Below, in pieces: positions 1 through 64,000 of a DNA stretch of 64,000 bases (the stretch's first letter is position 1; each line of letters begins with the position of its first letter). Both the position numbers and the translations under genes were made by a program. This stretch comes from an uncultured Chloroflexia bacterium. GTDB taxonomy: Bacteria; Chloroflexota; Limnocylindria; Limnocylindrales; CSP1-4. Location of the stretch: assembly GCA_963828165.1 (NCBI GenBank), contig CAWHDR010000001.1:1600001-1664000 (forward strand), given 5' to 3'. The notes under the pieces were generated by a model that did not search any database, was not told the DNA's origin, and saw only the letters and a program-made list of their open reading frames with translations.

Positions 1-48
1 GAGCGGAAGCTGACGGCGGCCACTGCCACGACGGAGTCGCGGCGTTGA
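1..48 (+). CDS. 3' end of upstream gene (partial; possibly a sugar-phosphate nucleotidyltransferase given rmlC context)
   Basis: Open frame ERKLTAATATTESRR* ends at TGA 46-48, overlapping the TTG start of the next gene; product guessed from context only. Confidence 0.35.
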   Translation, partial: ERKLTAATATTESRR

Positions 49-644
49 CCGACCTCGACCGCCCCGCCTCGACGCTCGACGGCGTCCGCTACGGGGCGAT
101 CGCCCAATTCGACGACCCGCGCGGGTCCTTCCGCGAGATCTGGCGCGACGACACGTTCGGCCCGATCGACCCTGCCGATGCCGGCGCGCCCCCCGGCAGC
201 GATGCACGCTTCGTCCAGGCCAACCTCTCGACCTCGGCGGCCGGCGTTCTTCGCGGCCTGCACCTCCACCAGCGCCAGCTCGACCACTGGGTCGTTGCCT
301 CGGGCCGAGCGTTCGTCGCCCTCGTGGACGTGCGCCCGATGCTCCGCGGCCACTCCGACCGCCCACTGGTCGAAACGCGTGAGCTCACCGCCGACGAATG
401 GGTCGACATCCCGATCGGCGTCGCCCACGGGTTCCTCGCGCTCGAGCCCCTGCAGCTCATCTATCTCGTGACCAACGCGTATGACGGCAGCGACGAGCTG
501 GGGTTCGCCTGGGACGATCCCCTGGCCGCGGTGGCCTGGCCGGCCGTCCACGAGACGCCGGACGGCAGCCCGGTCCTGTCGGACCGCGACCGCACGAACC
601 CGTCGCTGACCGAGCTCCTGGGGCGGTTGCGCACCACCGGCTGA
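45..644 (+). CDS. rfbC: dTDP-4-dehydrorhamnose 3,5-epimerase family protein
   Basis: Motifs DDPRGSFRE, FVQANLS, GVLRGLH, IPIGVAHGF, WDDP, LSDRD typical of RmlC/RfbC. Confidence 0.88.
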   Translation: MTDLDRPASTLDGVRYGAIAQFDDPRGSFREIWRDDTFGPIDPADAGAPPGSDARFVQANLSTSAAGVLRGLHLHQRQLDHWVVASGRAFVALVDVRPMLRGHSDRPLVETRELTADEWVDIPIGVAHGFLALEPLQLIYLVTNAYDGSDELGFAWDDPLAAVAWPAVHETPDGSPVLSDRDRTNPSLTELLGRLRTTG

Positions 645-812
645 CCGGCCTCTGGTGAGCACAGACCGGACCGAACCGCACCCTGCCTGACCAGGCAGGT
701 CCATCTCGCGACCCGATGGGGCTACAGCCGTCGGGACCATGGCGCGATTGAGCCGGGCGCCCACTTCGGTGAGGCTGGGACCACGGACCCCTGCCCCCAA
801 CCCGGAGTTCCC

Positions 813-2168
813 TTGCACAAGACCCTCGCCGCCCTGTTCCTCGCCGTGACGGCCGCTGTCGGAACGTTCGCCATGCCCGCCACCGCGCGTGCCGCCCAGA
901 CGTCCGATGCCAAGGTCGTGATCATCGTCGGGGCGACACACGGCGCGACGTCGGACTACCGCTCCAAGGCTGATCAGGCCTACGCGGAAGCGAAGCGGCA
1001 CACGCCGAACGTTTACAAGGTCTACAGCCCCAACGCCACGTGGTCGAAGGTCAAGAGCGCAACGGTCAACGCATCGGTGGTCATCTACTTCGGCCACGGC
1101 AACGGCTGGCCCAGCCCGTATCCGAAGGATTCCGCGTACACGACCAAGGACGGGTTCGGCCTGAACGCGACCGCGGGCAACGGCGACAACAACACCAAGT
1201 ACTACGGCGAGCCCTACGTTTCCACGCTCGATCTGGCGCCGAATGCGGTCGTGCTGCTCCATCACCTCTGCTACGCGTCGGGCAACTCGGAGCCCGGGCA
1301 CGCGGCGCCCACCCGATCGGTCGCCAAGCAGCGTGTCGACAACTACGGGGCGGGCTTCCTGCGGGCCGGCGTGAGCGCTGTGATCGCCGACGGCCACCGC
1401 GGAGCGGTCGACTACCTGCGCGCTCTGTTCACCACCGACCAGCGCCTGGTCGACCTGTGGCGCACCCAGCCGAACTACCACGGCAACGAGTTCTCCTTCG
1501 CGTCCACGCGGACGTCGGGCAAGACCGCGCTCATGGATCCGGACACGTCGACGTCGGGCTACTACCGGTCGATGGTCGGTAACCCGAACGTGACGACGAC
1601 CCAGGTTCTCAGTGGCGCTCCGGCGACTCCGCCTCCGCCGGCCTATGCCGTCATGAGCGTCTTCAGCGACCTCGGGAAGTCCAAGTTCGTGGGATCCATC
1701 CAGTGGATCTACGACGAGAAGATCACGAACGGCTGCACGGACACCCGCTACTGCCCGGTGTCCGCCGTCACCCGCGGCCAGATGGCCAGCTTCATCGCCC
1801 GGGCGATGCAGCTCCCAGCGGCCACCAAGGACTACTTCAGCGACGACAACGGGAAGACGCACGAAGCCGACATCAACAAGATCGCCGAGGCCGGCCTGAC
1901 TGTCGGCTGCGCGCCCGGCCTCTATTGCCGGAGCGACTCCGTCAATCGTGCCCAGATGGCGGCGTTCCTCGCCCGTGCGCTGGACCTACCCGCCGCGACC
2001 AAGGACTACTTCAACGACGACAACAGCTTCTCGCTCGAGCCTGAGATCAACGCCGCCGCTGAGGCCGGCCTGACGGGTGGCTGCGGGGACAACCGCTACT
2101 GCCCATCGGCCGCGGTCACCCGCGAGCAGATGGCGGCGTTCATCCTGCGAGCCTTCAAGCCCGACTGA
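813..2168 (+). CDS. Secreted S-layer homology (SLH) domain protein, N-terminal domain of unknown function
   Basis: Signal peptide; three C-terminal repeats of the GC..xYCP..VTRxQMAxF type (SLH-like). Confidence 0.8.
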   Translation: MHKTLAALFLAVTAAVGTFAMPATARAAQTSDAKVVIIVGATHGATSDYRSKADQAYAEAKRHTPNVYKVYSPNATWSKVKSATVNASVVIYFGHGNGWPSPYPKDSAYTTKDGFGLNATAGNGDNNTKYYGEPYVSTLDLAPNAVVLLHHLCYASGNSEPGHAAPTRSVAKQRVDNYGAGFLRAGVSAVIADGHRGAVDYLRALFTTDQRLVDLWRTQPNYHGNEFSFASTRTSGKTALMDPDTSTSGYYRSMVGNPNVTTTQVLSGAPATPPPPAYAVMSVFSDLGKSKFVGSIQWIYDEKITNGCTDTRYCPVSAVTRGQMASFIARAMQLPAATKDYFSDDNGKTHEADINKIAEAGLTVGCAPGLYCRSDSVNRAQMAAFLARALDLPAATKDYFNDDNSFSLEPEINAAAEAGLTGGCGDNRYCPSAAVTREQMAAFILRAFKPD

Positions 2169-2298
2169 GTCGCGGACGGCGGGACGACCACACCCGATCC
2201 CACCGGACTACCCTGTACCAGTCGCGAACGGGACCTTTGTCCGGTTGCCCGCGCTTGACCGTCCGCCCTATGGTTTGGAACCCGTCACCGAGGCTGTC

Positions 2299-4530
2299 TT
2301 GACGTTCGTCCGTCGCCGCCACGCCACGAATCTCCTCGTATTCCTGCTGCTGGCGACGTCCGCGATTCCGGTCGCAGCCGCGAATCCGATCACTGACCCC
2401 GCGCCCACCGCGCCGGCCCTCGGTGCCGCCCGCGTCGCTCCCGCCGAGCAGCCCTCGAGCCCGGGGGACGACGCCGGTCTCCGCTCGAGCATCCACTGGG
2501 AAGAGATCCAGAAGCACGCGAACGACAAGATCGATTTCGCGCCGGGCGGCCGGGTCACGGTGCCGTTCCGGCCACGTGCACACGATCGATGGAGCGTCGG
2601 CGGCGTCCTTCCCCGCGCCCTCCCCGAGGGTCGGCTCTCGGGTCGTCAGCTCCGCGACGCTCTGAAGCCGACGACCGCCGCCGATCCTGCGTCAACCCCG
2701 GCGCCGGAGGCCGAGCCGGCACCCGCGGTCGAGCCGACGCCGACGGTCGCGCCGACCGAAGCGCCGACTGAAGCGCCCACGGAAGCGCCCACCGACCCGA
2801 GCCTGGACCCATCGACGGAGCCGACGGCAACCCCGGCGGCCACCGACACGCCCGTCGACCAGCCAGTCGTCGACGAGGGCGAGGCCATTCCGGCGGAGGG
2901 CGTCTCCTGGTCGCCCGACCACGCAGCCGAGAGTCTCACGGAGCCCGCCGCGGCCATCTCCCCGAGCGGCCTGAAGCGCGAAGTCTTCGGCTTCCTGCCG
3001 TACTGGGAAGTCAGCGACAGCTCGACCACGATCGACTACTCGAAGGTCTCGACGATCGCCTACTTCGGCATCGGCGCGGCCGCCGACGGCACGTTCGAGA
3101 AGACCGGCCCGGGCTGGAGTGGCTGGACGAGCTCGGCCCTGACCAACGTCATCAACAAGGCCCATCAGAACAAGACGCGCGTCGTGTTGACGGTGCAGAG
3201 CTTCGCCTGGTCGTCCGGCGGCTCCACGAAGCAAAAGGCGCTCCTCGGCAGCAGCACCGCCCGTGCCAGGCTCGCCAAGACCATCGCCATCGCGGTCCGT
3301 GACCGCGGCGCCGATGGCGTGAACCTCGACTTCGAGCCCCTTGCCGCCGGCTACGCCGACGAATTCGTCGCGCTCGTGAGGCGCGTTCGGACGGAGCTCA
3401 ACGCCGTCGCCAAGGGCTACCAGCTGACCTTCGACACGACCGGTTACATCGGCAACTACCCGCTCGAGGCCGCCACCGCCGCGGGCGGCGCCGATGCCAT
3501 CTTCATCATGGGCTACGACTACCGCTCGTCGGGCTCGAGCCCCGTTGGCTCGATCGCCCCGATGGGTGGAGCCGCCTACGACATCGTCGACACGGTCAAG
3601 GCCTACACGGCGCGCGTGCCGGCATCCAAGCTGATCCTCGGCGTGCCCTACTACGGCCGCGCCTGGTCCACGGACACCGACAAGCTGAACGCCAAGAACA
3701 CCAGCGGCACGAAGTACGGCTCGTCGACAACGGTGATCTACGACAGCGGCATCGTGGTCCTGCAGGAACACGGCAAACGCCGCGATAACGTCGAAGACGT
3801 GGCCTGGACGGCCTACCGCCGCGAGAACTGTTCGAGCACGTACGGCTGCGTGACGTCGTGGCGGCAGCTGTACATGGACGATGCCTATTCGCTACGCGTC
3901 AAGTACGACCTCGTGAATAACTACGGTCTGCGCGGGGCGGGGATCTGGGCGCTGGGCTACGACAACGCTCGCCCCGAGCTGTGGGCCGCGATCAAGGATA
4001 AGTTCGTGGCCACGACGCCTTTCACGGACGTCAACGGCTTCGCCACCGAGATCGAGTGGCTGTACAAGTCCGGCATCACGGCCGGTTGCGAACCGACCCT
4101 GTTCTGCCCCAAGGGCAAGGTCACGCGCGCCCAGATGGCGATGTTCCTGGACCGCGCGCTGGACCTGCCGGCGGCGACGGTCGACTACTTCGACGACGAC
4201 GACGGCAAGACCGGCGAAGGCAGCATCAACGCCCTGGCCAGGGCCAAGATCACGGGCGGCTGCGGGCCGCGCCGCTTCTGCCCGAGCGCCAGTGTCACGC
4301 GCGCCCAGATGGCGATGTTCCTGGACCGCGCCCTGGCCCTGCCCAACGCCACGACCGACTACTTCGACGACGACGACGGCCGGACCGGCGAAGGCAGCAT
4401 CAACGCCCTCGCCCTGTCCAAGATCACCGGTGGCTGCGGCGAACGGCGCTACTGCCCGACGAGCTCGGTCACGCGCGAGCAGATGGCCGCCTTCCTGTAC
4501 CGCGCCCACCTGCAGGGCCGCCTCGACTGA
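2299..4530 (+). CDS. Secreted glycoside hydrolase family 18 protein with C-terminal SLH repeats
   Basis: Signal peptide, Pro/Thr/Glu linker, EVFGFLPYW, DGVNLDFE, IMGYDY, LILGVPYYGR, GAGIWALGYD, three SLH repeats; TTG start inferred from GAGG at 2290. Confidence 0.85.
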   Translation: MTFVRRRHATNLLVFLLLATSAIPVAAANPITDPAPTAPALGAARVAPAEQPSSPGDDAGLRSSIHWEEIQKHANDKIDFAPGGRVTVPFRPRAHDRWSVGGVLPRALPEGRLSGRQLRDALKPTTAADPASTPAPEAEPAPAVEPTPTVAPTEAPTEAPTEAPTDPSLDPSTEPTATPAATDTPVDQPVVDEGEAIPAEGVSWSPDHAAESLTEPAAAISPSGLKREVFGFLPYWEVSDSSTTIDYSKVSTIAYFGIGAAADGTFEKTGPGWSGWTSSALTNVINKAHQNKTRVVLTVQSFAWSSGGSTKQKALLGSSTARARLAKTIAIAVRDRGADGVNLDFEPLAAGYADEFVALVRRVRTELNAVAKGYQLTFDTTGYIGNYPLEAATAAGGADAIFIMGYDYRSSGSSPVGSIAPMGGAAYDIVDTVKAYTARVPASKLILGVPYYGRAWSTDTDKLNAKNTSGTKYGSSTTVIYDSGIVVLQEHGKRRDNVEDVAWTAYRRENCSSTYGCVTSWRQLYMDDAYSLRVKYDLVNNYGLRGAGIWALGYDNARPELWAAIKDKFVATTPFTDVNGFATEIEWLYKSGITAGCEPTLFCPKGKVTRAQMAMFLDRALDLPAATVDYFDDDDGKTGEGSINALARAKITGGCGPRRFCPSASVTRAQMAMFLDRALALPNATTDYFDDDDGRTGEGSINALALSKITGGCGERRYCPTSSVTREQMAAFLYRAHLQGRLD

Positions 4531-4553
4531 GGAGCGCGGCTACACTGCCGTCG

Positions 4554-5204
4554 ATGATCGACCCCGCCGCGCGTGTCCATGCGTCCGCCGAGCTCGAGGA
4601 CGGCGTCACTGTCGGGGCCGGCAGCGCGATCTGGCAGCGGGCGCAGGTCCGAACCGGCGCGCGCATCGGTAGCGAGTGCGTGATCGGGCGCGACGCGTTC
4701 ATCGACCAGGGCGTCGAGATCGGCGACCGCGTGAAGATCCAGAACGGAGCGCTCGTCTACCACGGCGTCACGGTCGCCGACGGGGTGTTCATCGGCCCTG
4801 GCGCGATCCTCACCAACGACCGTTACCCGCGGTCGATCACCGCCGAGGGCGAGCTGGCCCGGGCCGACGACTGGGAGGTCATCCCGATCCGCCTCGAGCA
4901 CGGCAGCTCGATCGGCGCGGGCGCCATCGTCGTCGCCGGGTGTGACGTCGGGCCGTTCGCGATGGTGGGCGCCGGAGCCGTCGTGACGCGCACGGTCCCC
5001 GGGCACGCGCTGGTTGCCGGGAGCCCCGCGAAGCGGATCGGCTGGGTCTGTGCCTGTGGCGACCGGCTCATGGACTCCGAGGGGCATCCCGCGCCGGCGG
5101 AGATCGGGCGCTACACGACGGACCCGGAGCTCACGTGCGCGCGCTGCGGCCGCCACTACGCCTACGAACGCACGGGCGACACGCTCCGCGAGGCGACCGC
5201 GTGA
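4554..5204 (+). CDS. Hexapeptide-repeat N-acetyltransferase (WbpD-like)
   Basis: Left-handed beta-helix repeats, VKIQN, TNDRYPRS, GSPAKRIGWVCACG, C-terminal CxxC. Confidence 0.85.
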   Translation: MIDPAARVHASAELEDGVTVGAGSAIWQRAQVRTGARIGSECVIGRDAFIDQGVEIGDRVKIQNGALVYHGVTVADGVFIGPGAILTNDRYPRSITAEGELARADDWEVIPIRLEHGSSIGAGAIVVAGCDVGPFAMVGAGAVVTRTVPGHALVAGSPAKRIGWVCACGDRLMDSEGHPAPAEIGRYTTDPELTCARCGRHYAYERTGDTLREATA

Positions 5205-6301
5205 TCCCGGTCGCTCGTCCCGACATCGATGACGCCGAGATCGCCGCCGTCACCGAGGTCCTGCGCAGCGGGATGCTGGCCGGAGGCCGCCGGGTCGCGG
5301 AGCTGGAGGAACGATGGGCGGCGTTCATCGGCGTCCGCCACGCGATCGCGGTGAGCAACGGGACCGTTGCCGAGATGTGCATCTTCGCGGGCATGGACCT
5401 GGAGCCCGGCGACGAGGTCATCACCGTCGGCCACACCTTCAATGCGACGGTGTCATCGATCCTGTACGCGGGTGCCACGCCGGTGTTCGTGGACATCGAC
5501 CCCGAGACCTACGACATCGACCCGGACCGGGTGGCCGCGGCCATCACGCCCCGGACGAAGGCCATCTGCCCGGTCCACCTGTTCGGCCTGCCGGCCGACA
5601 TGGACCCGCTCCTGGAGCTCGCCGACCGCCACGGCCTCGCCATCGTCGAGGACGCCTGCCAGGCCCACGGCGCCGAATACCGCGGGCGGCGGGTCGGAAG
5701 CTTCGGGCACGGCGCGTTCAGCCTGTACGGCACCAAGAACATGACGACGGGCGAGGGCGGTCTCATCACGACCGATGACGACGCCCTGGCCGACTGGATC
5801 CGGCTGTACCGCAACCAGGGCATGCGCGAGCGCTACCGCCACGACATCCTGGGCTACAACTTCCGCCTGACCGATGTCGCGGCCGCGATCGGCCTGTGCC
5901 AGCTCGACAAGCTCGAGCGGAACACCGCCCGTCGCCAGGCGATCGCGAAGCGCTACGACGAGGCCCTGGCGGACCTGCCGGTCGTCGTCCCGAGCGTGCC
6001 CGCCGACCGGACGCACGTCTACCACCAGTACACCCTCGACGTCGGGCCCGCACGCGACGCGATCGTGGCCGACCTCGCCGCGGCCGGAGTCTCGACCGGG
6101 ATCTACTACCCGATCCCCGTCCATCGCCAGCCGTACGTGCTGGCGCTCGGCATCCGCGCCGACCTGCCGGTCACGGACCGCGCCGCTGCGCGCAGCCTCT
6201 CGCTGCCGATGTTCCCGGGCCTCACCGGCGACGACCAGACGACCGTGATCGAGGCGGTCCGTGCCGTCGTCGGGCGGCACGCGGCCATCGCCGAACGATG
6301 A
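5201..6301 (+). CDS. DegT/DnrJ/EryC1/StrS sugar aminotransferase (WbpE-like)
   Basis: PVHLFG, EDACQAHGA, FSLYGTKNMTTGEGG, GYNFR; GTGA overlap with upstream stop. Confidence 0.9.
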   Translation: MIPVARPDIDDAEIAAVTEVLRSGMLAGGRRVAELEERWAAFIGVRHAIAVSNGTVAEMCIFAGMDLEPGDEVITVGHTFNATVSSILYAGATPVFVDIDPETYDIDPDRVAAAITPRTKAICPVHLFGLPADMDPLLELADRHGLAIVEDACQAHGAEYRGRRVGSFGHGAFSLYGTKNMTTGEGGLITTDDDALADWIRLYRNQGMRERYRHDILGYNFRLTDVAAAIGLCQLDKLERNTARRQAIAKRYDEALADLPVVVPSVPADRTHVYHQYTLDVGPARDAIVADLAAAGVSTGIYYPIPVHRQPYVLALGIRADLPVTDRAAARSLSLPMFPGLTGDDQTTVIEAVRAVVGRHAAIAER

Positions 6302-7335
6302 GCGGCTGGGAGCCCATCGGCGAGCGCCCGGCGCGAGTCGGGCTGATCGGTCTTGGGGCGATGGGGCGGAATCACCTGCGGCTGCTGAGCGCCCGCGAGG
6401 ACGTCGAGCTCGTGGCGATCTCGGATCCGCTCCCCGAGGCGCTGGAGGCGGCACGCGGGACGACCGATGCCAAGGTCTACGTCGAGCCGCGGGACATGCT
6501 CGGCAACGACGCCCTTGATGCCGTCGTCATCGCCTCGCCGACGACGACCCACCTTGGGCTCGGGCTCGCCGCCGTCGAGCGTGGGGTCGCCGCGCTCATC
6601 GAGAAGCCGCTTGCGGCGACCCCGCAGGAGGCCGACGGCCTGGTCATGGCCTCGGGCGAGACCGGCGTGCCGATCCAGGTCGGCCATGTCGAGCAATTCA
6701 ACCCGGCGGTGCTGGAGCTTGGCCGCCTCCTGGATGACGGCTGGCTCTCGACGGTCTACGCCATCACGAGCCGTCGCGCCGGCCCGTTCCCGGCGCGCAT
6801 CCGCGACGTGGGGGTGACCATCGATCTCGCGACCCACGACGTCGACATCCTGTCGTTCGTCGCGGCCGAGCGGCCGACCCGCGTCTCGGCCGAGACCGCC
6901 CAGCGCGTCCACCAGGACCACGAGGATCTGCTGTTCGGACTCCTGTCGTTTCCCTCGGGTTCGGTCGGGATGCTCCACGTCGACTGGCTGACGCCGGCCA
7001 AGCGCCGGACGCTGACCGTGGTCGGCGAGGAGGGCATGTTCGAGCTCGATTACCTCAGCCAGCGGCTGACCTTCACGCGCTCGACCGATACGACGAACCC
7101 GCACCTGATCCGCGGATATGCCCCGACGTTCGAGGGCGAATCGGTCGAGCTGCCACTTGCGAGCGGGGAGCCGCTGGCCGCCGAGCTGGACGCGTTCTTC
7201 ACCGTCGTTCGAGAGGGCGGTCGCCCGGTCGTCAACGTGGAGGACGGGCGCTGGGCGGTGGTCGTCGCGGATGCCCTGCTGCGCGCGGCGCGCGAGCGCC
7301 GGACCGTCGAGCTCGACGAGGTCCTGGCAACGTGA
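6298..7335 (+). CDS. Gfo/Idh/MocA oxidoreductase (WbpB-like)
   Basis: GLIGLGAMGRNH, IEKPLA, VGHVEQFNPA, DLATHDVD; ATGA overlap. Confidence 0.88.
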   Translation: MSGWEPIGERPARVGLIGLGAMGRNHLRLLSAREDVELVAISDPLPEALEAARGTTDAKVYVEPRDMLGNDALDAVVIASPTTTHLGLGLAAVERGVAALIEKPLAATPQEADGLVMASGETGVPIQVGHVEQFNPAVLELGRLLDDGWLSTVYAITSRRAGPFPARIRDVGVTIDLATHDVDILSFVAAERPTRVSAETAQRVHQDHEDLLFGLLSFPSGSVGMLHVDWLTPAKRRTLTVVGEEGMFELDYLSQRLTFTRSTDTTNPHLIRGYAPTFEGESVELPLASGEPLAAELDAFFTVVREGGRPVVNVEDGRWAVVVADALLRAARERRTVELDEVLAT

Positions 7336-8745
7336 CGATCACCGACCGGCCGTCCAGCACCGCTGACCTCACCGGCGGCTCAATCACGTCCGAGCCGAAC
7401 CCGTGCCGCCACCCGTTCGCGCGGCCCGTGCGGCCGTGGCGCGGTGAACCCGGAACGGCAGGGATCGTGGCGGTGGTCGGGGCGGGGAAGATGGGCCTGC
7501 CGCTCGCCGCGCAATTCGCGTCGCACGGGTGGGACGTCATCGCGGTCGACATCGACGAGGCGGTCGTGGCCGCGATCAACGAGGGTCGCTCGCATGTCGA
7601 CGAGGAGCCCGGCCTCGCGGAGCTCGTGGCGACCGCTCACGGCGACGGCATGCTGCGTGCGACGACGGACGGCGCGGCGGCCGCGCGCGAGGCCGACGTC
7701 GTCGTGCTCATCGTGCCGGTGATGCTGGACGCGGAGTCGCGGCCGGACTACCGCCACATGGATGCCGCCACGGACTCGATCGTGCCGGGCATCCATGCCG
7801 GGTCGCTCGTGATCTACGAGACGACGCTCCCCGTCGGGGACACGCGCGGGCGCTACGCTCCGCGCCTGGAGGCGGCCAGCGGGCTGCGCGCCGACGTCGA
7901 CGGCGACAACGGGTTCCTCTTGGCCTTCTCACCGGAGCGGCTGTACAGCGGTGCCGCACTTCGCAATCTGGCGACCTACCCAAAACTTGTCGGCGGCGTT
8001 GGGCCTGCTTCTCGGGACCGCGCCGCCGCGTTCTACGACAGCGTGCTCGATGCCGAGATCGTGGCCATGTCGTCGGCCGAGGCGGCCGAGTTCTCGAAGC
8101 TTGCCGACACGACGTACCGCGACGTGAACATCGCGCTCGCCAACGAGTTCGCGAACTACGCCGACCGGATCGGCGTCGACCTGACCGAGGTGATCGCCGC
8201 GGCCAACAGCCAGCCCTACAGCCACATCCACCAGCCGGGGATCGGTGTCGGTGGCCACTGCATCCCGGTCTACCCGCACTTCCTGCTCGATCGAGCGCCC
8301 GAGCTGTCGCTCGTGGCCCGAGCCCGCGAAGTCAACGACGGCCAGGTCGACGTGGCGATCGAGGCGCTGAAGGCCGAGCTGGGTTCGCTCGACGGTGTCG
8401 GGGTGCTCGTGCTCGGGCTGACGTACCGCCACGGCGTCAAGGAGCTGGCCTACTCACGGGCGCTGCCCCTGATCGAGCAGCTGCGGGCGGCGGGCGCCCA
8501 GGTGCTCGCCTACGACCCCTTGCTCACCGAAGACGAGATCCGCCAAACCGGCGCCGAACCGTGGACTTGGGGAACGCCGGCACCGGGAGTCCGCGCCGTG
8601 GTCACGCAGACAGCCGACCCGAACTGGCAGCAAATTGGATGCGGGCTGGTTCCCGGAGCTACGTGTCGTCCTGGACGGCCGCAATAGCCTCGGCGGCCTC
8701 GCCCTGCCGGATGGCGTGACCCGCCGCGGTATCGGGAGCTCGTAG
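7332..8745 (+). CDS. Nucleotide-sugar dehydrogenase (WbpA/WecC family), frameshift near 8633
   Basis: VVGAGKMGLP, FSPERL, GVGGHCIPVYP; an extra A at CAAATT shifts the frame, and the other frame continues LDAGWFPELRVVLDGRN..GIGSS* to TAG 8743-8745. Confidence 0.85.
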
Positions 8746-8772
8746 ACGCTCGAGCTGATCGTCCGGCGAGAT

Positions 8773-8784
8773 CACGCATTGCGA
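8773..8784 (+). repeat. Half copy (3' 12 bp) of the 24-bp cassette-boundary repeat
   Basis: CACGCATTGCGA, identical to 11584-11595. Confidence 0.6.
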
Positions 8785-8893
8785 CCAACATGCCTTGTAC
8801 CGTGCAGCGTGCGGATTCGCCCTTTCACCGGTTGACGCCAATTGGTCATCGACCCATGCTCAGGCGCAGGATTCCGCCGAGGGAAGTCAACCG

Positions 8894-9010
8894 ATGGTCA
8901 ATGACAGCGGCGCTTTCGCCGTGCCCGTCTACGAGATCGTCCTGGCTGTGCTCGTGGTGGGGCTGGCACTCGCAATTCTTCGAGTCCTGCGACGCCGGGG
9001 AAGGCGATGA
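8894..9010 (+). CDS. Small single-pass membrane protein (38 aa)
   Basis: MVNDSGAFAVPVYEIVLAVLVVGLALAILRVLRRRGRR: hydrophobic helix plus basic tail; GAGGGA upstream. Confidence 0.55.
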   Translation: MVNDSGAFAVPVYEIVLAVLVVGLALAILRVLRRRGRR

Positions 9011-9101
9011 CCACGACTCCGAGCCGGATGGACTGACAGCCGGCTGCCGTCTCGGGATTCAAACTGAACGCTACCGACACCCTGTGCTCGCTCGACGTCT
9101 A

Positions 9102-9125
9102 GTGTCATTGACGCACGGTTTGCGA
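9102..9125 (+). repeat. 24-bp cassette-boundary repeat, copy 2
   Basis: GTGTCATTGACGCACGGTTTGCGA. Confidence 0.7.
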
Positions 9126-9156
9126 CCACTGGTTGATCGGCTGGGGGTGAGCCGCC

Positions 9157-9954
9157 TCACAGCCGTTCGTTAATAGAGCGTACGAACCGTGCGGCCGCAG
9201 ATCGAGTTGGCGCGTCATGGAAGCCGATCTTGCCTCCGGACCGACGACACCCCAGCGCCCTGTCCAGCAGCCACGTGTGTTGGGGCGCGTGTGCCCGGAG
9301 CCACGCCGCGCCCTCCTGCTTCGAGCACGGTTGGCCCGTCCGGATCGTGCAAATCGCTCGGCATTCTGAAAGCACGGCATACGCGAGCGATCCAGGCGAG
9401 AGCGTGTCAAGGTCCTGGGTCGCGAGCCAGCGGGCATAGGAGGCTACGGCTCCGAGGTATTCGGCGTGGCTAATCGGCGGCACCACGTCGGCCGCCGTCC
9501 TGCCCGCCAGGGTGACGCCCGTCTCCCGGACGAGATACCAGTTCTGCAACCAGTCACTCACCGGCCCAGATAGGTGAAACGGCTCCCCTGGGCTGATGAC
9601 TGCCAGATCGGCCTCCGAGGCACGGAAGCCGCGAAGGTCGGCTGATCCGATGTAAACAATCTCCAGCCTGTTCTCCCACGCTGCATGCCGCCTCACGAAC
9701 TCCCGATGGACGTGGTCGAGGGCCTCGAAGTCGAGCGCGGTCGCGGGGTGCGCGGTGACGGCTACGAGATCGATGTCGCTCACGCCGGGGTCGAACCCAC
9801 CCGACACGGCCGATCCATACGCATACAGGCCGACAAGCTCGTTGCCCAGTGCATCAGTCAGGGCATCGGAGAGCACCGCGACGGGGACGTCGGGGTGGAT
9901 CGCTCCAAGCATCGATGCAGCGTCGGCCACGAACCGGACACGGTCAAGCGCCAT
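9157..9954 (-). CDS. Aminoglycoside nucleotidyltransferase-like protein (NTase domain plus DUF4111-like C-terminus)
   Basis: LVGLYAYGSAVSGGFDPGVSDIDLV (GS..DxD NTase motif), LEIVY, YAVLSECRA..SKQEGAAW; start may be 9954 or 9912. Confidence 0.75.
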   Translation of the reverse strand: MALDRVRFVADAASMLGAIHPDVPVAVLSDALTDALGNELVGLYAYGSAVSGGFDPGVSDIDLVAVTAHPATALDFEALDHVHREFVRRHAAWENRLEIVYIGSADLRGFRASEADLAVISPGEPFHLSGPVSDWLQNWYLVRETGVTLAGRTAADVVPPISHAEYLGAVASYARWLATQDLDTLSPGSLAYAVLSECRAICTIRTGQPCSKQEGAAWLRAHAPQHTWLLDRALGCRRSGGKIGFHDAPTRSAAARFVRSINERL

Positions 9955-10094
9955 AGCCTGCGACCGCGTCGCGTGAGAGGGGGCGTCTGATGTGCCGACG
10001 ACGAATGAGCGAGACGGGCCGGTGGGCGTGTCCCCCACATCCTGAAGTGAAGGCCGGGACATCGAGCATGGGATCGCCCTCGTGATTCCATCGG

Positions 10095-10118
10095 GTGACA
10101 TTCCCGGACACTTTGCGA
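10095..10118 (+). repeat. 24-bp cassette-boundary repeat, copy 3
   Basis: GTGACATTCCCGGACACTTTGCGA. Confidence 0.8.
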
Positions 10119-10144
10119 CGCTGGCGGCACGTACCATCGCGACG

Positions 10145-10447
10145 ATGGAATGGCTTCCGATCCTCGAGTATCGCGAGTTCTACGACTTGCCTCGCCTGAT
10201 TCTGGTGGAGACTGATGACCGCTTTCTCCTGCTTGACTGCCCGTTCGAGGACGGTTTCGACGATTACGCGGCCGACTTCTTCGTCTACCAGTTGGAGTCC
10301 GACCCTCGCCTGAGTTTCGGAGCCGATTGGAGTGGGCTTCCGGCGACCGGCAGACTTCTCGGGCAGGTGTCAGTCAATTCGATCACGTTCGATTCCACTC
10401 GACGTGAGGCGCTCAAATCGCGCGAGCTGGCGACATTGCTCAGGTGA
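10145..10447 (+). CDS. Hypothetical protein (100 aa, acidic/aromatic)
   Basis: MEWLPILEYREFYDLPRLILV..LLLDCPFEDGFDDY; TACCAT -10-like box 7 nt upstream; its TGA stop lies inside repeat copy 4. Confidence 0.7.
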   Translation: MEWLPILEYREFYDLPRLILVETDDRFLLLDCPFEDGFDDYAADFFVYQLESDPRLSFGADWSGLPATGRLLGQVSVNSITFDSTRREALKSRELATLLR

Positions 10448-10467
10448 CATTGGCGGACACTCACTGA
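10444..10467 (+). repeat. 24-bp cassette-boundary repeat, copy 4 (3' end degenerate)
   Basis: GTGACATTGGCGGACACTCACTGA. Confidence 0.65.
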
Positions 10468-10581
10468 CGCTTGCGTGCCCTGCATCGGAAGGTGTCGACG
10501 ATCGCGACCCGATGAGTCAGGCCCGATTCGGACCGGCCGAGCGCGCCGAGGCGTGGACTCCACAACGGCAGGGCCCGTGGC

Positions 10582-10995
10582 TCAGGTCGTGGCGAACAGT
10601 TCCCCGGTGTATGAGCGGCTGACCCAGAATCCGAGCGCTTCGAGGGCGGCCTCCCGCTCGTCGAGCTCTGCAAGGGTGTCCGCTGCCGGGAACAGGACTC
10701 CGTAGATCCCCAAGGCGTCGACGTCGGTCTCGATCCGTCCTCCGAGCGGTTCGATGGCGCGTTCGAGGTCCGTGCGAGATTTGCCGCCGGAAGGCGCGCC
10801 GGTCATGACGATGAGCGTGCCTCGGGCCATGCAATCGCGGTCGGAATCGCGCATGAACTCTGGCGCCGGACATTCCGCGTCGACCACACGGTGAGGCCAG
10901 CTCGTCGGGCCGAGAGTCACCAAGCTGACGGAAAGGACCACGAGCACCGCTAGGAGCAACGGCGACCTGCCACCGTGCGCGGCCTGCGGAGGCAT
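10582..10995 (-). CDS. Hypothetical membrane-anchored or secreted protein
   Basis: N-terminal hydrophobic stretch LLLAVLVVLSVSLVTL, Cys pair, small alpha/beta domain; start uncertain. Confidence 0.55.
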   Translation of the reverse strand: MPPQAAHGGRSPLLLAVLVVLSVSLVTLGPTSWPHRVVDAECPAPEFMRDSDRDCMARGTLIVMTGAPSGGKSRTDLERAIEPLGGRIETDVDALGIYGVLFPAADTLAELDEREAALEALGFWVSRSYTGELFATT

Positions 10996-11154
10996 CCTGT
11001 CTGACGGTCTTCTCGCGTCCGGGAGCGTCTCCGTCCTCCAATCTCGGAGCGCTGCCGTTGAGCATGACTCAAGCAGCCCCCACATGGAACGACCCAACCG
11101 CGTTGTCGGGTACGAGCAGGCACGCGTACACACTAGTTTCTCCATGTTCGTCAG

Positions 11155-11178
11155 GTGACATTTCCGGACGCTTTGCGA
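11155..11178 (+). repeat. 24-bp cassette-boundary repeat, copy 5
   Basis: GTGACATTTCCGGACGCTTTGCGA. Confidence 0.8.
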
Positions 11179-11264
11179 TGCAGCCCGCGTCGTGACTCCT
11201 CGCTGCGACCGGGGCGTATGCTGCCCGGACCGAGAAGGCTTGGGCGTGGCTAACGGGAGGCGAG

Positions 11265-11561
11265 ATGGCCGAGTCGCTTACGGCGTCGCTGAACCGATGG
11301 CGAACCGGCATGCACCCCCGTGCGACTGAGATGCGGATCACCTCCCTTGGTCGCGTTCACCCTCAGCTAGGTGAAGCGCTGCGCCTGGAGATGACCCCCG
11401 CCGGTCCCGGCGGAGAGGACAGCATTCACCTGCAGTACTACATCGCGACGGACCTGGGACCTTGGGCGCTCTGGCTCTCGTGCGCACGAGAGGATGTTGC
11501 CGACTGCGAGGCTGCTCTTCGGGAGCTCACTCCTCCGTTCGCTGAGGAGCGCCAGACCTAG
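11265..11561 (+). CDS. Hypothetical protein (98 aa)
   Basis: GGGAGG RBS upstream of ATG; protein-like composition. Confidence 0.6.
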   Translation: MAESLTASLNRWRTGMHPRATEMRITSLGRVHPQLGEALRLEMTPAGPGGEDSIHLQYYIATDLGPWALWLSCAREDVADCEAALRELTPPFAEERQT

Positions 11562-11571
11562 CCCGCAGCGA

Positions 11572-11595
11572 GTGACATTCCCGCACGCATTGCGA
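11572..11595 (+). repeat. 24-bp cassette-boundary repeat, copy 6
   Basis: GTGACATTCCCGCACGCATTGCGA. Confidence 0.8.
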
Positions 11596-11677
11596 GATCG
11601 CCAGCCTGTAGCCCAAAGGTGATGCCGATAGCGGCACGGGGCCACGCGGAGCCCGCTCGCGTCAGTACGCTACACGC

Positions 11678-12556
11678 ATGGAGTCCGAGGAAGCCTGGCT
11701 GACCGAGACGCTGTACGACGACGTTCGGATGTCGATCAAGGTGGATCGGGTGCTGTTCGACAGCCAGACCGGGCATCAGCATCTCGTCGTCGCGGAAAGC
11801 GAGCGATTCGGGCGGATGTTCACGCTCGATGGCGTCACGCAGCTGACGATGGCCGACGAGTTCGTCTACCACGAGATGCTGGCGCACGTGCCGATTCTTG
11901 CCCACGGCGCGGCGCGCGACATCGGGATCGTCGGGGGTGGTGATGGCGGCCTCGTCGAGGAGGTCCTCAAGCATTCGTCGGTCGAGCACGTGACGATCGC
12001 CGAGCTCGACGCCGGCGTCATCGACTTCGCCCGAACCTACCTCCCGGACCTCAGCCACGGGGCGTTCGACGATCCTCGCGTGGAGATCGTCCTTGGTGAC
12101 GGGGCCGACTTCGTCGCGACGACCGACCAGCGGTTCGACGCCCTCGTGGTCGACTCGACCGACCCGATCGGTCCGGGCGCGGCCCTGTTCAGCCTCGACT
12201 TCTACACGAACTGCAAGCGCGTGCTGCGGCCGGGCGGCGTGCTCGTGACCCAGAACGGCGTCCCGTTCTTCCAGCCCGAGGAGCTCGAGTCATCGATGCG
12301 CTTCTTCGGCGGTCTGTTCGCCGACGCGACCTGCTACCTCGGGGTGGTGCCGACCTACGTCGGCGGGTTCATGGCCTTCGGTTGGGGCACGGATGACGTC
12401 GCGCTCCGGACCGTGCCGGTCGACATGATCCGGGAGCGGTTCGATGCGGCGGGCCTCGACACCCGTTACTACACGCCCGAGGTCCACCGGGCGAGCTTCG
12501 CCTTGCCGAGGTTCATCGGCGACATCGTGGAGCGAGGCCGCGGGTTCGGCGCCTGA
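11678..12556 (+). CDS. speE: Polyamine aminopropyltransferase (spermidine synthase)
   Basis: LDGVTQLT..DEFVYHEMLAHVP, IVGGGDGG, DSTDPIGPG, YYTPEVHRASFALP. Confidence 0.92.
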   Translation: MESEEAWLTETLYDDVRMSIKVDRVLFDSQTGHQHLVVAESERFGRMFTLDGVTQLTMADEFVYHEMLAHVPILAHGAARDIGIVGGGDGGLVEEVLKHSSVEHVTIAELDAGVIDFARTYLPDLSHGAFDDPRVEIVLGDGADFVATTDQRFDALVVDSTDPIGPGAALFSLDFYTNCKRVLRPGGVLVTQNGVPFFQPEELESSMRFFGGLFADATCYLGVVPTYVGGFMAFGWGTDDVALRTVPVDMIRERFDAAGLDTRYYTPEVHRASFALPRFIGDIVERGRGFGA

Positions 12557-13300
12557 TCAGCGTCGGCTGAGCCAGTCGTCCAGACGCGTCGGGGCGATGC
12601 GGGCGTCCGGTCCCGGGGTCAGGGTCCGATCGTCGAGGTGGGCGCCGAAATACGGCACGGTGTCGTCGGTGACGACCGGACGCGGGTCGCCGGCCGCGGA
12701 CAGGACCCGCCGAACCAGCTCGTCCAACCCGATCGCCTCGGGGCCAGCCACCTCAACCGTGCCGTCGATCGGCGATCCCTCGACGACGTCCGCCACGGCG
12801 ACGGCCAGGTCGCTGACCGCGATGGGCTGGAGGTTGGCCGACGGGAGTCGCACGGTGCCGTCGGTCGCGGCGGAGTCGGCGATCCCGCCGAGGAACTCGA
12901 AGAACTGGGTGGCCCGGATGATGGTGTACGGGACGCCGCCGTCCGCCACGAGGCGTTCCTGCGCGACCTTGGCCCGCATGTAGCCGCTGTCGGGCGCGCG
13001 ATCCGCACCGACGATCGACAGCACCACGTGGTGCTTGGTGCCCGCCTCGCGCTCGGCCGCCAGCAGGGTGCCGGTCGAGGTCTGGAAGAACTCGAGCACC
13101 GCGGCCTCCTCGAACGATGGCGCGTTGGAGACGTCGACGACGATCTCCGCGCCCGCCAGGCCTTCGGCCACGCCAGCACCGGAGATGGTGTCAAAGCCTG
13201 TGCTCGGTGCCGCCGCCACCGCTTCGTGCCCTCGGCGTTCTAGTTCGGCCACCACCTGCGAGCCGAGTCGCCCGGTCCCACCCACGACCACGACCTTCAT
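12557..13300 (-). CDS. Atypical SDR / NmrA-like NAD(P)H-binding protein
   Basis: MKVVVVGGTGRLG, LSIVGADR, YMRAKVAQE, RATQFFEF. Confidence 0.85.
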   Translation of the reverse strand: MKVVVVGGTGRLGSQVVAELERRGHEAVAAAPSTGFDTISGAGVAEGLAGAEIVVDVSNAPSFEEAAVLEFFQTSTGTLLAAEREAGTKHHVVLSIVGADRAPDSGYMRAKVAQERLVADGGVPYTIIRATQFFEFLGGIADSAATDGTVRLPSANLQPIAVSDLAVAVADVVEGSPIDGTVEVAGPEAIGLDELVRRVLSAAGDPRPVVTDDTVPYFGAHLDDRTLTPGPDARIAPTRLDDWLSRR

Positions 13301-13347
13301 TCGCGTTCCCCTCTGCTTCGCCGGGCTCATCGAGGGGAGAATGCTAT

Positions 13348-13773
13348 ATGTCCCGACGCAGGAAGGCTCTGACCGCGATCGTAGCGACGGGCGTGTTGGC
13401 CCTCGCGCTTGTGGCCATCAGGGTGGCGCCGCTGTTCACCGGTCCGGCCCTGCCCGCCGGCGCCGAGCGGCTGCACATCACCACGGCCGCCCCAAACCTG
13501 AACATGGGTTGCGCGACCGCCTTGCTTTCCCCAGTCCGTGTTTCGACTGACGGCGACTCGCTGACGCTTGTTGTCGTCGAATCGGGCGAGCCAGTGCGTG
13601 TCGTCTGGCCGGCCGGCTTCGGCGCGTGGCGGATCGACGGCAAGGCGGTGGTCGCCGATCCGTGGGGCAGCGTCGTCGGCAGAGAGGGGAACGTCCTCGA
13701 CGGTTTCGGTGGAGGCTACGGCTCGGACGATGTCTTCCATATCTGCCCGTTCGGCATCGTGACCGAGCGCTGA
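13348..13773 (+). CDS. Hypothetical exported or membrane-anchored protein
   Basis: Basic N-terminus plus hydrophobic helix; VVWPAGF motif; two Cys. Confidence 0.6.
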   Translation: MSRRRKALTAIVATGVLALALVAIRVAPLFTGPALPAGAERLHITTAAPNLNMGCATALLSPVRVSTDGDSLTLVVVESGEPVRVVWPAGFGAWRIDGKAVVADPWGSVVGREGNVLDGFGGGYGSDDVFHICPFGIVTER

Positions 13774-13826
13774 AGCGAAGGTCAGAATGCTGGTCCTCGG
13801 GTAGGTGTAGTCAAGGGAGGCTCGCG

Positions 13827-14297
13827 ATGGATCAGGTCCCGGGTGGCGCTTTCGTGCTCGGTCCGGGCGAGGGGCGCTCGATCGACCTCGGCAACTTCAG
13901 GATGTCGGTGAAGGCGACTGGCGATGACACCAGCTCGGCGTTCACCCTGCTGGAGGCCGCCGAGCCGGCAGGTTTCGGCCCGCCGATGCACATCCACCAC
14001 GACGCGGCCGAGGCCTTCTACGTGCTCGCCGGGGAGTACCTGATCTTCCTCGAGGACCGGGAGTTCACCTGCCCGGCCGGCTCATTCATCTACATCCCGA
14101 TCGGGCTCCGCCACGGCTTTCGCGTCGGTCCCGTGCCCAGCCGGAAGCTGAACCTGTACAGCCCAGCAGCGATGGTCGGCTACTTCGATGAGCTCAGCGC
14201 GGCGATCGCGGCCGCACAGCCCGAAGCGGACCTCGACGCGATCGCGAGCCGCCACGGCATGGAGGTCGTCGGACCCGTGCCAGAGGGATACCTGTAG
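13827..14297 (+). CDS. Cupin domain protein (quercetin dioxygenase-like)
   Basis: GPPMHIHHDAAEAFYVLAGE, GSFIYIPIGLRHGF; GGGAGG RBS. Confidence 0.85.
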   Translation: MDQVPGGAFVLGPGEGRSIDLGNFRMSVKATGDDTSSAFTLLEAAEPAGFGPPMHIHHDAAEAFYVLAGEYLIFLEDREFTCPAGSFIYIPIGLRHGFRVGPVPSRKLNLYSPAAMVGYFDELSAAIAAAQPEADLDAIASRHGMEVVGPVPEGYL

Positions 14298-14299
14298 CC

Positions 14300-15074
14300 A
14301 TGCTCGATCGGGCGCGTCGGTTGCTCCGAGGCGGCGCCTCCCCCGAATCGGCGACGCGTGCCACCGGCGACGACGCGTTGACCGAAGGGCGTCTATGCGG
14401 GACCCGGACGCATCACCCACTACGTGCTCGACGGCCGGACGACGACGCTCTGCGGGAAGCAGCCCAAGGGACTGCATCGATGGGCGAGCTCGTGGTCCTT
14501 CGTCGAGCCCGGCAAGCGGTGCAAGCGCTGCGACGCGCTGATCGGGGACCGCGCGAACGAGCGTCACGGCCCGCCGACGTACGCCGACACGGCCCTGTTC
14601 GGGGTCGTGCCCCCCGGGCTCTCGGGGGAACAGCAGGTCGCGTTCCGGGCTGACTGGGAGCGGGATGCGGCCAGGCGGCGGGGCGACCCTCCACCACCGG
14701 CTGGTGCCACGTTCAGCGATCCGCCGTTCCTGTACGCCAAGGATCCATTCCGGCGGCACGGGACACGCGAGTCGACGTATGACCGGGTGATCAACGACGT
14801 GTACGTCCGGATCGGGAACGGCAAGAAGTGGCATCGGATCTACGAGACCCACCTGCCAAGCGAGAACCCGGTCCTCGCTCCGTACGGGCGGAGCTTCCTC
14901 TGCCCCTGCGGCGATGTCGCCTCGGACCTCTTCAAGGACGACAAGGGAGAGCTCTACCCGCTGCCCCTTCGAACCGACGTCCCGGATGCAGCCGAGATCT
15001 GTAAAGGCTGCGCGCAGTCCGACGCGAAGCAGGGCAAGCTGGGCGACCTCCCGACGCATCGCTGGGACCGGTGA
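14300..15074 (+). CDS. Hypothetical Cys/His-containing protein, probable frameshift at ~14382-14420
   Basis: Main frame 14424-15074 has two H..C..CxxC modules; that frame is closed by TGA at 14379, so the ATG at 14300 in another frame is the likely start. Confidence 0.5.
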
Positions 15075-15116
15075 CAAGGGTAGGGTCATGCCGTACGATC
15101 GGTGCAGGGAGGCACC

Positions 15117-15491
15117 ATGACCAAGAAGATCGAGGGCGACGGCCCGACCACGGCCGAAACCCTGCAGGACTGGCGCAGCGCTGAGCGCGCCGCCGCCGTC
15201 GCGAGGCGAGGCCGTGTCGCCGCGGAGGCTTCAGCGGCCGCAGCGACCGATGCCGCCGACGCGGCTCTCGCCACCGCTGAGGCGGCCAAAGGTGCCCTCG
15301 AAGCGATGGTGCTCGCAGAGAAATCCGCCGCCAAGACGGCCGAGGCCGCAAAACTTGCGGCGCTCTCGGCGCGCGCCGATGTGGCCGATGCGGAGTCCGA
15401 ATCGGCGATGGCCGACGTTGACGAGGCCGAGAGCCACGATCGCTACACCGAGGCGAGCAGCCGCGCCGCACAACGCACGACCAAGTCCTGA
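15117..15491 (+). CDS. Ala-rich helical hypothetical protein
   Basis: GGGAGG RBS; coiled-coil-like Ala/Glu composition. Confidence 0.65.
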
Positions 15492-15518
15492 GGGCACCCC
15501 TCAGCAGGTCTCGCTGGG

Positions 15519-15830
15519 TCAGCTCCGGCGAACCGTCGGTCCGCGATGCACGGCCGAGGTCATCGGTGTGTCCGGACCGGTGATCTCGACGACTTCGGGG
15601 TCGGGCGTGGTGCCTGGAGCGCCGTCCATGGCGCCGCCCGGTCCCCGAGGCACCGACAACGAGTAGTGGACCGGCTCTTCCTCTTGAACGCCCTGGGGCC
15701 ATCCCGCGCCCCGATACGGCACGAATCCCGCCCCGAAGGTGTCAAGGCCGCGGGCCGTCGTCGGACTGGCGACGTACGCAACCAGCGCGGCGCCGAGGAT
15801 GACGAAAACGACAGCGGCGAAGATATCCAT
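15519..15830 (-). CDS. Hypothetical membrane protein
   Basis: MDIFAAVVFVILGAALVAYV hydrophobic N-terminus; GWPQGVQEEEP. Confidence 0.6.
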   Translation of the reverse strand: MDIFAAVVFVILGAALVAYVASPTTARGLDTFGAGFVPYRGAGWPQGVQEEEPVHYSLSVPRGPGGAMDGAPGTTPDPEVVEITGPDTPMTSAVHRGPTVRRS

Positions 15831-15966
15831 GGTTCCTGTGCCTCCGTCGACTGTGCGCTTCTCGTACAGGACCGTCAACCGCTCTCGACCCGCTGAAAGG
15901 CGGACCGGGACGATGGGAGGCAGACTCTGCCTACGCTCAGCCGGAACAATCAGAAGGAGCGACACC

Positions 15967-16548
15967 GTGAACCTCTTCGGCCGCCGCGATCCTGAGCCCG
16001 CCACCGACCAGACCACCGACGAACAGGCCCTCGCGCGCTACCGCTACATGCTGGCGACCGCGCCGCCCGAGGACGTCGAGCGCGCCCACGAGGAAGCGTT
16101 CGCGAAGCTGACGCCGGAGCAGCGTCAGCAGGCGCTTCAGGCCCTCGCACAGCATGTCCCGGACGGCGAGATCCGCGGCGACGATCCAGCCTCGCTCGCC
16201 CGCGCGGCGACGAGGGCCGAGATCCGCCAGCCGGGCACCATCGAGCGCGCCTGGGGCTCGGGCGGTGCCGGGTTCGGCTTGGGCAGCTGGTTCATGACGA
16301 CGCTGGCCGCGAGCTTCATCGGGACCGCGATCGCGCAATCCTTCTTCGACAACGATCCGGGTACTTCCGGCGACGGGCAATCGGCCGACGACGGCAGCCA
16401 GGGCTCGGACGGCGGCGAGACGGCGGATACCGGCTCGACCGACTCAGGGGATGGTGGTGACTTCGGCGGCGACGCCGGGGGAGGCGACTTCGGCGGCGGC
16501 GATCTCGGGGGAGGCGACTTCGGCGGCGGCGACTTCGGCGGCTTCTGA
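15967..16548 (+). CDS. Hypothetical protein with GGDFGG-repeat C-terminal tail
   Basis: AAGGAG RBS plus GTG; QALARYRYMLATAPPEDVERAHEEAFAKLT; Gly/Asp/Phe repeats. Confidence 0.75.
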   Translation: MNLFGRRDPEPATDQTTDEQALARYRYMLATAPPEDVERAHEEAFAKLTPEQRQQALQALAQHVPDGEIRGDDPASLARAATRAEIRQPGTIERAWGSGGAGFGLGSWFMTTLAASFIGTAIAQSFFDNDPGTSGDGQSADDGSQGSDGGETADTGSTDSGDGGDFGGDAGGGDFGGGDLGGGDFGGGDFGGF

Positions 16549-16560
16549 GCGTGGCGGCGT

Positions 16561-17760
16561 TCAACGCCCCGTGGACACCCTGCTCTCGAATCCCTCGATC
16601 AGGTCGAACAGCTCGTCCGCAGCGTACTGCTTGTCGTAGCCGCCCTGGCTGATCTGCCGGATGACGCCGGCTCCGGCGAGGACCTTGAGGCCCTCGAGTG
16701 CCCGTTGGTGGCGCGCGCCGATCGCGGCCCGGATCGTCGACGCAGACGTGATCGGTTGGGCCGGCAGCACGCCGATGATCCGCGCGGCCGCGGAATCGCG
16801 GCGCGGTCGCCCGGCTCGCTCGTACCAGGCGGCCTCGAGGTCCGCGACCCGCCCGGCGAGGTCGACCGACGATTCGGCGGCCCGGGTGCAGGCAGCGGCG
16901 AACGACGCGCACCACTGGTCCAGTCGACCGTCGCGGAACCCGACAAGGCCGTCGACGTAGGCGTGCGGCCGAGCGGCCAGTACGATCGAGACCGGCGGCA
17001 CGAACGCCGGGGCGATCCCGCGCCGGCGCAACAGCACGTGGATGAGCGCCCGGCCCACGCGCCCGTTGCCGTCGACGAAGGGATGGATCGTCTCGAACTG
17101 GGCATGGGCGATGGCGGCCTGGGCCACGGGCGGCAGGTCGTCGCGGTTCATGAAATAGACCAGGTCGAGCATCAGCGACTCGACCTCATCCTCCGGCGGC
17201 GGGACGTAGCGGGCGTCGGCCGGCGTCGTGAGTCGGCCACCGAGCCAGTTCTGTTCGCGACGGAACGAACCGGGCATGATCCGCGGCGATTCTGCGGCCA
17301 TGAGTGTCCGATGGATCGCCAGGACATCCTCCGTCGTGAGCGCGGACCCTCGATCGCCAAGGGCGATGGCCTCTTCCATCGCGACGACATTGGCGGCGAC
17401 GGCTCGTGCGCTTCCCTTGGCGGCACGAGGGTCGATCAGCGCGCGAGCGAGGTTGCGTTGGCTGAGCTCGATGCCCTCGATGCGGCTCGACGCGATCGCC
17501 TCCGAGCGCAGGAGGAGCGGCCCGATCGCCTCGAGTCCTCGCACGCGTTCGTCGGCGTTGAGCTGCCCGATCGCGAGCTCGGCGTCGTTGATCGAGCGTG
17601 CCGTGTCGAAGCTCACCGCCGGATCGATCCTCGCGATCAGAGCCGGCAGGAACGCGCGGTAGACGAAGCCTTCGCCGCGCTTGCGGCCACCCGCGACACC
17701 GAGATCGCCCTCCCAGTGCCGCTCGACCCAACTCACGTTCCCGTCATTCCTCCGTGCCAA
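16561..17760 (-). CDS. Fic family protein (AMPylase), class II-like
   Basis: HPFVDGNGRVGR catalytic motif; N-terminal SSRIEG inhibitory-type motif. Confidence 0.9.
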   Translation of the reverse strand: MARRNDGNVSWVERHWEGDLGVAGGRKRGEGFVYRAFLPALIARIDPAVSFDTARSINDAELAIGQLNADERVRGLEAIGPLLLRSEAIASSRIEGIELSQRNLARALIDPRAAKGSARAVAANVVAMEEAIALGDRGSALTTEDVLAIHRTLMAAESPRIMPGSFRREQNWLGGRLTTPADARYVPPPEDEVESLMLDLVYFMNRDDLPPVAQAAIAHAQFETIHPFVDGNGRVGRALIHVLLRRRGIAPAFVPPVSIVLAARPHAYVDGLVGFRDGRLDQWCASFAAACTRAAESSVDLAGRVADLEAAWYERAGRPRRDSAAARIIGVLPAQPITSASTIRAAIGARHQRALEGLKVLAGAGVIRQISQGGYDKQYAADELFDLIEGFESRVSTGR

Positions 17761-17822
17761 GCGTGACGCCTTAAAGCGAAACCATAGCCTAAACCGTCAA
17801 AGTGCGGGTCCAAAGTGACGGG

Positions 17823-19097
17823 TTAGCCGAGTCGCTGGCGCAGCGCCGTGGCGAATCGGCGGCTGATCGTGTCGGGGTCGAACCGCCGAGCGGTTGCGAG
17901 GGCCGCATCCCGGGCGGTCGTGGTCAAGAGACCATCCACGCGCCGGAGCGCCGCACCGAGGGCGGCCCGGTCTTCGGGCTCGAAGGTGATGGCGGCGTCA
18001 GACCCGACGGTCTCCGAGACATGGGGCGAAGCGGCCGCGATCACAGGTCGTCCGAACGACAGCGCCAGCAACAGCGCGCCCGAGTTCAGCGAGGACCGAT
18101 AGGGCAACACGATGACGTCGCTGGCACGCAGCGGGGTCGACAGCTCGTCGACCGGGATGCGACGCGCATCGACGACGACATCGGGATGGGCTCGCGCCCG
18201 CGCAAGGAGCGCCTCGATCGACGGATCGGCACTCGGTGTCCCGGCGATCAACAGTCGACGTCGCCGCGTGTCCGGTGGCGCGGCCGCCACCGACACGAAC
18301 GCGTCGAGCAGCTCGTCGAGACCCTTGTATGGGCGGAGGTGACCGACGAGCGCGAACACGATGTCGTTCTCGCCCAGGCCGTAGGTGCGCCGTGCATCCG
18401 CATCCGACACGTCGTCCGGGTAGACCCCGAGGTAGGCGGGGTGGGGGAGGTGGAACACCTTGTCCGCCGGGATCTCGTACAGGGATGCTGCTGCCGCCAC
18501 CGTGCCCTCGGACAGGACATGCACGACGTCGGCGCGGGCCACGACGCCACGTCGCAGCTCGACGTCCACAGTCGGGAACGGCGTGTCGTGGGGGAGGACG
18601 TTGTGTGCCGTCCAGACGATGCGCCCACCGGCCGCCCGGAACGCGTCGAGCGCGCCGAGGAAGGCCGCGACGCGCTGTCGCCCGTCGTTTTCGGACGTTG
18701 CGCCACGCAGCACGCGGGCGAGCCAATGCAGGTGCAGGACGACGTCCACGTCATCGGCCTTCAGCGCGACGAGCGCCGGCAGCGCGACGGGATCGTCGAG
18801 GTCGGCCAGACGGTCCATGCCGACCGGCACGAGCCCGGCCTCCTCGAAACGGCTGGTGAGCAGGGCCTGGAACGGGTTCTGGGCATCGAGCGGCCAGGTC
18901 GCCACGACCATCGGTCGGTCGTGGCCGGCAGCGCGGACGCGCGCGATCCCCTCGGTGGCGTCGGCGAGGTAGCGGCGTTTCGGTCGCGACCCGCCCGGCC
19001 CGCTCGGCCCGCTCGACCCGCTCGGCCCGCCTGGCTCGGCCTCGTCGCTGGCGGCTCCGCGCAGCAATCGGCGGATCGTCTGGCGAAGGTCCGGCAT
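17823..19097 (-). CDS. Glycosyltransferase family 4 protein
   Basis: LHLHW, IVWTAHNVLPH, GHLRPYKG, VLPYRSSLNSGALLLALSFGRPV. Confidence 0.85.
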   Translation of the reverse strand: MPDLRQTIRRLLRGAASDEAEPGGPSGSSGPSGPGGSRPKRRYLADATEGIARVRAAGHDRPMVVATWPLDAQNPFQALLTSRFEEAGLVPVGMDRLADLDDPVALPALVALKADDVDVVLHLHWLARVLRGATSENDGRQRVAAFLGALDAFRAAGGRIVWTAHNVLPHDTPFPTVDVELRRGVVARADVVHVLSEGTVAAAASLYEIPADKVFHLPHPAYLGVYPDDVSDADARRTYGLGENDIVFALVGHLRPYKGLDELLDAFVSVAAAPPDTRRRRLLIAGTPSADPSIEALLARARAHPDVVVDARRIPVDELSTPLRASDVIVLPYRSSLNSGALLLALSFGRPVIAAASPHVSETVGSDAAITFEPEDRAALGAALRRVDGLLTTTARDAALATARRFDPDTISRRFATALRQRLG

Positions 19098-19142
19098 ACC
19101 GGCGAAGGATAGGTGACGGACGCGTCGTTCATACTTGGGCCG

Positions 19143-20246
19143 ATGCCCCGACACCTCGCCCACGTCATCGGCGCTCGCCCGAATTTCATCAAGGCGGCAC
19201 CGGTCATCCGGGCCCTGCGCGAGCGCGGCGTACCCCAGCGGATCGTGCACACCGGCCAGCACTACGACGAGCTGATGTCGGACGTGTTCTTCCGCGATCT
19301 CGAGATCCCGGCGCCGGACGTGAACCTCGCCGTCGGCTCGGGGACGCACGGGGAGCAGACCGCAGCGGCGATGGTCGGTCTCGAGCGCGAATGGACGGCC
19401 GATCCGCCGGCCCTCGCCGTCCTCTACGGCGACGTCAACAGCACACTCGCCGCGAGTCTCGTGGCGGCCAAGCTTGGCGTACCGAGCGCACACGTCGAGG
19501 CCGGACTGCGCTCGTTCGACCGCTCGATGCCCGAGGAGATCAACCGGGTCGTCAGCGACCTGCTGGCGGAGCTGCACTTCACGACGAGCCCGGAAGCGGA
19601 GGGCCTGCTGCGGGCGAGTGGCGTCCCCGCGGACCGGATCCGCTTCGTCGGCAATCCGATGATCGACACGCTGCTCGTGCAGCGCGCACAGTTCGATCCG
19701 GCCGGCGAGCGCGAGCGTCTCGGACTGCCGGAGGCGTACGGGGTCGTGACGCTGCACCGGCCCTCGAACGTGGACGGCGAGGCGAGCGCTCGCGCGGTGG
19801 TGGCGGCGCTCGACGGCCTCTCGGCGCTGCTGGCGCTCGTGATCCCGCTGCACCCGCGCGGACGATCCACGCTGGAGGCGGCGGGTCTGCGCGACAGCGA
19901 TCGACTGCGCATCGTGGAGCCGCTGGGGTACGTGGCGTTCCTGTCGCTCGTCGCCGGGGCGCGGCTCGTCCTCACGGACTCGGGCGGGATCCAGGAGGAG
20001 ACGACGATGCTCGACGTCCCGTGCCTGACGATGCGGCCCAACACGGAACGGCCGATCACGATCTCGCACGGCACGAACCGGCTGGTCGCGCCCGGCGAGG
20101 TGGTGCCGGCCGCGCGCGAGATCCTGGATGGACCGGTGCGGCCAGGCGGTCCGCGACCGCCCTTGTGGGATGGTCACGCGGGCGACCGGATCGCAGACGA
20201 GATCGTCGACTGGCTGGCGCTTCGCGCGGCCGGTTCCGCCGCCTGA
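19143..20246 (+). CDS. wecB: UDP-N-acetylglucosamine 2-epimerase (non-hydrolysing)
   Basis: GARPNFIK, HTGQHYD, HVEAGLRSFDRSMPEEINR, TDSGGIQEE. Confidence 0.9.
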   Translation: MPRHLAHVIGARPNFIKAAPVIRALRERGVPQRIVHTGQHYDELMSDVFFRDLEIPAPDVNLAVGSGTHGEQTAAAMVGLEREWTADPPALAVLYGDVNSTLAASLVAAKLGVPSAHVEAGLRSFDRSMPEEINRVVSDLLAELHFTTSPEAEGLLRASGVPADRIRFVGNPMIDTLLVQRAQFDPAGERERLGLPEAYGVVTLHRPSNVDGEASARAVVAALDGLSALLALVIPLHPRGRSTLEAAGLRDSDRLRIVEPLGYVAFLSLVAGARLVLTDSGGIQEETTMLDVPCLTMRPNTERPITISHGTNRLVAPGEVVPAAREILDGPVRPGGPRPPLWDGHAGDRIADEIVDWLALRAAGSAA

Positions 20247-20247
20247 C

Positions 20248-21342
20248 ATGCGGCTGGCGAACGTGGTCGGCACACGGCCGCAGCTCATCAAGGCCGCGGC
20301 CCTCCAGTCGGCGCTGCGCGAGCGGAACGACGAGGTCTTCATCGATACCGGGCAGCACTGGGACGAGGCGATGGCGGGCAGCTTCTTTCGCGAGCTCGGG
20401 CTGCGGCCGCCCGACGTGACGCTGGGCCTCGGCGGTGGGACCGGGGCCGAGCAGACCGGCCGGATGCTGGTCGCGCTGGAGGGGACGCTGCGAGACGTTG
20501 CGCCCGATGCGGTCGTGGTCTACGGCGATACGAACTCGACGCTGTCCGCGACGCTCGTGGCGGCCAAGATGGACGTGCCAGTCGCGCATGTGGAAGCCGG
20601 ACTGCGCTCGTTCGATCGCCGGATGCCGGAGGAGGTGAACCGCATCGTCACGGATCACCTGGCGCGCTGGTGCTTCGCCCCGACCAATGCCGCCGTCGAG
20701 AACCTCGCCGCCGAGGGTCTGACCGACGGCGTCCATCTCGTCGGCGACGTCATGCGGGACCTGGCCGCGCGGACCCTGGCGGAGGTGCGCCAGCCGTCAG
20801 CGCTCGCGGGTCTGGCCGGCGGTGGGCTGCGCACTGGCGAGTTCCTCTTCGCGACCGTCCATCGAGCCGAGAACCGCTCGCCGGACGCGATCCGCGGCTG
20901 GGTCGGGCTGCTGGAGGCATTGGCCCGTGCCGATCGACCGGTCGTACTCGCCCTGCATCCGGGGACGCGGGCCGCGATCGACGCGCTCGGCCTCGAGTCG
21001 AGCCCGAACGTCATCGTTGTCGAACCGCTTGGCTACCGCAGCTCGCTGGCCGCTCAGCTGCACGCGGCGGCCGTCGTGACCGACTCGGGTGGGGTGCAGC
21101 GCGAGGCCGCCTGGCTCGGAACGCCCTGCCTCGTGCTTCGCAGCTCGACGGAATGGCTCGAGACGACCCAGGGTGACGAGGCCACCTCGGTCCTGGTCGG
21201 CACCGACGCGATGCTGGCGCGCGAAGCGCTCGATCGACTGGCGCCGCCCGACCAGGCTCCGGCCGACGCCGCGCGACGGGCGCGGGATCAGACCATCGAG
21301 ACGGACGGCGCGACGGGTTCGATCGCGAGGCTCATCGCGTGA
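20248..21342 (+). CDS. wecB: Second UDP-GlcNAc 2-epimerase (non-hydrolysing, WbpI-like)
   Basis: GTRPQLIK, YGDTNST, HVEAGLRSFDRRMPEEVNR, HRAEN, TDSGGVQREA. Confidence 0.88.
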   Translation: MRLANVVGTRPQLIKAAALQSALRERNDEVFIDTGQHWDEAMAGSFFRELGLRPPDVTLGLGGGTGAEQTGRMLVALEGTLRDVAPDAVVVYGDTNSTLSATLVAAKMDVPVAHVEAGLRSFDRRMPEEVNRIVTDHLARWCFAPTNAAVENLAAEGLTDGVHLVGDVMRDLAARTLAEVRQPSALAGLAGGGLRTGEFLFATVHRAENRSPDAIRGWVGLLEALARADRPVVLALHPGTRAAIDALGLESSPNVIVVEPLGYRSSLAAQLHAAAVVTDSGGVQREAAWLGTPCLVLRSSTEWLETTQGDEATSVLVGTDAMLAREALDRLAPPDQAPADAARRARDQTIETDGATGSIARLIA

Positions 21343-22799
21343 GCGACCGAGCCGGGACGGAGGGCGTGGCGCCCGGCTTCGGATCGCCCGAGCCGATCGT
21401 CCCGCAGCACCTCGTGCTCGTGCTGCCCACGACCGGCGAGTTCGACTCGCGGACATACCGGATCGCGACGACCTGCCTCGCCCGTGGTCACACCGTGACC
21501 GTGCTGTCACGGCACAAGGGCGACCTGCCCTGGCGTGAGGACCATCCCGCGGGATTCACGATCATCCGCGTCCTCGCCACGGCCGAGGATGGGATGCCGC
21601 TGCGCCGTCTGGTGCGGGCCGGCCGCGTGCTCGTCCGGCGGCTGGAATCCATCGTCACCCGCCGCCCGTATGTCCCGCCCAGCGTCCCGCGGGCCGTGGC
21701 GGCGGCGCCACCACCACCGCCGGGCACCGGCGTGGACGGTGCGCCGGCCGCGACGAAGGGCGTCATGGACTCCCCGGCCGAGACAAAGAGCCGCGTCCCG
21801 TTGCACGTTCGAGGCTGGATGGGCATCTACCGTCGGCTCGCCATCCCGCTGCAGATCCGCTCGCATCGCAAGAACGCCCGGAAGGTGGCGCCCCGCGGCG
21901 ACCTCGTCCACGGGATGGCGTTCATGGGCATCCCGGTCGCCCTGACCGTGGCCAAGCGCGACGGCATTCCGGTCGTCTACGACGCCCGGGACATCCACCT
22001 CGACGCTCGGAACATGGCGCGCATGGGACGGCCCGCGCGCTGGTTCCTTGGCCGGGCCGAACGCGGCTGGGCCGGGGCCTCGAGCAAGGTCATCACCGTC
22101 AACGACTCATACGCCGACGTGCTCGCGTCCCGCTGGCCGGGCGGGCGCCCACTGGTCGTCATGAACTGCTCCTACCGGTTCACGCCGCCGGTGCCGCGCG
22201 AGCGACGTTTCCACGCGGCCCTCGGGCTCCCGGAGAGCCAGCGGGTGGTCCTGTACCACGGCGGCCTGTTCCCCTGGCGTGGCATCGAGCAGCTGATCGA
22301 GGCCATCCGTGACATCCCCGACGCCACGCTCGTGCTGATGGGGTATGGCGTCCTCGAGCCGACGCTCCGCGCGTGGGAGGCGGACCCGGCACTCGGCGGG
22401 AGAGTCCGGGTGATGGGCCCCGTGCCGCCCGCCGAGCTGCACGACTGGGTGGCCAGCGCCGACGTCGTCGGGATGCCCATCCAGGGCGACACGCTCAACC
22501 ATCGGCTCACGACCCCGAACAAGCTGTTCGAGGCGATGGCCGCGGGCGTTCCGGCCGTCGTGTCCGACCTGCCCGGGATGAGCGCGGTGGTCAAGGATGC
22601 GGGCTCCGGGGTGCTCGTCGACCCGACGGACACGGTCGCGATCGCGGCGGCTATCCGCCAGATCCTCGACCTGCCAGAGGCCGAATGGCTGGCCTGGAGC
22701 CAGCGCTGCGTCGCGGCGGCGCACGACCGCTACAACTGGGAGACCCAGGTCGAGCGGCTCCTCGACGCCTACACCGAGCTGACCGGGAAGCGCTGGTGA
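21339..22799 (+). CDS. Glycosyltransferase family 4 protein
   Basis: VVYDARDI, LYHGGLFPWRGIE, PNKLFEAMAAGVPAVVSDLPG. Confidence 0.88.
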   Translation: MSDRAGTEGVAPGFGSPEPIVPQHLVLVLPTTGEFDSRTYRIATTCLARGHTVTVLSRHKGDLPWREDHPAGFTIIRVLATAEDGMPLRRLVRAGRVLVRRLESIVTRRPYVPPSVPRAVAAAPPPPPGTGVDGAPAATKGVMDSPAETKSRVPLHVRGWMGIYRRLAIPLQIRSHRKNARKVAPRGDLVHGMAFMGIPVALTVAKRDGIPVVYDARDIHLDARNMARMGRPARWFLGRAERGWAGASSKVITVNDSYADVLASRWPGGRPLVVMNCSYRFTPPVPRERRFHAALGLPESQRVVLYHGGLFPWRGIEQLIEAIRDIPDATLVLMGYGVLEPTLRAWEADPALGGRVRVMGPVPPAELHDWVASADVVGMPIQGDTLNHRLTTPNKLFEAMAAGVPAVVSDLPGMSAVVKDAGSGVLVDPTDTVAIAAAIRQILDLPEAEWLAWSQRCVAAAHDRYNWETQVERLLDAYTELTGKRW

Positions 22800-24119
22800 T
22801 CGACGGCACGACCACCGAGCGCGCCGGGCCCGCCCGCCGGCCTCGTGCTGTCGTGCTGGTCGGCAACACCGCGAGCCCGTACTCGCGGGCCATCCGCCTG
22901 GGGCGCGCCCTGGTCGACGAGGGGTACGCGGTCGAGATCGCGTCGGCTCACGAGCCCGGTCTTGCGCTCGAGGAACGCGAGGGCGACATCGTGCTGCGGC
23001 GCTATCCGGCGAGCGGTGTCTTCGGTCGCTTGACGGCCGTCGATCGAGCGGGGCCAGGTGCCGCCGGGACCGTCGGGCGCCGCCCGCTGCCGTCGCGACT
23101 CCTGCGGGCGCTTCGCTCGGGACCGGCCGAATGGATCCTCTGGCCCCATACGGTCCGTGGCTGGTGGCACACCCTGGCCACGGAACTCGCGCCAGCGGAC
23201 CTCTATCATTCGTGCGGGACGTTGCCCATCGCAGCCGCACTCGCGGCCCGGCGGCGCGATCGCAAGGCCGGGCGCGATCCGAAGGTCATCTTCGACGTGA
23301 TCGATATCACCACCGAGTCGAACAACGTCCTGCGCATCCCGGGCCTCGTCCGTCGGCTGCTCGCCCGGCGCGAGCGGGGCTGGGCCCGGGCGGCCGATGC
23401 CCACACCGCGGTCAACGACGCGTTCGCCGACTGGGCGGTCCGCCACTGGCGGCTCGAGCGACGACCGACGGTCGTGCCCAACTACCCCGAGCCATGGACG
23501 CCCACCGGCCGGGCCGCGCCCGGACCGCATCCGCGCCGCGACCGGCCTCCCCGCGACGACCCGGATCTGCCTGTTCTGGGGACGCCTGGGGCCCTACGTC
23601 GGGCTCGACCAGGCGGCCGAGGCGGTGCTCCTGGTGCCCGACACGGCGCTCGTGCTGCTGGGCTTCGGGCGGGGCTGGGCGGCGAGCGTGGCGCGCGACG
23701 CCGAGCCGCGCTTCGCCGGGCGCCACTTCACCCTGCCCGCCGTGCACCCCGACGAGCTGCCGGCCTGGGTCGCCTCGGCCGATGTCGCGATGAACAGCCT
23801 GCCGCCCCTGTCGTACAGCAGCCGCTACACCTTCCTCAACAAGTTCTTCGAGGCCATGACCGGCGGCCTGCCGATGGTCCTTGGGCCCGACCTGCCGACG
23901 ATGGAGGCGGTCCTGCGCCAGGAGGACCTGGGGCGCGTGGCGGCGTCGATGGAGCCGGCCGCCATCGCGGCCGCCATCCGCGCCATCCTCGATCTCGACC
24001 CGGCCGAGCGCGACGCCTGGCGGGCGCGCATCGCGGCCACCGCCCGCCAGCACTACAGCTGGCCCATCGCCGCGGCCGCCTATCGCGAGCTCGTCCGCGG
24101 GCTGGGGGCGCCGGCATGA
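22796..24119 (+). CDS. Glycosyltransferase family 4 protein (paralog 1), 1-bp frameshift at ~23499
   Basis: AVVLVGNTASPYSRAIR N-terminus; TGGACGCCC versus TGGAGCCC in the identical copy at 26158; C-terminus NKFFEAMTGG. Confidence 0.8.
23349..24110 (+). repeat. ~760-bp near-identical direct repeat, copy 1
   Basis: Matches 26012-26772 except one inserted base and about two synonymous changes seen by eye. Confidence 0.9.
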
Positions 24120-25498
24120 CCGGACCCGCGCCGGGCCCACGTCCCGATCCGGCCCTGGCACCGAAGCCGGTTCCGGCGCCCGATCCTGCCCGCCCCACAC
24201 CGCCCGCGAAGCGTCGGCGCGCCGTGATCCTGGTGGGCAACCCCGCCAATCCCTACTCGCGCGCCATCCGTATCGGGCGGACGCTGTCCGAGCAGGGTTT
24301 CGACGTCGAGATCGCCGCGACGTTCGAGGAGGACGCCCCGCTGGAAGAGCACCACGGCGACATCGTCCTGCGGCGCTACCCGCCCACCGGGCGGTTCGCG
24401 AGCGTCGCCGCGACGTATGGGAAGGTGCCGCCACGACGGCTGTCGCTCTTCGCCCGGATCCTCCGTGCCCCGAAGATGCGCTTCGTCGCGTGGTTCTACT
24501 GGCCGCACATCGTCCGTGGCTGGTGGCACACGCTGTCCACGGAGCTCGAACCCGCCGACCTGTACCACTCCTGTGGCACGTTGCCGATCGCCGCTGCGCT
24601 CGCCGCCCGGGAGCGCGATCGACGGGCGGGCCGTGACTCCAAGGTCATCCTCGATGTCATCGATATCACGATGGAGTCCAACAACGTCCTCCGGATCCCG
24701 ACGCTCATCCGACGGATGCTCGGTCGACGGGAGCGGGGATGGGCGCGGCGCGCGGACGCCCACACGGCAGTGAACGAGGTGTTCGCCAGGAAGGCCGCGG
24801 CGCGCTGGCGTCTCGCCCGTCAGCCAACGGTCGTCCCGAACTACCCCGAGCCGTGGGACCCGGCCCCCGGCACACCACCGGCCGATCGCATCCGCGCGGT
24901 CACCGGGCTGCCGCCAAGCACCAGGATCTGTCTGTTCTGGGGTCGTCTCGGGCCGTACGTCGGGCTGGACCAGGCCGCGGAGGCCGTGCTGCAAGTCCCG
25001 GACACGGCCCTCGTGGTCATCGGGTTCGGCCGCGGCTGGGACCGCAGCGTCGCCCGCGACGCGGACCCGAAGTACGCCGGTCGCCACTTCACGCTGCCGG
25101 TGGTCCATCCCGACGAGCTCGCCTCGTGGGTCGCGTCGGCGGACGTCGCCTTGTGCACGCTGCCGCCGCTGTCCTACAACCAGCGGTTCACGACGCCGAA
25201 CAAGTTCCTCGAGGCGATGGCCGGCGGGACGCCGATCGTGCTGGGGCCCAGGCTCCCCACGATGGAGAAGCTGCTCCGCCGCGAGGATCTCGGCCGGGTG
25301 GCCGCGTCGATGGAACCCGCCGACATCGCAGCCGCCATCCGCCAGATCCTCGACCTTCCCGCGGCGGAGCGGGCAGCGTGGCGGGAACGCATCGCGGCCA
25401 CGGCCCGAGCGAACTACAGCTGGCCGCTCGCCGCGAACGCGTACACGGGCCTCGTGGCGTCGCTGGGGCTGATCGACCCACCTCCGGCGACCACATGA
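24116..25498 (+). CDS. Glycosyltransferase family 4 protein (paralog 2)
   Basis: AVILVGNPANPYSRAIR, LFWGRLGPYVG, PNKFLEAMAGG; ATGA overlap. Confidence 0.85.
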   Translation: MTGPAPGPRPDPALAPKPVPAPDPARPTPPAKRRRAVILVGNPANPYSRAIRIGRTLSEQGFDVEIAATFEEDAPLEEHHGDIVLRRYPPTGRFASVAATYGKVPPRRLSLFARILRAPKMRFVAWFYWPHIVRGWWHTLSTELEPADLYHSCGTLPIAAALAARERDRRAGRDSKVILDVIDITMESNNVLRIPTLIRRMLGRRERGWARRADAHTAVNEVFARKAAARWRLARQPTVVPNYPEPWDPAPGTPPADRIRAVTGLPPSTRICLFWGRLGPYVGLDQAAEAVLQVPDTALVVIGFGRGWDRSVARDADPKYAGRHFTLPVVHPDELASWVASADVALCTLPPLSYNQRFTTPNKFLEAMAGGTPIVLGPRLPTMEKLLRREDLGRVAASMEPADIAAAIRQILDLPAAERAAWRERIAATARANYSWPLAANAYTGLVASLGLIDPPPATT

Positions 25499-26799
25499 CC
25501 CGGCGTCGGGCGGTCATCCTCGTCGGGAACCCCGCGAGACCGTACTCGCGGGCCATCCGCCTGGGGCGCGCCCTGCTCGACGAGGGCTACGAGGTCGAGA
25601 TCGCGGCCACGCACGAGGAGGGCGCTCCGCTCGAGGAACGTGACGGGGACATCGTGCTGCGGCGGTATCCGGCGATTGGCCCCTTCGCTGGCCTCGCGGC
25701 GTCGCACGGCAAGCGGGTGCCGGCCGCCGCACCGGCTCGCCGGCCACCGATGCCCGTCCGCGTCTTTCGGGCGCAGAAAGCCAGGCTGACCGAGTGGATC
25801 CTTTGGCCACAGACCGTGCGCGGCTACTGGGCGACGCTGGCCCGGGACCTCAAGCCCGCCGACCTGTATCACGCCTGCGGGACCCTCCCGATCGCCGCGG
25901 CCCTGTCCGCGCGAGCGCGCGACCGCAAGGCTGGCCGGACGTCAACGGTGATCTTCGACGTCATCGACATCACGCTCCGATCGAATAATTCGATGCGGTT
26001 GCCATCGACGATCCGTCGGCTGCTCGCCCGGCGCGAGCGGGGCTGGGCCCGGGCGGCCGATGCCCACACCGCGGTCAACGACGCGTTCGCCGACTGGGCG
26101 GTCCGCCACTGGCGGCTCGAGCGACGACCGACGGTCGTGCCCAACTACCCCGAGCCATGGAGCCCACCGGCCGGGCCGCGCCCGGACCGCATCCGCGCCG
26201 CGACCGGCCTCCCCGCGACGACCCGGATCTGCCTGTTCTGGGGACGCCTGGGGCCCTACGTCGGGCTCGACCAGGCGGCCGAGGCGGTGCTCCTGGTGCC
26301 CGACACGGCGCTCGTGCTGCTGGGCTTCGGGCGGGGCTGGGCGGCGAGCGTGGCGCGCGACGCCGAGCCGCGCTTCGCCGGGCGCCACTTCACCCTGCCC
26401 GCCGTGCACCCCGACGAGCTGCCGGCCTGGGTCGCCTCGGCCGATGTCGCCATGAACAGCCTGCCGCCCCTGTCGTACAGCAGCCGCTACACCTTCCTCA
26501 ACAAGTTCTTCGAGGCCATGACCGGCGGCCTGCCGATGGTCCTTGGGCCCGACCTGCCGACGATGGAGGCGGTCCTGCGCCAGGAGGACCTGGGGCGCGT
26601 GGCGGCGTCGATGGAGCCGGCCGCCATCGCGGCCGCCATCCGCGCCATCCTCGATCTCGACCCGGCCGAGCGCGACGCCTGGCGGGCGCGCATCGCGGCC
26701 ACCGCCCGCCAGCACTACAGCTGGCCCATCGCCGCGGCCGCCTATCGCGAGCTTGTCCGCGGGCTGGGGGCGGGGTCAGCTGGTGGCGACCGCTCCTGA
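25495..26799 (+). CDS. Glycosyltransferase family 4 protein (paralog 3)
   Basis: AVILVGNPARPYSRAIR, LFWGRLGPYVG, NKFFEAMTGG; ATGA overlap. Confidence 0.85.
   Translation: MTRRRAVILVGNPARPYSRAIRLGRALLDEGYEVEIAATHEEGAPLEERDGDIVLRRYPAIGPFAGLAASHGKRVPAAAPARRPPMPVRVFRAQKARLTEWILWPQTVRGYWATLARDLKPADLYHACGTLPIAAALSARARDRKAGRTSTVIFDVIDITLRSNNSMRLPSTIRRLLARRERGWARAADAHTAVNDAFADWAVRHWRLERRPTVVPNYPEPWSPPAGPRPDRIRAATGLPATTRICLFWGRLGPYVGLDQAAEAVLLVPDTALVLLGFGRGWAASVARDAEPRFAGRHFTLPAVHPDELPAWVASADVAMNSLPPLSYSSRYTFLNKFFEAMTGGLPMVLGPDLPTMEAVLRQEDLGRVAASMEPAAIAAAIRAILDLDPAERDAWRARIAATARQHYSWPIAAAAYRELVRGLGAGSAGGDRS
26012..26772 (+). repeat. ~760-bp near-identical direct repeat, copy 2
   Basis: Matches 23349-24110. 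Confidence 0.9.
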
Positions 26800-27372
26800 C
26801 GCGACCCCGATGAGGTCGAGCAATGCCTGGTCGGAGCGCCTGACCTCCACGAGCGTCAGCGGGTGGAGGATGGCCCGGATCATCGGCTCCGAAAGCGGTG
26901 GCTGGTGGGCGGTCAGCGCGGCCAGCACGAGCCGGCGCGGGATGCCGGGCTCGGCGGCCAGATCCTGATCGAAGGCCTCGAGGCGTCCAGCGAGCGCCTC
27001 GGGATGCCGGTCCGCGCCCAGCACGACGTCGACCTTCTCGTCCGGCCACAGGCCAAGCTCGTATCGGGCCGCCAGCCAGGCGCCATCGCCTCGGGGCGCA
27101 CCGACATTTCCGAGGTCGGTCGCGGCGCGAACCACACGGGCGCCAACCGCCCGGGCGACGCCCAGCGCAGCGGCCTCGGCTTCGGGACCGTTCACGCGGA
27201 CCAGCGCGATGCCATGATCCCAGGCCGCGGTCGCATCGAACCTGGTCGTGCCGCGAGCGACCCATACGGCCGGCGCGGCAACACGGGCCGCCTCCAGGGT
27301 GCGCAAGGCGGCGGTCGTGGCCAGCGCCGCACTCGCGCCATCGGTGGCGATGCCGCGCCGGACGAGGTTCAC
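26776..27372 (-). CDS. Hypothetical protein
   Basis: GTG start overlaps the stop of the upstream GT4 (GTGA); no motif recognised. Confidence 0.55.
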   Translation of the reverse strand: MNLVRRGIATDGASAALATTAALRTLEAARVAAPAVWVARGTTRFDATAAWDHGIALVRVNGPEAEAAALGVARAVGARVVRAATDLGNVGAPRGDGAWLAARYELGLWPDEKVDVVLGADRHPEALAGRLEAFDQDLAAEPGIPRRLVLAALTAHQPPLSEPMIRAILHPLTLVEVRRSDQALLDLIGVASGAVATS

Positions 27373-29003
27373 GAGGGGTCCTCGGGCTGCCGTCGGTCTC
27401 GTCGCCCAGCCAGCACGGACTCGTAGATCTCGGTCCAGCGCGGGCCGTTGGACGCCCAGGTCCGCTCGCGCGTGACCCATTCGCGTCCGTTCTCGCCCAG
27501 CCGGGCGGCAAGATCCGGGTGGTCCATCAACCGGACCACGGCCGCCGCCAGCGCCATCGCGTCCTCGGGCCGATAGGCAAGGGAGCGCTCGCCATCGGGG
27601 GCGACCTCGGTGAGCGCCGGCAGGTCCGCGACGATCATGGGTCGGCCCATGGCCATGGCCTCGAACGGCTTGAGCGGCGTGACCAGCCGCGCGGCGCGCT
27701 CGTCCCGACGCGGGACGACGAAGGCATCGAGCAGCGCGTACATCGCCGGGACCTCGTCGTGCGGTACGGCGCCGGTGAAGACGATCCGGTCCGCGGCGCC
27801 AGAGGCCGCGGCGACAGCCTCCACCTCGGCCCGGCGCTTGCCCTCCCCGACGATCAGGCACGCGACATCCCGCCCGGCCTTGGCCAGGATCGCCGTCGCC
27901 TCGATGAGGGTCTCCTGGCCCTCGCGCACGTGGTCGAGATTGCTCACGTACCCGATGACGAACCGCCCGCCCAGGCCATACCGTGCGCGCAGTTCTGGAT
28001 CTGGCGAGCGCGGCTGGAACGCCTCGGGATCCACGCCGTTGGGCACGATGTGGACACGGTCGGCCGGAACGCCACGGGCCACCATGTCCGACTTCATCGT
28101 GGCGGCCAGCGTCACGATGGCGTCCGCCGCGAGCATCGTGCGCACCTCGGTCGCGTCGCGGCGCCGATAGCGCTCGCGCGTCGAGGTGGCGTCGGACACG
28201 GATCCCGACGCCGACCCGGCCGGAGCCGGGCCATCGAACAACGAGCGAACCTCGTAGACGACCGGCAGGTCCAGGTGCTCACCGAGGGCCAGCCCGACGA
28301 GGGCGGTCTCGTAGCCGCGTCCCCCCGACGAGGCGTGCACGATCGCGGGCCGCTCCTCCCGGGCGACCGCGGCGGCGCGCCAGGCGTAATCCTCCAGGTA
28401 CAGGTCGGCCGGGCCATCGGACGGATAGCCGGCGCCCAGATCCAGCCGATGGTGGCGGATGCCGTCGACCTCGTCGACGGGCGCGACCGAGGTGCCGCCC
28501 GAGCGCGGGAAGCCGAGGGCCGTGACGACGACCGGGTCCCAGCCAGCGGCTCGCTGGGCGAGCAGGTTGTCGTGGCTGCGCATCGTGAAGCCGTTCTGGC
28601 GCTGCGGCCGCGACTCCTTGAGCAGGTGCAGGATGACGCGATCGGATCGAGGCTTGGTCGGCTGGCGGTCGCCACGGACGCGGGGTCGCCAGCGCGCGTC
28701 GGTCTCGGCCAGGTCGCCGTGCAAACGACGCTCCGTCTCGGCCAGGGCGTCGCCCCCGCCCGTTCGGCGCAACGCGGCGATGGTCGCGGCGACGTTGCTC
28801 ATGTCCCCGCGCGCGGAGAATGCACGGCGCCGGATGCCCAGCACGGCGCGGTCGCCGGGATGCTCGCGGATCATCGACTCGGTCAGCTCGAGTGCGAGAT
28901 CGGCGTTGCCGGCGGCGAGTGCTCCCTCGGCCTCGCGCACCCCCGAGCGCAGGCTCGCAAGCCGGCGGCCGACGGCTGCTGAGAGGCGGTTTACGGTCGG
29001 CAT
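27369..29003 (-). CDS. Glycosyltransferase family 4 protein with N-terminal helical extension
   Basis: LPVVYEVR, IVPNGVD, LVTPLKPFEAMAMGRP. Confidence 0.88.
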   Translation of the reverse strand: MPTVNRLSAAVGRRLASLRSGVREAEGALAAGNADLALELTESMIREHPGDRAVLGIRRRAFSARGDMSNVAATIAALRRTGGGDALAETERRLHGDLAETDARWRPRVRGDRQPTKPRSDRVILHLLKESRPQRQNGFTMRSHDNLLAQRAAGWDPVVVTALGFPRSGGTSVAPVDEVDGIRHHRLDLGAGYPSDGPADLYLEDYAWRAAAVAREERPAIVHASSGGRGYETALVGLALGEHLDLPVVYEVRSLFDGPAPAGSASGSVSDATSTRERYRRRDATEVRTMLAADAIVTLAATMKSDMVARGVPADRVHIVPNGVDPEAFQPRSPDPELRARYGLGGRFVIGYVSNLDHVREGQETLIEATAILAKAGRDVACLIVGEGKRRAEVEAVAAASGAADRIVFTGAVPHDEVPAMYALLDAFVVPRRDERAARLVTPLKPFEAMAMGRPMIVADLPALTEVAPDGERSLAYRPEDAMALAAAVVRLMDHPDLAARLGENGREWVTRERTWASNGPRWTEIYESVLAGRRDRRQPEDPS

Positions 29004-29025
29004 CGTCGCCCGCCTGGCGGGGCGA

Positions 29026-29838
29026 TCAGATCGCCGCCGAGCCGAGCTGCGCGGCCCGCTCCGCCTTGCGCGCCTTGGAGCGCTCGATGTGCGTCCGCAC
29101 GACCTCCGACGGATCGCCTTCGATGATCACGCGGCCCTTCTCGAGCAGCATCGCGCGGTTGCAGTACTCCTCGACCCAGGCCATGTCGTGGGTGACGAGC
29201 ACGATGCCCTTGGCCGCCTTCACGAGCTCGATCACCCGGGTCCGTGACTTCTCGCGAAATTCGGCGTCGCCGGTCGCGAGCACCTCGTCGAGCAGGAGGA
29301 TGTCCGGATCCACCGAGGTCGCGATGGCGAATCCCAGCCGCGCGCGCATGCCGGACGAGTAGGTCTTGATGGGGGCATCGATGAACTGGCCGAGGTCCGC
29401 GTAGTCGACGATGGACGGCAGGAGATCGCGGACGAGCCGGTCGTCGATGCCCATGAACGCGCCCGCCAGCAGGATGTTGTCCCGTCCGCTGAGGTCCTGG
29501 TCGAACCCCGCGCCGAGGGTCAGCAGGCTCGAGACGTGGCCGTTGACCTCGACGCTGCCCTCCGACGGCAGGATGATCCCGGCGAGGACCTGGAGCAGCG
29601 TGGACTTGCCGGCGCCGTTGGGCCCGATGACGGCGAGCGACTCGCCATGCACCAGACCGAAGGAAACGTTGCGAAGCGCCCAGAACGGCTCGTCTGAATC
29701 ACGCGAGAGCATCTGTCCGAGGGAGTTGCGGAACGTCGTCTTCTTCGTGAAGCGCAGCGAGTAGCGGACGCCGATGTCCATGGCATCGATGGCGTGCGGG
29801 CTGCTGGCGGAGATCGGGGGCGGGGATGCGATGGCCAT
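29026..29838 (-). CDS. wzt: Polysaccharide ABC exporter ATP-binding subunit (Wzt/TagH)
   Basis: FWALRNVSF, GPNGAGKST, YSSGMRARLGFAIA, LLLDEVLATGD. Confidence 0.9.
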   Translation of the reverse strand: MAIASPPPISASSPHAIDAMDIGVRYSLRFTKKTTFRNSLGQMLSRDSDEPFWALRNVSFGLVHGESLAVIGPNGAGKSTLLQVLAGIILPSEGSVEVNGHVSSLLTLGAGFDQDLSGRDNILLAGAFMGIDDRLVRDLLPSIVDYADLGQFIDAPIKTYSSGMRARLGFAIATSVDPDILLLDEVLATGDAEFREKSRTRVIELVKAAKGIVLVTHDMAWVEEYCNRAMLLEKGRVIIEGDPSEVVRTHIERSKARKAERAAQLGSAAI

Positions 29839-29840
29839 GG

Positions 29841-30725
29841 CTACAGGACTTTCGCGTAGGTCGGCTCGAGCCGCTTGAAGACGATGGCCCCGATCGCCAG
29901 CAGGACGATGCTCGCGCCCAACAGGCCGATGAGCGGCAGCCAGTCGGGGGCATGCGGCGATCCCACAGGCTCGCCGTAGATCACCGCGCGATACGACTCG
30001 AACAGGACCGCGAAGGGATTCGCGTGGGCGAGGGTGCGCAGCAACGGATTGTTCTGGAAGGTGGCGCTCGCATCGACGACGGCCATGCTGTACAGGGCGG
30101 GAGACAGGTAGAACCAGAGGCGCAGGACGTGCCGCAGGATGTTGCCCAGGTCGCGGAAGAACACGTTGATCGCCGAGACCAGGAACGACATGCCGAGCGT
30201 GAACACGTACTGCACGAACGCGATCACCGGGATCAGGATCAGGAATGGCGAGATCCGATCCTGGTACAGCAACATGATGGCACCGAGCGGCAGCAACCCG
30301 AACGCGAAGCCCACGACCCCGGCCGTCGTGGCCGCGACCGGCAGGACGAGCTTGGGAAACTGGATCTGCTTGATCAGCTTCTCCTGGCTGACCACGGAGC
30401 TCGCAGCGTCGCCGATGCTGGTGGTGAACCACTTCCAGGGCAGGATCGCCGACAGGATGAACAGCGGATAGTCGTCGATCTTGACGTCGAGGATCAGCGA
30501 CACGAAGACGACGTAGACACCCATCTGGAGCAGCGGATCCAGGACCCACCAGAAGTTGCCGAGGAACGTGTCCGCGCCCTTCTTCTTGATATCGGCCTGG
30601 ACGAGGTAGCGGACCAGGCGTCGTCGAGAGCGGATGTCTTCGATGGCTTCGCCGATGAGCCGCAGGGGACCCGGCCGGGCCGCTGCGTGACGGAACGCGG
30701 CGGGGGCCTCACTCGTGGCGGACAT
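29841..30725 (-). CDS. wzm: Polysaccharide ABC exporter permease (Wzm/TagG)
   Basis: LGNFWWVLDPLL, LIKQIQFP, FFRDL, WFYLSPALY, multiple TM helices. Confidence 0.9.
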   Translation of the reverse strand: MSATSEAPAAFRHAAARPGPLRLIGEAIEDIRSRRRLVRYLVQADIKKKGADTFLGNFWWVLDPLLQMGVYVVFVSLILDVKIDDYPLFILSAILPWKWFTTSIGDAASSVVSQEKLIKQIQFPKLVLPVAATTAGVVGFAFGLLPLGAIMLLYQDRISPFLILIPVIAFVQYVFTLGMSFLVSAINVFFRDLGNILRHVLRLWFYLSPALYSMAVVDASATFQNNPLLRTLAHANPFAVLFESYRAVIYGEPVGSPHAPDWLPLIGLLGASIVLLAIGAIVFKRLEPTYAKVL

Positions 30726-30826
30726 CGCCGCGAAGGGTAGCACCTCACCCGCTCGGGCCCTCCCGGCCCGCGGGCGCTGCCACGGTCCGCCCGGTATCCT
30801 CTGGCGCGACCATCTGAGGAGGGATC

Positions 30827-32131
30827 GTGACCCAAGACCGTCGAGTGGCCGTGATCGGCCTGGGCTACGTCGGCCTGCCGCTGGCCATCTCGTTCGTGGA
30901 GGCCGGGCTGGAGGTCGAGGGCATCGACGCGTACGCCGGCCGGGTCGAGGAGCTCAACGCCGGTTCCTCCCCGATCGACGACGTCACGAACGATCGCCTG
31001 GCCGCCGCCCTTCGTAGCGGCATGCGGGTCTTGCTGCCGGAGGGGGCGGACCTCGCCGCGGCCGACGCGATCTTCGTGTGCGTCCCGACTCCGATCAAAT
31101 CGACGAAGGATCCGGACCTGTCCCCGGTGCTCGCGGCGGCCGAGACCATCCGCGGAGCGCTCCGGAAGGGCCAGCTCATCGTCCTTCAGTCGACGACCTA
31201 CCCCGGCACGACGATGGGTCCGTTCCGCGAGGTCCTCGAAGGGAGCGGTCTCAAGGCCGGCGAGGACTTCGACCTCGCCTTCGCCCCGGAGCGTGTCAAC
31301 CCCGGTGATCCGGCGAGTGCCAGCAAGGGTGTCCCGCGGCTGGTCGGTGCGACGACGCCGGAGGCCACGAAACGCGCGGCCGCGCTCCTCGCGAACATCA
31401 ACGATCACGTCATCGAGATGAGCTCACCCGACGCGGCCGAGCTCAGCAAACTCCTCGAGAACGTGTTCCGCAACGTCAACATCGCGTTCGTCAACCAGCT
31501 CGCGCTGCTGTGCGAGCGCATGGGGCTCGACGCGTGGGAGGTCATCAACGCCGCCGCCACGAAGCCCTTCGGGTTCATGAAGTTCACGCCCGGCCCAGGC
31601 GTCGGCGGCCACTGCATCCCGGTCGACCCGTACTACCTCTCCTGGCGGGCACGCGAGTTCGACTTCATCGACCGCTTCATCGAGCTCGCGGGCGACATCA
31701 ACTTCGCGATGCCCCGCCACGTCGTCGGGCTGGTCGCCGATGCGTTGAACGACCGCGGGAAGGCGATGAAGGGTGCGAAGGTCGGGATCCTCGGCGTGGC
31801 GTTCAAGCCGAACGTGCGCGACGCCCGCAACTCCCCGGCCGCGGACGTCATCGCCGGCGTCGCGGAGCGTGGCGCGGAGGTGCGCTTCCACGACCCGCAC
31901 GTGGCGTCCTTCACCGACGGGTCAGGCGTCGTGCGCGAGGAGACCGGGCTCGACGAGCTGCTCGCCTGGGCCGACGTGATCGTCGTGGTGACGCCGCATC
32001 GCGACATCGATTGGCCGACCGTCTACGAGCGTGCGGACCTCGTCGTCGACACCGTCGACAGCTCGGCCGGCCGCTCGACGCGCGAGCGCCAGGTGCTGCG
32101 CCTGGGGGCCGGCTGGTCGACGCGAGCGTGA
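30827..32131 (+). CDS. Nucleotide-sugar dehydrogenase (UDP-GlcNAc/ManNAc 6-dehydrogenase family)
   Basis: IGLGYVGLPLA, VCVPTP, STTYPGTT, PERVNPG, GVGGHCIPVDP. Confidence 0.92.
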   Translation: MTQDRRVAVIGLGYVGLPLAISFVEAGLEVEGIDAYAGRVEELNAGSSPIDDVTNDRLAAALRSGMRVLLPEGADLAAADAIFVCVPTPIKSTKDPDLSPVLAAAETIRGALRKGQLIVLQSTTYPGTTMGPFREVLEGSGLKAGEDFDLAFAPERVNPGDPASASKGVPRLVGATTPEATKRAAALLANINDHVIEMSSPDAAELSKLLENVFRNVNIAFVNQLALLCERMGLDAWEVINAAATKPFGFMKFTPGPGVGGHCIPVDPYYLSWRAREFDFIDRFIELAGDINFAMPRHVVGLVADALNDRGKAMKGAKVGILGVAFKPNVRDARNSPAADVIAGVAERGAEVRFHDPHVASFTDGSGVVREETGLDELLAWADVIVVVTPHRDIDWPTVYERADLVVDTVDSSAGRSTRERQVLRLGAGWSTRA

Positions 32132-33351
32132 CGACCCGTACCCGCGGCGCGTCCGGAGCCGGCGCGGCGCGACCGGTCCTCATGATCGTCCACAGCTACT
32201 ACGAGGAGGACCCGCGCGTCCGGCGCGAGGCGGAGTCGCTGGTCGCGGCTGGGCGCCCGGTCGTGGTCCTGGGGCTTCGACAGCCGGATGGACCCGCCGT
32301 CTCCGAGGTTGCGGGTGTTCGCGTCCAGCACCTCGACGTGCAACGCCACCAGGGCGCGGGACTCGGCGTGTACCTGCGCGAATACGCGTCGTTCCTGGCA
32401 CGGGCGATGTTCGCCGCGGTTCGGCTGCATCGGCGCGAGCGGTTCGCGCTCGTCCAGGTCCACTCCCTGCCGGACTACCTGGTGTTCGCGGCGCTGCCGC
32501 TTCGGCTCGTCGGCGTCCCGGTCCTGCTCGACCTGCACGAGGCGATGCCCGAATTCTTCCGAAGCCGCTTCCCCGGCGCGTCGAACCCGCTCGTGCATCG
32601 TCTGCTGATGCTCCAGGAGCGACTGTCGATCGCGGCTTCGACGGCGGTCATCACGGTCAACCCCGCGATGCGCGACCGGCTCGTGAGCCTGGGCGTCCCG
32701 GCCGGGAAGGCGGGCGTGGTCGTGAACAGCCCGTCGCTCGGTCGGTTCGACGTCGCGGCCTTGCCGCAGCGCGCGTTTCGGGATGACGGCCGGCTTCGAC
32801 TCATCTACACGGGGGCGTTGACGCCGACCTACGAGCTGGACGTGGCGATCGCGGCCGTCGCCCGGATCGCGGCCGCCCGACCTGCGCTGGATGTCACGTT
32901 CGAGGTCTACGGCCGCGGCGACACGGGGGCGGCCTTGGCGGCGCAGGCGGCGGAGCTCGGGATCGCCGACCGGGTCACCTTCCACGGTCGCATCTCGATC
33001 GAGGACGTGCCTGCGGCCGTCGCCGGAGCCGACGTCGGCCTGGCCCCGACCCGCCATGACCGATTTACCGACATGAGCCTCTCGACGAAGGTGTTCGAGT
33101 ACGCCGCCATGGGCAAGCCTGTCGTCGCGTCACGCCTGCCGATGGTCGAGCGGACGTTCCCGCCAGGGACCGTGGCCGCGTACGAGCCGGGCGACCCGCA
33201 GGCGATGGCCGACGCGATCCTCGCCTTCGCCGACGACCCGGTCGCCCGCGACGCCGCCGTCGCCGCCACCGCCGAGATCGTCAGGACCGGCTCCTGGGAG
33301 CACGAATCGAAAGGCTATCTCGCGCTCGTGGAGCGGCTCATCCGCGGCTAG
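32128..33351 (+). CDS. Glycosyltransferase family 4 protein
   Basis: DPRVRREAESL, LDLHEAMPE, STKVFEYAAMGKPVVAS. Confidence 0.88.
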   Translation: MTTRTRGASGAGAARPVLMIVHSYYEEDPRVRREAESLVAAGRPVVVLGLRQPDGPAVSEVAGVRVQHLDVQRHQGAGLGVYLREYASFLARAMFAAVRLHRRERFALVQVHSLPDYLVFAALPLRLVGVPVLLDLHEAMPEFFRSRFPGASNPLVHRLLMLQERLSIAASTAVITVNPAMRDRLVSLGVPAGKAGVVVNSPSLGRFDVAALPQRAFRDDGRLRLIYTGALTPTYELDVAIAAVARIAAARPALDVTFEVYGRGDTGAALAAQAAELGIADRVTFHGRISIEDVPAAVAGADVGLAPTRHDRFTDMSLSTKVFEYAAMGKPVVASRLPMVERTFPPGTVAAYEPGDPQAMADAILAFADDPVARDAAVAATAEIVRTGSWEHESKGYLALVERLIRG

Positions 33352-33390
33352 GACGGCCGGGCGTGGCGGGTGTGGCGGGTGTGGGGGCGG

Positions 33391-33879
33391 CTACGGGTAC
33401 TTGGGTGGCGCGTTCCCGTCGCGCCAGTATTCGAGCGGGACGAGCTCGCAGGTCGAGTCGCGAACGGAGAGGCGACCGGTCCCCGATGACGGCAGATAGC
33501 ACCACAAGCCGACCACCCGGCGGTGGCCATCGACCTGATCCAGGACGACCGCCTCTCGGCTGAGGAGCCCACCGGTCAGGCTCGCGGTGATCGTCTCCCC
33601 GGCGCCCGTCACGAATGTGGTCGGCAGATCGGCCTGAACCGTCTTTGTGACCTTGGCCCGCTCGTCCGGCGGAAGCGCCTCCATCGTCCGCTCCACGACC
33701 GTCCGACACTTGACGTCTCCGTATTCGTCGCCGTCGCCACAGTCGGTCTCCGTGCCGATCCAGGTGCCGTCCACGAGGTGGACGTTCTCACCGTGCCACC
33801 CGGCGACGACCGGTGAGCTGGTGCAGGCCGAAAGCAGCAGGATGAGTGTCGCGAGACCGATCGGTGCGATGGATCGCAC
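33391..33879 (-). CDS. Hypothetical lipoprotein
   Basis: Lipobox LSAC after a hydrophobic signal; two Cys pairs. Confidence 0.65.
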   Translation of the reverse strand: MRSIAPIGLATLILLLSACTSSPVVAGWHGENVHLVDGTWIGTETDCGDGDEYGDVKCRTVVERTMEALPPDERAKVTKTVQADLPTTFVTGAGETITASLTGGLLSREAVVLDQVDGHRRVVGLWCYLPSSGTGRLSVRDSTCELVPLEYWRDGNAPPKYP

Positions 33880-33884
33880 GCTCG

Positions 33885-34925
33885 CTACGCGCGCCCCAGC
33901 GCTGAACGGACCTCGCGACGGACCTTGCGGGCGACGCGGCGCGGGAACGAGACCGGTGGGCGCGGTGGCTTGGGCAGCGGCGCTTGCGGCGCCACGGTCG
34001 CGGCAGTCTTCTCGATGGGAGTCAGCCAGGTCGTATCGACCTCGGCGAACTGGAGTGCCGGATCACCGAACAGGCGCAGGAATTCCGACACGATGTACTT
34101 CACGGCGTGGCGGTGGACGTGGCGGCCGTCCTCGCGGAAGTAGTCGCTCTGGCGTTCGGCCGTGACGACCATCTCGTACGAGTGGAAGTAGCGGACGTCG
34201 GGATGGCGGTCGACGAACTCGGACACGGCGGCGCGGATCCGGCTCTTCGACTCCATGTTCGCGACTCGGACGTCGTGGTCCGTGAAGGTGGTATGGAGCG
34301 GGACGGGCGAGGTCGTCAGCACGAGGGTCGCGTCCCGATCGCGCACGACGCGGCGGATCCGCTCCAGATCGGACAGCATGTCGGAAACGGTGAGCCGGTG
34401 GAATTCGGCGCCGAGGGACGGAAACACCGCGGGGTGCGGGATCCCGCGATACGTGTTGCCGGTCGAGGGATTGCGGAACGTCTCGATGAGCCCCAGCGTC
34501 GCGACCACCACCCGGGCGTCGCGGAACAGCTCGTCCGCCGCGGCATCCGCCTCCGACCGATCGTCCAGCAACGCGGCTTCGTCCGCGTGGGTCGTGCCGT
34601 AGTCGCGGAACGGATCGACGAACCCGCCGGGCACCGCCCAGGACGGCTCGGCGGCACGCTCGGGCCACGCGCCGGCCAACCGCTCCATCTCCTGGCGGAT
34701 GGTCGCGGTCGAGTAGAAGAGCCCGCCCGGGTGCATCCCGCCGACGATGCCGACCTTCTTCATCATCGACGCCAGCTCGGACGCGAAGCACGAACCGATC
34801 GTCGCGACCTTGGTCGTCGGTCCGATCAGCCGGTCTTCTGGCGCTCGGATCAGGAGCTCCCGCTCGGACCAGGCGTGGACGTTCGGCAACTCCCAGTCGC
34901 CGAGACGGCTCTTCAGCGTCGGCAT
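33885..34925 (-). CDS. GSCFA domain protein (SGNH-hydrolase-like)
   Basis: KVATIGSCFA, TLGLIE, LTTSPVPLHTTF, SKSRIRAA, YFHSYEMV, DGRHV. Confidence 0.85.
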   Translation of the reverse strand: MPTLKSRLGDWELPNVHAWSERELLIRAPEDRLIGPTTKVATIGSCFASELASMMKKVGIVGGMHPGGLFYSTATIRQEMERLAGAWPERAAEPSWAVPGGFVDPFRDYGTTHADEAALLDDRSEADAAADELFRDARVVVATLGLIETFRNPSTGNTYRGIPHPAVFPSLGAEFHRLTVSDMLSDLERIRRVVRDRDATLVLTTSPVPLHTTFTDHDVRVANMESKSRIRAAVSEFVDRHPDVRYFHSYEMVVTAERQSDYFREDGRHVHRHAVKYIVSEFLRLFGDPALQFAEVDTTWLTPIEKTAATVAPQAPLPKPPRPPVSFPRRVARKVRREVRSALGRA

Positions 34926-34982
34926 GGCGGCAGGATAGCGCGACCGTCGCACGGGGGCCCCCGAGTCGATATCCTCGGCCGC

Positions 34983-36977
34983 ATGGCAGACGAGCCGGGC
35001 CGGACGCTGCGCTTCGTCCCGGATGCACCCCGGGTCGCGCCCGACGACGGCTCGGTCACGGTCGTGCTGGACAGCACTTGGACGGCGACCGGCGAGCTGG
35101 CGAACAACGATCAGGTCATCGGGATCCGGGGTGTGGGCGGGCGCCTCCTCGAGGACCGCGATCTCATCGCCGAGACCGCCGAACGACTCGACGCCTGGGC
35201 AGCCGCTTCTGGGATCGTCGACAAGCTGCTCGTCGAGGGCACGTCGATGTGGTTCTACCTGAGGCTCTCGGTCTGGGTGTGGTTCCAGCAGCGGATCCTG
35301 TGGACGGCGCTCGTCGACGACCTCGTTCGCACGGTGGTGCCAGCGCGGATCGCGTGCGAGCCTGGAACGGACGACGTCGTGATCGAGGCCGCGCGGCTCA
35401 TCGCCGCGCGTGACGGGCTCGAGATCGAGGCACCGGACCTCCCCGACGTGGATCGATCGGGCCACGCAGCGCCTCTGCCGGCACCGGCCGCGCGCGTCGC
35501 GCCGGCCGCGGCGCCGACGGGTCTCGCCCAGTTCATGCGTCGCGGTGTCGGCAAGGTCCGCCGACTGGTCGCCGGCGACTCCGGCTCGATGGGCACCACA
35601 TCGGCGAGTTCGGGGGGCCTCCCCGCGCGCCGGCAGGCGATGATGGAGCGACTCGACGCACTTGCGACCGAATCGGGGCGCCTCCTCGTGGTCCTGGAGC
35701 ACACGCGCCAGCAGGTCGAGACCGCCGACGGGCCACGGGACGTCAACCCGTACCTCTCCCCGGTGGTGGACGCGCTCCGAGGGTCGGCGCTCGAGCCGAT
35801 CGAGATCGACCTCAAGGCTCGCGTCGATGACGACACATGGTGGGAGCGGCTCAACGCGCCGGACGGCGCGCGCCTGCTGCCGTCGTCGGCGATCTGGCGT
35901 GCCGGTGAGGCGGAGGGCGGTGCCGAGGGCGGAGACGGCGGCGTCCGGGCGGACGCGGCGCAGTCGTGGGTCGCCGTCGTCGGGGCGATCCGGACCCCGG
36001 TCACCGTCCACGGTGTCGACCTGGGACCGGCGCTCGTCGCACGGGTGTCCCAACTCGCCGCCCGTTGGATGCCGAGCAAGTCCCGTGCCGTCACCAGCGT
36101 CCGCGCGCTGCTCCGCCGCCTTCGACCGTCGGGCGTGCTCCTGGCGGACGAGTACCACCGCCAGGATTGGCTGACCGCAGCGCGGGCCGAGGGCGTGCCG
36201 GTCGCGGCGATCCAGCACGGCATGATCTATCGCGGCCACAACGGCTACGTCCATCGGGAGCGGCCGGACAGCCTGGCGCTTCCGGACCGGACGTACGTGT
36301 TCGGCGAGTGGGAGCGGGACGTGCTGGTCGAGGCCAGCGTCTACCGGGACGACGAGGTCCGGGTCAGCGGGTCGCCCCGGCTGGATCTCGCCGAGACGGC
36401 CCCGGACGTGGACGCCACCGCCCTCCGGGCCGAGTTGGGCGTCCGTCCGGGGGATCGCCTGGTCGTCCTGTCCGGGACCTACGGACCGGCGTATCGGCGG
36501 TTCCACATCCCGTACGCGCTCGATCGACTGCTGGACCGGCCATGGCCCGATGTCCACCTGGTCGTGAAGCAGCACCCTGGTGAGAAGGACCGTGGCCCGT
36601 ACGAGGCGCTCGTCGCGGGTCTCGCCACCGCCCGCGGCTTCGCGCCGCCGCCAGTGACCGTCGTCCAGCACATCGATCTGTACCGCCTCCTCCGGTCCGC
36701 GGACGCACATCTGGGGATCCACTCCACGGTCCTCACGGAGGCGGTCGCTGCCGGCACGCTCAACCTGCTCGCCGACACGCTCGCGTCCTCCGACCTGCTC
36801 GGGTACGTGGAAGCGGGCGTGGCCGTGCCGGTCCGGAACGGTGCGGATCTCCTGGCCGCCCTGGATGCGCCTGAGGCCGTCACGCCTCAGGCCCGCAGCG
36901 CCTTCCTGGCCCGCCATTTCCGCGCTGGCCGCGCGAGCGACCGGCTCCGCGGCGAGCTCCTGGAGTGGCTCGCGTGA
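34983..36977 (+). CDS. Surface-carbohydrate biosynthesis protein, putative GT-B fold transferase
   Basis: IQHGMIY, VFGEWE, SGSPRLD, VKQHPGE, STVLTEAV; directly upstream of the neuA-neuB fusion. Confidence 0.6.
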   Translation: MADEPGRTLRFVPDAPRVAPDDGSVTVVLDSTWTATGELANNDQVIGIRGVGGRLLEDRDLIAETAERLDAWAAASGIVDKLLVEGTSMWFYLRLSVWVWFQQRILWTALVDDLVRTVVPARIACEPGTDDVVIEAARLIAARDGLEIEAPDLPDVDRSGHAAPLPAPAARVAPAAAPTGLAQFMRRGVGKVRRLVAGDSGSMGTTSASSGGLPARRQAMMERLDALATESGRLLVVLEHTRQQVETADGPRDVNPYLSPVVDALRGSALEPIEIDLKARVDDDTWWERLNAPDGARLLPSSAIWRAGEAEGGAEGGDGGVRADAAQSWVAVVGAIRTPVTVHGVDLGPALVARVSQLAARWMPSKSRAVTSVRALLRRLRPSGVLLADEYHRQDWLTAARAEGVPVAAIQHGMIYRGHNGYVHRERPDSLALPDRTYVFGEWERDVLVEASVYRDDEVRVSGSPRLDLAETAPDVDATALRAELGVRPGDRLVVLSGTYGPAYRRFHIPYALDRLLDRPWPDVHLVVKQHPGEKDRGPYEALVAGLATARGFAPPPVTVVQHIDLYRLLRSADAHLGIHSTVLTEAVAAGTLNLLADTLASSDLLGYVEAGVAVPVRNGADLLAALDAPEAVTPQARSAFLARHFRAGRASDRLRGELLEWLA

Positions 36978-38687
36978 GCAGGCGGACGTTGTTCCTCATC
37001 CCCGCCCGCGGTGGCAGCAAACGCATCCCCGGCAAGAACCTGCGCAGCCTCGCGGGGATCCAGCTCGTGGCCTGGGCGGGCCGGATCGCCCAAGCCGCGG
37101 CGACGCCATGCTGACCTCGTCGTCTGCTCGACCGACGATCAGGAGATCGCGAACGTCGCCTCGACCTGGGGGATCCGTGTCCTGGACCGACCCGACGCCC
37201 TGGCCACCGACACCTCGACGTCGCTCGAGGTCGCGATCCACGCCATCGACGCCTTGGTCGTCGACGGCGAGCCGATCGACCTCTTCGCCCTCGTCCAGCC
37301 GACCTCGCCGCTGACCGATCCGGTCGATCTCCGCGCCGCGATCGAGCTCGCTCGCGAGACCGGCCGGTCCGTCGCGAGTGTCGCGGCGAGCCATCCGGCG
37401 GCGTGGCATCACGGCGTCGGCGTCGGCGCCGACGGCGGCCTCCGCCCGGTTGACACCGAGGATGCCGATCGCCTGCTCACCGGCGCCTTCTTCGTGACGA
37501 CGCCGGACGCCCTCCGCCGCAGCGGTCGCTTCGTCGAGCCGGGTGTGACCCTGGGCTACAGCACGCCGCCGGAGCGCTCGATCGACATCGACGAGCCGGC
37601 CGACCTCGCGGTCGCGGCTGCGCTCTTCGGCATCCGCGAGGTCGCGCCGTTCCGCCTCGGCAGCCGCGAGATCGGTGCCGCGGGAAGCGGTGTCTTCGTC
37701 ATCGCCGAGGCGGGCGTCAACCACGATGGCGATGTCGAGATCGCCCACCGGCTCGTGGAAGCCGCGGCCGACACCGGCGCAGATGCCGTCAAGTTCCAGA
37801 CCTTCGTGCCCGATGCCCTCGCATCGGCCGCCGCGCCCACCGCTGCGTACCAGCGCGCCACCGAACAAGGGCAGGATCAGCGGGCGATGCTCCAACGGCT
37901 CGCCCTGCCGACGGATGCCTGGCCCGCGCTCCGGCGACACGCCCTCGATCGCGGCATCGCGTTCCTCTCGGCGCCGTTCGATGACGCCTCCGCTGACCTC
38001 CTCGACGCGATGGACGTGCCGGGATTCAAGGTGGGATCGGGTGAGCTCACGAACCTGGCGTTCCTCGAGCGGTTGGCCCGCCGTGGCCGCCCGATGATCG
38101 TCTCGACCGGCATGGCGACGATGGTCGAGGTCGCCGCGGCGGTCGACACGATCCGAGCTGCCGGCCTCACGGAGCTCGCTCTCCTCCATTGCGTTTCCGC
38201 CTATCCCGCCGCGCCCCACGACGCGAACCTGGCGGCGATGCGAACGATGCGCGACGCGTTCGGGCTGCAGACGGGCTGGTCGGACCACACGCCCGGCACC
38301 GAGCTGCCGATCGCCGCGACCGCGCTGGGTGCCACGATCATCGAGAAGCACCTGACGCTCGACCGGACTCGCCGCGGGCCCGACCACAGGATGTCGCTCG
38401 AGCCGTCCGAGTTCGCGACGATGGTCGCGGCCATCCGGGCCACCGCGGACGCAGTCGGCGACGGCGACAAGGTCCCGACCGCGGCCGAGCGCGAGGTCGC
38501 CGCCGTGGCGCGGCGGAGCCTGCACTGGGCTCGTGACCTATCCGCGGGCGAGACCATCGCCGAAGGTGACCTGCTCGCGCAGCGACCGGGCACCGGCATC
38601 TCCGCGGCACGGCTGCACGAGCTCGTCGGCCGTCGGACGACCCGTGCCGTGCAAGCTGGCGCGATGGTGAAGGAAGGGGACGCGTGA
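36974..38687 (+). CDS. Fused CMP-nonulosonate cytidylyltransferase (NeuA/LegF-like) and nonulosonate synthase (NeuB/LegI-like); frameshift ~37105
   Basis: LIPARGGSKRIPGKN (first frame); STDD, LVQPTSPL, SIDIDEPAD; then IAEAGVNHDGD, AVKFQT, KVGSGELTN, LHCVSAYP, GWSDHT, IEKHLTLDR, SAF domain. Confidence 0.85.
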
Positions 38688-39844
38688 AGACCATCGCGGT
38701 CCTCACGACCGGCCGCCAGGACTGGGGGATCCTGCACTCGACGGCGGTCGCGATCCGGTCGCACCCCGAGCTCGAGCTGCGGCTGATCGTGGGCGGAACG
38801 CACCTCTCGAGATGGCACGGGCAGACCATCCGGGACGTCCGGGCCGATGGGTTCGAACCCGACGTCATCCTGCCGTGGCCCGGCGAGGACGACGCGACCG
38901 AGGACCCGCCCGCCGCCACCCAGGCCGCGAGGTCGCTCGAAACGGTCGGGGCGGCGCTGCGGCAGGTGCCGCCGGATGCGCTGCTGCTGGTCGGGGACCG
39001 GCTCGAGACGGCCGCGGCCGCGCTCGCCGCGACCCTGGAGCGCGTCCCGATCATCCACCTCCACGGTGGCGAGCAGACTCTCGGCGCCTTCGACGATGCG
39101 CTCCGCCACGCCATCACAAAGCTCAGCCACCTCCATCTCGTGAGCCACGAGGAGCACGCCAAGCGAGTGATCGCGATGGGCGAGGATCCAGCCAGCGTCC
39201 ACGTCGTCGGGGCGCCCGGATTGGACGCCGCCGCCCGCGACGACCTGCCGTCGCGCGAGGAGCTCGCCGGGACCTCGGAGATGGCGCTCGACGCGCCGAT
39301 CGTGCTCGTGACCGTCCACCCGACGACCTTGGAGCAGGATCCGATCCGGCGCGCGCGCGGTCGCCGTCGTCGCGGCGATGGATGCGGTCGAGGCGACGTA
39401 CGTCATCACGATCCCGAAGCCGACCCGGGCGGGGATGCCGATTCGTGACCTGACTGCAGGCGGCCGCCGCCGGACCCGGTCGCGTTGGGGTCGAGGCCCT
39501 TGGCGACGCGGCGCTACTGGGGTCTGCTTCGGATCGCCGACGCGATGCTCGGCAACAGCTCGAGCGCGCTCATCGAGGCTCCGGCCGTGGACCTGCCGGC
39601 CGTCGACGTCGGCGATCGCCAGGCCGGCCGACGGGCAGGCCCCAACATCCTCCACGCCCCCGCCGACCCGCAGTCGGTCACCGACGCCCTGCGCGAAGCG
39701 CTCGATCCAGCAACACGGCGCCGGGTCATCGCCGCCCGCCCCGCGCTCGTACACGGTCTGGCCGGGGCGCGCATCGCGGATATCATCGCCGCATGGCGAC
39801 CACCCAGACCGCCGCGCAAGCCCCCGATCACGGTGCCGGGCTGA
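38684..39844 (+). CDS. neuC: Hydrolysing NDP-sugar 2-epimerase (NeuC/LegG-like), several frameshifts at ~39340-39490
   Basis: TTGRQDWGIL, GDRLE, HLHGGE, DDALRHAITKLSHLH; C-terminal frame GNSSSALIEAP..VGDRQAGR. Confidence 0.8.
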
Positions 39845-40506
39845 TCGCGGCGCCGCTCATCGTGCTCGGCGGCGGGGAGCACGCTCGCGTGGTCATCGAC
39901 GCGGCCCGCTCGCAAGGCGACCGCTGGGTCGTGCAGGGGTACGTGGCGCCAGAGGCGGGCGCCGCCACGGCCCCGGAGGTGCCGTGGCTTGGCAACGACG
40001 AAACGCTCGCGGCGCGTCTCGAGGACCTCGCCCCGCCGGACCGGCCGTGGCTCGTCCTTGGCTTCGGTGGCGGCGAGACCAGCGGCGCCCTCGCGGCCCG
40101 AACGGCCACCACCCAGCGATTCCCGGACGCGCGATGGGCGACGATCGTCCACGCGGCGGCCTGGGTCTCGCCGAACGCCAAGCTCGAGCAAGGCGTCGTG
40201 GTCCTGGCTGGCGCGGTCGTCAACGCCGGAGCGCAGGTGTTCCATCACGCCATCGTGAACAGCGCCGCGGTCGTCGAGCACGACGTCGTCATCGGCGCCG
40301 GCAGCCACGTCGCGCCGGGCGCGGTCATCGGCGGTGGGACGCACGTCCACGAGCACGCGTTCATCGGCCTGGGCGCACGCGTCCGCGATCATATCGAGGT
40401 CGGTGCCGGGGCGGTCGTCGGGATGGGCGCCGTGGTCGTCGAATCGATCGAGCCGGGCGCGACCGTCGTGGGCATCCCAGCCCGCCGGCACGAGCCCTCC
40501 TCGTGA
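39841..40506 (+). CDS. NeuD/PglD-type sugar acetyltransferase (LegH-like role)
   Basis: VLGGGEHARVV, IVNSAAVVEHD, hexapeptide repeats, VGIPAR; start uncertain. Confidence 0.82.
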   Translation: MIAAPLIVLGGGEHARVVIDAARSQGDRWVVQGYVAPEAGAATAPEVPWLGNDETLAARLEDLAPPDRPWLVLGFGGGETSGALAARTATTQRFPDARWATIVHAAAWVSPNAKLEQGVVVLAGAVVNAGAQVFHHAIVNSAAVVEHDVVIGAGSHVAPGAVIGGGTHVHEHAFIGLGARVRDHIEVGAGAVVGMGAVVVESIEPGATVVGIPARRHEPSS

Positions 40507-41540
40507 CCAGCGCCCTCGACGCCTACCTCGTCGCCGAGGAAGCGACCCTTCGCGATGCGATGGCCGCGGTGGATCGCGGCGCCGCCCGGATCGCCCTCGC
40601 CGTGGACCCGGAGGGCCGACTGACCGGCGTCGTCACGGACGGCGACCTGCGTCGCGCCCTGCTCGGCGGCACGGACCTCCAGGACCCCGTCGCCCCGGTG
40701 CTGACCCGCCGCTACCTGTCCGTGACGGCCGGGGACGGCCGGGCGGCCGCGCTGGAACTCATGCGCGCCCGTCGCATCGATGCCGTCCCCGTGGTCGATG
40801 CCGATGGGCGTCCCGTGGGCCTCCACTTGCTCCAGCAGTTCCTGGAGCCGGTGACCCGCACGAACTGGGCGGTCATCATGGCCGGCGGGCAGGGTGTGCG
40901 CCTTCGCCCGCTGACTGATGACCTGCCCAAGCCGATGATCGCGGTCGCCGGCCGGCCCATCATCGAGCGCCTGGTCCTGCACCTCGTCGGCTTCGGCGTG
41001 AAGCGCATCTTCGTGGCCGTCAACTACATGGGCGACGTCATCGAGGAACACCTCGGCGATGGCTTGCGGCTCGGGGTCCGCCTGGACTACCTGCGCGAGG
41101 AGGAGGCGCTCGGCACGGCCGGCGCGCTCGGGTTGCTGCCGGAGCCGCCGACGGAGCCCATCCTCTTGCTCAACGGCGACCTCGTCACCTCCGCGGACCT
41201 GGGCGGCCTGCTCGATGCGCATGTCGCCGGTGGCTACCGGGCGACCATCGGGACCCGGCGATATCTCCACACGGTCCCGTTCGGTTGCGTCGAGCGCGAC
41301 GGCAACCGCGTGATCGGGCTCGAGGAGAAGCCCACCCTGGAGCGCGAGGTCAACAGCGGGATCTACGCCCTCGACCCATCGGTCGTGGCCCGTGTCGGCC
41401 CGGGCCGCGTCGACACCCCGGATCTCATCGTCGACCTGCTCGCCGCGGGCGAGCCCGTCGGGGCATTCGAGATCGAGGACGAATGGATCGATGTCGGCCA
41501 GCGCGAACAGCTGGCCGCGGCTCGCGGCGTCGCCCCGTGA
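40503..41540 (+). CDS. CBS-domain nucleotidyltransferase (PtmE/LegX-like sugar-1-phosphate guanylyltransferase)
   Basis: GVVTDGDLRRALL (CBS pair), IMAGGQGVRLRPLT..PKPM, LGTAGAL, NGDL, WIDVG. Confidence 0.85.
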   Translation: MTSALDAYLVAEEATLRDAMAAVDRGAARIALAVDPEGRLTGVVTDGDLRRALLGGTDLQDPVAPVLTRRYLSVTAGDGRAAALELMRARRIDAVPVVDADGRPVGLHLLQQFLEPVTRTNWAVIMAGGQGVRLRPLTDDLPKPMIAVAGRPIIERLVLHLVGFGVKRIFVAVNYMGDVIEEHLGDGLRLGVRLDYLREEEALGTAGALGLLPEPPTEPILLLNGDLVTSADLGGLLDAHVAGGYRATIGTRRYLHTVPFGCVERDGNRVIGLEEKPTLEREVNSGIYALDPSVVARVGPGRVDTPDLIVDLLAAGEPVGAFEIEDEWIDVGQREQLAAARGVAP

Positions 41541-42529
41541 CCCTGCGCGGCACCAAGGTCCTCGTCACCGGAGCGGACGGGTTCATCGGCAGCCACCTCA
41601 CGGAGAGACTCGTCGTGGAGGGCGCCGACGTCCGAGCGTTCTGCCTGTACAACTCGCGCGGCTCGGCAGGCTGGCTCGATGAGACCGACCCGGCGACGCG
41701 GGCCGCCCTCGACATCCGTCTGGGTGACATCCGCGACGCCCGCTTCGTGGCCGCCGCGACCGAAGGCGTTGAGATCGTGTTCCACCTGGCCGCCCTCATC
41801 GCGATCCCGTATTCGTACGCCGCGCCGCAATCGTTCATCGACACGAACGTGTCCGGGACGCTGCATGCCCTCGAGGCGGCTCGGTCGGCGGGGGTCCGGC
41901 GTTTCATCCAGACGTCCACGAGCGAGGTCTACGGGACGCCCGAGACCTTGCCCATCCTCGAAACCCACCCTTACGCCGCGCAATCGCCCTACGCGGCGTC
42001 GAAGGTGGCGGCGGACCAGCTGACCCTCGCGTTCGGGAAGAGCTTCGAGCTGCCTGTCGTCGTGCTTCGGCCGTTCAATACCTACGGGCCTCGACAGTCG
42101 GAGCGGGCGGTCCTGCCGACCATGCTCCGCCAGCTCCTCGCCGGCAGGACGGAGGTGCGACTCGGACGCCTGGACCCGAGGCGCGACATGACATTCGTCG
42201 CGGACACCGTGGACGGCTTCGTTCGCGCAGCCACCGCGCCGGGCATCGAGGGCGAGGTCATCCAGCTCGGCACCGGACGGAGCGAATCGATCGCGGAGCT
42301 CTTCGCCCTCGCAAGCGGGATCCTCGGGGTGGACGCCCGGGCCGTCGAGGACCCGGAGCGGATGCGACCCGATGCCAGCGAGGTCATGGTCCTCCAGGCC
42401 GATCCGTCGCGCGCCCGCACGCGGCTGGCCTGGGAGGCACGAACCAGCCTCGAGGGCGGGCTGCGCGCGACCATCGACTGGCTCCGCACCCAACCGGCGA
42501 GCAGCGATCCGGATCGTGTCCAGACCTGA
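41537..42529 (+). CDS. NDP-GlcNAc 4,6-dehydratase (LegB-like)
   Basis: VLVTGADGFIGSHL, FCLYNS, HLAALIAIPYSY, TSTSEVYG, QSPYAASK, RPFNTYGPRQS. Confidence 0.88.
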   Translation: MTLRGTKVLVTGADGFIGSHLTERLVVEGADVRAFCLYNSRGSAGWLDETDPATRAALDIRLGDIRDARFVAAATEGVEIVFHLAALIAIPYSYAAPQSFIDTNVSGTLHALEAARSAGVRRFIQTSTSEVYGTPETLPILETHPYAAQSPYAASKVAADQLTLAFGKSFELPVVVLRPFNTYGPRQSERAVLPTMLRQLLAGRTEVRLGRLDPRRDMTFVADTVDGFVRAATAPGIEGEVIQLGTGRSESIAELFALASGILGVDARAVEDPERMRPDASEVMVLQADPSRARTRLAWEARTSLEGGLRATIDWLRTQPASSDPDRVQT

Positions 42530-43679
42530 CCGGCGGATCCCGCTGTCGGAGCCTTCGATCGGCGGGAACGCCGCCGCGTACCTCGAGGAGTGTCTCGCCA
42601 CCAACTTCGTCTCGTCGGTCGGCCCGTTCGTGGAGCGATTCGAGCGGTCCTTCGCGGCGGCCGTCGGGGCGCGCTTCGCTATCGCCTGTTCGAGCGGAAC
42701 GGCGGCGATCCACCTGGCGTTACGGGTTCTGGATGTCGGTCCGGGCGACGACGTCCTGGTGGCGGACCTCACGTTCGTGGCCTCGGTCAACCCCATCGCC
42801 TACGTCGGGGCGCGCCCGATCCTCGTTGACGCGGAAGCGGTGACCTACAACCAGGACCCGGCCCTGATCCTGGCGGAGCTCGATCGCCGCGCCGCGGCCG
42901 GTGAGCGCCAGCCCGCCGCGATCGAGCTCGTGCACCTCGTCGGGCATCCGGCCCCGATCGACGAGGTCGTCGCGGCCGCGGCGCGCCACGGCATCCCGAT
43001 CATCGAGGACGCATCGGAGGCGCTGGGGGCGCGCTACGCCGACGGCGGGCACGCTGGCCGGCACGTCGGCACGATCGGCCGGCTCGGCGCGTTCAGCTTC
43101 AACGGCAACAAGCTCATCACGACCGGCGGCGGCGGGATGATCGTCACCGACGACGAGGAGCTCGCCACACGGGCGCGCCACCTCTCGACGCAGGCTCGTC
43201 TGCCGGGTCTCGCCTACGACCATGACGAGGTCGGCTACAACTACCGTCTATCGAACCTCGCGGCGGCTCTCGGTCTGGCACAGCTCGAGGAGCTCGACCG
43301 GCTGCTCACGGCCCGCCGGGACATCGCGGCACGGTACGACGCGGCCATCGACGGGATCGAGGGGATCCGGACCGCCCCGCGAGCGAGCTGGGCGGATCCG
43401 TCCTTCTGGCTCTACTCGGCTGCGCTGGACGAACCCGATCCGGTCCGACGCGATGCGGTCATCGCCGCGCTCGCGGCGGACGGCATCGAGGCACGACCCA
43501 TCTGGCGTCCGATCCACGGGACCCGCCTCTACTCGGACACGGCCCGCCTCGGGGGCGAGGTCGCCGACCGGATCTTCGCGAGCGCCCTCTGCCTGCCCTC
43601 CTCGTCGTCGCTATCGCGTGACGATCAGGACCGCGTCATCGAGCGCCTCTCGGCCGCCCTCGCGGAGGTGCCGGTCTGA
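42516..43679 (+). CDS. DegT-family aminotransferase (LegC-like)
   Basis: VSSVGPFVERFE, SSGTAAIHLAL, FSFNGNKLITTGGGG, HDEVGYNYRLSN. Confidence 0.88.
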   Translation: MSRPDRRIPLSEPSIGGNAAAYLEECLATNFVSSVGPFVERFERSFAAAVGARFAIACSSGTAAIHLALRVLDVGPGDDVLVADLTFVASVNPIAYVGARPILVDAEAVTYNQDPALILAELDRRAAAGERQPAAIELVHLVGHPAPIDEVVAAAARHGIPIIEDASEALGARYADGGHAGRHVGTIGRLGAFSFNGNKLITTGGGGMIVTDDEELATRARHLSTQARLPGLAYDHDEVGYNYRLSNLAAALGLAQLEELDRLLTARRDIAARYDAAIDGIEGIRTAPRASWADPSFWLYSAALDEPDPVRRDAVIAALAADGIEARPIWRPIHGTRLYSDTARLGGEVADRIFASALCLPSSSSLSRDDQDRVIERLSAALAEVPV

Positions 43680-43770
43680 ACGGTCGGTGTATCATGCCGC
43701 GGCCCATGTCAAGGATCCGGCGTCTCTTCGACGTCGGTCCATCACGCTGCCACAGGACCCAGACCAGCAG

Positions 43771-45510
43771 ATGACCTTTCGAGCCAAGCCGGTCGTCAAA
43801 CGCGCCCAGAAGCCTTCCTGGGAAAGCCGCGACCGCAAGAACTTCTACCTCAACCTCGGCTTCGGCATCGTGGTTGCCGCGGCCGTGCTCATCCTCGCCG
43901 TGGCGGTGGCCCTGACCTATTACAACGACCACCTGGTGCCAGTCGGAAGCGTGGCCGGCCAGTCGATCTCCAAGGATGAGCTTCGTGAACGGGTGGTCAT
44001 CGAGCAGTGGCGACTCTCGCAGGTCACGAGCCGGATCGCGACCCAGAAGGCCTCGGGCCGCCTCTCCGCGGCACAGGCGGAGCAGCAGACGCAGCTCGTG
44101 GACCAGCAACGCCAGCAGCTACCCGCGATCTCGCTGGAGCGCATCATCGACAGCCGGATCCAGGCTGACCTCGCGACCACCGAGGGAATCACCGTCGCCG
44201 AGACCGACGTCGACGCGCGGCTCCTCGAGGAAGCGACGACCCCCGAGACGCGCCACGCCTGGGTCATCGAGGTCGCGCCAGAGCTCGACGCCGACGCGAC
44301 CGAGCCGACCGCCGCGCAGATCGCGGCGGCGCGCACGAAGATCGACACGGCATTGCGTGATGTGGGCGGGAGCAAGACCTGGGAAGACGTTGCGAAGACG
44401 GTTTCCACGGACGCATCCACCGCGGCGCAGGGCGGCGACCTGGGCTGGATCCAGGCCGAGTCCAGCCAGGAGGACGAGGCATTTGCCGACGCGCTCTTCG
44501 CCGCCGAGATCGATACCCCGACAGCCGTCGTCGAAGGGGAGGACGGGATCCTGCGCATCGGTCGCGTCACCGAGATCGATCCCGAGACCGTCGACGACCT
44601 GTACACCGAGAAGCTCGTCAACGACGGCGTCGAGCTCGCCAAGTACCGCACTGTCGTCCGGTCGGACGCGATCCGCGAGAAGCTCGAGGAAAAGGTCGTC
44701 GCGGACGCCACGAAGCCCGGTCCCCAGCGTGAGGTCAGCCAGATCTACCTCAGCAAGGAGACCGCGGATCTGCCCGACGAGGCCGTGAAGGTCCGCCACA
44801 TCCTGTACTCGCCCAAGGACGATCCGGAAGGCGCCCAGGGCGGCACGATCCCGGCCAATGACCCTTCGTGGGCGAAGGCCAAGGCCGATGCCGACGCCGC
44901 GTACGCGAAGCTCCAGGCGGACCCCTCGCAGTTCGACACGATCGCCCGAGCCGAGAGCGACGAGGAGAGTGCCCTTGGCCCGACAGGGTCGGGCGGCGAG
45001 CTCGGTGCGTACGTCAGCGCGGACAGCAGTTACGTCCCGTCGTTTTCGGGACCGATCCTCGCGGCCAAGCCGGCTGACGGCCAGATCCTCATCCCGATCA
45101 GGACCGAGTTCGGGTACCACATCGTCCAGGTCCTCAATCACGCGCCGGACCTCGCCAAGCTCAAAGCGCAGGCGGACGGTGGCGCCGACTTCGCGAAGCT
45201 CGCTCGCGACTTCTCGGAGAGCGCGGAGGCGAGCCGCGGCGGGAATCTCGGCTGGATCGCCCCCGGGCAGCTCGAAAAGGACCTCGGGACGGCCATCTTC
45301 GCGACCGCGATCGGCAAGATCTCGGATGTCGTCACGATCGCGGAGGACGGGAGCTATCTGTTCAAGATCACGAAGGAAGAAGAGCGGACGCCCGAAGGGC
45401 GCCAGCTCGAGGAGATCCGCGTCAGGGCGTTCGCCGACTGGTACCAGCCCAAGAAAGACGCGGTCGCGGTCGAGCGGGACCCGAGCATCCTGAACCCCAC
45501 GGCCGGCTAG
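43771..45510 (+). CDS. Membrane-anchored multi-parvulin peptidylprolyl isomerase (SurA/PrsA-like)
   Basis: N-terminal TM helix; QGGDLGWI, VKVRHIL, TEFGYHIV, DFAKLARDFSE..GGNLGWI. Confidence 0.8.
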   Translation: MTFRAKPVVKRAQKPSWESRDRKNFYLNLGFGIVVAAAVLILAVAVALTYYNDHLVPVGSVAGQSISKDELRERVVIEQWRLSQVTSRIATQKASGRLSAAQAEQQTQLVDQQRQQLPAISLERIIDSRIQADLATTEGITVAETDVDARLLEEATTPETRHAWVIEVAPELDADATEPTAAQIAAARTKIDTALRDVGGSKTWEDVAKTVSTDASTAAQGGDLGWIQAESSQEDEAFADALFAAEIDTPTAVVEGEDGILRIGRVTEIDPETVDDLYTEKLVNDGVELAKYRTVVRSDAIREKLEEKVVADATKPGPQREVSQIYLSKETADLPDEAVKVRHILYSPKDDPEGAQGGTIPANDPSWAKAKADADAAYAKLQADPSQFDTIARAESDEESALGPTGSGGELGAYVSADSSYVPSFSGPILAAKPADGQILIPIRTEFGYHIVQVLNHAPDLAKLKAQADGGADFAKLARDFSESAEASRGGNLGWIAPGQLEKDLGTAIFATAIGKISDVVTIAEDGSYLFKITKEEERTPEGRQLEEIRVRAFADWYQPKKDAVAVERDPSILNPTAG

Positions 45511-45520
45511 GCACCGCGCC

Positions 45521-46723
45521 GTGCTCGACGCGCTCGTGACGGAGGCGCGACTCCGGTTCGGACTCGATCCGGCGGCCGGCCTCCAGGTCATCGCGTCCGA
45601 GTGGCTCATCGCCACGCCGTTCGAGGCTTCCCGGCCGGTCCTGATCGTGCCGCTCGCGCTGCTGGGGCCGAGCAGCGACCCCGCGACCTCGGTGACGCCT
45701 GCCCCGTTGCCGGGTCGTCATGGGCCGCTCGGCCGCGCCCCCCTCGATGTCCTGGCCCGCGCCTACCCCACAGACCACGCAGTGGGCCGGTTCGGGACCG
45801 CGACCCCGACGCGGGTCGGCGACCTGCGCGACGAGGACCTCGGGACGCCGCTCTATCTCACCCCCGTGCCCGTGGAGGCTGCGGTCGCGGGTCCGTGGGC
45901 GATGCCCGCGATCAGCGCCCGCTTGCGAGCCCCCGGCGGTTGCCCGTGGGACCAGGAGCAGACCCACGCCTCATTGCGCAAGCACCTGCTCGAGGAGGCG
46001 TACGAGGTGTACGACGCGCTCGAATCGGGCGCGACGCCCGCGCTGGCCGGCGAGCTCGGCGACCTGCTCCTCCAGGTCGTGCTCCACGCCCAGCTGGCCG
46101 CCGAAGCCGGCGTCTTCGACCTGACAGATGTCCAGGCGGCCATCGCGGCCAAGATCGTGCGCCGTCATCCCCACGTATTCGGCGACGCTGAGGCGCGGAC
46201 CGCATCGGATGTGAACCGGCAATGGGAACGGATCAAGGCGGACGAGCGCGCGGAGGCCGAAGCCGCGGAGGCCGACGTCGCGGAGCCGGGCGATCCGGCA
46301 GGCCCGCCGACACCGCCGCGCGGCGCGCTCGATGGCATCTCGGCGTCGCTCCCGGCCCTCGCCGCCAGTCAGGAGATGCAGGAGCGAGCCGCGAACCTGG
46401 GCTACGATTGGCCGTCGCTCGAAGGCGTGCTCGACAAGGTCGTCGAGGAGACCAACGAGCTGCGTGAGGCCGCGGACGCTCCCGACCCTGCGGCCTGGGT
46501 CGAGGAGTTCGGTGACCTGCTGTTCGTCCTCGTCAACGTCGCCCGCAAGCGTGGCGTCGAGGCCGAAGCGGCCGTCCGTGCCGCCAACGCCAAGTTCCGG
46601 CGACGCTTCGCCAGTGTGGAGCGCCGGGCCGCCGATCGCGGGGTCGCCTTGCGCGACCTCGACTTCGCCGCCCTCGATGAGCTCTGGGATGCCGCCAAGG
46701 CGGAAGAGAGGATCACGTCATGA
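45521..46723 (+). CDS. mazG: Nucleoside triphosphate pyrophosphohydrolase MazG
   Basis: [58 protein letters not shown]. Confidence 0.9.
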
Positions 46724-47457
46724 CCATCGGCAACCGCCCGCCCAGTGCCCGCGCCGACGGGCGCGGCTTGCGCGACCTCCGCCCGATCAGCTTCCAGCTC
46801 GGCGTCCAGAAGTGGGCCGAGGGGTCGTGCCTGGTCCGGTTCGGCGACACCCAGGTGCTGTGCGCCGCCACGATCGCCGACCGTGTGCCGCCGCATCTCC
46901 GCGGCAAGGGCACGGGCTGGGTGACGGCCGAGTATTCGATGCTGCCGCGGGCCACGGCCGAGCGAACGGACCGCGAGTCGGCCAAGGGCCGGATCGGTGG
47001 ACGGACCCACGAGATCCAACGGCTGATCGGACGCTCCCTGCGTGGCGTCGTCGACCTCGGCCGGCTTGGCGAGCGGACGATCACCGTGGACTGCGACGTC
47101 CTCCAGGCGGATGGCGGCACCCGCACCGCCTCGATCACGGGTGGCTACGTCGCGCTCGGCGCGGCGCTCATCACCTACGGGATGGAGCGACACCTGACCT
47201 CGCGGGTGGCGGCAGTGTCCGTCGGGATCGTCAACGGGCTGGCGCATCTGGACCTCGACTACAGCGAGGACTCCAGCGCCGAGGTCGACTTCAACGTCGT
47301 CGGCACGGACGCGGGCACGTACGTCGAGCTGCAGGGCACGGCCGAAGGCAAGCCCTTCGACCGCGCATCGGCGACCGAGATGCTCGACCTCGCCGACGAG
47401 GGCCTGGGCAAGCTGTTCGCGGCCCAGGCCGAGGTCCTCGCGACCGTCCGGCGTTGA
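46720..47457 (+). CDS. rph: Ribonuclease PH
   Basis: [46 protein letters not shown]. Confidence 0.95.
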
Positions 47458-47529
47458 ATCCTCCGGCCGATGGCTAGCGGCAGCGTCGCCTCGAATCCTC
47501 CGGCCGATGGCTAGCGGCAGCGTCGCCTC
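47456..47529 (+). repeat. Perfect 37-bp tandem duplication
   Basis: GAATCCTCCGGCCGATGGCTAGCGGCAGCGTCGCCTC at 47456-47492 and 47493-47529. Confidence 0.9.
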
Positions 47530-47545
47530 GGCCGTCGGAGGGGTC

Positions 47546-48172
47546 ATGCCGCGGCTCGTCATCGCGACGCACTCCGAGCACAAGCTGCGCGAGCTCCGCG
47601 AGTTGCTCCACCTCGACGGGGCCGAGCTCGTCTCGCTCGACGATCTCGGGGTGGAGGGCGAGCCGATCGAGGACGGCGAGACGTTCGAGACCAACGCCGC
47701 GATCAAGGCCCGCTTCGCCGTCCGTGCGACGGGGCTGCCGGTCCTCGCCGACGACTCCGGTCTGGAGGTCGACGCCCTGGGTGGTGGGCCAGGCGTCCGG
47801 ACACGGCGGTATGCGGGCGAGGCAGCCACGGATGCGGACAACAACGCGAAGCTGCTCGCCGCGCTCGATGGCCTGCCTCCTGAGCGGCGCGGGGCGCGCT
47901 ACGTATGCGTGCTCGCGTTGGCGATCCCCGGGGACGCGGGGCCGCGCGGCGGTCAGCATGTGGCCTTCGCGCGAGGCACGTGTCGCGGTCGGATCGCGCT
48001 CGCACCGCGCGGGACGGGCGGGTTCGGCTACGACCCGATCTTCGAACCGGACGTCGAGCCCCCGGGCGGGCGGACCCTCGGGCTGTGGACCCCGGCCGAG
48101 AAGAACGCCATCTCGCACCGGGCGCGAGCGGCCCGCCGCATGGCCGTTCGGCTGACGGCGCTCGGGTTCTGA
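47546..48172 (+). CDS. rdgB: Non-canonical purine NTP pyrophosphatase (RdgB/HAM1)
   Basis: EDGETFETNAAIKA, ADDSGLEVDALGGGPGV, GFGYDPIF, KNAISHRARA; follows rph. Confidence 0.92.
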   Translation: MPRLVIATHSEHKLRELRELLHLDGAELVSLDDLGVEGEPIEDGETFETNAAIKARFAVRATGLPVLADDSGLEVDALGGGPGVRTRRYAGEAATDADNNAKLLAALDGLPPERRGARYVCVLALAIPGDAGPRGGQHVAFARGTCRGRIALAPRGTGGFGYDPIFEPDVEPPGGRTLGLWTPAEKNAISHRARAARRMAVRLTALGF

Positions 48173-48232
48173 CGGGCGCAGGGCGCCGGGCGGCTGACAG
48201 GGCCAAGCCGCCCGCCGGCCCGCTCGACCTGC

Positions 48233-49563
48233 CTAGGGCTCGGTCGTCGGTTCCGGGGTCGGCCAGGGGATGGGCTCGACGCCAGGCTCGGGGAAGAGCC
48301 GCTCGGCGACGTCGCGGATCGCCGCGAGGTCGGGCTGGAGCGACGATCCGTAGCGGGTGTCGACCGATCGCACCAGGGGGTGGCGGATGATCGATCGCGT
48401 GACCGCGTCGTCGTCGATCTCATCCATGAGCGCCGCGAGCTGCGGAAGCCTGGCCGGTGGCAGGTCGGTCCGCACCGCGTCGCCCACCGCGTCCATGAGT
48501 CCCGGCAGCTCCCACAGCACGGAACCGTCCTGCGTGACCGCATCCCGCAGGGCGACGAGGACCTGCTGCTGGCGGATGGCCCTCGTGAAGTCGCTGTCAC
48601 CGAGGCCCTTGCGGGAGCGGACGTAGGCCAGCGCGGTCTTGCCGTCGAGATGGTGGGGTCCGACGCCGATGGAGAAGCCGACGTTGTCGTATTCCGGGTC
48701 GTCGATCGGCTGCGTGACCTCGATGTCGACGCCCCCGACCGAATCGATCATGTCGCGGAAGCCGTACAGATCGATCTCCGCGTCGTAGTGGATCTCGATA
48801 CCGAGCAGCGCGCCGATGGCGTCTCGAAGCGCCTGCATGCCGCCACCGGGGAATTCGTCGGGGTGGCCGTCGGCGTACGCGACGAGCGAGTTGAGCTTCG
48901 GCCCGTAGCGGTCGCCGTTGCCGAGCGGGACATCGATCAGGTCGCGCGGGACCGAGACCATGCTGATCGTCCGGCCGACCGGGTCGATCGAAGCGACGAT
49001 CATCGTATCGGTGAGGTTGGTCTTCCGGGTCGGACTGCGGTCGACCCCGACCAGCAGCACGCTCAGCCGCTCGTCGTTCCCCGGCCCGCCGCGGGTGGCG
49101 GCCCGTCAGCCGGGTCGTCCGGAGGCTCGAAGATCCGGGCGAACGTGTCGCGGAAGACGGTCCCGTACTGGTAGACGAGGACGTGCGGGACCGCGACGAA
49201 CAGCACGATGGCGGCCAAGCCCACGAGACCCACGCGTCCCGTCGGACCGCGGTTGCTGGTGTCGAGGAACGCCTGGCCGACGGCGAGCAGCCGCCAGCCT
49301 AGGAGCAGGAGGTTGATGGTCAGGAGTGTCGCCAGGATGGGCGGGGACACGACGAAGGCAGCCAGCCGCGTGAGCGACTGCGTCGAATACAGGAGGAAGC
49401 CCAGGAGCAGGAGCACGAGCGACGGGATCATGAACAGCGCCGCGAGGCGGGACCGCCGGTTGAGCGCCTGACCGAGGCCCGGGAGCACCGCCGAAAGACC
49501 TGCCGCGGCGAGGCGGCGGCGGTCGATATGTCCGGTTTCCGGCCGGACGCGGCGGGCGTGCAC
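48233..49563 (-). CDS. LCP (LytR-CpsA-Psr) family protein, frameshift ~49085
   Basis: N-terminal TM helices (49063-49563 frame), then LLVGVD, TDTMIVAS, VSVPRDL, ALAYVRSR, DFTRAIRQQQV. Confidence 0.85.
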
Positions 49564-49781
49564 GACGGGCGATGTTCCTCGATTCGGTGGGTGGTCGGTC
49601 CGCGGCGGAGTCTACCCGGAAGCGGACGTGGGGACGCCGGGCGATCGATCAGCCTGCCATGACCGCCCGGCGTCTTGTCCTGTGACGCACTCGGGCCCGC
49701 GAGCGTGACGCGCTACCCTTCGGTTGCCAGAACGCACCCGAATTCGCTAGGACGATAGTCCTATCTCGACGCGGCAGAGGT

Positions 49782-49822
49782 ATCCTCGCCGAGCGGGCCT
49801 GCTCATGCGGCTCGGCGAGGAT
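49782..49822. promoter_or_regulatory. Strong inverted repeat (13-bp stem) in the leader of the cpaF-like gene
   Basis: ATCCTCGCCGAGC ... GCTCGGCGAGGAT. Confidence 0.45.
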
Positions 49823-49890
49823 CGAAAACGGGGGCCCGGACCAGCACTCATCCGGGAGCGACTCGTAGGCCGGACAGGGGAACACACGTC

Positions 49891-51705
49891 ATGTCGTTGA
49901 TCCAGCGTGTCGAGCGGGCACAACAGCAGCGCTTGGAGACCGCCGAGGCCAAGGTGGCCGTACCGGTCGTCCCTCCGCCTCCGGTCGCGGTCCCGATCAG
50001 CTCGGAACGACGCGCGGCTCGAGAGGAGCTGCTGCACGAGATCAGGCTCCGCCTGCAGACCGAGGTCATGAGCGCCTTCGACACGCTCCTCGACCTCGCC
50101 AATCCGGACGAGCTCCGCGCCAAGGTCACGGCGATCGTCGAACGCGTCGTGACCGCGGACGGGTACGCGGTGACCCGTGACGAGAAGGCACACCTGATCG
50201 AGGAGCTGATCGGGGAGGTCGGCGGGCTCGGTCCGCTCGATCCGCTGCTGCTCGACGAGACGATCACGGAGATCATGGTCAACGGGCCAAGCCACGTGTA
50301 CGTCGAGCGGGCGGGCAAGATCCAGCGAGTCGACAGCTACTTCCTGAACGACGAGCACGTCCTGCGCGTCATCGACCGGATCATCACGCCGCTGGGACGG
50401 CGCATCGATGCGACGAGCCCCAGGGTCGACGCACGCCTGGCGGACGGCTCCCGCGTGAATGCCGTCATCGAACCGCTCTCGCTGGTCGGACCGGTGATCA
50501 CGGTCCGAAAGTTCCCGGCCAAGCCAGTCACCGTGGACGACCTCATCCGGTTCGGCACGGCAACGCCCGAGATGTTCGACTTCCTGAACGCCTGCGTGCG
50601 GGCACGGCTGAACGTCTTCGTATCCGGCGGCACGGGCTCGGGCAAGACGACGACCCTCAACGTCCTGTCCTCGTTCATCCCCGAGGACGAACGGATCGTC
50701 ACGATCGAGGACGCCGCCGAGCTGCAGCTCCGCCAGGTGCATGTCGTCACGCTCGAATCACGCCCGCCGAACATCGAGGGCACGGGCGAGATCACCATCC
50801 GGGACCTGTTGCGCAACGCCCTGCACATGCGCCCCGACCGCATCATCGTCGGGGAGTGCCGCGCAGGCGAGGCGCTCGACATGCTCCAGGCGATGACGAC
50901 CGGCCAGGATGGCTCGTTGTCGACCGGTCACGCGAACACCTCCGCGGACATGCTCCGCCGGCTCGAGACCATGGTCCTCATGACCGGCTATGAGCTGCCG
51001 CTCCGCGCGATCCGCGAGCAGATCGCCTCTGCCGTCGACCTCATCGTCCATACGGCCCGCCTCAAGGATGGCTCGCGCAAGATCGTCAACATCACCGAGG
51101 TGCTCGGGATCGAGGATGACGAGATCCTGATGCAGGACATCTTCGCGTTCGAGCAGACCGGCATCTCGGAAGGCAAGGTCGAGGGGCTGCTCAAGCCGAC
51201 CGGCGTCCGGCCGACCTTCATGGGCAAGTTCAAGCAGAGCGGGATCGATATGCCCGCCGACGAATTCGGCATCCCGCCCGAAGACCCCGATCACCCGGAT
51301 GCGACCCGCTCGCGGAAGGGCCGCTGGGTTGGCGGCGAAGCGGTCGACGTGGTCCGCCCGTCCGTCGGCCAGGGTCGTGCGGTCACGGCCGGCGGCATGG
51401 TCTATGTCTCGTCGATCGGGCCCGTCGATCCGGAGACCGGTCAGGTCGTCAGCAGCCAGATCAAGGAGCAGACACGCCAGTGCCTGCAGAACCTCAAGGC
51501 CAAGCTGGAAGCCTCCGGGAGCTCCCTCGAGCAGGTCGTGTGGGCGAACTGGTCGCTGCGCGATCCCGCGGAGTTCGACACGTTCAATCAGGAGTGGGTC
51601 CGCTGGTTCCCGGGTGACGCGCCGATCGGCCAGGGCACGCTGATGCCCACGCAGCACAAGCGCGCCGGCTTCCGGGTCTCGATCGGGGTCATCGCCGAGG
51701 CCTGA
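49891..51705 (+). CDS. CpaF/TadA secretion ATPase fused to a C-terminal RidA (YjgF/YER057c/UK114)-like domain
   Basis: EIMVNG, VDARLADGSRVNA, GGTGSGKTT, TIEDAAEL, RPDRIIVGECR; C-terminus AVTAGGMVYVS..PVDPETG..EQTRQCLQNLKAKLEASGSSLEQVV. Confidence 0.88.
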   Translation: MSLIQRVERAQQQRLETAEAKVAVPVVPPPPVAVPISSERRAAREELLHEIRLRLQTEVMSAFDTLLDLANPDELRAKVTAIVERVVTADGYAVTRDEKAHLIEELIGEVGGLGPLDPLLLDETITEIMVNGPSHVYVERAGKIQRVDSYFLNDEHVLRVIDRIITPLGRRIDATSPRVDARLADGSRVNAVIEPLSLVGPVITVRKFPAKPVTVDDLIRFGTATPEMFDFLNACVRARLNVFVSGGTGSGKTTTLNVLSSFIPEDERIVTIEDAAELQLRQVHVVTLESRPPNIEGTGEITIRDLLRNALHMRPDRIIVGECRAGEALDMLQAMTTGQDGSLSTGHANTSADMLRRLETMVLMTGYELPLRAIREQIASAVDLIVHTARLKDGSRKIVNITEVLGIEDDEILMQDIFAFEQTGISEGKVEGLLKPTGVRPTFMGKFKQSGIDMPADEFGIPPEDPDHPDATRSRKGRWVGGEAVDVVRPSVGQGRAVTAGGMVYVSSIGPVDPETGQVVSSQIKEQTRQCLQNLKAKLEASGSSLEQVVWANWSLRDPAEFDTFNQEWVRWFPGDAPIGQGTLMPTQHKRAGFRVSIGVIAEA

Positions 51706-51919
51706 CCGAGGGTTCGCATCCCGGGAACCAGATTTCTACGGCCACGGCATCGTGGACGCCAATGCCACGGTGACCGAAACCTTCGAGTTCCCGGAGTAGA
51801 TCATCCTGCCGGTTCGACCGCCGGGCGCCGGCGGTCGAGAGGCTTCCAACCGAGCAGGTCCTACTGAGGCGCCCAGGAACACGCCGCGACGCGCCGGCCA
51901 CGGCCGGCGCTTCTTGATA

Positions 51920-54556
51920 TCAGCGCAACTTCACCGTGATCGTCGACGTGTCGTTCGCCGGATTCGAGTCAGGCGTGATCGACGTCACGCGAACGGCGTT
52001 CTGAACATTTCCCTTGGCGTTGCCGTTTGTCGCGACGATGGTCGTCGTTGCGGTCGCGCCTGCGGCGAGGGTGCCGATCGGACAGGAGACCTGCCGCGTC
52101 GACGCCGCGAACGTGCAGCCGCCGGACGAGCCGGACGCTGAGAACGACAGCTTCGAGGGCAGCGTGTCGACGACGGCTACATTCGACGCCGCCATCGCAC
52201 CCAGGTTGCGCGTGGTGACTGTGAACGTGACCCGCCCACTTGCGACGGCGGCCGTCTGCGAGACGGCAAGGTCCGTCGTCGCGGCGTACGTCGCGGTGTA
52301 CGTCCGGGCTACGGCAGGAGCGGTGATGTCATGGCTCTGGACTCCGCCATCGGACCATCCCGTCCAGCGGTAGCTGAGTCCCCCGATGGTCTGCGGGGAG
52401 TCGGCCGACATCGAGTTCACCGATCCGACGATCACGCGCCGCGTGAATGGCGCCGCCCCCGTCGCGCCGCCGACCGTGAGGGTCAGTCCGCTCGGGGTGG
52501 TCGCGAATGTCAGATCGACCGTCGCCGGGTGGAGGTCTCGCTCGGCTGTGTGGCTGAGCCCTTGGGCGTCCGTCGCCGTGAGGCGCAGCTTCAGGTGTGA
52601 TGGGTATTGGTGGTCGGGGGCGGTGAACGAGCCCGAAGCGACACCCGAGAAGGTTTGGATCGGGTGCTCGTGACAGTCTTGCGGGCAGTGCATGAGGATG
52701 ACCTGCCACGACAGCCGCGAGGCCGCGAGGTTCCCGTCTTCGGGGTCCGTCGCGTGACCGCCGAAGGCGATGGTCTGGCCGACGGCCCACCCGGTCGTGG
52801 CGCTGTCGATGACCGCCGTCGGCGGGTCGTTACCGACGATGATCGTGGTCGCCGGGCTGACATGGCTGGCGCCCGAAGGATCGGTGACCTGCAGTCTGAC
52901 GCTGACGTTGCCGTCGCTTGAGTAGGTCCGGCTCGTGGTCTCGGTCGATGCATCATCGAAGCCGCCGTCGCCATCGAGGTCCCACGCGTAGGTCAGGACA
53001 TCGCCGTCGGGGTCGCTCGAGCCGCCCCCGTCGAAGGTCACGGCCAGCGGTGCCGGACCGGCCGCCGCGCTGGCCGTGAAGCTCGCAGTCGGCGGCTGGT
53101 TGGAAATGAAGTACTGGATCCGGCGGATCGTGCCGCCGCTGAAGTCGACGTAGAAGAGGTCGCCGGCCGGGCCGATCTCGAGGTGGACGGGATTGGCCGC
53201 AGGGGTTACGAAGTTGGCACGTGATGCCGGGTCCGGAAGGCCGTTGGCGCCGGCCGTCATCACCCATAGGCAATCGCGGCTGTAGTCGGCGAAGAAGAGG
53301 GCCCCGTCGTACTTGTCTGGGTACGCGCCACCGGCGTAGAACGCCATGCCGACGGTGGACGATCCCTGGCCGTTGTTGCAGGCCTCCCCGCTGACGATCG
53401 AATCGCTGTGCCGATACGTGTAATAGGGCGCAACGACTGCCCCGGCGCCGGCTGCGTATAGGTTCTCGCAGAGGTTGAGGTTGAGTGCGTCGTACGAGCC
53501 CTGGCGTCCATTGCCCTCATAACAGGGCCAGCCGAAGTTGTCGGCCGTGGCGTCCGCCGGCGTCACGAGCCGGTTCAGCTCCTCCCAGGTCGACCAGCCC
53601 ACATCGCCGCCCCAGACCTCGTTGGTCCCGGGGCGGATCGTGATGCGGAACGGATTCCGATAGCCGTAGCCGACGATCCGGCGGGCGTTCTGGTTGGAGC
53701 TGTTCGCGAACGGGTTGCCGGGCATGCCGGCGCCCGTGGCCGGGTCCACTCGGAGGACCGATCCGTCGAGTCCCGTCGGGTCGCTCGTCGTCCGGATATC
53801 CTGGCTGCGCAGGGCGCCTCCCTCAGCGGTGGGCGACGTTTGTGCCCCACCGACCGGCGCCGGCGGATCGCCACACGGGTTGAGCGGCGACCCGTCCTGT
53901 CCGTAGTCCGCGAAATTGAAGCTGGCGCCATCACCCCCGCTCACATAGAGGGCGCCGTCGGCCCCGAACGCGAGCGAGCCGATGGAGTGGCTCGGGTACT
54001 GCTGACACCAGTCCTCGATGAGTACTTGCTCGCTGCCGGTCATCGTGTTGCCATTCGCCTGCAGCCGGGACAGTCGGCCGCTGATCACGCAGCCGTCGCC
54101 GGTCGCCGCTGGCGGGCTGGGGCACTGGTCACCCCAGCGAGGTGCCGGCGCCGAGTCGCCGAGGATGTGGTCGTAGCTGTACAGGACGTAGACGAACGGA
54201 TCCGTCGGAAAGCCCGGAGCCAGAGCCATCCCCAGCAGCCCGCGGTCCCAGAAGTCGTGGACGTTAGTCCGGAGGTCGGCGAATACGGTCGGGGATGTGT
54301 CGGACAGCGAATCAAAGACCTTGATGATCCCGCTCTTCTCCGCCACGAAGACGCGACCGTCGGACGCGAAGCGAACGACCGTCGGGGCGTTCAGGCCGCT
54401 GATGACGGTGGTCTCCTGGAAGCCGGTCGGCAGGGCAGCGGCGTTGGCCCGTGGCGGGTTTCCGGCCGTGGAGGCGAACAAGCAGACAGACAGCAGGATC
54501 GCGGCCGCTCGACGGCCGCCCACAGGGAACTCCACGCGCGCGCTCCTTCGGCCCAT
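51920..54556 (-). CDS. Secreted glucose/sorbosone-dehydrogenase-like beta-propeller protein with PKD and DUF11-like domains
   Basis: Signal peptide; DRGLLGMALAPGF, GALYVSGGDG, GYRNPFR, NFGWPCYEG; PKD SSDPDGD..YAWD; DLAVSQT..NPAND. Confidence 0.82.
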   Translation of the reverse strand: MGRRSARVEFPVGGRRAAAILLSVCLFASTAGNPPRANAAALPTGFQETTVISGLNAPTVVRFASDGRVFVAEKSGIIKVFDSLSDTSPTVFADLRTNVHDFWDRGLLGMALAPGFPTDPFVYVLYSYDHILGDSAPAPRWGDQCPSPPAATGDGCVISGRLSRLQANGNTMTGSEQVLIEDWCQQYPSHSIGSLAFGADGALYVSGGDGASFNFADYGQDGSPLNPCGDPPAPVGGAQTSPTAEGGALRSQDIRTTSDPTGLDGSVLRVDPATGAGMPGNPFANSSNQNARRIVGYGYRNPFRITIRPGTNEVWGGDVGWSTWEELNRLVTPADATADNFGWPCYEGNGRQGSYDALNLNLCENLYAAGAGAVVAPYYTYRHSDSIVSGEACNNGQGSSTVGMAFYAGGAYPDKYDGALFFADYSRDCLWVMTAGANGLPDPASRANFVTPAANPVHLEIGPAGDLFYVDFSGGTIRRIQYFISNQPPTASFTASAAAGPAPLAVTFDGGGSSDPDGDVLTYAWDLDGDGGFDDASTETTSRTYSSDGNVSVRLQVTDPSGASHVSPATTIIVGNDPPTAVIDSATTGWAVGQTIAFGGHATDPEDGNLAASRLSWQVILMHCPQDCHEHPIQTFSGVASGSFTAPDHQYPSHLKLRLTATDAQGLSHTAERDLHPATVDLTFATTPSGLTLTVGGATGAAPFTRRVIVGSVNSMSADSPQTIGGLSYRWTGWSDGGVQSHDITAPAVARTYTATYAATTDLAVSQTAAVASGRVTFTVTTRNLGAMAASNVAVVDTLPSKLSFSASGSSGGCTFAASTRQVSCPIGTLAAGATATTTIVATNGNAKGNVQNAVRVTSITPDSNPANDTSTITVKLR

Positions 54557-54780
54557 CTCTGTCCGGTCAGTGGCCCCCGCGCGGAAACACCGCGTCCCCG
54601 GCTCCCCTTCGAGCCTGACCGCGAAGGTATCTGCGCTGCCGCCGGAATGTCTAGGACCTTCGTACCACTAGTGGTGCGTGGACGCAACGGCCCTCGTTTT
54701 CCGGCGCGGTAGGAGCGCTGGAGGCCAATCAAGACAGCCGGATCCAGGAAGCCTGTATGGTTCCCGAGCACGAGATTCGC

Positions 54781-54856
54781 CGGGGAGTGGCGTAGTTGGC
54801 AACGCACGTGCTTTGGGAGCACGAGATCGTGGGTTCGAGTCCCACCTCCCCGACCA
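54781..54856 (+). tRNA. tRNA-Pro(TGG)
   Basis: CGGGGAG/CTCCCCG acceptor stem, CGTGC-TTTGGGA-GCACG anticodon arm, GTTCGAGT T-loop, encoded CCA. Confidence 0.96.
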
Positions 54857-54924
54857 CACCGGCCCAGTGCTGAGGCCGGTCTCGCGTCACGTGCCCACAC
54901 CCCTCCTGTATGTGTCCCGCGCTG

Positions 54925-54953
54925 TGGACAGGATCGCGGCGGTAGGCTACCTT
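54925..54953 (+). promoter_or_regulatory. Putative sigma70-type promoter with overlapping palindrome for the iron ABC operon
   Basis: TGGACA-N17-TACCTT; palindrome GGTAG-G-CTACC at 54941-54951 overlaps the -10. Confidence 0.5.
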
Positions 54954-55036
54954 GCGCACAGATGACAAGGTGCCTTGCGTCATTGACCCATGGGCACCTG
55001 TCGAACTGCCAGCTGTGACGCAGAAGGAATCATCCA

Positions 55037-56152
55037 ATGATCGATCGGTCCATCCGGCGGGCGCGCGGCCTGACGGGCATCCTCGTTGCGACGGCGCTCG
55101 TCGCCAGTGCCTGTAGTGCCGCCGGCACCGGGGCCTCCTCGAGCCCGCCCCTCGCGGCGTCTCCGTCGGCAGCGACGTCCGTCGCGCCGCAGCCCAGCGC
55201 GACCCCGAGCTCCGAACCGATCGGCGGCAGCATCACGATCTACAACGCGCAGCACGAATCCCTCACGCAGGCCTGGGTGGACGAGTTCACGAAGCAGACC
55301 GGCGTGCAGGTGACGCTGCGGAACGGCGATGACTCCGAGCTCGGCAACCTGCTCGTGCAGGAAGGTGCCGCGTCGCCGGCCGATGTGTTCCTGACCGAGA
55401 ACTCCCCGGCCATGGCCCTCGTGGAGAACGCGGGGCTGTTGGCCCCCATCGACCAGGGAACGCTGGACCAGGTCCCACCCGCGTATCGACCATCGACCGG
55501 CGCCTGGACCGGGATCGCGGCGCGATCAACGGTCTTCGCGTACAACGAGGCGGAACTTCCCGCCGATCAGCTCCCGGCATCGATCATGGATCTCCAGGAT
55601 CCGGCGTGGAAGGGCCGCTGGGCCGCATCACCCGGCGGCGCCGACTTCCAGGCCATCGTCAGCGCGATGCTGGCGCTCGAGGGCGCCGAGGCCACCGAGG
55701 CATGGCTCGAGGGGATGAAGACGACCTTCACGGCCTATCAAGGCAATCGGACCGTGATGGCCGCGGTGAACTCCGGGGAGATCCCTGCGGGCGTCATCTA
55801 TCACTACTACTGGTTCGGCGACCAGGCCAACACCGGCGAGAACAGCCAGAACGTGACGCTTCACTACTTCAAGAACCAGGACCCGGGCGCGTTCGTGAGC
55901 GTCTCTGGCGGCGGGGTCCTGCAGTCGAGCAAGAATGCGGCCGCGGCGCAGGCCTTCCTGCACTTCGTCACCGGCGTCGACGGCCAGACGATCCTCCAGA
56001 CGGGCGACTCCTTCGAGTACGCGATCGCCAGCGACGTGGCCGCGAACCCGGCGCTCGTGCCGCTCGACGACCTGGAGGCGCCGACCATCGATCCGTCCAC
56101 TCTCGACAGCAAGGAGGTCACCGACCTCATGACCCGGGCCGGACTCCTTTGA
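55037..56152 (+). CDS. Fe3+ ABC transporter substrate-binding lipoprotein (FbpA/AfuA family)
   Basis: Lipobox ASAC; YNAQHESL, SPADVFLTENSPAM, GVIYHYYW, DPGAFVSVSGGGVL. Confidence 0.9.
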   Translation: MIDRSIRRARGLTGILVATALVASACSAAGTGASSSPPLAASPSAATSVAPQPSATPSSEPIGGSITIYNAQHESLTQAWVDEFTKQTGVQVTLRNGDDSELGNLLVQEGAASPADVFLTENSPAMALVENAGLLAPIDQGTLDQVPPAYRPSTGAWTGIAARSTVFAYNEAELPADQLPASIMDLQDPAWKGRWAASPGGADFQAIVSAMLALEGAEATEAWLEGMKTTFTAYQGNRTVMAAVNSGEIPAGVIYHYYWFGDQANTGENSQNVTLHYFKNQDPGAFVSVSGGGVLQSSKNAAAAQAFLHFVTGVDGQTILQTGDSFEYAIASDVAANPALVPLDDLEAPTIDPSTLDSKEVTDLMTRAGLL

Positions 56153-56197
56153 GTCCTCCGCGCATCGCGTCTCGGCGGGCTACGCCACGATAGACGC

Positions 56198-57757
56198 GTG
56201 CGGGCGATGCTGATCCGACCGGGAGGAGCGCCACGGGCGCATCTCCCGGTCATGCTTCTGATCCCCGCCGCCGCGGTCTCGGCGGCCGCATTGATCCCGC
56301 TGCTCTACGTGGTCCTCGTCACGGTGCAGACCGGATGGGCGACCTTCGTCGAGCTGACCTTCCGTCCGCGGGTGCTCGAGCTCCTCGTGAACACCATCGG
56401 GCTGCTCGTCCTGGCCACGCCCGCCTGCGTGGCGCTCGGCGTCGGGGCCGCGTGGCTGGTCGAGCGAACGCAGCTGCCAGGTCGTCGGGCGTGGGCGGTC
56501 CTGCTCGCCGCGCCCCTGGTGATCCCCGCCTTCGTCACGGGTTACGGCTGGGTCAGTGTCGTCCCATCGATGTCGGGCCTGCCGGCCGGTGTCCTGATCG
56601 CCACGCTGGCCTACTTCCCGCTCGTCTACCTCCCGGTCGTGGCGGCGCTGCGGCGTCTCGATCCCGCGCTGGAGGAAGTCGGCGCCAGCCTCGGTCAGAG
56701 TCCGGCCCAGGTGTTTCGGCGCGTGGTCCTGCCGCAGTTGCGGCTCCCGATCCTGGGCGGATCGCTCCTCGTCGGGCTGCACCTGCTTGCCGAGTACGGC
56801 GCCTTCGCGATCGTGCGCTTCGAGACGTTCACGACCGCGATCATCCAGCAGTACCGATCCACCTTCAACGGTCCGGCCGCCGCGTCGCTGGCTGGGGTGC
56901 TGGTGGTCTGCTGCCTGTCGCTCCTCCTCGTTGAAAATGTCGCCCGCGGCGGGAGCCGGTACGCACGGATCGGGTCCGGTGCCGCCCGGCCCCAGCGTCG
57001 TGCACGGTTAGGACGCATGGCCCTGCCGGCGGCGGCCGGGGCTGCGCTGCTGGTCGGGCTCGCGGTCGGCGTGCCCATGATGAGCATCGCCCGCTGGCTG
57101 GGTCGGGGCGGCATGGCCGTGTGGGGGGACGATCGCCTCGTCCAGGCGCTGACCCAGACCACGATCCTCGCCGCGACCGGCGCGTTCATCACGGTCGTCC
57201 TCGCCGTGCCCACGGCCTGGCTCGTCGTGCGGTTCGGCTCCCGGATCAGCCGCGCGCTGGAGGCGACCAACTACGTGACGAGCGCCCTGCCGGGGATCGT
57301 CGTCGCGCTGGCCCTCGCGACGGTCACCATCCGGCTGGCGCAACCGCTCTACCAGACGGTCGTGGTCCTGCTGCTGGCCTACGTCCTGTTGTTCATGCCC
57401 CGCGCGTTGATCAACCTTCGCTCTGGGATCGCGCAGGTCCCCGTCGGACTCGAAGAGGTCGCGCAGTCGCTGGGCAAGCCGCCCGTGAGCGCCTTCCTCC
57501 GCGTGACCGGACGACTCGCGGCCCCGTCCGCGCTGGCGGGCGCCGCCCTGGTCTTCCTCGGCATCGTCAACGAGCTGACCGCCACGCTCCTCCTCGGCCC
57601 GAACGGGACGCGGACCATGGCCACGCAGTTCTGGAGCCACGTCAACGACCTGGACTACGCGAGTGCGGCGCCCTACGCGTTCCTCATGGTCCTGCTGTCG
57701 ATCCCCATGGTGTCCGTGCTCTTTCGCGCATCGCAGGGTTCGATCGCCCATGGCTAG
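56198..57757 (+). CDS. Fe3+ ABC transporter permease (FbpB family)
   Basis: Two EAA loops ([22 protein letters not shown]), [15 protein letters not shown]. Confidence 0.9.
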
Positions 57758-58421
57758 CGTCGTGCTCGACGGCGTCTCGAAGGCCTTCGGCGCGGTTCGC
57801 GTCCTGGATCAGCTCGACCTCAGGGTCGACGATGGTCGGACCGTCGCGATCGTCGGGCCGTCGGGATGCGGCAAGACCACGGTGCTGCGTCTGATCGGTG
57901 GCTTCGATGCACCCGACGCCGGCTCGATCGCGATCGGCGAGATCACGGTGAGCGGCAGCGCCTGGGTGCCCGCGCATCGGCGGGGCATCGGCTACGTGCC
58001 ACAGGACGGAGGCCTCTTCCCCCATCTCACCGTCGCCCAGAACGTGACCTTCGGGCTGGATGGGCGAGCGGCCACGCCCGACCGGCTACGGGAGCTGCTC
58101 GACCTCGTGTCGCTCGAGCCGCACCTGGCCGACCGGCGACCCGACCAGCTGTCGGGAGGCCAGCAGCAGCGTGTCGCCCTCGCCCGAGCCGTCGCGAACC
58201 GCCCACACGTCGTCTTGCTCGACGAGCCGTTCAGCGCGCTCGATGCGGACCTGCGTGGCGAGACGCGAGACGGCGTCCGCCGCCTGCTCGACGCGACCGG
58301 GATCACGGCCGTCGTGGTGACGCACGACCGGCAGGACGCGATGGACTTCGCGGACCAGGTCGCGGTCATGGAGGATGGCCGGATCGCGAGGATGGGCGCG
58401 CCGGGCGTCGTCTACGGCTAG
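57750..58421 (+). CDS. ABC transporter ATP-binding protein (FbpC-like, no TOBE domain)
   Basis: [37 protein letters not shown]. Confidence 0.9.
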
Positions 58422-58459
58422 CGAGGCGAGCGAGGCCTGCGAGGCCCCGGACCATTCGG

Positions 58460-59080
58460 TCACGCCGGCATGAGCGCCGTGGCGAGCGCGAGCACCGCGA
58501 ACGCCCCGATCAGCAAGCCCGACGCGATGTTGATCCGTCGCAGCCAGATCCGCGTCAGCCGCGAGCGCAACGCACCGACGGCGGTCACGAGGACGACCCA
58601 CCACGCGGCCGATCCCAGGAACACGCCGATCGTCAGCGACGCGGCGCCGGCGGCGTCGCCGCCGCTGATCCCGAGACCCACGAACAGCGCCCCGAACGAC
58701 AGGATCGTCATCGGGTTCGTGAGGGTGAGCGCGAGGGTGGACAGGTACGCGCCGGGCAACCCCCGGCGGCGCGCCGCCGCCGTCGCGGCTTCGCCTGGTT
58801 CGGCACGGAACGTCCGCCAGGCAAGCCACAGCAGGAAGGAGCCGCCAACGAGCCCGAGTGCCCGTCGCCAGTCGACGAGGACGTCCGTGATCGCGGTCAG
58901 CCCGAACGCTGCGATCGCCCCGTACGTCGCATCGGCCGTGGCGACGCCGAGCCCGGATGTCAACCCAACGATGCGGCCCTCCGCCAGCGTTCGCCGGATG
59001 CACAGCAGGCTGATCGGCCCGACCGCGGCCGCGATCGTGAAACCGAGCACGAGTCCCCGTGCCAGGAGCGTCGGATCCAT
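58460..59080 (-). CDS. LysE family amino-acid exporter
   Basis: GFTIAAAVGPISLLCIRRTL, GLGVATADATYG, LTLTNPMTIL, GVFLGSAAWW. Confidence 0.9.
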   Translation of the reverse strand: MDPTLLARGLVLGFTIAAAVGPISLLCIRRTLAEGRIVGLTSGLGVATADATYGAIAAFGLTAITDVLVDWRRALGLVGGSFLLWLAWRTFRAEPGEAATAAARRRGLPGAYLSTLALTLTNPMTILSFGALFVGLGISGGDAAGAASLTIGVFLGSAAWWVVLVTAVGALRSRLTRIWLRRINIASGLLIGAFAVLALATALMPA

Positions 59081-59100
59081 GGGAGATGCCTCCAGATACA

Positions 59101-59131
59101 CAAAACACCCTCGGCGTCGTGCCGAGGGTGT
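59101..59131 (-). terminator. Intrinsic terminator-like hairpin in the 5' leader of the LysE gene (attenuator)
   Basis: Minus strand ACACCCTCGGC-acgac-GCCGAGGGTGT followed by TTTG. Confidence 0.7.
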
Positions 59132-59171
59132 CCTCTCAGTCGGTGGTCGGCGCCCTCGCGGGCGCGGCGCA

Positions 59172-59240
59172 TCAGTTCGAGCAGGCCCTCGCGGGCCGCT
59201 GCTGCGTCGTGGTCGCGCGGCGGGAGTCGGTGGCGGCCAT
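59172..59240 (-). CDS. Putative leader peptide MAATDSRRATTTQQRPARACSN
   Basis: 22-codon ORF ending ~40 nt before the terminator hairpin upstream of LysE. Confidence 0.45.
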   Translation of the reverse strand: MAATDSRRATTTQQRPARACSN

Positions 59241-59353
59241 GTCGTCGCGCAGGGTGGCGGATTCGGGCTGGCGCTGTCAACTCCTGGTTGCGAAGATGGC
59301 AGGGTCCGGCGCGTCTCACTGCTCGAACGCCGGTCCGCCTCGAATGGAGACCG

Positions 59354-59800
59354 ATGATGAACGCGTTCGAGCCACTGATCGGCGAATGGCACGGCGAAGG
59401 CGTACTCCCGCTCGATCCTCCGATGAAGATGTCCGCGGAGACCACGGTCGAACGTCTGGGCGAGTTCGTCGTGCTCCGCTCGAGGGGCCAGCCCGCGGAC
59501 CTGCCGGACAGCGTCTCGATCATCGGCGGCGCACCCGAGGGCGAGCCGCAGCCGATGCACTACTTCGACGATCGCGGCGTCAAGCGGCTGTTCCTGATGG
59601 CCCTCGACGGCTCCACCTGGAAGATCTGGCGAGCCCCAGGCGAGGATTGGAACGGCCCCGATGGCCCCGGCTTCAACCAGCGGTACATCGGCGAGATCTC
59701 GGCTGACGGCACCACGATCAAAGGCCGCTGGGAGCGCGCCACGGGCGACGCCGGCGATCAGTGGGAGATCGACTTCCCGTTCGACTACGTCCGTAAGTAA
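59354..59800 (+). CDS. Hypothetical beta-barrel protein (DUF1579-like)
   Basis: LIGEWHGEG, MHYFDDRGVKR, FNQRYIGEISADGTTIKGRWE, WEIDFPFDYVR; GGAG RBS. Confidence 0.7.
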   Translation: MMNAFEPLIGEWHGEGVLPLDPPMKMSAETTVERLGEFVVLRSRGQPADLPDSVSIIGGAPEGEPQPMHYFDDRGVKRLFLMALDGSTWKIWRAPGEDWNGPDGPGFNQRYIGEISADGTTIKGRWERATGDAGDQWEIDFPFDYVRK

Positions 59801-60210
59801 CGCGCCACGGGCCTGGCCGTGGTCGGACGCCGCCGACGCGCTGCGTTTCGTCCACCGGGACGTCTCCAAGCACGGCACGAAGGCGTCGGGGCACATCCTT
59901 CGGATCTGGGGCAGACTTGTCGTCGGAGCGACACCCCACGGATGACCGGGATCGTCCGTCGCCGCTCCGCTATCAGCCGGTCGCGGACTTCCCCCGATCC
60001 ACGGCCGGACACCGGAGACCCGACTCGCGCGTCACTCGTCGACCCCCTGATGTCGATGGGCTGTGGGTCAACTCCCGGGTGCGCTCCTGGCAGCCAGGAA
60101 CGCGGGGTCGCCCGCGCCAACAACCCCCGTGCATCGACGGCGGCACTCGTCACATCCGTACCGGGCCGTCACCCGGTCACGACTGCTGCCCGCCCCAGCA
60201 GGAGGCCCAC

Positions 60211-61512
60211 ATGGCACGACCGCTCCCCGCATCCCGATCCGTCGCGAGTCGCCGGGTACGCCAGCCCCGGCGCTCGGGGTTCTTCGTCCGGCTGCTACTG
60301 GCGGCCGCCCTCGCCGTTCCCGTCAGCGCTGGCCTGACGATGACCGGCGTCCAGAGCACCGCCGCCGCTGGCTGCATCGCCATCCAGTACGCCCGGTTCG
60401 ACGCGCCCGGCAACGACGCCACCAACCTGAACGGCGAGTACGTCGTGGTAACGAACAAGTGCTCGACCCTGATCGGTGTCGGCGGATGGCGGGTGCGCGA
60501 CAAGGCCGGCAACGCCTACCGCTTTGCGTCCGGCGTCCGGATGGGGAAGGGATCCATCTACGTTCACTCCGGCAAGGGCACCAACCGCCCCGGTCATCGC
60601 TACTGGGGCCGCACGACCCCGGTCTGGAACAACACGGGTGAAGTGGCCCATCTGCTCAACGCAAGCGGCACGCGTGTCTCCACGTGGCCAAGGGTGACGT
60701 CCACCCCGACGCCGACCCCAACGACCAACCCGTGGTCAACGGCCTTCGGCACACGGCCGCGCTCGGGCGCGATCACCCTGACCGACTGCCGCGATCGCGT
60801 GATCTCGAACCGGACGTTCAGGGACCTGGGCGCCAACGTCATCGCCATCAAGCTGGTCCGGTGCCACAACGTCACGATCAAGGCGGTGGACTTCCTGAAC
60901 GTGGCCGAAGGCGTGTTCGCCGTCGATTCGACGAACATCCGCGTCATCGACTCGCGCTACAAGAACATCATCGGACCCCACGAGCGAGTCGGCCTGAATC
61001 GCGCCAACTTCGTGCAGTTCGACCACGTCACCGGTGGCCTCATCGACCACAACAAGGGCATCGGTGGGGACACCGAGGATGTGGTCTCGCTCCACGCCTC
61101 GAGCAACGTCATCGTCGAGGACAATCACTTCGAGGGGACGAACTGGGAGTCCAGGTCCAGCTCCGGGATCGCCATCGGTGACGGCGGCGGCTCGGGCAAC
61201 ATCGCCCGACGGAACAAGCTCGTGAACATCGGCCAGGTCGGCGCGTTCATCGCCGGCGGGACGAACAACAAGATCCTCGACAACGTCATCTTTGGCGCGC
61301 AACGCCCAGCATCGAATGTCGGGATCTACGTCGCCGACTTCTCCGACGGTCCGTGCTCCGGCCACACCGTGTCCGGCAACCGGGTCCGGTTCCGCAACGA
61401 GGACGGGGTCCTCAACGGCTACTGGCAGGGCAGTGGCTGCGGGACGGTGACCCGATCCAACAACGATTGGGCGGCGCCGCTGGTCCTGTCCAGCCTGCAC
61501 GTCTCTCTCTGA
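60211..61512 (+). CDS. Secreted lamin-tail domain plus right-handed parallel beta-helix protein
   Basis: AGGAGG RBS; signal peptide; LTD motifs NGEYVVVTN, GGWRVRD, VWNNTGE; beta-helix repeats (GIAIGDGGGSGNIARRN). Confidence 0.8.
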   Translation: MARPLPASRSVASRRVRQPRRSGFFVRLLLAAALAVPVSAGLTMTGVQSTAAAGCIAIQYARFDAPGNDATNLNGEYVVVTNKCSTLIGVGGWRVRDKAGNAYRFASGVRMGKGSIYVHSGKGTNRPGHRYWGRTTPVWNNTGEVAHLLNASGTRVSTWPRVTSTPTPTPTTNPWSTAFGTRPRSGAITLTDCRDRVISNRTFRDLGANVIAIKLVRCHNVTIKAVDFLNVAEGVFAVDSTNIRVIDSRYKNIIGPHERVGLNRANFVQFDHVTGGLIDHNKGIGGDTEDVVSLHASSNVIVEDNHFEGTNWESRSSSGIAIGDGGGSGNIARRNKLVNIGQVGAFIAGGTNNKILDNVIFGAQRPASNVGIYVADFSDGPCSGHTVSGNRVRFRNEDGVLNGYWQGSGCGTVTRSNNDWAAPLVLSSLHVSL

Positions 61513-61573
61513 TCGACGGCCCAGCCGCGAGCCCATCCGATGGTGGGCTCGTAGGGCTGGGTATGATGGGCCC

Positions 61574-62620
61574 ATGGATGGCCCACGTCGCCGCACCCGG
61601 ACCGGCGATCCCGCAACGGAGCAGTCCGCGGCCGCCGCGCGCAGCGCCGAGCCCCTGGCCGCGGTCGATCCCGCCGCGTTCCCGGACCGTGAGACCCGTC
61701 GGGCCATCGACGGCGGTGCCGCCAGCGCCCGTTTCCGCGAGCTTCTCGATGGCGGTGGGCCGGTCATGGCCGACGGCGCCATGGGGACGATGCTGTTCCA
61801 GAACGGCCTGCAGTTCGGCGACCCGCCGGAAGTCTGGAACCTGACCCAGCCGGAGATCATCCGACGGGTCCAGCGTGGCTATCTCGAAGCCGGGTCGCAG
61901 ATCATCATGACGAACACGTTCGGTGGCAACCGCCTGCGCCTCGCCCTGCACGGCCTCTCGGCGCGGGTGGATGAGCTGAACCGGACCGCCGCCATCCTCG
62001 CTCGCGCGGAGGTGCGCGCCGCCGGCGACCAGGCCCTCGTCGCCGGCGACATCGGCCCGAGCGGCGAGATCGTGGCACCCCTCGGGACGCTCGATTACGA
62101 GATCGCCGTCGACGTCTTCCGCGAGCAGGCGACGTCGCTCGTCGCGGGCGGCGTGGACCTCATCTGGATCGAGACGATGTCCGACCTCAACGAGATCAAG
62201 GCCGCCATCGAAGGCGTGCGCCAGGCGGCTCCTGGGATCGCGCTGATCACGACGATGACCTTCGACACCCGCGGCCACACGATGATGGGCGTGACCCCGG
62301 AGCAAGCGGTCGAGGCGCTCGTCGCGTGGGGCGCCGATGCGGTCGGCGGCAATTGCGGCAACGGGCCGGACGAGCTGCTCCCCGTCATCGCGCGGATGCG
62401 CGCCGCCGATCCAGACGTCGTGCTGGTGGCGAAGTCGAACGCGGGCATGCCCGAGCTCGTCGACATGCGTGCGGTCTACAAGGCGGACAGCGCCACCATG
62501 GCCGATTTCGCGATCCAGTTCCGGGACGCCGGTGCGACGATCGTCGGCGCCTGCTGCGGCAGCACGCCCGACCACCTTCGCGCCATGTCGGCCGCCCTTC
62601 GTCCCGCCAGCGTGAGCTGA
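61574..62620 (+). CDS. Stand-alone homocysteine S-methyltransferase domain protein (MetH N-terminal/Bmt-like)
   Basis: DGAMGTML, TNTFG, GDIGPSG, IETMSD, GGNCGNG, KSNAGMP, GACCGSTP. Confidence 0.88.
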   Translation: MDGPRRRTRTGDPATEQSAAAARSAEPLAAVDPAAFPDRETRRAIDGGAASARFRELLDGGGPVMADGAMGTMLFQNGLQFGDPPEVWNLTQPEIIRRVQRGYLEAGSQIIMTNTFGGNRLRLALHGLSARVDELNRTAAILARAEVRAAGDQALVAGDIGPSGEIVAPLGTLDYEIAVDVFREQATSLVAGGVDLIWIETMSDLNEIKAAIEGVRQAAPGIALITTMTFDTRGHTMMGVTPEQAVEALVAWGADAVGGNCGNGPDELLPVIARMRAADPDVVLVAKSNAGMPELVDMRAVYKADSATMADFAIQFRDAGATIVGACCGSTPDHLRAMSAALRPASVS

Positions 62621-62631
62621 CGACCGCGTCC

Positions 62632-63549
62632 GTGGCCACCCGTCCACTCAAGGTCGGCGTCCAGCTCCCGGAAGTCGAGCGAGAGGTCCGCTGGCCGGAG
62701 ATCCTCGACATGGTCCGGGCGATCGAGGACCTCGGCTATGACTCGATCTGGGTGGGCGAGCACCTTCTCTACCGCTGGCCGGATCGACCCGCACGCGGGC
62801 CGTGGGAAGCGTGGACGTCCATGGCCGCCATCGCGGCCGCGACATCGCGCGTGGAGTTCGGGCCGCTCGTGGCCTGTACGAATTTCCACAACCCGGCCCT
62901 CCTCGCCAAGCAGGCGGCCACGATCGACGAGATCAGCGGTGGCCGCTTCATCCTGGGCCTCGGCGCAGGCTGGAACGAGACCGAGTTCCGGGCCTTCGGC
63001 TTCCCGTTCGATCACCGGATCGACCGGTTCGAGGAGGCGTTCACCATCATCCGGACGCTGCTGCGCGACGGTGCCATCGACTACGACGGCAAGTTCTACC
63101 AGGCCCGCGACTGCGAGCTGCTGCCCCGCGGACCGCGGCCGGACGGCCCGCCACTGATGATCGGGTCGCGCGGTCCACGCATGCTGCGCATCACGTTGCC
63201 ACACGTCGATTCGTGGAACGTGTGGTTCGCCGACACCGGTAACTCGCCCACCGGGGTGTCGCCGTTACGTGAGCTCGTCGACGCGGCCTGCCGCGACGTC
63301 GGTCGCGACCCGGCCGAAGTGGAGCGGACCGTCGCGGTCCAGGTCCGGCTACCGGGCGGCCAGGGCCGCGTGCAGGGGGACTATGCCAAGGACGCCCCGC
63401 CGCCCCTGGAAGGGGACCCCGACGAGGTGGCGGAGGTCCTGCGTGCCTACGCCCGTGAGGGGATCGGGCACGTCCAGCTCGTGATGGACCCGATCACGAA
63501 GGACGCGATCGAGGCATTCGCGCCGGTCCTGTCGCGCCTCGACGCCTGA
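62632..63549 (+). CDS. LLM-class flavin-dependent oxidoreductase
   Basis: GYDSIWVGEH, NPALLAKQAATIDEISGGRFILGLGAGW, GPRMLR; start uncertain. Confidence 0.88.
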   Translation: MATRPLKVGVQLPEVEREVRWPEILDMVRAIEDLGYDSIWVGEHLLYRWPDRPARGPWEAWTSMAAIAAATSRVEFGPLVACTNFHNPALLAKQAATIDEISGGRFILGLGAGWNETEFRAFGFPFDHRIDRFEEAFTIIRTLLRDGAIDYDGKFYQARDCELLPRGPRPDGPPLMIGSRGPRMLRITLPHVDSWNVWFADTGNSPTGVSPLRELVDAACRDVGRDPAEVERTVAVQVRLPGGQGRVQGDYAKDAPPPLEGDPDEVAEVLRAYAREGIGHVQLVMDPITKDAIEAFAPVLSRLDA

Positions 63550-63630
63550 GCGGGCACGCCACCCGCCGCCTCCCACGGTACTTCTGTAGGGTCGCCTTCG
63601 CCGGCCTTCGTGCGTAGCATCCACCCCGTC

Positions 63631-64000
63631 ATGCCCCGGACCAGCCTTCGTTCGACCCGGCTTGTGGCCGCCCTCCTCGCGTGCGCCATGCTCGCCGCCG
63701 CATGCGAAGCGGCCGCGGTAGCGCCCTCGCCCACGCCCGTCCCGACGCCCATCCCGACGCCGAATCCCCACCTGGCGGACCCGGCATCGGCCCAGGCCGT
63801 CTTCAATGGCCTCGGTCGCGAGGGCCTGAGGGTCACGCCGAACACGGCCAATGTCGGCGCCGAAGCGGCCGGCGTCGTCACCCGGATCCACGCCACGTAC
63901 AGTGGCTGGCCGCTCCAGGTCGTCGAGTACCGCACTTCGGCCGATCTCGCCAAGGCCGCTTCCTGGGAGGCCGGGCAGGCGCCCGGCAAGGGAGAGCCAC
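63631..64000 (+). CDS. Putative lipoprotein (partial, runs off the window)
   Basis: MPRTSLRSTRLVAALLACAMLAAAC lipobox-like, then PT-rich linker; frame open to the end. Confidence 0.6.
   Translation, partial: MPRTSLRSTRLVAALLACAMLAAACEAAAVAPSPTPVPTPIPTPNPHLADPASAQAVFNGLGREGLRVTPNTANVGAEAAGVVTRIHATYSGWPLQVVEYRTSADLAKAASWEAGQAPGKGEP

Follow-up and report, generated by a model that had tools for sequence, protein, structure and literature searches.

Short co-oriented sites delimit arrays of gene cassettes in soil Limnocylindria and point to a probable lineage-specific cassette system

The window, i.e. the whole stretch of 64 kb that was analysed, contains between a dehydrogenase gene and the spermidine synthase gene speE an array of five cassettes delimited by copies of one short site. 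The parts of the locus are given below, with the basis of each assignment in brackets.

7332..8745, + strand: left flank, gene of the UDP-glucose/GDP-mannose dehydrogenase family (Pfam PF03721, PF00984, PF03720)
8736..8765, + strand: left end of the inserted block, 30 nt without counterpart in G026 or G074 (junction comparison)
8766..8784, + strand: 19-nt array start site GCGAGATCACGCATTGCGA (sequence; recurs at other array starts)
8785..9125, + strand: cassette 1, ORF 8795-9010, 3' site 9102-9125 (weak coding call)
9126..10118, - strand: cassette 2, nucleotidyltransferase of the aminoglycoside adenylyltransferase type, gene 9157-9954 or to 10137 (Pfam)
10119..10467, + strand: cassette 3, 100-aa ORF 10145-10447, site 10444-10467 (sequence reading)
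10468..11178, - strand: cassette 4 ('X'), 137-aa protein with an N-terminal hydrophobic segment, gene 10582-10995, site 11155-11178 (homology)
11179..11595, + strand: cassette 5, 98-aa ORF 11265-11561, site 11572-11595, the last of the array (sequence)
11596..11643, + strand: 48-nt tail that closes the inserted block on the right, with -10-like TAGCCC and then GTG (junction comparison with G026)
11678..12556, + strand: right flank, spermidine synthase, speE (Pfam PF01564, PF17284)

The source data are MAGs and metagenome contigs, and indel errors are present in the assembly of the window's genome (G000); an apparent 1-nt indel near 8610-8640 shifts the frame of the dehydrogenase gene, which ends with the TAG at 8743-8745. 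The ORF orientations +, -, +, -, + of the preliminary description were reproduced, and homology shows reversed genes in at least two of the window's cassettes. The ORF of cassette 1, for which no Pfam family was found, contains a 38-residue hydrophobic peptide from ATG 8894, and TACCGT lies 13 nt past the start site. The product of cassette 2 matches the Pfam families AadA_C (2.9e-8) and NTP_transf_2 (3.9e-5), and its site, 3' in the sense of the array, is at 10095-10118. In cassette 3 TACCAT is followed after 7 nt by ATG 10145, and its ORF ends, as had been noticed, inside a repeat, the TGA being motif positions 2-4.

All six + strand copies of the motif described earlier were found at the positions given for them, and mismatch scans detected no copy beyond the array elsewhere in the 64-kb window. 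With at most 3 mismatches the best copy has 3 matches in the window versus 0.00 expected, and 0 of 100 shuffles contained any; the degenerate pattern GTGWCATTNNCGNACNNNNTGCGA, with at most 2 mismatches, has 4 matches versus 0.03 expected, a number reached in 0 of 100 shuffles. The copy at 10444, ending in ...CTCACTGA, is accepted only at 3 mismatches. The identical 12-mer CACGCATTGCGA that brackets the array is present at 8773-8784 and 11584-11595, and copies of the motif between convergent gene ends were seen as well. Two points needed correction: the 24-nt repeat is a real motif, but its conserved core is longer, extending from -4 to +24, and the 'half copy' at 8773 is present, but is rather the 3' part of the 19-nt short form at 8766-8784, which recurs at other array starts.

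The motif logo gives a conserved core of 28 nt for the full site, TCnGGTGWCATTnnCGnACrCTTTGCGA, and the 19-nt start site, G.GA..T.ACRC.TTGCGA, corresponds to the full site minus positions 8-12. All 10 start-site matches with at most 1 mismatch and 17 of the 22 with at most 2 are at array starts, while the reversed control has 0 and 1 matches at these thresholds, respectively; a start site lies within 1.5 kb in only 9 of the 23 arrays that have at least 1.5 kb visible upstream. Each cassette carries a full site at its 3' end, and all the sites are co-oriented, even where the gene of the cassette is reversed. Several known kinds of repeat were considered and rejected. An internal hairpin GTGTC-N7-GACAC finds no support, as position 4 varies (A 78, T 40 among 118) without compensation at position 14 (A in 118 of 118). 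CRISPR does not fit intervals between sites of 190-2085 nt that bear genes, and REP/BIME or MITE does not fit a genome in which dispersed copies and a Y1 transposase are absent. Moreover, Rfam, with E up to 1 in 8000-12500, gave no family for the site.

The preliminary description called for a motif scan of the genome and its relatives, and the matches cluster in arrays of variable cassettes, including those of other Limnocylindria. In G000 there are 42 copies, all within five co-oriented arrays of low GC (0.64 in all five, 0.68-0.71 in the flanks). The scan of this genome gave 34 matches versus 0 for the reversed control, and with at most 3 mismatches 42 of 49 matches fall in the five clusters, the other 7 being scattered singles with 3 mismatches each. 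The genes flanking the arrays are unrelated between the loci (dehydrogenase, PPDK-like, DnaB, EthD-like and decarboxylase). Arrays of the motif also occur on 55 soil metagenome contigs, and across the order 42 of 251 genomes have matches with at most 1 mismatch, while the controls have 0 in all 251; the site variants are genus-specific among these genomes. The viral contigs contained 0 matches. We found no earlier account of such arrays for Chloroflexota in the literature (PMC13212565 included).

Comparison of the locus across relatives showed that the window array (8736-11643) is missing from the same site in the congeners G026 and G074, where the dehydrogenase gene and speE are 20-30 nt apart with no site between them. 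The similarity of the left flank to both genomes extends to 8735, and the native upstream sequence of speE resumes after 11643; the start site and the leader belong to the inserted block. In addition, synteny between G000 and G026 breaks where the arrays lie. At a further locus, represented by L016 and L027, the flanks are 96% identical and the arrays, of 6 and 9 sites, have zero cassettes in common: the left similarity stops directly past the start site, and on the right, similarity resumes with the final site, where positions 9, 10, 13 and 16 differ. Most congeners are without an array at this locus, and the flanks abut in G074. Individual cassettes recur in different surroundings. Cassette X is present in three arrays of G000 (that of the window, B and E) in site-bounded copies of 85-91% identity, and contigs of the X2 run resemble the window over 9122..10118 only, with 7 differing letters over 514 nt and 10 over 313 nt of cassette 2.

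The crossover was mapped in three clean pairs, with few variable site positions available for the mapping. In L049 the start site precedes a cassette that in L059 (99.9% identical) comes after the full site of another cassette; the identity starts at TTGCGA, and the sites still differ at positions 16 and 18. In a further case, a cassette and its site continue into either of two downstream cassettes, where the break is exactly after GCGA, and both junctions occur in two contigs each (L039/L072 and L082/L070). The sequencing runs that matched included none of RNA; four DNA runs (0.13 to 0.00 of sampled words) gave sparse contigs, no joints and no circular junctions, and are uninformative on expression and excision. 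The gain, loss and shuffling of cassettes that had been suggested are thus borne out, since the sites bound modules exchanged between arrays, loci and genomes. The term 'scars' is too weak for a grammar of two site types and for a fixed spacing to a -10-like element.

The arrays yielded 206 non-redundant cassettes (median length 546 nt). A forward ORF covers at least 60% of the cassette in 118 of them, 88 being without this layout, and the stop codon of the forward ORF lies within the next site in 51 of the 118. TAnnnT starts 11-13 nt past the site at 38 of 117 sites, versus about 0.35 per offset in the control, and 35 of the 117 combine a TAnnnT at offset 10-14 with a start codon 4-9 nt beyond it. 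It is therefore conceivable that promoter function alone conserves the site. TTGCGA was rejected as a -35 hexamer, for its spacing to TAnnnT is 12-13 nt and not the 16-18 nt of standard sigma-70.

The enzyme had been supposed to be encoded elsewhere, and no intact recombinase lies near any array examined; a serine recombinase with a shifted frame, to the left of array E, is the sole one in such a position. The 108 ORFs scanned for arrays A and B and their surroundings, and 108 ORFs in the flanks of 15 other loci, gave no recombinase or transposase family, nor was a recombinase family among the ORFs scanned around arrays C and D. Furthermore, tblastn with XerC, XerD and the integrase of G000 as queries found no relative in about 469 kb of array loci. 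PF00589 occurs at three loci of G000, namely XerD beside recN, XerC beside topA and a phage-type integrase at C1:454 kb, and none of these tyrosine recombinases is near an array. XerC and XerD are the only tyrosine recombinases in the array-bearing genomes G026, G121, G127, G226 and G265, G026 and G265 also being without serine recombinases, and are the only canonical site-specific recombinases common to all the array-bearing genomes examined. Two candidates beside array E were rejected as the machinery: the serine recombinase, because its frame is broken and G026 and G265 have none, and an HUH Rep, whose family occurs in 1 of 5 array genomes. G000, at 87.7% completeness, yielded no IS110, Y1 (IS200/IS605) or rve transposase. 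An AT-rich dif candidate at C1:2888998 was rejected since it lies at the cumulative GC-skew minimum, on the origin side and not at the terminus; dif-like patterns revealed no canonical dif.

Considering these results together, we think it more likely than not that the five arrays of G000, the window array among them, belong to a lineage-specific system of gene cassettes in soil Limnocylindria, in which a trans-acting enzyme recombines the cassettes within the site core. That this is a cassette-accumulating system of neither the integron nor the pdif kind, as the preliminary description proposed, is supported by the site-bounded turnover, the lack of an attC fold and the co-oriented sites. An array would open with the 19-nt short site, after which cassettes of about 0.2-2 kb would follow, each ending in the 28-nt site. 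Recombination in the final bases of the site (TTGCGA, probably GCGA) would insert and excise cassettes and carry them from one array or genome to another, so that the left part of the site would travel with the upstream cassette, as attC does in an integron. The recombining enzyme would act in trans. Most cassettes appear to have their own -10 element with a start codon a few bases on, a putative leaderless layout, and would consequently be expressed at any position.

An appreciable, though smaller, probability must be given to the explanation that the site is a promoter or operator and that the cassettes are swapped by ordinary homologous recombination or gene conversion with no dedicated recombinase, the homology being provided by conserved sites, neighbouring cassettes or housekeeping flanks. 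The arrays neither have a recombinase beside them nor share one, a -10-like element lies at a fixed 13 nt from the site, the arrays are at synteny breaks between G000 and G026, and the window array arrived with an extra leader and tail, as exchange through the flanks would give. However, the sites are strictly co-oriented even with reversed genes, the distinct 19-nt form is restricted to array starts, and flanks that are 96% identical enclose arrays without a common cassette. All the mapped breaks are in the 3'-terminal bases of the 24-28-nt site, a length that is moreover very short for RecA-dependent exchange. The fixed position relative to the -10-like element would also suit a static regulon, with the motif as an operator before resident genes and nothing mobile, but this has a next to negligible probability: 0 of 42 copies are outside arrays, the array is missing from the same site in congeners, cassettes are common to different arrays, loci and genomes, and sites also lie between convergent gene ends. 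In 3'-end displacement arrays, such as Vibrio T6SS immunity arrays and Rhs/CDI orphan modules, the repeat is the displaced tail of a flanking gene, which stayed behind as homologous recombination added block after block. Integrase-free stacks of immunity-type genes between housekeeping genes, as in the available excerpt of PMC5361080, resemble the arrays in this respect. Nevertheless, such an origin is very improbable here, since one site type occurs at loci with unrelated flanking genes, and the flanking genes at empty sites are without the motif.

It is unlikely, too, that the housekeeping XerC/XerD are the recombinase and the arrays Xer-mobilised modules like the pdif modules of Acinetobacter plasmids or the IMEX arrays at dif, which are Xer-dependent. 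A pdif site has 28 nt: a 6-nt centre lies between an XerC arm and an XerD arm, the arms are in part dyad-symmetric, exchange takes place where the centre meets the arms, and the sites alternate in orientation. The 28-nt core of the Limnocylindria site is as long as a dif site, a dedicated recombinase is absent from its neighbourhood, and host XerC/XerD are at hand as the only tyrosine recombinases in the five genomes named above, two of which are without serine recombinases. Yet an 11-6-11 split puts the crossover at 7/8 or 13/14, and the sites of L049 and L059 differ at 16 and 18, so that the break is outside the would-be centre; the start site is without exactly this would-be central region. 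In contrast to pdif sites, the Limnocylindria sites are direct and not alternating and have no dyad symmetry between arms; they lie off the terminus, at five loci rather than at one terminus site, and show no resemblance to a dif consensus. Arrays of classical integrons that have lost their integrase (CALINs), with the motif as part of attC, would share the co-oriented sites at cassette ends, the different first site and some reversed genes, but the likelihood of this reading is minimal. The conserved element is 28 nt long with no inverted partner upstream, RYYYAAC/GTTRRRY cores are absent from the sites, and ssDNA folds of 10 stretches of 104 nt gave z from -1.41 to +2.43 with 0 of 10 at or below -2. 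In addition, the tyrosine recombinases of G000 (XerD, XerC and the phage-type integrase) are not near any array.

The textbook means of stockpiling and shuffling single genes is the integron, and to our knowledge rAID-1 clusters are the only described integron look-alike. By analogy, the closest counterpart of the Limnocylindria arrays is this Bacteroidales system. In the available parts of its description, a gene for an XerD-like tyrosine recombinase at the 5' end of the cluster is defining. To the extent of the same text, the two systems agree in their arrayed short genes of lower GC, in a conserved motif between the genes that is 'reminiscent of integrons' (the motifs being compared by description only) and in a content that varies between strains; the orphan immunity genes of rAID-1, including SUKH, may have their counterpart in the immunity families, again with SUKH, of the Limnocylindria cassettes. 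The Limnocylindria arrays differ in that they have no linked recombinase gene, belong to another phylum and habitat, occur several per genome between housekeeping genes with a distinct 19-nt start site, and include reverse-strand genes, gene co-orientation being partial (118 of 206 with a forward ORF). With integrons they share the layout, not the sequence, of a distinct first site followed by cassettes with a 3' site, as well as a crossover at the very end of a site that moves with the upstream cassette, stop codons in sites, rapid cassette turnover and a minority of reversed genes. Polyimmunity loci, reportedly described by Zhang, Iyer, Aravind and colleagues in 2012, are said to stockpile in tandem immunity genes that belong to unrelated families and have no cognate toxins beside them. 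The displacement arrays of the PMC5361080 excerpt have the same gene content, and the Limnocylindria arrays putatively do, but here every unit is delimited by one specific site, which does not vary from locus to locus and does not stem from an adjacent gene. Integrons consist of intI, attI and attC (Cury et al. 2016, PMC4889954, available excerpt). Whereas attC sites are imperfect palindromes of 57-141 nt, which have R''/L''-L'/R' boxes and fold as single strands, the Limnocylindria sites are 28 nt long with no folding signal; their five arrays, at unrelated chromosomal loci, are without an integron integrase, and their cassettes have a promoter-like signature of their own, while integron cassettes rely on Pc.

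It is possible, although we would put it somewhat short of an even chance, that the arrays represent a third cassette platform beside integrons and rAID, widespread in soil Limnocylindria, with a two-site grammar, several self-expressed arrays per chromosome and an unlinked enzyme that would be either a repurposed housekeeping protein or a member of an undescribed recombinase family. The same stockpiling logic would then operate in an abundant uncultured soil phylum without any linked recombinase. With so simple and well delimited a site, and with natural junctions from 'before and after' at hand, it is directly testable which protein recognises the site and moves the cassettes.

The immunity families found in the cassettes are Imm1, Imm26, SMI1_KNR4/SUKH, SUFU, Barstar and DUF4279, the last of which is named FdL-Imm5 in the available part of PMC9424270; small enzymes and many orphan genes are also present, and most cassette ORFs gave no Pfam family. 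The recognisable cargo would thus be mostly orphan immunity proteins of polymorphic toxin systems and small modifying or detoxifying enzymes, and the arrays likely serve as a stockpile of defences against antagonism by neighbouring bacteria. It can also be tested whether immunity genes against one another's toxins are pooled among soil bacteria in the manner of gut Bacteroidales. Moreover, the sites provide a handle for recovering hundreds of small, mostly uncharacterised accessory genes from soil metagenomes. The protein of cassette 3 is an example, with only 6 relatives among 5.8 billion proteins and a confident model (pLDDT 86.8) that gave no Foldseek match in the PDB at E ≤0.001. Cassette 5 has relatives in other genomes of the genus at 74-81% DNA identity, and its relative in G030 is at a different locus, flanked by decayed sites.

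All six copies of the 24-nt motif noted in the preliminary description were recovered at window positions 8773, 9102, 10095, 10444, 11155 and 11572, and all of them are on the forward strand. Searching with the best copy at up to 3 mismatches gave 3 matches in the window against 0.00 expected, and the degenerate pattern GTGWCATTNNCGNACNNNNTGCGA at up to 2 mismatches gave 4 against 0.03 expected, a number reached in 0/100 shuffles; the copy at 10444, whose 3' end deviates, is recovered at 3 mismatches only. The copy at 8773, described before as a half copy, is indeed present and makes up the 3' portion of a 19-nt short version of the site (8766-8784). Pattern scans of the 64 kb gave no further copy, in agreement with the first inspection, and each of the five intervals holds one ORF in the orientations reported (+,-,+,-,+), as listed below.

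Cassettes of the window array
Interval 1, +: weak small ORF including a 38-residue hydrophobic peptide
Interval 2, 9157-9954, -: AadA-type nucleotidyltransferase (Pfam AadA_C 2.9e-8, NTP_transf_2 3.9e-5)
Interval 3, +: orphan ORF of 100 aa
Interval 4, -: 137-aa protein with a hydrophobic N-terminus
Interval 5, 11265-11561, +: 98-aa ORF

The stop codon said to fall inside a repeat is the TGA of the 100-aa ORF, at motif positions 2-4. The 98-aa ORF of cassette 5 has relatives elsewhere in the genus, in at least nine further genomes and in varied contexts, and in one of these (G007) the relative adjoins a homologue of the gene at window 12560-13330; the ORF may represent a family of resident genes that cassettes have taken up. 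At window 8610-8745 the dehydrogenase gene switches frame in its 3' end, and a DUF885 gene elsewhere (L009:1375-3659) is broken into three ORFs. These seem to be single-base indels in the assembly, and ORF calls within cassettes may be affected by the same problem.

When the scan was extended to the whole source genome (3.31 Mb, 70% GC, 6 contigs, 87.7% complete), a check proposed in the preliminary description, 34 matches were found with 2 mismatches or fewer (27 on the forward and 7 on the reverse strand; reversed control 0). Allowing 3 mismatches raises the number to 49, of which 42 are concentrated in five clusters, each with all sites on a single strand, and the other 7 are scattered singles with 3 mismatches each.

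Site arrays of the source genome
Array A, C1:585583-591181
Array B, C1:965242-971782, reverse strand
Array C, the window array (window, C1:1600001-1664000)
Array D, C1:1778062-1778766
Array E, C5:13384-21837

The GC content is 0.639-0.647 in all five arrays versus 0.682-0.714 in the 5 kb on either side. The 3-kb windows of lowest GC in this genome (0.57-0.61) are at C1:2336001-2340000 and C1:2882001-2887000, the latter at the cumulative GC-skew minimum.

Comparison of the locus between the dehydrogenase gene and speE across relatives, also proposed at the outset, showed that the array is missing from the two closest congeners with the locus, where the flanks are 85-90% identical to the window and the gap is only 20 nt (G074) and 30 nt (G026), with no site in either; the block 8736-11643 is therefore extra DNA in the source genome. 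In G026, an array lies immediately 3' of speE. A second locus, downstream of DnaB, has its flank in 92/101 genomes of the genus, and there the flanks of L016 (from G026) and L027 (a MAG contig) are 96% identical, while between them L016 has 3.3 kb with 6 sites and L027 has 4.6 kb with 9 sites, and the two arrays share no cassette. The similarity on the left ends right after an identical 19-nt short site, and that on the right begins at the last full site, which differs at positions 9, 10, 13 and 16 and is the same from 17 onward. At this locus the flanks abut in G074 and are separated by 52-95 nt in G307, G312, G157 and G305, and nine other intergenic stretches have no site apart from one chance-like match with 3 mismatches in G029. 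At a third locus, 3' of a PPDK-like gene, the start site is present in the source genome and G001 and in 3/16 further genomes examined (G074, G066, G015). The corresponding locus of G030 (L092, C1:716100-716700) holds a relative of window cassette 5 (81% DNA identity) between two decayed sites, which looks like a fossilised cassette. Moreover, beyond the last site of array E comes a 230-aa ORF that matches no Pfam family (L012:17923-18612), and its relative (77-81% protein identity) follows the last site of the speE-side array of G026 (L015:7140-7788), after which comes a homologue of the array B flank, so that arrays coincide with synteny breaks. As judged from these sequence comparisons, the arrays are insertions with fast turnover, most plainly so at the DnaB locus.

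The cassettes recur as units. Window cassette 4 is found from site to site in arrays B and E (85-91% identity), and another cassette is common to arrays A and B (73% identity). One cassette (99.9% identical over 704 nt) follows the start site in the metagenome contig L049 and the full site of another cassette in L059; the sites upstream of it still disagree at positions 13, 16 and 18, and the two sequences become identical at TTGCGA. A further cassette and its site (99.7-100% identical) have two different cassettes as downstream neighbours, the similarity stopping exactly after GCGA, and each junction was found in two distinct contigs (L039/L072 and L082/L070), evidence against chimeric assembly. 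In addition, contigs from the DNA sequencing run X2 carry the nucleotidyltransferase cassette of the window (7 letters differ over 514 nt; over 313 nt, 10 differ and 2 gaps occur) and match the window over 9122..10118 only, an interval that opens at position 21 of one site and closes with the final base of the following one. Where the same cassette is found in two contexts, its right-hand site is kept at 23/24 positions (L017/L031) or 20-21/24 (copies of window cassette 4), and its left-hand site is more variable (14-18/24). Taken together, the better-kept right-hand site, the more variable left-hand site and the breaks near the site end suggest, from three clean pairs and at a site that offers few informative positions, that the left part of the site goes with the upstream cassette and that exchange would occur within positions 19-24.

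The conserved core extends from -4 to +24 (TCnGGTGWCATTnnCGnACrCTTTGCGA, 118 distinct sites), with weaker conservation beyond it at +32 (G, 88/118), +38 (T, 80/118) and +41 (C, 79/118). The start site, G.GA..T.ACRC.TTGCGA, is the full site minus positions 8-12. In 513 kb, all 10 matches to its pattern at up to 1 mismatch fall at the start of an array (reversed pattern 0), as do 17/22 at up to 2 mismatches (reversed pattern 1). It is present in arrays B and D, array A has only a 3-mismatch relic, and in the window and at the DnaB locus it arrives with an unrelated leader of 30-70 nt. That arrays open with this site may not be a general rule, since a start site lies within 1.5 kb in only 9/23 arrays with at least 1.5 kb visible upstream. 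Single-stranded folding of ten 104-nt stretches gave no folding signal (z-scores -1.41 to +2.43), and no conserved inverted partner was found upstream of the site. A TAnnnT element starts 13 nt past the site in 30/117 cases and 11-13 nt past it in 38/117, against about 0.35 per offset in upstream control sequence; at 35/117 sites it lies at offset 10-14 with a start codon 4-9 nt further on. A forward ORF spans at least 60% of the cassette in 118 of the 206 non-redundant cassettes, whose lengths are 190-2085 nt with a median of 546 nt; the start codons of these ORFs peak 25-27 nt past the site (32/118), and 51/118 stop within the next site, 34 of them with the TGA at positions 2-4 and 11 with a stop codon at positions 18-20. 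By analogy with high-GC Gram-positive-type bacteria, this layout would correspond to a leaderless promoter.

Across the order, 42 of 251 genomes have the site at up to 1 mismatch, and reversed controls gave 0 in all 251. G251 and G271, both unpublished, are among those tallied and carry no specific conclusion. The matching genomes are the source genome, 38/208 others of the same family and 3/42 of a small-genome sister family, the last as single copies of one recurring sequence. At its 3' end the site reads ...CTTTGCGA in genera g1 and g9 and ...CTGAGCGA or ...CCAAGCGA in g7 (array example, G243:C69:16625-20831), and array A includes a run of such g7-like variants (C1:587500-589103). The genus-specific ends suggest that a recognition partner is passed on by descent within each lineage. 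With one genome per species, an exact scan gave 14 loci in 11 assemblies, all Chloroflexia, Chloroflexota or Limnocylindria. Metagenome contigs gave 175 sites on 55 contigs, with all sites on one strand in 52 of them, and a viral collection gave none.

The preliminary description proposed that the recombinase is encoded elsewhere. Pfam found no recombinase or transposase family among 108 ORFs of arrays A and B and their surroundings, in the surroundings of arrays C and D, or in 108 flank ORFs of 15 other loci; the array flanks scanned are housekeeping genes. Using XerC, XerD, the third integrase, the serine recombinase and Rep of the source genome, tblastn found nothing in about 469 kb of array loci. 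This genome has three tyrosine recombinases (XerD by recN, XerC by topA and a phage-type integrase), one large serine recombinase and no IS110, Y1 or rve transposase. The serine recombinase has a broken frame and lies, accompanied by an HUH Rep, to the immediate left of array E.

Small integrated element left of array E
L012:5929-8527 (C5:9929-12527 of the source genome): whole element
L012 5929-7305 and 7215-7631: large serine recombinase, C-terminal part in another frame
Reverse strand: HUH Rep (PF23343, 9.2e-15)

The serine recombinase is out as a general array enzyme, since G026 and G265 are without one, and so is Rep, whose family occurs in 1/5 array-bearing genomes. PF00589 has exactly two matches each in array-bearing G121, G127, G226 and G265 (90-94% complete), and G026 has two such genes. 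Thus, XerC and XerD are the only canonical site-specific recombinases common to all array-bearing genomes examined. A dif-type site, however, does not agree with where the break was mapped, with arms that show no dyad symmetry or with sites in direct orientation, and these arrays differ from pdif modules in such defining features too, as the preliminary description had held. Since plasmids can be missing from MAG bins, the enzyme may be unbinned.

The best-supported reading is a cassette platform like integrons or rAID-1, in which the array would open with a first site of a distinct kind, every cassette would bring a site at its own 3' end, and a trans-acting factor would exchange cassettes through the final bases of the site. 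The chief rival, still plausible, invokes homologous exchange from array to array, the site being kept as a promoter or operator; it would account for the -10-like element at fixed spacing and for the failure of the searches in arrays and flanks to find an enzyme, but it fits poorly with the strict co-orientation of the sites, their separate start form and the location of every mapped break. For the cassette platform, integrons offer the same layout, but the integrase and the attC structure are absent here, which bears out the earlier non-integron reading. The rAID-1 arrays of Bacteroidales likewise have low GC, short genes and an intergenic motif (compared by description), and immunity cargo would be common to both; they are defined by a linked XerD-like recombinase that the present arrays are without. 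Arrays formed by 3'-end displacement were also considered and set aside, since the flanking genes at empty sites of the congeners compared do not contain the motif. Our literature search found no earlier description of such arrays, and if the enzyme proves novel, the system would be categorically new.

In four Pfam scans, the majority of cassette ORFs had no Pfam family. The families related to immunity are listed below.

Immunity-named families among cassette ORFs (Pfam)
Imm26, 1.8e-12
Imm1, 1.4e-11
SMI1_KNR4/SUKH, 1.8e-6
SUFU, 9.7e-19
Barstar, 1.1e-16
DUF4279, 3.6e-16
Imm32, sub-threshold

PMC9424270 names DUF4279 FdL-Imm5, and PMC13304343 handles it as an immunity family. An 'orphan immunity stockpile' would fit the recognisable minority of the cassettes. 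DUF6869, DUF6188, DUF4265, DUF4304 and DUF7674 are recurrent families of unknown function, and the enzymes include the AadA-type nucleotidyltransferase, APH-type kinases, glyoxalase-like, luciferase-like monooxygenase and SnoaL-like proteins, an esterase and a SIR2-like domain. The predicted AadA-type and APH-type enzymes of these cassettes, in an uncultured soil bacterium, share a cargo class with clinical integrons; such relatives of aminoglycoside-modifying enzymes are located at window 9157-9954 (-), L028:5209-7136, L056:1198-2061 and L079:1361-2260.
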